Virus genome (UHGV): UHGV-0140594
Length of the DNA stretch: 11,465 nt
From: a virus
Strand: one strand, 5' to 3'
A program made the translations under genes and the position numbers. Below, piece by piece: positions 1-11,465 of the stretch. The notes beneath the pieces were generated by a model. That model was given only the letters and a program-made list of their open reading frames with translations. It did not search any database and had not been told where the DNA came from. The number at the start of each line of letters is the position of its first letter. Within the stretch, counting starts at the first letter, position 1.

Positions 1-1023
1 TCGCAATGGGATGGATGTACGCCGCAGGATACCCAGCGCTATTTATGCGGCGTATGGGCAAAAGCACGCGCAGCGATCTCGCGTGCGGGTATTCATGTAT
101 TTGGGTTTCGGGTTGTTGAGCCTCACCATGACGGGACACCGCACTGGCATATGTTGCTTTTTATGCGTCCGCATGACGTGGACACGGTACGCGATATTCT
201 TTGCTATCACGCCAGAATTACCGATTCTGAAGAACTGCAATCTGAAAAGGCGCTGAAGGCGCGTTTTCATGTTGAAGCTATCGATCCCGCCAAAGGTTCG
301 GCCACGGGCTACATCGCGAAATACATTTCAAAAAATATTGATGGTTTTGCGCTGGATGGTGAGCATGACGAAGAAACCGGCGAAAACCTGCGTGATATGG
401 CTAAGTCCGTTTCTGCATGGGCTTCACGCTGGCGTATTCGTCAGTTTCAGCAGATTGGTGGTGCGCCGGTAACTGTCTGGCGTGAGCTGCGTCGGTTGCG
501 GGATCAGGTGCTGACCGATCGCAGAATGGATGCGGTTCTGGCCGCTGCTGATGTCGGGGACTGGGCTGCATATACCCAGGCGCAGGGCGGTGCACTGGTT
601 GCCCGCCGTGATCTGGTTGTTCGTCTGGCCTATGAAATTACGGAACAGGGCAACGAGTATGCAGAGGACGTGCAGCGCATACAGGGGGTTTATTCTCCTT
701 TGGTTCCTGATTCAGAAGTTTGCACCCGTCTGGTTAAGTGGCAAAAGGTTGCGAAGTTGGCCGAAGCGCCAGCGGAGGCGGGTTTTTCTGGCGGCAACGC
801 CGCCCCTTGGAGTTCTGTCAATAACTGTACGGAGGGGGGAACCCGCAGACGGTTAAAACTGGAATTACGCAGTCGGGGTTTTGATGGTTCTGATGAAGAA
901 ATAGCCATTCTCTTGCGGGGTAGTGGTTTGAGATTTGGTCAGGGCGCTCTGATTTACCGCAACGGGCGGCTTAAAGAGACTCAAAACGAGCCATTGCAGG
1001 AACTGTGGCCGGGGTGGTTATAG
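1..1023 (+). CDS. A: Rolling-circle replication initiator endonuclease (P2 gpA family), 5'-truncated by the window edge
   Basis: Frame 1 is open from nt 1 with no stop until TAG at 1021-1023; the ORF track entry 151..1023 is only the part after an internal ATG. Translation contains EPHHDGTPHWHMLLF (metal-binding motif of this initiator family) and GYIAKYISKN (paired catalytic tyrosines). Confidence 0.85.
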   Translation, partial: SQWDGCTPQDTQRYLCGVWAKARAAISRAGIHVFGFRVVEPHHDGTPHWHMLLFMRPHDVDTVRDILCYHARITDSEELQSEKALKARFHVEAIDPAKGSATGYIAKYISKNIDGFALDGEHDEETGENLRDMAKSVSAWASRWRIRQFQQIGGAPVTVWRELRRLRDQVLTDRRMDAVLAAADVGDWAAYTQAQGGALVARRDLVVRLAYEITEQGNEYAEDVQRIQGVYSPLVPDSEVCTRLVKWQKVAKLAEAPAEAGFSGGNAAPWSSVNNCTEGGTRRRLKLELRSRGFDGSDEEIAILLRGSGLRFGQGALIYRNGRLKETQNEPLQELWPGWL

Positions 1024-1100
1024 CGGTGTAATTATGTGAAAGGCATTCATTTGTCAGTAGATGGCAGGAAATTAAATTTCACAATTCGTGCTTTAAGGTG

Positions 1101-1120
1101 TACTGTATGTATATCCAGTT
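1101..1120 (+). promoter_or_regulatory. Candidate LexA (SOS) operator TACTGTATGTATATCCAGTT
   Basis: CTG-N10-CAG core with AT-rich spacer; 17 of 20 positions match the E. coli LexA consensus TACTGTATATATATACAGTA. It sits 22 bp upstream of the ATG at 1143 in an AT-rich 119-bp intergenic region. Confidence 0.55.
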
Positions 1121-1142
1121 ATTTATTGCTTGTGGGGGCTAA

Positions 1143-1349
1143 ATGGATCTTTTGGAGGCGTCGGCACAGCTGGAACGCATTGAGTTATTGGCCAAAATTG
1201 CCCATGTTTACGAAAGTAACCAGAGAGAAAAAACAATCGCTTTGGCCTGGATTGGAGAGCTTGCGGGAGAGGTTCGCGAAATAGTTAAAAAGGAAGGGCA
1301 ACGCCCCCAGAATGGGGGCATTTCAGGCGGCGGGAGTCGCTTTCAGTAG
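1143..1349 (+). CDS. Small hypothetical protein (68 aa) preceded by the SOS box; possible Tum-like antirepressor or moron (function unknown)
   Basis: ATG at 1143 with GGGGG Shine-Dalgarno 4 nt upstream (tgtgggggctaaATG). Predicted helical N-terminal part and Gly-rich tail (GGISGGGSRFQ). Its 3' end overlaps the 3' end of the convergent ogr-like gene by 27 nt. Confidence 0.45.
   Translation: MDLLEASAQLERIELLAKIAHVYESNQREKTIALAWIGELAGEVREIVKKEGQRPQNGGISGGGSRFQ
1303..1319. terminator. GC-rich hairpin GCCCCCA-GAA-TGGGGGC at the convergent gene ends (weak terminator candidate)
   Basis: Perfect 7-bp stem with 3-nt loop, immediately past the ogr-like stop on the minus strand. U-tracts are poor on both strands (AUUUC on plus; U5 lies 11 nt away on minus). 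Confidence 0.3.
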
Positions 1350-1592
1350 GTCTAATGCCATCTGGCGCTGATCGGGTGAAAGTGCATTCAGTATTTTTTG
1401 CACCATCGCATCACCCGTTTTAGCGCTGGGGCTGAGAGTGTGGGAGAACGTCAGATTCATAACAAACGTGTGGCCACACTCAACATCTGAACAGGCACAG
1501 TAAATATCGGCAATCTGCCGGTGCTTCCTGTTTGTTTTACGAATAACAGCCTTTGAGCCGCATTCCGGGCATTCGATTTTCAGAACTCGCAT
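1323..1592 (-). CDS. ogr: Ogr/Delta/B-family zinc-finger late-gene transcription activator
   Basis: MRVLKIECPECG...CACSDVEC gives C-x2-C-x22-C-x4-C, the zinc-finger spacing of P2 Ogr / 186 B / P4 Delta. ATG at 1592 has GGAG 8 nt upstream. The ORF track extends it to an ATG at 1646 that overlaps the portal stop (ATGA); 1592 is preferred because the family places the first Cys within about 8 residues of the N-terminus. Confidence 0.8.
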   Translation of the reverse strand: MRVLKIECPECGSKAVIRKTNRKHRQIADIYCACSDVECGHTFVMNLTFSHTLSPSAKTGDAMVQKILNALSPDQRQMALDLLKATPAA

Positions 1593-1642
1593 ATTCCATG
1601 CTCCAGCTGTTAAATGATGCCTGGATTTTAGCCTCTTTCGCC

Positions 1643-2704
1643 TCATGCCGCACCCTTATCCGTTGATTCTGTGTAACTTAAATCAAAGTTAAGGTGTAGC
1701 CTTTCCGGTATTTCAGGATCGTTGTTAACGGCCAGCATGAAACGGCGCTGGATGGGGGCAATTTCGCTTTTCTTGTAAATGCGTTCAGCCTTTTCAACAT
1801 CCCCCAGTCCGGCAGTGTTCTGCGGGCCAATACCGGCGAGGCCGGCAGGGAAACGGTGCGCGTTCAGAATGTCCTGGGCGCTGATGTTTTTGATGTTGGC
1901 AAATTCATCCTTCGCGGAAATATCCCCCATTTCAATGAATTTGATGGCGTCGCCGTCTCCACCGGGAATGTTTACAAGGATGGTGGAGAAGTTACCGATC
2001 CCTTTGCTGTCACGCAGCTGCTGTTCAATTTCTTCCTCCATTTCGTCCGTCATGCTGGGATCGCGAGTATAAAGAATACCGCCTGTGTGCGCACCGTTGT
2101 GGTAATAGCGGCGTCGGAAAATGACCGCTTCACTGTTAAGTAACGCGGAATGCACACCGCCGATGTAGTCCGGCAGTCCGTAGATATGCTGTTGTGGGTC
2201 ATACATTTTGATGAAGATAATATCTTCTTCTGGCCATACCTGCGGTTCTCCTTCCTGTAACACCACGTAGTCACCGGGCTTATCCAGGGCGTTATCTCTG
2301 ACTTTGCGGCGGCGAATATACAGACCGGGCAAGGGTTCAAGTGCGATCACGTCGCCCCAGCCGTTACGAATTTTGGCAATCGCAATATCCCCAAAGGTTA
2401 TATAGTCAAACGCTGCCGCTTCCAGCTGGTCGTGAATAAGCCCGCCCCCCAGGTAGTCTGAAACAATCATGTTTTTGCGGGCGTGAATGATGCCGCCGTG
2501 CTGACCGTTAAGATTAATCAGCTGTGCGAGTGCCAGCCGGTCAATCGGCTGGGTGAAGTGATCGGCGGCATTGTCGTACCAGATATCACGGTAATCTGTG
2601 CCGGTAGTCAGAACCGGTTCAGGTTTGCCGAATGTGATAATGCTCATCTTTTTTGATTTGTCGCCGCGCTGGTCGCGCTTAACAAAGCGTTTCTTTTTAC
2701 TCAT
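1643..2704 (-). CDS. Q: Portal protein (P2 gpQ-like)
   Basis: 353 aa, directly downstream of the terminase ATPase gene on the same strand with an ATGA stop/start overlap at 2701-2704; AAGGAAAGAGG ribosome-binding site upstream. Size and position match P2 Q; sequence similarity is recalled, not computed. Confidence 0.8.
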   Translation of the reverse strand: MSKKKRFVKRDQRGDKSKKMSIITFGKPEPVLTTGTDYRDIWYDNAADHFTQPIDRLALAQLINLNGQHGGIIHARKNMIVSDYLGGGLIHDQLEAAAFDYITFGDIAIAKIRNGWGDVIALEPLPGLYIRRRKVRDNALDKPGDYVVLQEGEPQVWPEEDIIFIKMYDPQQHIYGLPDYIGGVHSALLNSEAVIFRRRYYHNGAHTGGILYTRDPSMTDEMEEEIEQQLRDSKGIGNFSTILVNIPGGDGDAIKFIEMGDISAKDEFANIKNISAQDILNAHRFPAGLAGIGPQNTAGLGDVEKAERIYKKSEIAPIQRRFMLAVNNDPEIPERLHLNFDLSYTESTDKGAA

Positions 2705-4239
2705 GCTGCCTCTTTCCTTACACCCCAGCGGGATTTAGGTTTGTTTTCATAGTTAAGGGGTTCGTTATGCAGACCGTGGGTAATCGCCCAGAACGCCTCC
2801 GCGTGGCCAGTATCCTGGCTGCGGTCAGCGACAAACGTCATGGCGTTGCCGCTTTGTGTGGTGGTTCGGCGCACAGACATAAAGCTGGCCGCGATCTCTT
2901 TCAGGTTTTTATCCCACTCAATACGTTGGCTTTCCACCACGTCCACCGCTTTCAGCACCAGTTGATTTTTGGTGTTCAGGTCGTAACGAATAGGGACGGC
3001 CACGCGCATGGCAAAATGCTGAATGTTGTCAAAAACACCCTGGCCAATGCCGGTAACGTCTACTCCCAGATAAGTGAAGTTGTATTTTTTGAACAACTGC
3101 TCGATCTGTTTTGCCTGATACCGGAAGTTCATGCCTTTCCAGTAAATCACCTTCAGAACGCGGAACTTCTCCACGGCGAGCATCGGCGGGGCGATGATGA
3201 CAAAACAAGACAAATCACCGCTGCGAGCCGGGTCAAAGCCGCCCCAAACTGGCCTGTCACCGAATGGCCGCGCTGCATCAGGGTTGTGATCCTGCCAGGT
3301 GTCGATTTCAACGCCGCAGGCTTCCAGGTCAGAAAAGCTGAAAACGGAATCTTTGCTGTCAACGAACACGCACATATAGAGCATGTTAAAAGTGGCGTCG
3401 TTGTAGCGGTTGCGAAGTTTCTCGATGTTCGCCAGGTTGAAACCGCCCGCAATGGCATCTTCCATCGTAATGACGTAGCGCCATTGCCCATCCGGGCAGA
3501 GTCGCCCGCCGTCACGCATGTCGTTAAAGGACGGAAACTTAATGGCCGCACGTTTTTTACTGCCCTGTTTCCACTCATCGCCCGTCCAGAACGGGTAAGC
3601 CTGGTGCGTTTTTGCCGATGGCGTTGAAAAATAGGTGGTGCGCCACTTGTCATGTGTGGCCATTGCGCTGGCCACTTCGTTAAGTTTTGCAAAGTTTGGC
3701 ACCCAGAAATATTCGTCACAGTACAGGTGGCCACTGTAGGACTGGGCGGTGTTTTTGTTGGTGGAGAGAAAACGCAGTTCTGCGCCGTTGCTTAAGCGGA
3801 TCGGGTTGCCGGTTAGCGTAATACCGAAATACTGCTCTGCAATATTCACGATGTAAGACCGGAACACTTCAGCCTGTGCCTTTGACGCTGACAGAAAGAT
3901 TTGCGGATCGCCGGTCATCACCGCGTTTTCAAACGCTTCAAACGCAAAATACCAGGTCGCACCGATCTGGCGGCTTTTCAGGATGTTCCTGACAAGCTGG
4001 CCAATGTTATTGCGCAGGTGTTTCTGATATTCAAAAAGATGTTCTTCAGCCCATGCGTCAAAGTCCTCCTGCGTCAGCGACGTAATATCGTTTTTCTTGT
4101 ATTTCCGTTTGCTGCGTGATTCGTCGTCATTGTTGTCCCGCGCAGCTGCTTGCCCGGAACTCTGACCGCTGGCCATTTTCTCTTTGTGTTTATTACTCTG
4201 CGCACGCAGTTTCGTGGCATGAGCAATGAGCATGTCCAT
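2701..4239 (-). CDS. P: Terminase large (ATPase) subunit, gpP-like, main body; N-terminal domain is encoded upstream in another frame
   Basis: 512-aa ORF with a Walker-A-like KSRQIGAT motif and acidic motifs typical of terminase ATPase/nuclease; P2-like position upstream of the portal gene. Its reading frame stays open upstream of the annotated Met to 4281. Confidence 0.85.
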   Translation of the reverse strand: MDMLIAHATKLRAQSNKHKEKMASGQSSGQAAARDNNDDESRSKRKYKKNDITSLTQEDFDAWAEEHLFEYQKHLRNNIGQLVRNILKSRQIGATWYFAFEAFENAVMTGDPQIFLSASKAQAEVFRSYIVNIAEQYFGITLTGNPIRLSNGAELRFLSTNKNTAQSYSGHLYCDEYFWVPNFAKLNEVASAMATHDKWRTTYFSTPSAKTHQAYPFWTGDEWKQGSKKRAAIKFPSFNDMRDGGRLCPDGQWRYVITMEDAIAGGFNLANIEKLRNRYNDATFNMLYMCVFVDSKDSVFSFSDLEACGVEIDTWQDHNPDAARPFGDRPVWGGFDPARSGDLSCFVIIAPPMLAVEKFRVLKVIYWKGMNFRYQAKQIEQLFKKYNFTYLGVDVTGIGQGVFDNIQHFAMRVAVPIRYDLNTKNQLVLKAVDVVESQRIEWDKNLKEIAASFMSVRRTTTQSGNAMTFVADRSQDTGHAEAFWAITHGLHNEPLNYENKPKSRWGVRKEAA

Positions 4240-4244
4240 TTCTT

Positions 4245-4439
4245 TCAGGTCGAGATCGGTTTTGTTATCGCGGCTGTGCTTTCAAAACTGAGCAAATCCG
4301 CCCAGCTGTATTTCTCCGCCCAGTAGTAAACGATCCGCGCATTCGGCAGATTTAATTCAGATGCGATTTCCTTTGGCGTATAGCGGCGCAGATAAAGTGC
4401 GCGAACAACGCCTTTTAATTCTTCAGAGTATTTAGCCAT
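4245..4439 (-). CDS. P: Terminase large subunit N-terminal helix-turn-helix segment (gpP N-terminal-like), in a different frame from the ATPase body
   Basis: 64-aa ORF ...VVRALYLRRYTPKEIASELNLPNARIVYYWAEKYSW... resembles the N-terminal DNA-binding domain of gpP-type terminases. It ends at TGA 4245-4247, only 5 nt before the Met of the 512-aa ORF, and the two frames overlap open across 4248-4281. Confidence 0.6.
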   Translation of the reverse strand: MAKYSEELKGVVRALYLRRYTPKEIASELNLPNARIVYYWAEKYSWADLLSFESTAAITKPIST

Positions 4440-4493
4440 GCGGATAATTATGCCGTGGCTGTGATGAAAAAACGGTGGTGTTAATTCGTGTCT

Positions 4494-4518
4494 GTTCGGT
4501 AAAGCGTTATAACCGAAC
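4494..4518. promoter_or_regulatory. Perfect inverted repeat GTTCGGT-N11-ACCGAAC in the divergent late promoter region; candidate activator binding site
   Basis: 7-bp perfect dyad centred near 4506 in the 161-bp gap between the leftward terminase-portal operon and the rightward scaffold-capsid operon, roughly 55 bp from plausible -10 elements on either side. The P2-type TGT-N12-ACA motif itself is absent. Confidence 0.4.
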
Positions 4519-4600
4519 TGTTCAGAATAAAGCGTAATGCGGTGGTGGTTTTATTTGGCAATAATTGGTTTGCAGCGTCAGGGAGTGGAACAGGGGGGAT

Positions 4601-5404
4601 ATGTCACATTTAAAAACTGACTGGCTGTGTGTTGCTACTGAAGGGGATACCGTTGATGGCAGGGTAATTAAACGGCAGTGGATCATTGATATGGGGGAAA
4701 CCTATGACTATAGCCACTATGTCGCTTTAATCTGGCCAGAACATGAGGATGATTGCGGGAATTTTGGTGAAGTGCTGGAAGCCACCTGGAATGATGGTGA
4801 AGATGGACTGGCACGGTTATATGTCAGCCTTTGCCCGAATATGCGTCTGATTTTCGCAAATCATGAAGATCAGCTTTTGTTCTTCTCCATTGAGCCGGAA
4901 GAAAACTGGCGCGGTAGCGGGCGTACTTACCTGAAAGGGCTGGCGGTAACAGATACACCTGCCAGCGTTGGCACCACACGGCTGCGCTTTAGTAGTCGGC
5001 GCAATAAATTAACAAAGCAGGGATATTACAGCTGTGTAATTTCCCGCGACGGAAAAATTAAACAGGAAGCAAGAATGAAGAACTGGCAGAAACTGTTTGG
5101 TATTAAGCCAAAGTTTGAAGATGAAACGCCGCAGGATAATCCTGCTCCGGATGAAGATAAATTACAGGCGCTTGCCAATGTGGTGAACGATCTGGAAGCG
5201 CGAGTGGCGAAAATTGAAACTCAACTGAATGACGTTCAGGGTGATGTTGACACAATTGCTGAAGTGGTGGATACGCAGGAATTTGCGGCAATTCGCGGTA
5301 ATGCAAAAGAAATCGTAACCCGCTTTAACGAACTGGGTAATAAAAACACCCGTACACCGGGGCGTACTATAAAAGATAAAGCCGGGAAATTTAATTTCCT
5401 GTAA
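4601..5404 (+). CDS. O: Capsid scaffolding protein (P2 gpO-like)
   Basis: EGDTVDGRVI and YLKGLAVTDTPAS correspond to conserved gpO motifs. ATG at 4601 is preceded by AGGGGGG; the ORF track start at 4565 is a TTG with no better ribosome-binding site. Confidence 0.85.
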   Translation: MSHLKTDWLCVATEGDTVDGRVIKRQWIIDMGETYDYSHYVALIWPEHEDDCGNFGEVLEATWNDGEDGLARLYVSLCPNMRLIFANHEDQLLFFSIEPEENWRGSGRTYLKGLAVTDTPASVGTTRLRFSSRRNKLTKQGYYSCVISRDGKIKQEARMKNWQKLFGIKPKFEDETPQDNPAPDEDKLQALANVVNDLEARVAKIETQLNDVQGDVDTIAEVVDTQEFAAIRGNAKEIVTRFNELGNKNTRTPGRTIKDKAGKFNFL

Positions 5405-5466
5405 TTCGCTTTATTGCTAATTAGCCCAGAATATATTTTTAAATCGCTTAATTGCGAGGGAGTTTT

Positions 5467-6489
5467 ATGCACCTTAATAATCGTGCGCGGGATTTACTGG
5501 ATAAATATTCGGCGGGGATGGCGCAGCAGTTTGGTGCGCGTGATACCAGTCGATATTTTTCCCTGAATGACCCGCAGGAAAATGCGCTGCGTCTTGCGTT
5601 GCTGGAGTCCGTCGAGTTCCTGAACATGATCACCTGTCTGGATGTTGACCAGCTGAGTGGCCAGGTGATCTCTGTCGGTTCCTCTGTGCTGCATACCGGC
5701 CGCAGCGAAAATGGCCGTTTCATTCGTCAGGTAGGCGTTGACGGTAATGACTATTCCCTGGTTGAAACAGACAGCTGTGCCGCGTTGCGCTGGGATCTGC
5801 TTTCTGTCTGGGCAAACGCCGGTAAGGACGAAAACGAGTTTTACAACCTGGTACAGGCATTCACCACGCAGGCTTTTGCGCTGGATATGTTGCGCATTGG
5901 TTTTAACGGTAAAAGTCGCGCGAAAACCACTGATCCGGAAACTAACCCGAACGGCGAGGATGTGAACGTTGGCTGGCATGAGCGTATGAAAACGCTGCTG
6001 GGCGGCAATCAGATTATGACGGATGCCGTGGTGCTTGATGAGGCCGGGGATTACAAATCACTGGATGCAATGGCGTCCGATCTGATTAACGCCAAAATCC
6101 CGGCACAGTTCCGCAATGATCCGCGTCTGGTTGTTCTGGTTGGTGCCGATCTGGTCGCAGCTGAACAATACCGACTGTATCAGGCAGCAGACCGTCCGAC
6201 TGAAAAAATCGCGGCGCAGATGCTGGGAAGCACCATTGCCGGCCGTCCGGCTATTATCCCGCCGTTTATGCCGGGTAAACGCATGGTGGTTACGCCGCTT
6301 TCTAACCTGCACATCTACACCCAGCGCAATACCCGTATGCGTAAGGCGGAGTTTGTTGAAGATCGTAAGCAGTTCGAAAACAAATACCTGCGCAATGAAG
6401 GTTACGCGGTGGAAGTGCCGGAGCTGTATGCGGCTATTGATGAATCCGCTGTGACAATCGGCAAAGTCTCCGAACCGGTGGAGGGTTGA
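5467..6489 (+). CDS. N: Major capsid protein (P2 gpN-like)
   Basis: Motifs FNGKSRAKTTD, VGWHERMK, GDYKSLDAM and DPRLVVLVG parallel P2 gpN. ATG at 5467 has a GAGGGAG ribosome-binding site; the ORF track start at 5452 is a TTG. Confidence 0.9.
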   Translation: MHLNNRARDLLDKYSAGMAQQFGARDTSRYFSLNDPQENALRLALLESVEFLNMITCLDVDQLSGQVISVGSSVLHTGRSENGRFIRQVGVDGNDYSLVETDSCAALRWDLLSVWANAGKDENEFYNLVQAFTTQAFALDMLRIGFNGKSRAKTTDPETNPNGEDVNVGWHERMKTLLGGNQIMTDAVVLDEAGDYKSLDAMASDLINAKIPAQFRNDPRLVVLVGADLVAAEQYRLYQAADRPTEKIAAQMLGSTIAGRPAIIPPFMPGKRMVVTPLSNLHIYTQRNTRMRKAEFVEDRKQFENKYLRNEGYAVEVPELYAAIDESAVTIGKVSEPVEG

Positions 6490-6492
6490 TAA

Positions 6493-7194
6493 ATGGCACT
6501 TTCCCCCGCGCAGCGTCACAGCCAGCGTATTGCGATGGAACAAAAGCTGAAGCGCAGCCAGGCACTGGAAACCACGGAAAGTATGCACTTGCTGGTCAGG
6601 GCGCTGGAAACGGATGTGGAATATATTCGAAGTCTGCCTACCATCGCCGATCGCGTCGAGTACAAACGCAATGTGCTGTTGCCGCGCTGGGTTCCCACTG
6701 TGGAAGCCTATCTGGAGAGTGGCCAGGAGTATGCAAATCCGGTTTTTGCCTGGTGTGTTATCTGGCTGTTTGACGTGGGCGATCTGGATAAGGCGCTGGA
6801 CTGGGCTGACATTGCTATCAGCCAGCAGCAGGCAACCCCGGATCGGTTACGCAGCAATTTTCCCACTTTCGTGGCGGATACGATGCTGGCATGGGCGCAG
6901 GAAACCGCAGGGCGCGGGGAAAGTGTGGAGCCTTATTTCACCCGCACGTTTGAGCGGGTGGCAAACACCTGGCGACTGCATGAGCAGGTGACGGCCAAAT
7001 GGTTCAAGTTTGCCGGTCAGGAGTTGCTACGCAATGACGATGGCCAGAAAACGGCGGCGGGCGTGGATGATATTGAAACGCTGGAAAAAGCCGATCAGCT
7101 GCTGGCTATTGCAGAAAAACACTACTCAAAAATTGGCGTCAGAACGGCGCGGCAGACAATTGCCGCCCGTATCCGAAAACTGACTCAAGGGTAA
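6493..7194 (+). CDS. M: Terminase small (endonuclease) subunit, P2 gpM-like
   Basis: N-terminal SPAQRH and LLPRWVPTV / WLFDVGDLDKALDWA blocks resemble gpM; GGAGGG ribosome-binding site 8 nt upstream; sits in the P2 position after the capsid gene. Confidence 0.8.
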   Translation: MALSPAQRHSQRIAMEQKLKRSQALETTESMHLLVRALETDVEYIRSLPTIADRVEYKRNVLLPRWVPTVEAYLESGQEYANPVFAWCVIWLFDVGDLDKALDWADIAISQQQATPDRLRSNFPTFVADTMLAWAQETAGRGESVEPYFTRTFERVANTWRLHEQVTAKWFKFAGQELLRNDDGQKTAAGVDDIETLEKADQLLAIAEKHYSKIGVRTARQTIAARIRKLTQG

Positions 7195-7239
7195 AGACTA
7201 CCGCAAGCCAGGCGGACGCGGTGGAGGGCAGAACACCTT

Positions 7240-7743
7240 GTGTGTAACTGCGCCGTGGAAACCGGCCAGTCCGCCTTTTTCGGGGGATTTATGTTTAGCG
7301 GAAAGCCGCTGGATTATCAGGATGAACCGCTGACCAATAACGGATTCTGGCCAGATCTGAATCTGAAGGATTTTCAAGCGCAGCGGTCACTACCGCCAGA
7401 TATTGACGCTGACACCATCAGCCAGGCGTTGCTTGCAGCGGTGGCGGAGGTGAATGCGGAACTGGAAAACGTGGAGTCCAGTTGGATAGCGAAAGGCTAC
7501 ACGCTGGCGGCAGAGGTACCAGGTGTAAAAATGGGCGGACTGAACAGCCTGTGCGCCCAGTATATGAAGGCCGTTTTTGCTAGGGCAAAAGCGGATCTGC
7601 TGGGGGAGTTCGCCACTATCGGGCGGCGCGATACTCATCCGGGACAGGAAAGTATGGAAACCCGAGCGGGGTTACTGGCTGAAGCATCGGTGGTGATCCG
7701 CCGTATGAAAGGGCTGAAACGGGCAACGGTGAAAAAAGTATGA
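7240..7743 (+). CDS. L: Head completion/stabilisation protein (P2 gpL-like)
   Basis: Position after the small terminase gene; size about 167 aa; F-W-P-D-L and NAELENV blocks. Start is uncertain: GTG at 7240 (GGAGGG 11 nt upstream) or ATG at 7291 (GGGGGA upstream). Confidence 0.65.
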   Translation: MCNCAVETGQSAFFGGFMFSGKPLDYQDEPLTNNGFWPDLNLKDFQAQRSLPPDIDADTISQALLAAVAEVNAELENVESSWIAKGYTLAAEVPGVKMGGLNSLCAQYMKAVFARAKADLLGEFATIGRRDTHPGQESMETRAGLLAEASVVIRRMKGLKRATVKKV

Positions 7744-8246
7744 GCCAGACGCAGATCCAAAGCCTGACCACATTTTTTAAAGATAACGTCCCGCCCCGTG
7801 CGATGCAGTCATTTGACAGTGTGCTGGATGAGATGAAGTTCATCCCTGCGGCGAAGGATTACGGGCTGGGACAATATCGCCAGGCGGTTATCCGATATGA
7901 CGCGGTTCTGAGCTGGGAGCGTTTCCCGTATCGCCTTTGCCCGCCGCAGTTGCTTATGTCCTTACTGGCTGCGTGGCTGGATGATGCTGACAGGGAACTA
8001 CTGGATGAAGTGGGGCTGAGTGAAGCTGAACCTGACTGGGATGTGTCGGTGGAGGATGAGGAAGTGGCCACTGTGGTGCTGACTGTTCCGATGGTAGAAG
8101 AACTGGTGATCAGGCAGGACGAAAACGGGGCTATTCCGTGGCGGGGTGAGCGCTGGTCACTGGTTGAGCCTGAAATCTGGACGGCACTGACCGCCAGTAT
8201 TTACAGCGTGGATGAGGCCGGTGCGCCGGTGGGGGATAGCGAATGA
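7740..8246 (+). CDS. Hypothetical acidic virion protein (168 aa); possible tail-completion (gpR-like) or head-tail joining protein
   Basis: ATGA overlap with the upstream stop suggests translational coupling; strongly acidic; position between head completion and the morphogenesis gene. The functional assignment is positional only. Confidence 0.5.
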   Translation: MSQTQIQSLTTFFKDNVPPRAMQSFDSVLDEMKFIPAAKDYGLGQYRQAVIRYDAVLSWERFPYRLCPPQLLMSLLAAWLDDADRELLDEVGLSEAEPDWDVSVEDEEVATVVLTVPMVEELVIRQDENGAIPWRGERWSLVEPEIWTALTASIYSVDEAGAPVGDSE

Positions 8247-8950
8247 TTGCCGGTGGCGAGCTGAATAAAAAACAGCTGGCCGAATTGCGCAAGGCACTGG
8301 CCAGCATGGAGCTGCCGCCGAGAAAACGGCAGCGTCTGATCTGGCGTCTGGCCAAATATGGCGTGATTGCTGCGGCAAAGCGGCATGTGCGCAATCAGGA
8401 ATCCCCGGATGGCCAGAAGTGGCCGGGACGTAAGACAAAACGCAAAGGGAAGATGCTGCGCAACCTGCCAAAGCTGCTGCATATCCGTGAAATGCCAGAA
8501 ATTCAGGCTGTGCGGATCTATTTACAGGGCGGTGGATACCGGAACGGGGAAGCGCCGGTACCAGCCGGAACGGTGGGGTACGCGCAACAAAACGGAATGC
8601 GCGTAAAGGTCAGCCGCAGTAATCAGCCACGGAAGGCAGAGGCCGGGAAAATGGCGACGCCTGCCCAGGCCAAAAAATTACGGGCGCTGGGGTACCGGGT
8701 GAAAACCGGTAAGAGATGGAAAAAGCCCACACAGGGCGAAATCACCAAAACGATGCCATACAGCCAGGCGGGGCTGCTGATTCGAAAACTCAGTAATAAA
8801 GCCGTGAAAACCAGCAGGACAGTGGATCTTCCTGCTCGTGTGTTTCTGGGCATGAATGATGATGAATTTGACAAGGCGCTGGCGCGTCAGCTTCAGGCCA
8901 TAGGTTTTGGCTGGGATGTTAAGGCGCAGGATATTAAGGGGAAAGCATGA
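8243..8950 (+). CDS. Phage virion morphogenesis protein (P2 gpS / Mu G family) with an extra basic internal segment
   Basis: Contains the family-typical QESPDGQKW and ARVFLGMNDDE blocks; ATGA overlap upstream and GGGGGA ribosome-binding site. At 235 aa it is about 80 aa longer than typical members, the extra part being Lys/Arg-rich. Confidence 0.65.
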   Translation: MIAGGELNKKQLAELRKALASMELPPRKRQRLIWRLAKYGVIAAAKRHVRNQESPDGQKWPGRKTKRKGKMLRNLPKLLHIREMPEIQAVRIYLQGGGYRNGEAPVPAGTVGYAQQNGMRVKVSRSNQPRKAEAGKMATPAQAKKLRALGYRVKTGKRWKKPTQGEITKTMPYSQAGLLIRKLSNKAVKTSRTVDLPARVFLGMNDDEFDKALARQLQAIGFGWDVKAQDIKGKA

Positions 8951-10074
8951 CCTGGCCAATTGTGACGGTAAACCAGGTAAACCAGCTGATGGGCGAAACC
9001 AATGAGGTGGAACGCACACTGCTGTTTATCGGTACGGGTACCAAAAATGTGGGGAAAACGCTGGCGGTGAATGCCCAGAGTGATTTTGATTCACTGCTGG
9101 GCGAGGAAGCCAGCCCGCTCAAAAATGATGTTCTGGCTGCGCTGGCGAACGCTGGCCAGAACTGGTGGGGGTTCATTCACGTTCTGCCAGCTGACGCGGA
9201 GGCAGATGCCTGGGTGAAAGCGGTTCTGGCCGCGCAGGTGGTGTGCTCTGTGGAAGGCGTGGTGCTGTCTGACGATGTGACCGCTAAAGCGCAGGTAAAT
9301 CAGGCCGTGACGTTACGATCCACCCTGATTTCAAAGTATGGCCGCTGGGTGTGGTTTATCCTGGCCGCGCAGGGAATGCAGGACGAAGAAGCCCAGGCGG
9401 ATTATCTGGTACGCATGGCCACCCTTCAGGATGGCATTGCAGAAAAGGCAGTGCAGCTGGTTCCCCGCCTGTGGGGAAATGAACCGGGCGTGCTGGCTGG
9501 TCGCCTTTGTAGCCGTGCGGTAACCATTGCTGACAGTCCGGCGCGGGTTAAAACCGGTGCTCTGATGAATCTGGGCAGTGATGAGATGCCGGTTGATGGT
9601 ACCGGAGAAGTGCTGGAACTGGCCACACTTCAGGCGCTTGAAGCACAGCGTTTCAGTGTGCCGATGTGGTATCCGGATTATGACGGTTTTTACTGGGCAG
9701 ATGGCCGCACGCTGGATGTTGAGGGCGGCGATTATCAGTCGATTGAAACCCTGCGCGTTGCGGATAAAGCTGCCCGCCGTGTTCGTCTGCTGGCTATCAG
9801 CAAAATCGCGGATCGCTCGCTGAACAGCACGCCGGGAAGTATCGCCGCACATCAGACATTGTTTGCCCGTCCATTGCGTGAAATGTCCACTGCGGCCAGC
9901 ATTAACGGTGTGTCATTTCCGGGTGAAGTGAAGCCGCCGCAGGATGGTGATGTGACCATTGTCTGGAAAAACAAAAAGGCGGTGGATATTTACATTGTGG
10001 TGCGCACCTGGGAAGTGCCGCTGCAAATCACCATCAGTCTGTTACTGGATGCGAGTCTGGAGGCCACAGCATGA
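8947..10074 (+). CDS. Structural protein of unknown family (375 aa); tail sheath-like candidate
   Basis: ATGA-coupled to the upstream gene, AAGGGGAAAG ribosome-binding site. The N-terminal beta-rich segment and the internal RLWGNEPG block resemble the WGxRT region of contractile sheath proteins. It is followed by a tube-sized protein. No P2 counterpart at this position. Confidence 0.4.
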   Translation: MTWPIVTVNQVNQLMGETNEVERTLLFIGTGTKNVGKTLAVNAQSDFDSLLGEEASPLKNDVLAALANAGQNWWGFIHVLPADAEADAWVKAVLAAQVVCSVEGVVLSDDVTAKAQVNQAVTLRSTLISKYGRWVWFILAAQGMQDEEAQADYLVRMATLQDGIAEKAVQLVPRLWGNEPGVLAGRLCSRAVTIADSPARVKTGALMNLGSDEMPVDGTGEVLELATLQALEAQRFSVPMWYPDYDGFYWADGRTLDVEGGDYQSIETLRVADKAARRVRLLAISKIADRSLNSTPGSIAAHQTLFARPLREMSTAASINGVSFPGEVKPPQDGDVTIVWKNKKAVDIYIVVRTWEVPLQITISLLLDASLEATA

Positions 10075-10526
10075 CCAAACGTATTTCGGGTATGTCGTTT
10101 GACACCTATATGGACGGCGATCTGATCCATATCGAGAAAATCACGCTCGATATTACGGATAACAGCGCTGCCGCCCAGACGCGTGGCGTCCCTGATGGGT
10201 ATGTGGATGGCGATGTTGCCGCTGAGGGGGAAATTGAAGTCAGTTCAAAAACACTTCAGGTGCTGACAGCCAAAGCCCGTGCAGCGGGTTCATTGCGTGG
10301 GCTTCCACCACTTGATTTTCTTTTCTATGCCAAAGCCAGTAGCGAAGAAATGAAGGTGGAGACGTTCGGCAATAAATTGCAGGTCAGCAACCTGCTGGAT
10401 ATTGATCCGAAAGGTGGCGGTGTGACCACGCACAAAATCAAATATTTCGTGACCAGTCCGAAATTCGTCAACATCAACGGTGTGCCGTATCTGGAAGCGG
10501 AAGCCACAGAAAACTTGATCGGATAA
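10071..10526 (+). CDS. Structural protein of unknown family (151 aa); tail tube-like candidate
   Basis: ATGA-coupled to the 375-aa gene, GGAGG ribosome-binding site; size and position are consistent with a tube protein partnered to a sheath. No diagnostic motif recognised. Confidence 0.3.
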   Translation: MTKRISGMSFDTYMDGDLIHIEKITLDITDNSAAAQTRGVPDGYVDGDVAAEGEIEVSSKTLQVLTAKARAAGSLRGLPPLDFLFYAKASSEEMKVETFGNKLQVSNLLDIDPKGGGVTTHKIKYFVTSPKFVNINGVPYLEAEATENLIG

Positions 10527-10535
10527 GGGGCAGGG

Positions 10536-10838
10536 ATGCAGGAACATGAAAAGAGCCTTTATTCACTGCTGATCATTGGCGCACTGATTGCCATCGGCAA
10601 TGTGCTGACCAGTAATGACCCAATCACGCCGCGCCTGTTTGCCGGTCGCGTGATCCTGGGCAGTCTGGTTTCAGTGGTGGCCGGGGCGGTACTAATTCAG
10701 ATCCCGGATGCCAGCCCGCTGGCCATTCAGGGGCTGGGGGCGGCGCTGGGGATTGCCGGTTATCAGGCGGTGGAAGTGTGGCTGCGCAGACGTGCAGCGG
10801 GAAAGCAGAACGGGAGCAAGACAAATGACCCTGAGTGA
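10536..10838 (+). CDS. Holin (three predicted transmembrane helices, charged C-terminus)
   Basis: 100 aa; hydrophobic stretches LYSLLIIGALIAIGNVL, GRVILGSLVSVVAGAVLI and LAIQGLGAALGIAGYQAV followed by a basic/polar tail (RRRAAGKQNGSK); lies immediately upstream of and overlapping the endolysin gene. Confidence 0.6.
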   Translation: MQEHEKSLYSLLIIGALIAIGNVLTSNDPITPRLFAGRVILGSLVSVVAGAVLIQIPDASPLAIQGLGAALGIAGYQAVEVWLRRRAAGKQNGSKTNDPE

Positions 10839-11166
10839 AAAACAGCAATTATTCACAGTCATGGTGGCCAGTCTGATCCACTGGGCAGAAGAACATGGCT
10901 ACAGACTGACGTTCGGTGAGGCTTACCGTACACCAGAACAGGCCGCGCTGAATGCGAAGAAAGGCAGCGGTATTTCTAACAGCCTGCACACCCAGCGGCT
11001 GGCGGTGGATTTCAATCTGTTCGTGAACGGTCAGTACAAAACCCGCACAGAAGATTATCTGCCACTGGGGGAATACTGGGAATCACTGGGTGGTGCCTGG
11101 GGCGGACGCTTTAAATCCAGACCGGATGGCAATCATTTCAGTCTGGAACATAACGGGGTGCGCTGA
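10825..11166 (+). CDS. Endolysin, peptidase M15 family (VanY / L-alanyl-D-glutamate peptidase-like)
   Basis: SLHTQRLAVDF ... GGAWGGRF ... DGNHFSLE matches the zinc-ligand H-x6-D ... H pattern and WGG block of small phage M15 peptidases. ATG at 10825 has a GGGAG ribosome-binding site; the longer ORF-track start at 10708 overlaps the holin and is rejected. Confidence 0.85.
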   Translation: MTLSEKQQLFTVMVASLIHWAEEHGYRLTFGEAYRTPEQAALNAKKGSGISNSLHTQRLAVDFNLFVNGQYKTRTEDYLPLGEYWESLGGAWGGRFKSRPDGNHFSLEHNGVR

Positions 11167-11465
11167 TGAGCAGCGGGCAGTGGCTGGTTGTGGTGGCGCT
11201 GGCGTTTGTCTGGGGCTGGCTAACCGCTGACTGGCGGCGTGATAGCTTAGAGCTGGCAATCAATACAGCGGCGCAGGTGGCCGGTAATGAATCGCGAAAA
11301 GCAATGCAGGGTATTGCCAGTGATTCGGCCAGAGCGCTGGAAGATAAACTGGAGGCGTTAAAAAATGTGGCACCGCGAGAGATACGCACGGAAATACTTA
11401 AGCCCGTTTTTACTAAGGAAGGTGCGAATAAGCAGGTCATTTCTTCCCAAGCTGACTCGCTGATT
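11166..11465 (+). CDS. Putative i-spanin (Rz-like), 3'-truncated by the window edge
   Basis: ATG at 11166 overlaps the endolysin stop (TGATG). N-terminal transmembrane segment WLVVVALAFVWGWL followed by a charged helical region; open to the window end. Not in the ORF track because no stop is reached. Confidence 0.45.
   Translation, partial: MSSGQWLVVVALAFVWGWLTADWRRDSLELAINTAAQVAGNESRKAMQGIASDSARALEDKLEALKNVAPREIRTEILKPVFTKEGANKQVISSQADSLI

Follow-up and report, generated by a model that had tools for sequence, protein, structure and literature searches.

In a P2-like (Peduoviridae) prophage of Escherichia coli, a 68-codon open reading frame (ORF) situated just after replication gene A probably encodes a LexA-repressed antirepressor of the Tum type, which lacks a DinI half and drives the SOS induction of a prophage with a 186-type repressor. 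This proposal is built from sequence comparison, namely from the strength, uniqueness and conservation of the operator, the promoter layout, homology to the N-terminus of Tum (Tum-N), selection on the ORF core, the type of the CI repressor, and the co-segregation of ORF and CI. A preliminary description of this DNA had offered three options for the 68-residue product: a minimal antirepressor, an SOS-induced moron or an anti-defence factor. The homology to one half of Tum, the p95-like promoter, the 186-type CI and the matching ORF and CI classes favour the first of these, and the evidence points away from the other two and towards an antirepressor.

The prophage and its relatives

The window, by which we mean the whole stretch of 11,465 nucleotides that was analysed (UHGV virus genome UHGV-0140594), carries the 3' part of gene A, a 119-bp spacer and the small ORF on the plus strand, followed by an ogr-like gene, the portal gene and the terminase gene on the minus strand (Table 1). 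Region 1000-1400 of the window was matched in 25 of 5,426 genomes, and it occurs at 99% identity or more in seven E. coli chromosomes, six of these at 100%. An identical complete prophage in E. coli XYEH3934 has the order int, CI, apl-like, cII, fil, ..., dam, A, small ORF, ogr, Q, P; with int, CI, apl, cII and fil arranged as in 186, this is a lysis-lysogeny switch of the 186 type. The nearest named phages are the Quadragintavirus ESSI2 phages, the flanks of which are about 95% identical. When phage records were searched by tblastn with the small ORF, one Salmonella contig only was returned; the ESSI2 phages, in which the ORF is a divergent allele (class 2, below), escaped this search. Literature searches on PSP3 TumA and on Quadragintavirus/ev040 found nothing useful.

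Two sets of relatives were unusual. Locus L013 (JAEWTL010000126.1) comes from a bin named 'MAG: Bacillota bacterium', has a small ORF that is 96% identical and an identical LexA box, and most likely represents an enterobacterial phage contig that was binned wrongly. In the Cronobacter loci L020 and L021 the small ORF is part of a rearranged array that contains two sets of P2-like head genes, both partial, with two portal genes and a truncated terminase; this looks like a degraded or tandem prophage.

Table 1. Features of the window and of related loci (window coordinates unless a locus is named)
Feature	Position	Strand	Basis or remark
Replication gene A, 3' part	151-1023	+	Pfam Phage_GPA, phrog_91; context
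-35 hexamer TTCACA, p95-like SOS promoter	1078-1083	+	Same hexamer as the annotated 186 p95 -35
-10 hexamer TACTGT, first six bases of the box	1101-1106	+	Putative, by homology to 186 p95
LexA operator (SOS box) TACTGTATGTATATCCAGTT	1101-1120	none	Near-consensus, conserved
Shine-Dalgarno-like G-run	1134-1138	+	4 nt before ATG
68-codon ORF	1143-1349	+	ATG start
Codons 1-45, Tum-N-like conserved core	1143-1277	+	Homology, selection, predicted helices
Codons 46-68 and stop, variable tail	1278-1349	+	Last ~15 residues disordered
Terminator-like G+C hairpins just downstream of ogr	1294-1319	-	Terminator scan
ogr/Delta-like zinc-finger gene, late activator homologue	1323-1646	-	Pfam PF04606, E 9e-20; RefSeq annotation
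Portal gene	1643-2704	-	
Large terminase gene	2701-4239	-	Head and tail genes after it
Junction cargo in relatives	L012 8998-10035; L022 9300-10340; L020 9286-10323; L027 9203-9934		
int-region cargo in relatives	L010 930-2663; L024 822-2408; L022 2057-2623; L011 980-1561		

A conserved LexA box on a putative p95-like promoter

The preliminary description reported a near-consensus LexA box 22 bp upstream of the small ORF, and both the sequence and the mismatch count bear this out. The site TACTGTATGTATATCCAGTT agrees with the consensus TACTGTATATATATACAGTA at 17 of 20 positions (three mismatches), with the CTG and CAG arms intact. No other site in the window has three or fewer mismatches, and none with so few arose in 200 dinucleotide shuffles. 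Scoring with a LexA matrix, which had been proposed as a check, gave the same picture. Using an approximate matrix compiled from 31 E. coli LexA sites, the heterology index of the box is 2.1, a better value than that of 27 of these 31 sites; the second-ranked site in the window has 9.9, and the best over 200 shuffled windows is 7.2. Across the 40-kb locus that holds the identical prophage, the box is the single site with an index below 7. The runner-up in the window, TACTGGATAAATATTCGGCG at 5495-5514 (index about 10), is close to where the major capsid gene starts and probably has no function. Another strong LexA-like palindrome, CACTGTATAAATAAACAGTG, with an index of 3.5, is found in ESSI2_ev040 (L008, 27170-27189) between the end of the class-2 CI gene and the start of int, and is missing from the window-type prophage.

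The box is conserved well beyond E. coli. Each of the 17 related loci has it, 14-24 nt ahead of the start codon; these loci represent at least eight genera (Escherichia, Salmonella, Citrobacter-like, Kluyvera, Buttiauxella, Enterobacter, Pectobacterium, Erwinia, Cronobacter). It is also present in 186 and PSP3. In the window, 22 nt separate the end of the box at 1120 from the ATG at 1143, and the G-run just before the ATG supplies the ribosome-binding site that had been described; relatives have GGAGG or GGGAGG at the same position. Over the 17 loci the outer arms TACTG/ACAGT are nearly invariant and the central bases vary, and a -35 hexamer reading TTCACA or TTTACA is found at matching spacing in most of them (TTCGCT in two; L018 is unclear). 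Near-invariant arms, a variable centre and a retained -35 together form the pattern that is expected for a selected operator on a homologous promoter. On this sequence evidence we regard 1101-1120 as a strong LexA box, not a chance match, to which LexA would bind.

The position of the box on the promoter resembles that in phage 186. In the 186 record the LexA site TACTGTATGTTTATACAGTA stands 18 nt ahead of the tum start, and its first six bases serve as the -10 hexamer of p95. The window reads TTCACA-17-TACTGT where the annotated p95 reads TTCACA-18-TACTGT, and PSP3 has the same layout as both. By analogy with p95, transcription would be expected to start near 1113, and LexA bound to a box that overlaps such a promoter would block initiation. 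A generic sigma-70 scan missed TTCACA-17-TACTGT because its -10 matches the consensus at just three of six positions. The promoter that the scan did propose, TTGTCA-16-TAAATT at 1051-1078, was rejected as the main promoter: its -10 varies in relatives, and TTCACA-17-TACTGT is kept.

The small ORF encodes a constrained core and a variable tail

The 68-codon ORF of the preliminary description is present at 1143-1349, and purifying selection on its core supports a real gene. Compared with relatives at dS 0.37-0.57, codons 1-45 have a dN/dS of 0.06-0.11, which indicates that the protein itself is under selection. For codons 46-68 the same relatives give 0.56-0.80. The core is under strong purifying selection and the tail evolves almost neutrally; in relatives of 60-66 residues the tail is missing or different. 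The ORF was found in every prophage of the lineage examined, where it is a constant core gene and the cargo varies; absence from related phages, which had been named as an observation that would count against it, is thus not what the relatives show.

AlphaFold2 modelled the 68-residue product with a mean pLDDT of 81 and placed helices at residues 3-21 and 27-53, the second of which extends eight residues beyond the 45-residue core; from residue 59 on, pLDDT is below 50. The core is therefore predicted by this model to be a two-helix hairpin. Comparison of the model with the PDB by Foldseek returned generic helical hairpins only, none at E ≤ 1e-3, and a PDB sequence search with the product gave no match. 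An overlapping 82-codon ORF at 1036-1284, which runs across the operator, had no credible family match and was taken as spurious.

The core resembles the antirepressor half of Tum

BLASTP aligned residues 4-41 of the product with residues 5-42 of 186 Tum (32% identity over 38 residues, E 1e-5). Profile comparison by hhalign of the window family with Tum N-termini gave a probability of 89% (E 2e-6) over 40 ungapped columns, and the two share the motif ER(I/V)E...(I/L)AL..I.E(I/L)A. Among the PHROGs the ORF falls in phrog_698 (E 4e-22), with weaker matches to phrog_8554 and phrog_1993, and residues 1-70 of Tum match the same three families (phrog_1993, 1.5e-23; phrog_8554, 3e-12; phrog_698, 6e-6). 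PSP3 TumA matches phrog_1993 at 3e-32; BLASTP of the window ORF against TumA produced no alignment. These matches indicate remote homology of the first 45 residues both to PSP3 TumA and to the N-terminal half of 186 Tum, its antirepressor part. The earlier remark that the product has no recognisable motif holds for Pfam and NCBIfam, neither of which gave a hit, but not for profile comparison with Tum.

Lemire et al. (2011, PMC3121763) describe Tum as a fusion of two halves, one an antirepressor and the other DinI. In PSP3 and Fels-2 the halves of tum are separate genes, and the upstream gene of PSP3 has antirepressor activity (PMC3121763); the PSP3 record annotates tumA with 'UV induction of prophage'. 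186 Tum matches NF007893 at residues 72-142. No DinI domain (PF06183 / NF007893) was found in the window ORF with Pfam and NCBIfam, and the annotation of the XYEH3934 prophage lists no DinI gene. The profile search against Tum and DinI that had been suggested earlier therefore came out in favour of Tum and against DinI, and the window ORF would correspond to the antirepressor half only.

A whole-library profile search, covering 1.8 billion representatives, recovered 77 clusters (at 50% identity), all of 36-112 residues, from which we conclude that the stand-alone form is widespread. Among the short proteins that this search returned there was no fusion of Tum with DinI at E ≤ 1e-3, which counts against the link to Tum. 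At NCBI the name 'Tum protein' is already given to many short Tum-N proteins (63-78 residues). The window subfamily is 'hypothetical' wherever it is named, phrog_698 is listed as of unknown function, and the NCBI pipeline leaves the gene uncalled in several identical E. coli RefSeq genomes.

ORF class follows the CI repressor

CI lies outside the window and was read in the 100%-identical prophages. It is 43-45% identical to 186 CI (E 5e-43) and has the same domains, PF07022 and PF16452, without an S24 peptidase domain. Given that this CI has no self-cleavage domain, SOS induction would need an antirepressor, as in 186.

We compared the ORF with other genes in 15 prophages of the lineage. Its sequences form two classes, class 1 beginning MDLLEASAQLERIELL... 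(n = 11) and class 2 beginning (M/V)QDLFLETIALQRIALF... (n = 4), and in 15 of 15 loci the ORF class equals the CI class. Under free assortment this would have a probability of 1/1365, an optimistic figure since the loci are mutually related. Identity of the ORF core tracks that of the immunity module (Spearman 0.80 with CI, 0.77 with Apl, 0.77 with Int) and not that of its neighbours or CII (A -0.04, Ogr 0.21, Q 0.05, CII 0.03). ESSI2_ev040 and the window prophage share 95-100% identity in A, Ogr, Q and CII but only 38-51% in CI, Apl, Int and the small ORF, and class-2 pairs were seen with three different backgrounds of gene A. If the ORF and the immunity module were functionally coupled, one would expect them to stay linked in this way over the roughly 5 kb of DNA of different relatedness that lies between them.

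The ORF and CI pair by class, without a one-to-one correspondence. One and the same class-2 ORF is found with CIs that share 45% identity (HTH 57-72%, C-terminal domain 37-44%); conversely, the ORF cores of two prophages whose CI is identical share 62% identity. The coexistence of near-identical class-2 hairpins with CIs that are alike mainly in the HTH could mean that the hairpin recognises the N-terminal domain of CI. We offer as a tentative extension, which we think somewhat doubtful as it stands, that the 45-residue hairpin is a complete, DinI-free antirepressor, that its class is swapped together with int-CI-apl, and that it recognises the DNA-binding N-terminal domain of CI.

The ogr-like neighbour and cargo sites

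The ogr-like gene, which did not appear in the preliminary description, converges on the small ORF, and their 3' ends overlap by 27 nt (1323-1349). We regard it as context, outside the SOS module. Here it follows immediately after the portal gene, whereas in P2 the gene is located near att. Its start is ambiguous: counted from an ATG that overlaps with the stop of the portal gene it has 107 codons, and as annotated in ESSI2_ev040 it has 89. The DNA that encodes the ORF tail also holds the ogr 3' end and a terminator-like hairpin. This element includes CCCCC-N5-GGGGG at 1305-1319 and, on the minus strand, GGGGGCGTTGCCC followed by a T-run. The 5-bp G:C stem is kept, with a varying loop, in the five relatives without a cargo insertion here, and the element at 1294-1319 presumably acts as a terminator.

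The junction of the ORF and ogr (window 1290-1349) is an insertion hotspot, at which relatives carry a DUF2806/Abi_alpha-like gene on the minus strand. In one relative a plus-strand gene for a 'phage abortive infection protein' lies downstream of the LexA-controlled ORF and could be co-transcribed with it, like orf97 in 186. A second hotspot is found around int, mostly between int and CI, with an AAA ATPase plus DUF4276, a TPR protein or a bPH_3/SHOCT protein, and a further gene lies between attL and int; the genes of the int region are probably defence-type morons. The preliminary description had likened the location of the ORF to that of the anti-phage cargo of P2. That likeness is apt for the DUF2806/Abi-like genes just downstream in relatives, but not for the ORF itself, a constant core gene: the right-end cargo of P2 (old, tin) consists of variable morons, whereas the small ORF is present in every related prophage examined and co-varies with the immunity module.

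Alternative explanations

The ORF might encode an SOS-induced protein with a target other than CI, such as a host-directed or anti-defence moron that shares its ancestry with Tum-N. This would agree with the lack of functional annotation (phrog_698, Pfam and NCBIfam alike), the cargo hotspot just downstream, the loose pairing of ORF and CI within classes, and the presence in the corresponding 186 operon of orf97, which blocks 186 infection. We nevertheless consider it unlikely: the ORF is constant in a lineage whose cargo is variable, its class goes with the immunity module and not with its neighbours, and with no other LexA box or self-cleaving repressor there is no alternative SOS induction route visible in this prophage. 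It is much less probable still that the LexA-controlled transcript acts as an RNA, running antisense into the ogr-like 3' end and tuning late timing, with the ORF incidental. The convergent, overlapping arrangement would suit such a role, and the terminator scan found no clear plus-strand terminator after the ORF. Against it stand the low dN/dS of codons 1-45 (0.06-0.11 at dS 0.37-0.57) and an Rfam search that matched no family, and in the cargo-bearing relatives the ORF no longer faces ogr, yet box and core are retained. In this particular phage the transcript may still have an antisense side-effect.

We also weighed whether the palindrome might resemble a LexA site by chance or be non-functional as an operator, for instance as part of a packaging or replication region. 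The P2/186 cohesive-end sequence GGCG[AT]GGCGGGGAAAGCA, sought with up to three mismatches, was found neither in the window (1-11465) nor in the prophage locus L006 (1-40401), so that cos could be nearby. With none of 200 shuffles reaching the score of the site, and with its conservation across genera, near-invariant arms, variable centre and similar distance to the start codon (14-24 nt), we give this explanation almost no weight.

Proposed mechanism and relation to known systems

These data allow us to propose how a LexA-repressed, Tum-type antirepressor would work in this prophage. In the lysogen, LexA on 1101-1120 would cover the -10 hexamer and the start site of the p95-like promoter and keep the 68-codon gene silent. 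Upon DNA damage, RecA-mediated cleavage of LexA would allow the promoter to fire and the small protein to be made. Its two-helix core would bind the 186-type CI, possibly through the HTH domain, and keep it off its operators; with CI blocked, the lytic promoter would open and lytic transcription start. We infer the binding of LexA, the binding of CI and the requirement of the protein for induction from the sequence comparisons and from what is known of Tum.

The closest parallel is 186 Tum, which is encoded at the same position just after gene A, has the p95 layout with a LexA box covering the -10, is homologous over its N-terminal ~40 residues, and has a cognate repressor of the same type (PF07022 plus PF16452). 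Unlike the 146-residue Tum, the 68-residue window product has no DinI-like C-terminal half; the ORF starts with ATG and not GTG, the identity is about 32%, and in place of a second gene like orf97 there is the convergent, overlapping ogr-like gene. PSP3 TumA, together with the split tum of Fels-2, provides the model for a stand-alone short protein (TumA has 60 residues) that is the antirepressor half, encoded behind a LexA box after gene A and annotated for UV induction. PSP3 differs in having a separate DinI-like tumB immediately downstream, of which the window phage has none, and the two proteins are linked through the phrog_1993, phrog_8554 and phrog_698 profiles only, pairwise BLASTP being silent. 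In their logic, GfoA and GftA of Gifsy/Fels-1 and AntC of N15 are also comparable, as small LexA-repressed antirepressors that act against non-self-cleaving repressors (PMC3121763), but these belong to lambdoid or N15-type phages with different repressors.

The system thus appears, from its sequence, to be that of 186 Tum and PSP3 TumA in a sister lineage of P2-like phages, and otherwise follows the known 186/PSP3 paradigm. What seems new is a divergent, unannotated subfamily, its lack of a DinI partner, and the overlap with a late-activator gene. The finding assigns a likely function, that of SOS trigger of prophage induction, to a small-protein family labelled 'hypothetical' or of 'unknown function' (phrog_698), and it suggests that Tum-type antirepressors of Enterobacterales commonly take the form of a hairpin only, without DinI. 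The co-segregation of ORF and CI classes would provide a cheap predictor of induction specificity among P2-like prophages. If the hairpin does recognise the N-terminal domain of CI and is exchanged with the immunity module, immunity and induction specificity would be a two-locus property, predicting which co-resident P2-like prophages cross-induce.

Follow-up and report, generated by a model that had tools for sequence, protein, structure and literature searches.

The stretch of DNA analysed here, referred to as the window, comprises 11,465 nucleotides and is, as judged from its sequence, an ESSI-2/Quadragintavirus-type Peduoviridae prophage. Phage ESSI2_ev040 is 97% identical to it, and relatives within the Peduoviridae share 80-97% nucleotide identity. 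A zinc-finger gene on the minus strand (1323..1646), here called the activator gene, has P2-type genes for terminase, portal, scaffold, capsid, and gpA around it and is the final gene of the leftward terminase-portal unit. Directly upstream and in the same orientation lies the portal gene (1643..2704, minus strand; Phage_portal; phrog_68, E 1.9e-118), preceded by the gene for the terminase large subunit (2701..4439, minus strand), which a 37-bp deletion splits into a 64-aa and a 512-aa ORF in this window. A P2 cos sequence was sought in the window, whereby none was found within three mismatches. The gene order is identical in ESSI-2, YenM324, and E. coli prophages, and the activator gene directly follows the portal gene in 47 of the 80 species-level loci that were fetched. 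For K139, a position between portal and replication genes has already been published (PMC8537503). Since the protein is already annotated in RefSeq and the position of its gene is published for K139, the placement is typical of a large clade and not an oddity. An earlier note had described the gene as co-oriented with and directly 3' of the portal gene, which is correct, and had set this placement against those in P2 and 186; it is unusual only in comparison to these two and normal for ESSI-2-, YenM324-, and K139-type Peduoviridae. It had also rightly placed P2 ogr last in the FETUD tail operon (P2 record), whereas 186 B does not lie near tum, as was stated there, but comes after tail gene D, like ogr in P2 (186 record).

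Directly after the activator stop codon, a terminator-like hairpin with a U-run is found (1287..1322, minus strand). The hairpin has 10 bp and an energy of -17 kcal/mol, with a z-score of only -1.85 and a U-run that begins 8 nt past the main stem. From the other side, a 68-aa ORF on the plus strand (1143..1349) converges on the activator gene and shares 27 nt with its 3' end. It lies behind a LexA-box-like site (1103-1118, CTGTATGTATATCCAG; site and ORF together 1103..1349, plus strand), as the convergence on an SOS-box ORF reported before had implied. The ORF product matches phrog_698; compared pairwise with 186 Tum (E 1e-5), it is 32% identical over the 38 N-terminal residues of that protein.

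The zinc-finger gene encodes a member of the Ogr/Delta family. In the profile search the protein matched Pfam Ogr_Delta (PF04606) with E 9.1e-20 and 70.8 bits against a cut-off of 26.3, whereby residues 25-71 cover positions 1-47 of the 47-position domain, so that the family assignment made earlier from the letters alone passed the very test on which the note had made it depend. PHROG 603, annotated as "transcriptional regulator," was matched with E 7e-45, and an NCBIfam search gave no family over its cut-off. The zinc-finger domain (1434..1574, minus strand) contains the zinc ligands C26, C29, C52, and C57, which align with the cysteines of P2 Ogr and 186 B and form the CX2CX22CX4C motif of the Ogr/Delta family as cited in PMC3931495. 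The extra cysteine seen in the finger is C50, which takes the place of His28 in the alignment with P2 Ogr and 186 B and is invariant within the subfamily. Pairwise differences by codon position of 0.17/0.06/0.51 point to strong purifying selection on the finger. The C-terminal part (1326..1433, minus strand) consists of a SPSAKTG linker (0.10/0.07/0.51) and two predicted helices (0.44/0.22/0.58 for the helical part); it is conserved and, as the earlier note had it, represents an extension without counterpart in P2 Ogr or 186 B, both of which have 72 aa and are thus shorter than even the 89-aa form described below. Structure prediction from a 25-sequence alignment resulted in a mean pLDDT of 55.6, which is too low for a fold search, and only the helices at 73-88 and 91-102 reached a pLDDT of about 73. 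A PDB sequence search with the activator yielded no relatives. The location between portal and replication genes, the orientation shared with the portal gene, the SPSAKT linker, and the helical C-terminus are all traits of the K139 Orf13 type. The product is a single-domain C4 zinc-finger protein and belongs to the same subfamily as Orf13 of Vibrio phage K139. Most likely, it acts as the late-gene activator that switches on the late genes of a P2-family E. coli prophage.

As had been noted before, the activator ORF has two candidate starts. The outer ATG (1646-1644) opens the 107-aa ORF (1323..1646, minus strand), whereas the inner ATG at 1592 gives an 89-aa product (1323..1592, minus strand) that begins with MRVLKIECPECG. 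The portal stop TGA occupies 1645-1643 and shares bases with the outer ATG, so that the ATGA overlap (1643..1646, minus strand), which would allow translational coupling, is real. The N-terminal extension, MRRKRLKSRHHLTAGAWN, has 18 residues including six K/R and two H, which agrees with its earlier description as basic. Four nucleotides 5' of the outer ATG there is a Shine-Dalgarno-like AAGGGTG (1651..1657, minus strand), which also codes for the portal C-terminal residues K-G-A. Its GGTG forms a conservation peak, but because it is part of the portal gene in all loci, where it mostly encodes a Gly, this conservation is ambiguous and only weak evidence for a Shine-Dalgarno sequence. The inner ATG is preceded at a distance of 8 nt by a GGAG Shine-Dalgarno sequence (1601..1604, minus strand). 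Annotations differ accordingly: the RefSeq entry for the identical gene is a 324-nt "ogr/Delta-like zinc finger family protein" (WP_012602735.1) with 107 aa as the PGAP start choice, whereas the ESSI2_ev040 record and several gene callers give 89 aa.

The starts were compared across 80 related loci, and for the outer start across 48 portal-adjacent sequences and 44 distinct sequences of the extension. The inner start MRVLKI and its Shine-Dalgarno sequence are universal and occur also in relatives without an upstream ORF; the codon at position 19 is solely ATG or GTG, and loci from Proteus, Xenorhabdus, and Vibrio keep the inner start together with in-frame stops a few codons upstream. The purine-rich GGAG/GGAA in front of the inner ATG is preserved in all clades, and its preservation as a Shine-Dalgarno sequence therefore accounts for the apparent conservation of Gly15. 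By this comparison, the inner start at 1592 is the ancestral start. Within the extension, 32 nt 5' of the inner ATG, GCTAAAAT (1625..1632, minus strand) reads GnTAAAAT and constitutes a candidate extended -10 element with a predicted transcription start near 1618. This motif is fixed at the nucleotide level while the amino acids vary: codon 6 is always NTA (L/V/I), codon 7 is AAA in 43/44 sequences, codon 8 has T as its first base in 43/44 (S/L/F/Y), and codon 5, which encodes nine different amino acids, ends with G in 42/44. Read as a promoter element, TAAAAT is present in 43, G at -14 in 42, and T at -15 in 13 of the 44 sequences. The -10-to-ATG distance of 32 nt compares to 34 nt in P2 and 31 nt at 186 pB, and the annotated -10 of P2 Pogr is TAAAAT as well. 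Together with the terminator-like hairpin after the gene, the conserved candidate -10 and the matching geometry would fit the pattern known from P2 and 186, in which the activator gene has a promoter of its own, is also read through from a late operon, and is followed by a terminator. A simple sigma-70 consensus scan of 900-2300 called no minus-strand promoter near the junction, because the -35 region is poor. Control by CI, as at 186 pB, received no support, since no operator-like sequence of the ev040 immunity region recurred at the junction (k=9-13), and nothing that was found accounts for silence of the candidate internal promoter in the lysogen.

It might be that only the 107-aa protein is made by coupling to the portal gene, that Met19 is just an internal residue, and that TAAAAT is kept for another reason, e.g., as a back-up stop of the portal gene, as an RNA-level signal, or as a silent remnant of an ancestral promoter. 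The RefSeq/PGAP annotation and the poor -35 region would be in line with this, as would the conserved outer ATG, portal-stop overlap, and open frame described below. Moreover, the TAA within the motif falls in the reading frame of the portal gene, which indeed ends there in four Photorhabdus loci, so that part of TAAAAT could be a back-up stop. However, the entire hexamer and the G at -14 are fixed beyond the TAA, the geometry agrees with the P2 and 186 promoters, and Met19 is preceded by GGAG at the right spacing in all clades and replaced by nothing but GTG. An RNA structure at the portal/activator junction that would hide the inner Shine-Dalgarno sequence was rejected as well, as the alifold energy was 0 and no better than that of column shuffles, and relatives have not kept a TCCAG/CTGGA pairing that was noticed in the window. 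Furthermore, an activator that is produced solely from a promoter it has to activate itself could not begin the cascade. We therefore consider it unlikely that the 107-aa protein is the only product.

The outer start, in turn, is tied to the portal stop. Among the 48 portal-adjacent sequences the junction reads ATGA in 32 and TAATG in nine (41/48), another type of overlap occurs in four, a +3 gap in one, and no ATG in two, which means that the outer start overlaps the portal stop in 45/48; the portal-adjacent loci of Xenorhabdus have the ATGA overlap, too. The 44 distinct, strongly diverged extension sequences contain no frame-breaking indels and no in-frame stop, compared to 112 and 26 stops in the other two frames. 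By chance, the frame would be open with a probability of about 0.28 in each sequence and of 3e-7 over 11 lineages with less than 70% nucleotide identity. These data argue against the idea that only the 89-aa protein is made and that the 18 codons in front of it serve as untranslated leader and promoter region and are open by accident. Such a leader would fit to the 89-aa annotation in ev040 and by several gene callers, to the lack of the extension in distant relatives, and to its almost unconstrained amino acids, but a start codon placed exactly on the portal stop in nearly all sequences and a frame without stops or disruptive indels render it quite improbable. The codon-position differences of the extension (0.41/0.37/0.48) show that its amino acids evolve almost neutrally, and the long form may for this reason have no distinct role. 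The start-stop overlap kept in relatives, together with the open frame, is the pattern of a translationally coupled pair, in which ribosomes would reinitiate at the outer ATG. Overall, because the inner start is universal, the outer start is tied to the portal stop, the frame is open, and a -10-like motif lies in between, the comparative data suggest a coupled long form and an independent short form, an idea already raised in the earlier note.

In order to be activated in the P2 manner, the late promoters would carry a TGT-N12-ACA site near -55, but this candidate was rejected here, since the motif is absent from 4440-4600 and occurs only twice in the window, which does not exceed chance, both times inside genes. 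What is found halfway between the two promoters that diverge toward terminase and scaffold is a perfect dyad, TTCGG-N13-CCGAA (4495..4517, no strand assigned), of which the window and 26.7 kb of ev040 each contain just one perfect copy. On its left, a -10-like CATAAT (4447..4452, minus strand) lies 7 nt 5' of the terminase ATG and would belong to the leftward terminase-portal-activator promoter; in nearly all loci, 56.5 bp separate its centre from that of the dyad. On its right, a -10-like AATAAT (4560..4565, plus strand), likewise centred 56.5 bp from the dyad centre, would serve the rightward promoter for scaffold and onward. One copy of the dyad per locus is present in 44/87 loci, and about 40 diverged loci have kept it, each side being flanked by a -10-like hexamer at 56.5-57 bp. 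Xenorhabdus loci have the same dyad and spacing before tail genes that adjoin an Ogr-like gene, and the dyad is found in K139/kappa also. Because the canonical P2 site is absent from the promoter region, the target was assigned by conservation and position only, according to which TTCGG-N13-CCGAA is likely the activator target in place of TGT-N12-ACA. It is predicted to be located about 66 bp from the transcription starts of both late promoters. That the zinc ribbon has another job, such as Lar-like restriction alleviation or that of a DNA-binding accessory of packaging, is hardly credible, since the matches to Lar and other zinc ribbons are weak and all below their own cut-offs while the Ogr_Delta score is far over its cut-off, and, even if the gene adjoins packaging genes, no second Ogr-like gene was found in the ESSI2_ev040 annotation (37/41 features) and the conserved dyad with its fixed promoter geometry goes with the subfamily in phages and tail-gene loci.

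The reading that we favour, with a probability of roughly 60%, is that of a late activator with a short form from an internal promoter, the dyad as target, and a portal-coupled long form. According to this, host RNA polymerase would start early in lytic growth at the weak extended -10 GnTAAAAT (1632-1625) inside the 18-codon extension, and the resulting transcript would yield only the 89-aa protein from GGAG/ATG at 1604-1590. The activator would then bind the dyad upstream of both predicted starts and, presumably via RNA polymerase contacts as with Ogr, turn on the leftward (terminase-portal-activator) and the rightward (scaffold, capsid, tail, lysis) promoters. As the leftward late transcript would include the activator gene, ribosomes finishing the portal gene could restart at the overlapping ATG and produce the 107-aa form, which would result in positive feedback. 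This would be the logic of P2 ogr, which is transcribed from its own promoter and also by polymerases reading on from the late FETUD operon, with a different late operon here.

For this phage group, neither the gene nor its position is new, and the gene itself is routine annotated phage biology; neither the start-site nor the dyad points bear on a long-standing open question. What might go beyond this is the possibility, which we put forward tentatively and with more doubt than confidence, of timed isoforms from an extension-embedded promoter (an early short form and a late, portal-coupled, basic-tailed long form), along with a new operator, TTCGG-N13/14-CCGAA, that lies one helical turn upstream of the P2 site and serves two divergent promoters. 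If so, the long isoform may differ from the short one in activity or stability. Public records are inconsistent, with 89 aa in some and 106-107 aa in others, and both may be real products. The dyad with its fixed spacing offers a simple, testable marker by which late promoters could be recognised in many P2-family prophages, and likewise in the related tail-gene loci, of Enterobacterales and Vibrio, to which the textbook TGT-N12-ACA rule does not apply.

Among the known systems, P2 Ogr (72 aa) shares the CX2CX22CX4C motif, and its gene, too, closes a late operon and is followed closely by a terminator, to which the terminator-like hairpin here would correspond. P2 ogr also has its own promoter just upstream, with a TAAAAT -10 about 32-34 nt from the ATG, for which there is a candidate here, and one activator site common to the divergent P and O promoters (P2 record, -55/-56), as it is inferred for the dyad. 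On the other hand, the identity is 21-28% and restricted to the finger, P2 Ogr is without the conserved helical C-terminus, and ogr follows tail gene D instead of the portal gene and has neither an overlap with the upstream ORF nor a second start. The P2 site TGT-N12-ACA is located at -55/-56 (PMC3931495), whereas TTCGG-N13-CCGAA would be at about -66. 186 B (72 aa) belongs to the same family with the same motif and is expressed from its own promoter pB, and the terminator tB stops both pB and late transcripts. 186 also has a LexA-controlled tum gene, which comes after gene A. B differs from the protein here by following tail gene D, by lacking the helical C-terminal part and the extension, and by a pB that is CI-repressed at two annotated sites, while no operator-like match was found here.

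The same gene in the same place, 64-100% identical and without substantive difference, is present as gp11 of Yersinia phage vB_YenM_324, gp32 of Cronobacter phage ESSI-2, and gp26 of Escherichia phage ESSI2_ev040. The annotation there is "transcriptional regulator," and the start chosen is the long one (106 aa) in some records and the short one (89 aa) in others; no experimental study of these three was found in the literature. Delta of the satellite P4, with about 166 aa, consists of two fused Ogr-like domains, whereas the protein here is single-domain. Delta belongs to the same Pfam family and activates P2-type late promoters (note in the 186 record). Orf13 of Vibrio phage K139 and Kp19 of kappa are 56-57% identical to the protein here, including the SPSAKT linker and the helical C-terminus, and their genes likewise lie between portal and replication genes in the orientation of the portal gene (PMC8537503). 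They differ in that K139/kappa have a 71-aa ORF, kp20, between portal and activator genes, no in-frame extension, and a perfect LexA-box-like CTGT-N8-ACAG upstream of the activator gene. Between terminase and scaffold, K139/kappa carry TTCGG-N14-CCGAA, compared to the N13 spacing of the dyad in the window.

The predicted activator gene extends over positions 1323-1646 of the minus strand and encodes 107 aa when read from its outer ATG (1646-1644), which overlaps the TGA stop codon (1645-1643) of the portal gene (1643-2704, minus strand, 353 aa). The outer start adds 18 residues (MRRKRLKSRHHLTAGAWN) to the 89-aa product that is read from an in-frame inner ATG at 1592. Thus, the ORF, the overlap with the portal stop and the internal start described in the earlier note are all present. 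The zinc-finger assignment made there was confirmed by a match over the whole 47-position Pfam model Ogr_Delta (E 9.1e-20, 70.8 bits at a cut-off of 26.3 bits), and a second match was to PHROG 603, “transcriptional regulator” (E 7e-45). RefSeq lists the identical 107-aa protein as “ogr/Delta-like zinc finger family protein”, so that the activator is a routine, already annotated family member. Alignment with P2 Ogr and 186 B yielded the zinc ligands C26, C29, C52, and C57 (CX2CX22CX4C), whereby the extra finger cysteine noticed earlier is Cys50, which is invariant across the subfamily and takes the position of a His in Ogr and B. The C-terminal extension relative to these proteins was also recovered and comprises residues 72-107, which are missing from Ogr and B and common to Orf13 of K139. 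Here, the SPSAKTG linker is constrained like the finger (pairwise differences by codon position 0.10/0.07/0.51), and the 23 codons that follow are under clear purifying selection (0.44/0.22/0.58). Because both stretches are under selection, residues 72-107 are, judged from the substitution pattern, a real protein segment and no annotation artefact. Confidence in the structure model is low as a whole (pLDDT 55.6), and two helices are placed at 73-88 and 91-102 (pLDDT about 73). The C-terminus of P2 Ogr tolerates truncation without loss of activity.

The first 4.6 kb of the window show 97% identity to Escherichia phage ESSI2_ev040 (Peduoviridae, Quadragintavirus), whose record annotates the activator at 89 aa, and about 80% to Cronobacter phage ESSI-2. 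Six complete E. coli genomes harbour prophages that are 100% identical to the window over 1000-1800. A contig labelled “MAG: Bacillota bacterium” (JAEWTL010000126.1, L003 in our set of related loci) is 99% identical to the E. coli prophage of the window and was probably mis-binned. Replication gene A and the LexA-box ORF are followed on the opposite strand by activator, portal, and terminase, and divergently from the latter by scaffold, capsid, small terminase, and head/tail/lysis genes; the same order is present in ev040, ESSI-2, Yersinia phage YenM324, and E. coli 1919D3. In P2 and 186, in contrast, the activator gene comes after tail gene D and has its own promoter (in P2 within the D-ogr gap) as well as a terminator that closes its own and the late-operon transcripts. 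The earlier note had thus placed P2 ogr correctly but 186 B, which it set near tum, wrongly. The position that it contrasted with these phages is unusual only relative to P2 and 186 and is normal for the activator's own clade; the gene directly follows the portal gene in 47 of the 80 species-level loci found with the finger motif. In kappa/K139 the homologue lies downstream of the portal gene with one small ORF in between. A 2021 paper located the K139 ogr homologue between portal and replication genes and speculated on its timing (PMC8537503). In Haemophilus phage HP1 (U24159.1), a tblastn match to the activator (10447-10635, minus strand, 41% identity, E 3e-9) falls where no gene is annotated.

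In order to compare the two starts, loci were aligned by anchoring on the MRVLKI..C motif. The inner start is ATG, rarely GTG, in every sequence and is preceded by a purine-rich GGAG/GGAA about 8 nt upstream. In Proteus, Vibrio, and a second Xenorhabdus locus class, in-frame stops lie just 3-13 codons 5' of the inner start and therefore no longer form is possible. Since start and Shine-Dalgarno sequence are kept even there, the 89-aa form is by this comparison the ancestral product, and what looks like a “conserved” Gly15 in the long form is in fact the Shine-Dalgarno sequence of the inner start. In the portal-adjacent clade (n = 48), outer start and portal stop form ATGA in 32 and TAATG in nine loci, whereas a 3-nt gap separates them in one locus and two have no ATG. 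The 18-codon extension has no stop and no frame-breaking indel in 44 distinct sequences, while the other two frames contain 112 and 26 stops. An open frame is expected by chance in 28% of composition-matched shuffles, which amounts to about 3e-7 over 11 lineages (<70% nucleotide identity to each other within the extension). In pairwise comparisons, the three codon positions of the extension differ to almost the same degree (0.41/0.37/0.48), compared to 0.16/0.06/0.51 in the finger. In our reading, the extension is translated and its amino acid sequence is of little consequence. The two-start idea of the earlier note thus gains comparative support from a universal inner start and an outer start on the portal stop.

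The most conserved parts of the junction are GGTG, ATGA, TAAAAT, GGAG, and the inner ATG, whereby TAAAAT (1630-1625, minus strand) is conserved in nucleotides and not in protein. Extension codon 6 is always NTA (GTA 18, CTA 16, TTA 7, ATA 2), the common Leu, Val, and Ile codons never being used, and codon 7 is AAA in 43/44. Codon 8 begins with T in 43/44 although S, L, F, or Y is encoded, and codon 5 ends with G in 42/44 although it encodes nine different amino acids. GnTAAAAT therefore resembles an extended -10 element and is a candidate internal promoter. With 32 nt between this element and the inner ATG, the predicted transcript would begin near 1618 and encode the short form only. The -10 of the ogr promoter is likewise annotated as TAAAAT(G) in the P2 record, 34 nt 5' of the ogr ATG, and the -10 of 186 pB is located 31 nt 5' of B. 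A simple promoter scan made no call at the junction, where the -35 region is poor. No conserved RNA structure was found that could explain the motif. One alternative remains, namely that TAAAAT is kept for its TAA, which is a stop in the portal frame; in four Photorhabdus loci (L018, L028, L032, L034) the portal frame runs 15 nt beyond the usual stop and ends on this TAA, so that it overlaps the long activator ORF by 19 nt. As a mechanism for the two starts, we propose that the internal promoter would provide the short form and coupling to the portal gene, via the outer ATG on its stop, the long form.

Directly after the activator stop a hairpin is present (1322-1300, 10 bp, -17 kcal/mol, z -1.85) with a U-run 8 nt later, which a weaker overlapping hairpin adjoins. 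A terminator of similar appearance follows P2 ogr, but the terminator call here is not strong. The hairpin is located within a convergent 68-aa ORF (phrog_698), whose 3' end overlaps that of the activator gene by 27 nt. As the earlier note stated, the activator converges on an SOS-box ORF: a LexA-box-like site (CTGTATGTATATCCAG) lies 24 nt upstream of it (site and ORF 1103-1349, plus strand). All homologues are named “hypothetical”, and E. coli 1919D3 has no annotation there. The ORF shares 32% identity with Tum, the antirepressor of 186, over the first 38 residues of the latter, and tum occupies the corresponding place on the 186 map, behind gene A. Because of the LexA-box-like site, the Tum likeness, and this position, the ORF possibly encodes a minimal SOS-induced antirepressor. 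In Vibrio phage kappa (L083, 4438-4453) and two Aliivibrio loci (L078, L080), a perfect LexA-box-like CTGT-N8-ACAG lies just 5' of the Ogr-like gene, which suggests that the late activator is directly SOS-controlled in kappa/K139-type and Aliivibrio loci.

The terminase gene (2701-4439, minus strand) carries a 37-bp deletion at about 4270 relative to near-identical relatives, which shifts the frame and splits the large subunit into ORFs of 64 and 512 aa. Since 27/27 complete E. coli genomes covering the stretch keep the 37 bp and the RefSeq protein is intact (591 aa), the window copy may be unable to package DNA or contain a sequence error.

The 161-bp terminase-scaffold gap contains no TGT-N12-ACA. 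Alignment of the gap sequences of about 40 diverged loci revealed a conserved dyad, TTCGG-N13-CCGAA (4495-4517), and two -10-like hexamers, CATAAT of the predicted leftward late promoter (4452-4447, minus strand) and AATAAT (4560-4565, plus strand). In nearly all loci, 56.5 bp separate the centre of the dyad from that of either hexamer, and the dyad spacer is N13 or N14. Neither the window nor 26.7 kb of ev040 contains a second perfect copy of the dyad, copies with two mismatches are as frequent as expected by chance, and the dyad occurs once per locus in 44/87 loci. In Xenorhabdus loci with the Ogr-like gene away from the portal gene, the same dyad is present nearby, flanked at 57 bp on one side by a -10-like hexamer. 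In L047, the only such locus examined in detail, the dyad lies just 3' of the Ogr-like gene and is followed by three ORFs (207, 370, and 151 aa), of which the latter two match in size the 375- and 151-aa ORFs of the window, whose ev040 counterparts are annotated as tail sheath and tail protein. Judged from co-occurrence and position only, the dyad is the likely target of the activator. In six Xenorhabdus loci (L039, L042, L047, L048, L050, L056), a conserved near-palindrome (TGTATCAGTGATATCACAT) and a GGTAAAAT motif lie about 85-105 nt 5' of the start of Ogr-like genes, none of which is portal-adjacent; the two may represent their operator and promoter. CATAAT ends just 7 nt before the terminase ATG (4437-4452, minus strand), so that the terminase message is predicted to be leaderless or nearly so, whereas in Xenorhabdus and Photorhabdus relatives about 40 nt, including an AAGGA-type ribosome-binding site, separate the two. 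K139/kappa carry TTCGG-N14-CCGAA in the terminase-scaffold gap. In the P2 record the arrangement is alike, as pP and pO share one activator site, but its centre is 55-56 bp away from the mapped starts. If transcription in the window begins 7 nt beyond the hexamers, the dyad would lie at about -66, one helical turn further upstream than the P2 site. The operator that we infer here is unlike the P2 consensus.

Follow-up and report, generated by a model that had tools for sequence, protein, structure and literature searches.

A 37-bp deletion probably inactivates the terminase large subunit gene of an ESSI-2-like Escherichia coli prophage

The terL locus and its relatives

The stretch of DNA analysed here (11,465 nt, hereafter the window) carries a terminase large subunit gene (terL) that is split on the minus strand into two open reading frames (ORFs) in different frames, as the initial annotation had reported: one of 64 aa at 4245..4439 and one of 512 aa at 2701..4239. 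The 64-aa ORF is an N-terminal terL remnant, recognized by its translation, by Pfam PF06056 and by alignment to the intact protein. It consists of native residues 1-55, which form part of a Terminase_5/gpP-type HTH-like domain, followed by nine out-of-frame residues (AAITKPIST); its last sense codon lies at 4248-4250 and its TGA stop at 4245-4247. Only 5 nt past this stop is the ATG of the 512-aa ORF (TGAAAGAAATG), which by translation and Pfam represents intact TerL residues 80-591 with the ATPase (Terminase_6N) and nuclease (Terminase_6C) domains. This ORF had no substitutions compared with E. coli 23CRST047, and its stop overlaps the start of the portal gene. Translation and alignment showed that the frame of the body is also open upstream of its first ATG (4240..4281, minus strand); from 4275 it reads native residues S68-E79, which are untranslated unless a ribosome enters that frame. 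The two frames are both open across 4248-4281, as had been claimed, the body frame up to 4281 and the 64-aa frame down to 4248.

Pfam supported the assignment of a gpP-type N-terminal domain to the 64-aa ORF and of an ATPase/nuclease body to the 512-aa ORF. PF06056 (Terminase_5) matched the former with E = 4.9e-10 and 39.6 bits, against a cut-off of 20.3, and Terminase_6N (E = 1.3e-53) and Terminase_6C (E = 7e-28) matched the latter. The Terminase_5 match was clipped: it covered residues 13-53 in the 64-aa ORF compared with 13-63 in the intact protein, and it ended at position 46 of the 58-position profile, which the intact protein matches up to position 56. A single ORF of about 590 aa with all three domains was absent from the window, in which the coding capacity is divided into 64 + 512 aa. 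When aligned to the intact protein, the two ORFs covered residues 1-55 and 80-591; E56-A67 are missing and residues 68-79 lie outside the ORFs. The ORFs are the halves of one gene, continuous (591 aa) in relatives, rather than a chance arrangement, and the terL of the window is a disrupted member of the P2 gpP-type large terminases, not a functional one. Among the hallmark genes of the P2 family is gpP (PMC13100340).

The window belongs to an E. coli prophage of the P2 family that resembles ESSI-2 (Peduoviridae, Quadragintavirus), and its sequence was assembled from a metagenome. Intact E. coli prophages aligned to it at ~99.96% identity, and Escherichia phage ESSI2_ev129 (Peduoviridae, Quadragintavirus) at ~97%. 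The same prophage with an intact terminase (WP_040080379.1, 591 aa) is present in E. coli 23CRST047, 1919D3, Z142-3 and CUWW10. Across terL, nucleotide identity with the window was 97.5-100% for ESSI2_ev129, ev040, ev015 and the E. coli prophages, and 82% for Cronobacter phage ESSI-2 (Quadragintavirus). The relatives of the ESSI-2 group share with the window the Terminase_5, Terminase_6N and Terminase_6C domains and the gene neighbours, namely portal and Ogr/Delta genes downstream and a divergent gpO-gpN-gpM-gpL operon. However, their terL is one continuous coding sequence, whereas that of the window lacks nt 164-200 and is split.

The synteny of the head module, established from Pfam families of the genes called on the scaffold and from the RefSeq annotation of identical prophages, agrees with a gpP assignment. 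The portal gene (gpQ-like, 353 aa, PF04860; 1643..2704, minus strand) is adjacent to terL on the same strand, lies downstream of it and overlaps it. On the other side, a divergent intergenic region (4440..4600, delimited from the annotation of identical prophages) separates terL from the plus-strand operon for scaffold, major capsid, small terminase and head completion proteins, in O-N-M-L order; this region was untouched by the deletion described below and had no mismatches. The more distant P2 gpP-type terminases, found in the Peduovirus relatives P24B2 and phage 11W and in PSP3 (gp3, annotated as 'similar to P2 P'), had ~39-43% protein identity over residues 15-582. Their genes are intact and distant in sequence, with the single-frame architecture and head-gene synteny of the window's relatives.

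Searches with the proteins themselves returned little. No match was obtained in the PDB by sequence search with the intact protein, or in NCBIfam for any of the three proteins. An AlphaFold model of the intact N-terminal 126 aa, taken from a homologue fragment (mean pLDDT 77), gave nothing significant in a Foldseek search of the PDB (best E = 2.3); the nominally top matches were small-terminase and HTH proteins, which are not usable as evidence.

The deletion junction and its proposed consequence

Alignment to the 1776-nt, 591-aa terL showed that the window lacks 37 bp, nt 164-200, which correspond to codons 56-67 and one further base. In intact relatives whose sequence is otherwise the same, the missing segment, CAGAGGAAGCAATTGAACGCCGTTACCAGCTGCTGGC, stands as 37 additional bases at 4273-4277. 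The junction (4274..4276, minus strand), located by alignment and base-by-base comparison, is a single retained CAG of two direct repeats; the intact allele has one CAG at either end of the segment, and the exact breakpoint could lie anywhere within these 3 bases. When the 37 bp were re-inserted, no mismatches remained in terL, and the window differed from E. coli 23CRST047 at 4 positions of 11,416. The loss of 36+1 bases fully accounts for the change of frame. It also removes residues that coincide with a predicted helix (55-67, pLDDT about 77-85). No substitutions separate the remainder of terL from intact copies, and the lesion is therefore recent.

The 37 bp were kept in all 24 loci with an intact left boundary (22 from the boundary scan, together with L001 and L002), and 19 of them had a complete, uninterrupted 591-aa ORF. 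In comparison, the exact junction 25-mer had no matches in JGI metagenomes, GTDB genomes or IMG/VR; the intact boundary, scanned as a positive control, was found at 15 + 7 loci. Two ENA metagenome contigs carry the exact truncated product of 512 aa, compared with 182 for the intact protein.

In the classical lacI-type deletions, segments between short direct repeats at quasi-palindromes are lost by slipped-strand mispairing. The window resembles them in that one CAG copy is retained, a 9-nt inverted repeat (TCAGTTTTG / CAAAACCGA) brackets the deleted segment and the segment ends in a palindrome, GCTGGCCAGC; this likeness is one of sequence context, and a 3-bp repeat could occur by chance. We suggest that replication slippage between the CAG repeats, within the segment bracketed by the inverted repeat, may have removed the 37 bp. 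With the 37 bp missing, translation from the native start leaves the frame after T55 and stops nine codons later, giving a 64-aa peptide in which the final helix predicted for the N-terminal domain is absent. For the body (residues 80-591) to be made, ribosomes would have to re-initiate, inefficiently, at the ATG that follows the stop by 5 nt, and the product would then lack the N-terminal domain. The prophage is most likely packaging-defective, although some activity might persist in a 512-aa protein made by re-initiation.

The deletion ends 11 nt upstream of an A4 run (TTTT on the plus strand, 4260..4263; terL on the minus strand), in which the initial annotation had placed the lesion. The run is present as described and also belongs to one arm of the 9-nt inverted repeat. 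One added A does fuse the frames as ...AITKTDLDLKEMDML..., giving a product of 579 aa rather than the 'about 578' claimed. This product is non-ancestral, as it lacks the 12 residues of the predicted helix (E56-A67) and has AAIT in place of SRDN. Moreover, the intact 591-aa relatives, which are otherwise identical across terL, carry the same AACAAAACC, so that the lesion does not lie in the A4 tract. The run is in its wild-type state (AAC AAA ACC, N71 K72 T73 in the intact gene) and had no part in the event. The restoration of the frame by an added A is a coincidence.

Alternative explanations

Both a pseudogene and a sequence error, which had been proposed at the outset, are still live options. 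We consider it quite likely that terL is a pseudogene, produced by a recent, microhomology-flanked 37-bp deletion in a decaying prophage and hence an ordinary inactivating mutation. Two IMG/VR loci, L012 and L013, resemble the window in having small frame-disrupting indels in an otherwise conserved terL. However, their lesions differ from that of the window in site and type: L012 has lost 1 nt in an A5 run near nt 1507, and L013 has a 29-bp tandem duplication near nt 835. The three lesions are independent events. With unrelated lesions present in the terL of other relatives, its sporadic inactivation is nothing out of the ordinary.

The main rival is an artefact of assembly or consensus, in which the real DNA is intact (591 aa); the 37 bp would have dropped out at some step of metagenome assembly, scaffolding or gap closing, or because a minority variant was chosen at a bubble. 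The source is a scaffold of the short-read metagenome style, and error-rich assemblies yield terL fragments elsewhere, for example on the contig of P0016. The absence of the junction from the scanned collections, which leaves no independent isolate carrying it, and the scarcity of its product relative to the intact protein would also agree with an artefact. However, at least two contigs have the deletion, namely the window and scaffold_257, and these are not identical: they differ in length and at one base (window 1024). It was therefore probably assembled at least twice, although the two contigs could derive from the same read set. The 3-bp homology at the breakpoint is also far shorter than any assembler k-mer; by the logic of de Bruijn assembly, a graph-based contig with this junction would require reads that include it. 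The window has no Ns and no other anomalies across its 11.4 kb. We regard an artefact as unlikely, with a modest share of the probability left to it.

It is very unlikely that the split gene is alive, with low-level or helper-dependent packaging provided by the 64-aa HTH fragment together with a 512-aa motor from re-initiation, or by a rare product of -1 slippage. If true, the window would demonstrate, as an experiment of nature, that in gpP the N-terminal domain need not be tethered to the motor.

Rescue of a full-length (579-aa) terminase by programmed or fortuitous -1 slippage on A_AAA_C is slightly less credible still. The slip site is within the region open in both frames, and the lysine tRNA on AAA could pair perfectly again after a -1 shift (A AAA). 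However, the site is not an X_XXY_YYZ heptamer. In its frame-0 context, A_ACA_AAA_C, re-pairing is open to the AAA codon alone, and the P-site codon ACA cannot do so. There is no hairpin 5-9 nt downstream, the first predicted stem being ~32 nt away. The RNA beyond the A4 run folded only slightly better than its shuffled versions (z = -1.86; 12 of 200 shuffles folded as well) and offers no convincing stimulator. The two-frame arrangement is conserved in no relative, and the slip product would lack the predicted helix of the N-terminal domain. Decoding by ribosomal slippage, one of the arrangements first considered, thus finds support neither in the sequence context nor in conservation.

A natural two-polypeptide terminase, with a separate HTH domain and motor that are possibly translationally coupled, is just as improbable as slippage. 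The short distance between stop and ATG would suit such coupling, and databases contain short Terminase_5-only proteins. However, these are contig-end partials or result from other, unrelated breaks, and none has this junction. The split also drops 12 native residues, adds 9 foreign ones and leaves residues 68-79 untranslated. This arrangement, which had also been proposed, is contradicted by the fused, single-frame gene: in 479 of 490 related phage records, tblastn recovered the whole protein in one piece (>= 80% coverage), and among the 30 records listed the match started at residues 1-20. A search with the N-terminal 79 aa as the query found no conserved stand-alone HTH gene and returned only short fragments and partials. 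A two-piece tblastn match in PSP3, taken up as a candidate natural split, was rejected, as it comprises an intact gp3 and a partial C-terminal duplicate, gp2.

That the A4 tract is a true or ancestral A5 shortened by one base, whether through homopolymer error or mutation, has next to no probability: although an added A joins both frames and a homopolymer frameshift does occur in the terL family (A5 to A4 in L012, at a different site), the alignment refutes it, since intact relatives read A4 in frame as N-K-T, the tract is A4 in 23 of 24 loci, including all 19 with the complete 591-aa ORF (the divergent L014 has A3), and the deletion upstream suffices for the frame change.

The IS5-like insertion and annotation of the prophage

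The prophage is interrupted a second time at 11416/11417, where an IS5-like (ISKpn26-family) element enters a small hypothetical gene downstream of the M15 endolysin. The contig ends inside the element, of which the terminal 49 nt are present (11417..11465, plus strand), identified by identity to reference IS copies. Copies in 1867 E. coli genomes matched all 49 nt exactly, and in the reference copies the ISKpn26-family transposase gene lies ~100 nt inward. As a second lesion in the same prophage, the insertion fits early decay.

We suggest that terL be annotated as a pseudogene that arose by a 37-bp deletion. Labels such as homopolymer frameshift, recoding site or two-subunit terminase should be avoided, and no A should be added to 'repair' the gene. 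Together, the deletion and the IS5-like insertion mark an otherwise intact copy of an ESSI-2-like prophage as probably unable to package DNA. This matters for the scoring of prophage viability in the source metagenome only, and little beyond correct annotation. It also carries a caution, in that a one-base edit at a nearby homopolymer may restore a frame and yet not locate the lesion.

The other end of the IS lies beyond the contig. Directly before the end that is present stands CTAA (11413-11416), and IS5-family elements prefer YTAR (CTAA) as their target.

A probable deletion in the large terminase gene

The gpP-type large terminase gene (terL) of this ESSI-2-like P2-family prophage is represented on the minus strand by two ORFs in different frames, a short one of 64 aa (4245..4439) and one of 512 aa (2701..4239). 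Since the frame of the 512-aa body has no stop upstream as far as 4281 and the stop of the short ORF occupies 4245-4247, the overlap at 4248-4281 is open in both frames, and a plus-strand TTTT lies within it at 4260-4263. Pfam assigned Terminase_5 (gpP-like N-terminus) to the short ORF and Terminase_6N (ATPase) and Terminase_6C (nuclease) to the long one. On all these points translation and Pfam agreed with the initial annotation, which had blamed a frameshift in the A4 run that TTTT represents.

Judged by alignment, the lesion is a 37-bp deletion. It is neither a homopolymer shift in the A4 run nor a recoding site, and the two ORFs are not a natural two-gene arrangement. A megablast search with window 2701-4500 (1800 bases) found matches in 10 phage records and 46 E. 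coli genomes. All full-length matches, including those of 100% identity, were broken into two pieces and extended over 1834-1839 bases, compared with 1800 in the query, and terL in the matched records is a single CDS of 1776 nt and 591 aa (for example, WP_040080379.1 of E. coli 1919D3 and YP_009877547.1 of Escherichia phage ESSI2_ev129; Peduoviridae, Quadragintavirus). Exactly 37 bases, CAGAGGAAGCAATTGAACGCCGTTACCAGCTGCTGGC, corresponding to nt 164-200 of intact terL, were missing from the window when it was aligned to the intact relatives. CAG stands at each end of this segment, and a single CAG is kept at 4274-4276. Restoring the 37 bases left only four mismatches to E. coli 23CRST047 in 11,416 positions (1827, 5298, 6240 and 8816), all of them outside terL.

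Because 37 is 36 + 1, the loss takes out codons E56-A67 and moves the frame by one base, so that the addition of any one base in the vicinity, for instance an A in the A4 run, puts the two halves back in frame. The repair proposed earlier, in which one A was added, does so, but its 579-aa product is without 12 native residues and has AAIT in place of the native SRDN. The run itself is not at fault: it is A4 in 23 of the 24 relatives examined and reads AAC AAA ACC (N71 K72 T73) in intact terL. The suggestion of a disrupted gpP-type terminase gene was sound, and terL in the window is probably a pseudogene, with the 37-bp deletion in place of the supposed homopolymer shift.

In the intact allele (locus L001), a 9-nt inverted repeat, TCAGTTTTG / CAAAACCGA, flanks the missing segment; its arms are 89% complementary (L001 1710-1718 and 1774-1782; about 4284-4292 and 4257-4265 in the window). 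The A4 run sits within the second arm, and a 10-bp palindrome, GCTGGCCAGC, ends the segment at the right breakpoint. Slipped-strand deletions classically arise where short direct repeats flank quasi-palindromes, and on such general grounds a slipped-strand event may have removed the 37-bp segment. The kind of event behind the split is already known.

Artefact, slippage and natural splitting as alternatives

The deletion is likely genuine, and there is a small chance that it is an artefact. The exact 512-aa product occurred on two ENA contigs, versus 182 with the intact 591-aa protein. One of the two (ERZ28588711 GIBS16-1_SAMN04436910_METAG-scaffold_257; 13,286 bp) aligns from its first base with the reverse complement of the window, with one differing base at 1024 (A in the scaffold; C in the window, as in E. 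coli relatives), and it reaches 1821 nt further at the gpA end. Owing to these differences, the deletion was probably assembled at least twice, and the window is probably the other of the two contigs. An exact scan of JGI metagenomes, GTDB genomes and IMG/VR found the junction 25-mer 0 times and the intact boundary in 22 loci. Against an artefact, an assembler could not be expected to make the join from so short an overlap (3 bp) unless some reads contained the junction.

Ribosomal slippage, also raised in the initial annotation, is unlikely to decode the split gene. The frame-0 context, A_ACA_AAA_C, has no X_XXY_YYZ heptamer, the nearest predicted stem begins about 32 nt downstream of the A4 run, folding there is little better than in shuffled sequence (z = -1.86), and a frameshift at this position is not required in any relative.

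The split is not a natural two-polypeptide arrangement, as tblastn with the intact protein matched 490 phage records (35-99% identity), and in 479 of them at least 80% of its length is covered within one place; among the matches listed, a single piece starts at residue 1-20 in 29 of 30. P2-like viruses have seven hallmark genes, of which gpP is one (PMC13100340). A two-piece match in Salmonella phage PSP3 (AY135486) was rejected as a natural split, being intact gp3 plus a partial duplicate, gp2. The latter is an additional gene (2013-2759; annotated 'similar to 186 W; similar to orf3') lying between the intact terminase gene and that of the portal. Its match is to the C-terminal region of the large terminase, and it appears to be a partial duplication.

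A search with the N-terminal 79 aa yielded nothing but short proteins, which were contig-end partials or fragments broken elsewhere, none sharing the deletion junction of the window; the gene calls on the contig of one of them look error-shredded. On an E. coli MAG contig (GCA_047243965.1, JBKTNL010000004.1), terL of the same prophage is in several small calls (94 aa Terminase_5, 109 aa Terminase_6C and others), which looks like an indel-rich assembly. The database protein 'terminase gpP N-terminus-related DNA-binding protein' derives from this contig.

Predicted consequences for the protein

The native start now yields residues 1-55 followed by nine foreign residues, and the Terminase_5 match (Pfam) is shortened to residues 13-53, compared with 13-63 in the intact protein. 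AlphaFold, run on a homologue fragment to model the intact N-terminal 126 residues (mean pLDDT 77), predicted helices at 6-17, 22-28, 35-43, 46-49, 55-67 and 74-112, and the predicted helix 55-67 coincides with the deleted residues. We found no solved structure or functional study of the gpP-type N-terminal domain. In the body frame, the first ATG comes 5 nt past the short-ORF stop (TGAAAGAAATG), and no good Shine-Dalgarno sequence for it was seen on reading the sequence; any 512-aa product would therefore need termination and re-initiation, and would be without the N-terminal domain. We infer that the deletion abolishes packaging.

Further lesions and neighbouring genes

The terminal 49 nt of the window (11417-11465) match the end of an IS5-like element of the ISKpn26 family at 100% identity. 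Of 5426 complete E. coli genomes, 1867 carry this end, as do thousands of plasmids. The element is inserted after CTAA (from 11413) in a hypothetical gene that follows the M15 endolysin and is orthologous to WP_040080372.1, and is a second lesion in the terL-deleted prophage. The sequence of the window stops inside the element, which is the probable reason that the contig ends there. Other terL lesions that disrupt the frame were found in two IMG/VR relatives, a 1-nt loss in an A5 run at about nt 1507 (CCAAAAATC to CCAAAATA; L012) and a 29-bp tandem duplication at about nt 835 (GCGCAATGGCCACACATGACAAGTGGC...; L013). It is ordinary for the terminase genes of prophages to be inactivated sporadically.

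The genes past the gpR-like one (7740-10526, plus strand), downstream of the P2-like head genes, include matches to DUF2586 (375 aa) and Phage_HP1_Orf24 (151 aa) and a 235-aa gene that matched no Pfam family. This phage group may have a tail module unlike that of P2. The start of the Ogr/Delta-like zinc-finger gene (1323-1646, minus strand) is annotated inconsistently: both the phage record and the ENA gene call have 89 aa, against 107 aa in RefSeq E. coli. The annotated start of the gpO-like scaffold gene also varies: as listed, the ORF in the window (4565-5404, plus strand) runs from a TTG and has 279 aa, whereas the E. coli annotation gives 267 aa and the ESSI2_ev129 record 237 aa.

Follow-up and report, generated by a model that had tools for sequence, protein, structure and literature searches.

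A four-element array between the divergent late operons of an ESSI-2-type prophage as a candidate operator for an Ogr-like activator

The intergenic region between the terminase and the scaffold gene of virus genome UHGV-0140594 carries a symmetric array of four short elements, which we hold, with somewhat more confidence than doubt, to be an operator that is read by the Ogr-like activator of the phage and serves both divergent late operons. The sequence of the array, its conservation, its geometry, its single occurrence and its gene context were observed directly and are described in the following. Throughout, the window denotes the whole stretch of DNA analyzed, 11,465 nucleotides in length.

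The window derives from an ESSI-2/Quadragintavirus-type, P2-related prophage of E. coli. It shares 96.8% identity over 98% of its length with Escherichia phage ESSI2_ev129 (Peduoviridae, Quadragintavirus; ev129 for short), and positions 4240-4800 are 100% identical in prophages of several complete E. coli chromosomes. The gene order was taken from the RefSeq annotation of the matching records and from Pfam. The C-terminus of a replication endonuclease (151-1023, plus strand) is followed by three genes on the minus strand, which constitute the leftward operon: TerL, the terminase large subunit (2701..4439), the portal protein (1643..2704; Pfam Phage_portal and RefSeq annotation of an identical prophage), and, as the last gene, an Ogr/Delta-like zinc-finger protein of 89 aa (1323..1592). 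One or more terminator-like hairpins with a T-rich tail (1287..1319, minus strand) lie behind the Ogr-like gene and probably constitute the end of the leftward late operon. On the plus strand, the GpO capsid scaffolding protein (4601..5404, ATG at 4601; Pfam Phage_GPO, E=2e-35) precedes the capsid, TerS, head completion, tail and lysis genes. With TerL and portal oriented leftward, scaffold and capsid rightward, the region in between is thus a divergent intergenic region of the P-O type in a P2-related phage, as the first-pass annotation had assumed when it placed divergent late promoters here.

The TerL reading frame of the window is disrupted by a 37-bp deletion, the junction of which lies at 4273-4277, and is left as two ORFs, one of 64 aa and the other of 512 aa; the intact gene encodes 591 aa in E. 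coli 1919D3 and in phage ev129. Due to this frameshift, the array may have lost its function in this particular prophage. A cos site was also considered for the region between TerL and GpO and was discarded, as the cohesive ends of P2 and HP1 are annotated at the genome termini and not between P and O. By analogy to P2 and HP1, cos of the window would be expected in the gap that separates rep from the Ogr-like gene, at approximately 1023-1323.

The dyad GTTCGGT-N11-ACCGAAC, noted before at 4494-4518, is present letter for letter, with its left arm at 4494..4500 and its right arm at 4512..4518, and represents the only match in the window even if up to 3 mismatches are allowed. Its core, TTCGG-N12..15-CCGAA, is expected by chance 0.04 times per window (a match in 8 of 200 shuffles). 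The description as a single perfect dyad had to be revised, since the dyad forms the two inner members of an array of four elements, the outer two of which had not been listed. From left to right, the array is composed of E1 (TTCGT, 4485..4489, with a conserved TTC), E2 (TTCGG, 4495-4499, the conserved core of the left arm), E3 (CCGAA, 4513-4517, the conserved core of the right arm, located after a conserved TTATAw), and E4 (CAGAA, 4523..4527, with a conserved GAA). The elements are spaced by 10, 18 and 10 bp and span 43 bp; the TTC/GAA triplets follow each other at 10, 20 and 10 bp and thus all four share a single helical face. Arms that are perfect over 7 bp are lineage-specific; of each arm, relatives keep no more than the inner 5 bp, along with the two flanking elements. 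As judged from this comparison of sequences, the array unit is TTCnn-N5-TTCSG-N13/14-CSGAA-N5-nnGAA. Two other repeats of the region were dismissed as signals: the direct repeat TAAAGCGTTAT/TAAAGCGTAAT (4500, 4528) is conserved in close relatives only, and the palindrome GAAC-T-GTTC at 4515-4523 is lineage-specific.

The conservation of the array was studied at increasing phylogenetic distance. A first alignment compared the intergenic region with those of five phages at growing distance, namely ev040, S.Kent, Cronobacter ESSI-2, Yersinia YenM324 and ev239. Retained were TTCGG...CCGAA with a spacer of 13 or 14, the elements 10 bp outside of each arm, and both -10 candidates; the GAA of E4 is invariant in these five phages. 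A wider scan with a scaffold-protein profile, limited to one genome per bacterial species, yielded 80 loci from Enterobacterales, Aeromonas, Vibrio, Photobacterium, Psychromonas, Rheinheimera and others, with scaffold identities down to 33%. The dyad of the relatives is located approximately 100-140 bp upstream of the scaffold gene, and the core TTCGG-N13/14-CCGAA is still found where the scaffold proteins are only 33-50% identical (Enterobacterales, Aeromonas, Vibrio including phage K139, Photobacterium, Psychromonas).

For the geometry, we used the 61 non-identical loci that contain TTCSG-N13/14-CSGAA; as these loci are related to each other, all counts given for them overstate the number of independent observations. 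The pair TTCGG/CCGAA occurs in 49 loci, TTCCG/CGGAA in seven, and the asymmetric combination TTCCG/CCGAA in five. A GAA resides exactly 7 nt to the right of E3 in 56/61 loci, and a TTC exactly 7 nt to the left of E2 in 53/61 (xTC in 60/61), with at most 4/61 for any other offset. The stretches that separate the elements vary freely among the relatives. The information-content profile around E3 reads atATCCGAA, and in Vibrio phages the arms are extended symmetrically to TTCGGAT...ATCCGAA. The outer elements of the relatives often comprise the full pentamer, e.g., TTCGG-N5-TTCGG in Vibrio. A concerted change of specificity in the Psychromonas loci, with all four elements turned into TTCCG/CGGAA, was considered as well and is contradicted by the mixed arrays of loci L052, L057, L063, L072, L077 and L079, according to which position 4 is simply G or C.

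These data bear on a simpler explanation, along the lines of the first-pass annotation, in which only the inner dyad E2/E3 is a binding site. One Ogr-like dimer, bound approximately 66 bp upstream of both starts, would activate both promoters, and the outer TTC/GAA triplets would be there by coincidence or would be contacted in an alpha-CTD/UP-like manner instead of being bound by the activator. E2 and E3 are indeed the most conserved elements, the longer arms in Vibrio are symmetric, and the promoters pP and pO of P2 use one common site. Against this stand the outer elements, which carry the same triplet, often within a full pentamer, at a fixed distance of 7 nt in 53 to 56 of the 61 loci, and phage HP1, where the same half-site is repeated four to five times. 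Repeated TTC/GAA half-sites at fixed spacing are as expected if one protein reads all four elements. We consider the dyad-only explanation unlikely and retain the four-element operator.

The array is confined to one place in the genome. The core dyad occurs in a single copy in each of the complete phage genomes ev129, YenM324 and ev239, and a half-array with a -10 hexamer at 42 nt was found nowhere outside the P-O region in the whole genomes of ev129, YenM324, ev239 and K139. When 2.9 million viral contigs were scanned with the full 16-base four-element pattern, at least 120 contigs matched. Among the matches listed, the array is located between the starts of TerL and GpO in 119 of 120, 113 of which have both genes visible; in the other 6, the fetched locus ends near the array, such that only one of the two neighbors is visible. 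The remaining match (L191) is a chance match within an unrelated ORF of 653 aa. In practice, the late control regions of this group of prophages can be located with very high specificity by means of the 16-base pattern. For this analysis, we defined a P-O control region of the HP1/K139/ESSI-2 type by TTCSG-N13/14-CSGAA, TTC/GAA at 7 nt, location between TerL and GpO, and -10 hexamers 42 nt outside of the core elements. The window has every one of these elements.

The hexamers in question are the predicted -10 elements of two divergent late promoters, CATAAT for the leftward one (4452-4447, minus strand), 42 nt from E2, and AATAAT for the rightward one (4560-4565, plus strand), 42 nt from E3, with a predicted start at approximately 4572. 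A hexamer with A2 and T6 is found exactly 42 nt outside of E3 in 97% of the 61 loci, and exactly 42 nt outside of E2 in 72%, to which 18% at 43 nt are added; other offsets between 30 and 55 nt account for at most 10% each. Furthermore, the leftward -10 is conserved in the five-phage alignment, and the rightward one is the counterpart of the -10 of P17, a putative promoter annotated in K139. A search of 4300-4750 for sigma-70 promoters with both hexamers required and for terminators returned nothing. At the -35 position, only a remnant of the relatives' consensus TGa is discernible, TGc at 4538..4540 on the plus strand, 17 bp upstream of the -10. The region thus shows recognizable -10 elements at fixed offsets and no functional -35, which fits a dependence of both late promoters on an activator.

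The first-pass annotation had placed the dyad approximately 55 bp from both -10 elements. This is accurate: CATAAT and AATAAT each have their upstream edge 54 bp away from the dyad center at 4506, in exact symmetry. Relative to the predicted transcript starts, which are about 132 bp apart, the dyad center would lie at approximately -66 and not at -55. The promoter-proximal element pairs are located at -57/-47, centered near -52 of the predicted starts. Compared with -55 in P2, a center at -66 is one helical turn further upstream and therefore on the same face of the helix, which is a point in favor of the dyad-only explanation. Regarded as the sole binding unit, the inner dyad would be centered at approximately -66 and not at P2's -55, and this counts against the proposed model.

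The two late messages are predicted to differ at their 5' ends. The scaffold ATG at 4601 is preceded by the Shine-Dalgarno sequence AGGGGGGAT. The TerL start codon (4437..4439, minus strand) follows the sequence ...GGCATAATTATCCGC-ATG; the 25 nt before it read TCACAGCCACGGCATAATTATCCGC and contain no Shine-Dalgarno sequence, which agrees with what had been stated for the leftward ATG at 4439. The transcript is predicted to start at 4439/4440, i.e., to be leaderless or to have a leader of 1 nt. The distance between the leftward -10 and the ATG is 6-7 nt in the window and 5-8 nt in 57/83 loci. That the ATG at 4439 is the true TerL start is shown by the N-terminus MAKYS, which the enterobacterial relatives have kept. 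Since the -10 ends so shortly before the ATG in 57/83 loci, the terL mRNA is likely to be leaderless, with its predicted start at or beside the A of the ATG. The suggestion of a leaderless or near-leaderless transcript made in the first-pass annotation is hence strengthened by the conserved gap and by the precedent of gene V of P2. A relative of the ev239 type shows a different solution, with a long leader and the Shine-Dalgarno sequence AGGAAG before TerL.

The candidate activator is the protein encoded at 1323-1592. It has the two features of the Ogr/Delta family PF04606, a score above the cut-off (71.3 bits versus 26.3, E=6e-20) and four cysteines, which are arranged as CX2CX22CX4C (CPEC-X22-CSDVEC). 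It shares 58% identity with Orf13 of Vibrio phage K139, and only 28% with P2 Ogr, over 39 aa in the zinc finger. The divergence from Ogr claimed at the outset is thus confirmed. No solved structure was found for any relative of the protein. Most relatives likewise encode a member of this family after the portal gene, and in K139 the ogr homologue is located between the portal and rep genes (PMC8537503). Situated between the portal gene and the terminator-like hairpin, the Ogr-like gene should be co-transcribed with the leftward late operon, which would create a positive feedback. A candidate -10 of its own, TAAAAT, lies at 1630-1625 on the minus strand; the same hexamer is found at a similar distance upstream of 44/47 distinct enterobacterial-type Ogr-like genes, and it probably supplies a promoter of the gene's own.

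P2-type Ogr/Delta late promoters, i.e., those of P2, 186, P4, PSP3 and phiR73, depend on an Ogr-family protein and on the alpha subunit of the host RNA polymerase (rpoA109-sensitive). To our knowledge, all Ogr-family activators studied, P2 Ogr, 186 B, Delta of P4 and phiR73, and PSP3 Pag, are described as reading TGT-N12-ACA. The same description is given elsewhere (PMC3931495). With respect to the site, the window does not conform to this type: the canonical TGT-N12-ACA had been reported missing from the intergenic region, and our search of 4440-4600 retrieved none, even with one mismatch. The two exact matches elsewhere in the window (3357 and 8509) are both intragenic and correspond to chance frequency. 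Among 79 relatives, the site is missing from the same region in 78 and present as an exact match in a single one. Conversely, TTCGG-N13/14-CCGAA was found nowhere in the genome of phage P2. On the sequence level, the type of site thus appears to track the type of activator, P2 lacking the one and the clade studied here lacking the other. This lends comparative support to the altered Ogr specificity that the first-pass annotation proposed, and we regard such an alteration in the divergent Ogr-like protein as plausible.

Within the clade, loci L038 and L040 point in the same direction, as they combine a divergent Ogr-like protein with altered half-sites at unchanged geometry. In the Vibrio-type proteins, an R at residue 13 accompanies arrays of TTCGG, and arrays containing TTCCG are accompanied by S, C or N; this rule is broken by L214/L223 and by the enterobacterial type. 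The Ogr-like protein is the likely binder of the array, as suggested by the analogy to P2, the missing -35 elements, the single site, co-inheritance, the lineage-specific half-site variants, and L038/L040.

Another protein might occupy the array instead, either a host global regulator or a phage regulator such as CI or a Cox-like or CII-like protein, which might, for example, keep both late promoters of a lysogen silent or have an architectural role. Two presumed resemblances could be cited in its favor: the 20-bp spacing of the two inner triplets recalls the two-turn spacing of the CII half-sites of phage 186, and some enterobacterial variants of E4 (TAAGAAT) loosely resemble an RcsB half-box. 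However, there is one array per genome, and it is located outside of the immunity and early control region, where sites for CI, Cox and CII are expected. The array is also kept across hosts of four orders and occurs in lineage-specific variants (TTCCG, TTCCT/AGGAA, and GGATAT in HP1), which suggest co-evolution with a phage-encoded reader. Both promoters, devoid of a -35, would need an activator, and in P2-like phages the late activator is a member of the Ogr family. A different binder appears improbable to us, a shade more so than the dyad-only explanation, and the Ogr-like protein is kept as the candidate.

An effect of the nucleic acid itself, be it a DNA cruciform or an RNA hairpin in a read-through transcript, is very improbable. 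As single-stranded DNA, a stretch of 57 nt folds to -7.8 kcal/mol (z=-2.7 versus shuffles), a fold that was graded as weak, and complementarity is kept in the seven loci with the doubly changed TTCCG/CGGAA. Yet it is the sequence itself that is conserved and not mere pairing, with TTCGG/CCGAA in 49/61 loci, and the asymmetric TTCCG/CCGAA of five loci breaks a pair. E1 and E4 are mostly not complementary beyond TTC/GAA. The stems of 5-7 bp enclose a loop of 11-14 nt and are not followed by a T tract, and no Rfam family matched in the window. Neither message would include the array, as both predicted starts lie outward of it, which argues against a hairpin.

For the identity and stoichiometry of the binder, the transcript starts, and the mode of activation, we infer the following course of events. 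The four-element operator would be situated at exactly equal distances from the two divergent late promoters, both of the sigma-70 type and without a usable -35. From the leftward promoter (CATAAT), a leaderless terL-portal-ogr mRNA would arise, with its predicted start at approximately the A of the ATG at 4439. The rightward promoter (AATAAT) would start transcription near 4572; its message would open with a leader of 29 nt, in which a strong Shine-Dalgarno sequence is present, and would go on with the scaffold, capsid, TerS, tail and lysis genes. An Ogr/Delta protein of the K139-Orf13 type would bind the array as an oligomer, either as two dimers or as a tetramer. The bound oligomer would place a proximal pair at about -57/-47 of each promoter, which is roughly the position of Ogr in P2 (-55). 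Both promoters would thereby be activated, presumably via the alpha subunit of RNA polymerase as in the case of P2 Ogr. With the Ogr-like gene as the last of the leftward operon and preceded by a conserved -10 of its own, activation should reinforce itself. The leaderless terL message, in turn, would keep translation of the terminase low in relation to the highly expressed scaffold and capsid. Of the single activator site shared by both operons that the first-pass annotation envisaged, the common control element, as in P2, is plausible and gains comparative support; it is made up of four elements rather than one dyad, and the Ogr-like protein would be its probable reader.

Extended beyond the window, the argument becomes more tentative, and we put it forward as a possibility with slightly less than even confidence. 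A large P2-related clade, comprising the HP1, K139 and ESSI-2 types with hundreds of contigs from Pasteurellaceae to Enterobacteriaceae and Vibrionaceae, may use a new Ogr-family recognition code, in which four half-sites of the TTCSG type on a single face of the DNA are bound by one symmetric complex that fires two divergent promoters simultaneously from a rigid geometry, with 42 nt to either -10, and an obligately leaderless terminase mRNA sets the stoichiometry of the head proteins. No description of such a code and architecture was found in the literature searched, although the original work on K139 and HP1 or that of Julien and Calendar possibly mentions it; nor did this search return transcript-start, footprint or genetic data on this phage group. 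If the proposal is true, these phages and P2 provide a natural specificity pair for studying how the small Ogr zinc-finger domain reads DNA, and the promoter annotations of K139-like and HP1-like phage records need correcting. The region would furthermore constitute a compact bidirectional switch under one activator and a widely conserved example of a leaderless late mRNA.

The closest known counterpart is found in P2 itself. As in the window, a short intergenic region gives rise to leftward transcription of TerL (P) and portal (Q) and to rightward transcription of scaffold (O) and capsid (N), with a single symmetric control element midway between the promoters and an activator of the Ogr/Delta family, for which the window offers a candidate. 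In both cases the ogr gene ends a late operon; in P2, ogr and the late F operon share a terminator. The P2 record lists one "activator binding site; pO, pP promoters" at 3057-3087, and starts at 3016 (P operon) and 3127 (O operon). The shared site is thus 55-56 bp away from both mapped starts, which are 111 bp apart, compared with the predicted 132 bp or so in the window. The site itself is a dyad of the TGT-N12-ACA type (TGT-N12-CCA) with two elements, in contrast to the four elements TTCnn-N5-TTCGG-N13-CCGAA-N5-nnGAA of the window. P2 possesses two more late promoters, pV and pF, whereas ev129, YenM324, ev239 and K139 contain no further copy of the array. Gene P of P2 has a leader of 23 nt, while terL of the window is predicted to be leaderless. 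A precedent for a leaderless late mRNA is nevertheless given by pV, where the transcript start, mapped experimentally, coincides with the V ATG at 10308. The leaderless gene in P2 encodes the baseplate spike V; in the window it would be TerL, with a start predicted from the -10/ATG gap and its conservation.

Stenotrophomonas phage Smp131 provides a second case of a shared site, as PP' and PO' were both assigned to one dyad at nt 4381-4398, read both ways (PMC3931495). The dyad, a P2-type site, resembles TGT-N12-ACA, and its assignment to both promoters was proposed solely from the sequence (PMC3931495).

Further close counterparts are K139 and HP1. The orf16/orf17 region of Vibrio phage K139 has the same gene order and the same Ogr-like family as the window, and its array, TTCCG-N5-TTCGG-N14-CCGAA-N5-CCGAA, shows the same distances of 42 nt to the -10 hexamers. 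The Vibrio type differs from the window by longer arms (TTCGGAT) and by a LexA box before the Ogr-like gene, which is absent in the window. The K139 record lists only the putative sigma-70 promoters P16 and P17 and no activator site; the hexamers of P16 fall within the array. A sigma-70 promoter at this place, putative as it is, counts against the model. Haemophilus phage HP1 carries a version of the array built from GGATAT/ATATCC, with four to five repeats at a spacing of 10 bp.

Along this line, both a shared activator site and a leaderless late mRNA are already known from P2, and the array represents a variant of the P2 design. As far as the sequences tell, what would be new in comparison with P2 is the sequence of the site, its layout of four elements, and a geometry with the dyad center at approximately -66 and the proximal pairs at -57/-47.

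The gene of the Ogr/Delta-like zinc-finger protein, the candidate late activator, probably has a promoter of its own in the window. Its putative -10 element, TAAAAT (1625-1630, minus strand), is located approximately 33 nt upstream of the ATG at 1592, within the 50-nt gap that directly follows the portal stop codon. Among 47 distinct relatives of enterobacterial type, 44 retain the hexamer. A longer reading frame of 107 aa starts at 1646, but this start is probably not real, since the relatives begin at MRVLK.

Of 32 distinct upstream regions of the Vibrio type, 18 contain a LexA (SOS) box of canonical form, CTGT-N8-ACAG, which precedes the Ogr-like gene by 57-80 nt; no such box was found in the 47 distinct enterobacterial-type regions. 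The box is present in Vibrio phage K139 (at about 12,360-12,380) and in 17 other loci of Vibrio, Photobacterium and Psychromonas type, e.g., L086, L053, and L075. As judged from these upstream sequences, direct SOS control of the late activator gene is suggested for K139-like phages, whereas the lineage of the window would lack it.

The K139 record (NC_003313) also annotates putative promoters around the conserved array, the four-element TTC/GAA operator of the late promoters. Putative P16 (-10 at 15488-15493, -35 at 15514-15519) is located within the array. Comparative data favour another leftward -10 element instead of that of P16, namely TATGAT (15446-15441, minus strand), which is separated from the TerL ATG by 7 nt. 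The annotated -10 of putative P17, on the other hand, coincides to within 2 nt with the conserved hexamer 42 nt from the array.

In Haemophilus phage HP1 (NC_001697), the stretch that separates orf14 from the portal gene (10417-10709, minus strand) has no annotation but contains an Ogr-like reading frame, broken across two frames (...YCTVCNS... and ...YYCACKNPLCGHRFVMNMEFSHT...). Thus, HP1 seems to carry an unannotated gene of the Ogr family that is either frameshifted or mis-sequenced.

A frameshift also affects the terminase large subunit gene of the window itself (TerL, 2701-4439, minus strand). Here, 37 bp flanked by two CTG repeats are missing (junction at 4273-4277), which are present in phage ESSI2_ev129 and in prophages that are otherwise 100% identical, and the loss leaves TerL as two ORFs, one of 64 aa and one of 512 aa. 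The junction was not found in any complete E. coli genome searched. Hence, either the prophage in the window is defective or the sequence was misassembled.

This enterobacterial prophage region also occurs in a contig binned as "MAG: Bacillota bacterium" (JAEWTL010000126.1). The scaffold protein encoded there shows 97% identity, and from the start of TerL across the array the control region agrees with the window base for base. The Bacillota label looks like mis-binning or contamination.

In the window, a non-coding stretch (1023-1323) separates the replication gene from the Ogr-like gene. Since cos adjoins the portal gene Q in P2, the cos site of the window would be expected at this position.

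Follow-up and report, generated by a model that had tools for sequence, protein, structure and literature searches.

A predicted HP1-type tail sheath and tube gene pair in an ESSI-2-like prophage of Escherichia coli

Introduction

Which proteins are encoded by two genes that lie between the tail completion genes and the lysis cassette of a prophage with P2-family head genes, and how does the tail they point to relate to that of P2? The window analyzed here is the 11,465-nucleotide stretch of virus genome UHGV-0140594, and its gene order departs from that of P2. The initial annotation quoted the latter correctly, as judged from the P2 record: L-X-lysis-R-S, then V-W-J-I-H-G, with FI and FII (sheath and tube) leading an F operon of their own that follows the baseplate and fiber genes. 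The lysis genes are thus between X and R in P2, but directly 3' of the putative tube gene in the window. The initial annotation proposed that the two genes encode a sheath and a tube of unrecognized family, belonging to a “non-P2 tail module” in a hybrid virion.

Peduoviridae have been divided by their tail proteins into HP1 and P2 subgroups (PMC10612066, Viruses 2023;15:2061), the sheath and tube proteins of the two being joined only through HHpred, at about 13% identity (PMC10612066). The evidence set out below makes it very probable, in large part through predicted structures, that the pair are the contractile sheath and inner tube of a temperate HP1-subgroup Peduoviridae myovirus, carried as an ESSI-2-like E. 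coli prophage.

The gene pair and its neighborhood

Both ORFs have exactly the coordinates and sizes first assigned to them (Table 1), and Pfam and PHROG matches bear out the neighbors originally described, a gpS-like gene before the pair and lysis genes after it. They are real genes under purifying selection rather than chance ORFs: dN/dS for the sheath and tube genes is 0.02–0.14 in comparison with three related phages, over which dS reaches 0.9–1.9, and both products match family HMMs over their full length (451 and 210 bits). The sheath start overlaps the gpS-like stop, and the tube start the sheath stop, in both cases as ATGA; the gpS-like gene is translationally coupled to the sheath gene. 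Purine-rich, Shine-Dalgarno-like stretches are found 5' of the sheath and tube starts (GGGGAAAG and GGAGG, respectively).

Table 1. Features of the sheath/tube region, in window coordinates.
Feature	Position	Strand	Family or remark
gpL-like gene	7240–7743	+	upstream neighbor
gpR-like tail terminator/tail completion gene, 168 aa	7740–8246	+	P2_Phage_GpR, E 9e-23; PHROG 65 “tail terminator,” E 4e-32
gpS-like tail completion/Neck1 protein gene, 235 aa	8243–8950	+	PHROG 26, E 3e-32; Pfam Phage_tail_S
Predicted tail sheath gene, 375 aa, ATG start	8947–10074	+	HP1 orf23 type; Pfam DUF2586; PHROG 907 “tail sheath”
RLWGNEPG block, residues 174–181 of the 375-aa protein	9466–9489	+	within the most conserved stretch of DUF2586
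Predicted tail tube gene, 151 aa, ATG start	10071–10526	+	HP1 orf24 type; Pfam Phage_HP1_Orf24 (ex-DUF2597); PHROG 1182
Holin gene, 100 aa, first of the lysis cassette, 3' of the tube gene	10536–10838	+	Phage_holin_3_2, E 6e-39; PHROG 175
M15-family peptidase endolysin gene	10825–11166	+	Peptidase_M15_4, E 3e-10; PHROG endolysin families
Rz-like spanin gene, 5' part, IS-interrupted	11166–11416	+	intact homolog L002:30203–30541 = PHROG 1152, E 2e-34

The endolysin start in Table 1 is that of the RefSeq CDS of an identical prophage (L002:29862–30203) mapped to the window; the longest ORF starts at 10708. ORFs run on the same strand from 4565 to the window end, and 5' of the gpL-like gene are P2-family scaffold, capsid, and small terminase genes. 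Head and neck matches to P2 families in Pfam comprise Phage_cap_P2, Phage_GPO, Phage_term_smal, Phage_GPL, and P2_Phage_GpR, the capsid protein scoring 332 bits. The match of the gpS-like protein to Phage_tail_S is exactly at the cut-off (24.3 bits vs. 24.3) and covers residues 14–75 only. In intact relatives, the lysis cassette is followed by Rz/Rz1-like spanins and then, in a part that lies beyond the window, by a Phage_TAC_10 tail assembly chaperone with DUF6890, the tape measure protein, DUF2590, Baseplate_J, Tail_P2_I, fiber, and fiber-assembly genes, and HP1_ORF34. The tape-measure and baseplate genes for which a downstream inspection had been suggested are therefore present in these relatives, together with the chaperone.

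Protein families and predicted folds

Neither protein belongs to an “unrecognized family,” as was first supposed: both fall in curated Pfam and PHROG families, and the records of related phages already read tail sheath and tail tube. The suggestion that they might correspond to a DUF2586/DUF2597-type pair was well founded. The 375-aa protein matches Pfam DUF2586 (PF10758) at 450.9 bits (cut-off 26.4, E 5.4e-135) over residues 3–369 and profile positions 1–385 of 386, and DUF2586 is also matched by all 49 of its diverse relatives that were compared; the 151-aa protein matches Phage_HP1_Orf24 (PF10772, formerly DUF2597) at 209.8 bits (cut-off 25, E 1.7e-62) over residues 8–141 and the whole profile (1–134 of 134). 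The PHROG labels are “tail sheath” and “tail protein,” respectively, while homologs of the smaller protein are named “DUF2597 family protein” by NCBI; no NCBIfam model was found for either. Other database names for these genes are uninformative (“Protein of unknown function” in Pfam, “DUF2586 domain-containing protein” and “phage protein” in RefSeq), and in one entry a homolog is mislabeled “topoisomerase IA.”

The RLWGNEPG block that had been singled out as sheath-like is indeed present in the 375-aa protein. Around it, no substitution of P173, G185, R186, or L187 occurs among 73 sequences, and P173, G181, G185, R186, and L187 are conserved columns of the DUF2586 family. No sequence link was found, however, between the protein bearing this block and the canonical sheath families: a Pfam scan at E ≤ 10 gave no match to Phage_sheath_1/1C in 49 DUF2586 representatives. 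Likewise, the only Pfam family matched by the tube protein is Phage_HP1_Orf24, with no match to the P2 gpFII family (Phage_tube). Searches of solved structures in the PDB with both proteins (phmmer and profile hmmsearch) returned chance matches only (E ≥ 0.19, e.g., eL24 and FGF1), so the folds were examined through predicted models.

On these models, the 375-aa protein folds as a contractile sheath, with the conserved core of the contractile tail sheath superfamily, and the 151-aa protein as a tail tube, with the β-sandwich, one helix, and long hairpin of the tail tube/Hcp superfamily. The structure-prediction check proposed by the initial annotation thus returned the two folds it had anticipated. 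In the model of the sheath monomer, residues 1–19 have pLDDT <50 and are disordered, and confidence is low for the last residues; a disordered N-terminal arm and a low-confidence C-terminus are consistent with arms that would be exchanged between subunits. The 375-aa sheath of ESSI-2 itself was classed as a one-domain sheath in an AlphaFold survey of sheath proteins (PMC9230969).

Could the pair instead have a role outside the tail, for instance as a decoration protein, as an enzyme, or as a head-tail accessory, and simply happen to be encoded in the late operon? The uninformative Pfam and RefSeq names and the “topoisomerase IA” entry might be taken in this sense, but at high rank the confident models are matched by no folds other than those of sheath and tube proteins, the tail module, which is otherwise complete in these phages, offers no other sheath or tube candidate, and the phages are myoviruses; a non-tail role is accordingly extremely improbable, and an enzyme or decoration protein can be dismissed on the fold results. 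The sheath and tube roles first proposed are supported wherever they could be checked.

A literature search for DUF2586 by name and for HP1 orf23/orf24 found nothing relevant, and no virion proteomics or mutant data for the pair were found in the literature examined. PV94, an HP1-group phage, has a contractile tail by electron microscopy; mass spectrometry in the PV94 study detected its capsid, tape measure, and baseplate proteins, but neither the sheath nor the tube.

Likeness to HP1 and the closest phages

Close counterparts of the pair are orf23 and orf24 of Haemophilus phage HP1 (Hpunavirus, Peduoviridae), with 52 and 59% amino-acid identity, respectively, over the full length, membership in the same Pfam families (DUF2586 and Phage_HP1_Orf24), and sizes of 376 and 150 aa. 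The gene order of HP1 matches gene for gene: Q-P, O-N-M-orf20(L)-orf21(R)-orf22(S)-orf23-orf24-hol-lys-Rz. After Rz, orf26–orf35 are the remaining tail genes of HP1, including fiber, fiber-assembly, and baseplate genes, in the sequence tape measure-baseplate-fiber as in the relatives of the window phage. The two differ in host, Enterobacteriaceae for the window phage and Pasteurellaceae for HP1; the endolysin of the window is an M15 peptidase. The combination that characterizes the HP1 subgroup is found here: P2-family head and neck genes with HP1-type sheath, tube, and HP1_ORF34, in HP1 order.

Positions 1–11416 of the window match, at ~99.9–100% identity, an element of 28 kb that lies in E. 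coli 1919D3 between mntS and mntR; among 5426 complete E. coli genomes, 27 carry this prophage with coverage of 80% or more of the window. Over the sheath/tube region (8947–10526), nucleotide identity is 97.4% to ESSI2_ev040 (Quadragintavirus), 83.2% to ev239 (Evevirus), and 76.2% to Cronobacter phage ESSI-2 (Seongnamvirus). All three have the same ORF lengths and are annotated with tail sheath and tail tube in their records. By sequence, Escherichia phage ESSI2_ev040 is the closest named relative. The closest phages are classified in Peduoviridae, and Seongnamvirus (ESSI-2) is placed in the HP1 group of that family in Table 2 of PMC10612066. ESSI-2 is a myovirus, and ESSI2-like coliphages are plaque formers isolated from infant viromes (PMC6969025).

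Proposed expression and assembly

Overlapping stop and start codons, together with the lack of a convincing terminator, suggest that the sheath and tube genes and their neighbors are co-expressed as one late unit, although the terminator part of this argument is weak: a promoter/terminator scan of 4200–11465 gave counts at or below shuffle expectation, and from the scaffold gene onward it showed no convincing terminator on the plus strand, a result no better than chance. From established knowledge of contractile tails, we infer the following operon structure, assembly, and contraction. A single late operon would run scaffold-capsid-small terminase-L-R-S-sheath-tube-holin-endolysin-spanin-chaperone-tape measure-baseplate-fibers; with one long late operon in HP1 order, structural and lysis proteins would be made together late in infection. 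Tube hexamers would be stacked on the baseplate, with the tape measure protein at their center. Sheath subunits would polymerize into a helical array that surrounds the tube and is held together through exchange of their N- and C-terminal arms, and the tail would be capped and completed by the gpR- and gpS-like proteins. Triggering of the baseplate would then lead to sheath contraction, driving the tube through the cell envelope.

A damaged copy of the prophage

Two lesions distinguish the window from its relatives. The first is a loss of 37 bp at 4276/4277 (gccagcagctggtaacggcgttcaattgcttcctctg, flanked by ctg microhomology), which shifts the frame of the large terminase gene (591 aa) and splits it into ORFs 4245–4439 and 2701–4239; the missing bases are present in all of the 28 complete E. 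coli genomes with the prophage and in phage ev040. The second is at the window end, where prophage homology stops at 11416 and the last 49 bases (11417–11465) are the end of an IS5-like element of the ISKpn26 family, with inverted repeat GGAAGGTGCGAATAAG and target CTAA, inserted in the Rz-like spanin gene. Both the terminase frameshift and the IS insertion are absent from the ESSI2_ev040, ev239, and ESSI-2 genomes.

This prophage copy therefore looks defective, to judge from its sequence, and its sheath and tube may never have been assembled into infectious virions in the host that carried it. Are the two genes, then, relics that are decaying or at most serve tail-only particles? The odds appear evenly balanced. 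In favor are the frameshifting deletion, unique among the prophage carriers compared, and the ISKpn26-family end that interrupts the spanin gene at 11417. Against this, faulty assembly could account for the 37-bp deletion, the window takes in only 49 bases of the IS and stops short of the rest of the tail module, and the sheath gene is 100% identical to that of an apparently intact prophage, with a single base different in the tube gene. The lesions are therefore recent and uninformative on gene identity, and the assignment of the pair as sheath and tube of an HP1-subgroup phage is the same for an intact or a damaged copy.

History of the tail module

If the function of the pair is little in doubt, the main competing explanations concern the history of the tail: an older, swapped-in module or a fast-diverged ortholog. 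The P2 gpFI/gpFII and R2 pyocin sheath and tube proteins (PDB 3j9q) showed no detectable sequence or profile similarity to the window proteins (hhalign probabilities 0.1–0.15), and structure-based identity to them is 12%. Specifically, the DUF2586 profile gave a probability of 0.14 against P2 FI and 0.15 against a nine-sequence FI profile, and a 66-sequence tube profile gave 0.08 against P2 FII, all without secondary-structure scoring and with an FI profile that is shallow and built from phage records. The HHpred link of HP1-type sheath and tube to P2 reported in PMC10612066 was thus not reproduced with hhalign.

At the level of sequence, the contrast between the head and the tail is real: the lack of detectable similarity to P2 FI and FII, despite P2-family head genes, fits a P2-like head joined to a tail module of far deeper divergence. 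Published timetrees put the sheath split in the range of 2.5–3 Gya, far deeper than the portal split at ~1.5 Gya, and the proposed explanation is that a far older paralog of the tail module was taken up by one of the clades (PMC10612066).

Another possibility is that the pair are simply orthologs of P2 FI and FII which diverged unusually fast under vertical inheritance, with no exchange of modules, in which case “hybrid virion” would be a misnomer. HP1-type and P2 phages do share one family, Peduoviridae; the proteins resembling R, S, J, and I retain matches to Pfam families named after P2, although the S- and I-like proteins do so only at about the curated cut-off (20.4 bits vs. 20.6 for the I-like protein); and HHpred usually pairs tail proteins of the HP1 and P2 subgroups with each other before those of other myoviruses (PMC10612066). 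Simple divergence would, however, have to leave strong P2-family HMM matches in the head (332 bits for the capsid) while removing any profile match of sheath and tube to FI and FII, and to account for the failure of all 49 DUF2586 members to match Phage_sheath_1/1C even at E ≤ 10. It is also at odds with the published dating, in which the far greater depth of the sheath split was read as acquisition of an older module (PMC10612066). On balance, simple divergence seems unlikely.

The broader claims made at the outset hold in part. “Non-P2 tail module” is a question of degree: the sheath and tube have no detectable similarity to FI and FII, but proteins of the R, S, J, and I types match P2-named families. 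Nor is the hybrid a new observation, since the architecture is the standard, already published one of the HP1 subgroup.

Implications

Both the sheath/tube pair and the pattern of a P2 head with an older tail module are already known, so that the functional assignment is correct but ordinary. A more adventurous interpretation would be that the HP1-type pair represents an independent, structurally uncharacterized lineage of minimal contractile tails, and that the prophage studied here is in addition turning into a tail-only, tailocin-like element. The possibility of different subunit contacts or geometry arises from the lack of a detectable solved structure and of a profile link to P2 FI, and that of a tailocin-like route from the loss of terminase and spanin function. 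Neither part gained positive support from the analysis, and the combination is very improbable; were the lineage independent, its subunits might touch one another, or its tail contract, in ways unlike the P2/pyocin paradigm.

For the more conventional reading preferred here, a sheath and tube of the HP1 type, two consequences can be named. The HP1-type tail, with no solved structure that can be detected by sequence or profile, is a gap beside the structures available for P2 and pyocin. The practical value lies in annotation: the fold evidence would justify renaming the DUF2586 and “phage protein” labels under which these sheath and tube proteins now appear.

Prophage Location and Interrupted Genes

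A prophage identical to the window lies in the Escherichia coli 1919D3 genome record (L002:13318-41000), where it is inserted between mntS and mntR, with a serine acetyltransferase gene, possibly prophage cargo, adjoining mntR directly past the last phage-like gene. The prophage is rare: among the 5426 complete E. coli genomes, 27 contain it with at least 80% of the window covered.

Two genes of the window are interrupted. The large terminase, 591 aa in relatives, is frameshifted by the absence of 37 bp that are present in all 28 complete E. coli genomes with the prophage and in phage ESSI2_ev040, leaving two ORFs; this could be either a genuine inactivating lesion or an assembly error. At the end of the window, the Rz-like spanin gene (start at 11166) is broken by the first 49 bases of an insertion sequence, a stretch that recurs at 4833 sites across 1866 E. 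coli genomes.

Coordinates and characteristics of selected features of the window
Feature	Position	Strand	Length	Remarks
Ogr/Delta-like zinc-finger late activator gene	1323-1646	minus		Between replication gene and portal gene
Split large terminase ORFs	2701-4239, 4245-4439	minus		37-bp deletion at 4276/4277
gpS-like protein gene	8243-8950		235 aa	Pfam Phage_tail_S; PHROG 26
IS5-like ISKpn26-family insertion sequence, partial	11417-11465			Inverted repeat GGAAGGTGCGAATAAG; target CTAA at 11413-11416

Late Activator and Tail Genes

The location of the Ogr/Delta-like gene agrees with that reported for its counterpart in Vibrio phage K139, unlike the arrangement in P2, where ogr is placed after gene D. 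The gpS-like protein is longer than its P2 namesake (150 aa). Its Pfam match covers residues 14-75 only, with a score exactly at the cut-off; PHROG 26 (tail completion/Neck1) spans the entire protein, and the RefSeq name is “hypothetical protein.”

Some peculiarities of annotation were seen among homologues of the 375-aa DUF2586 sheath protein (P0037, P0242, P0252, and P0255): the one from Kluyvera georgiana is labelled “topoisomerase IA,” and in a few DUF2586 representatives the domain forms the C-terminal part of a far larger protein (507, 485, and 1088 aa), an arrangement that could reflect either true fusion or a fusion created by gene calling.
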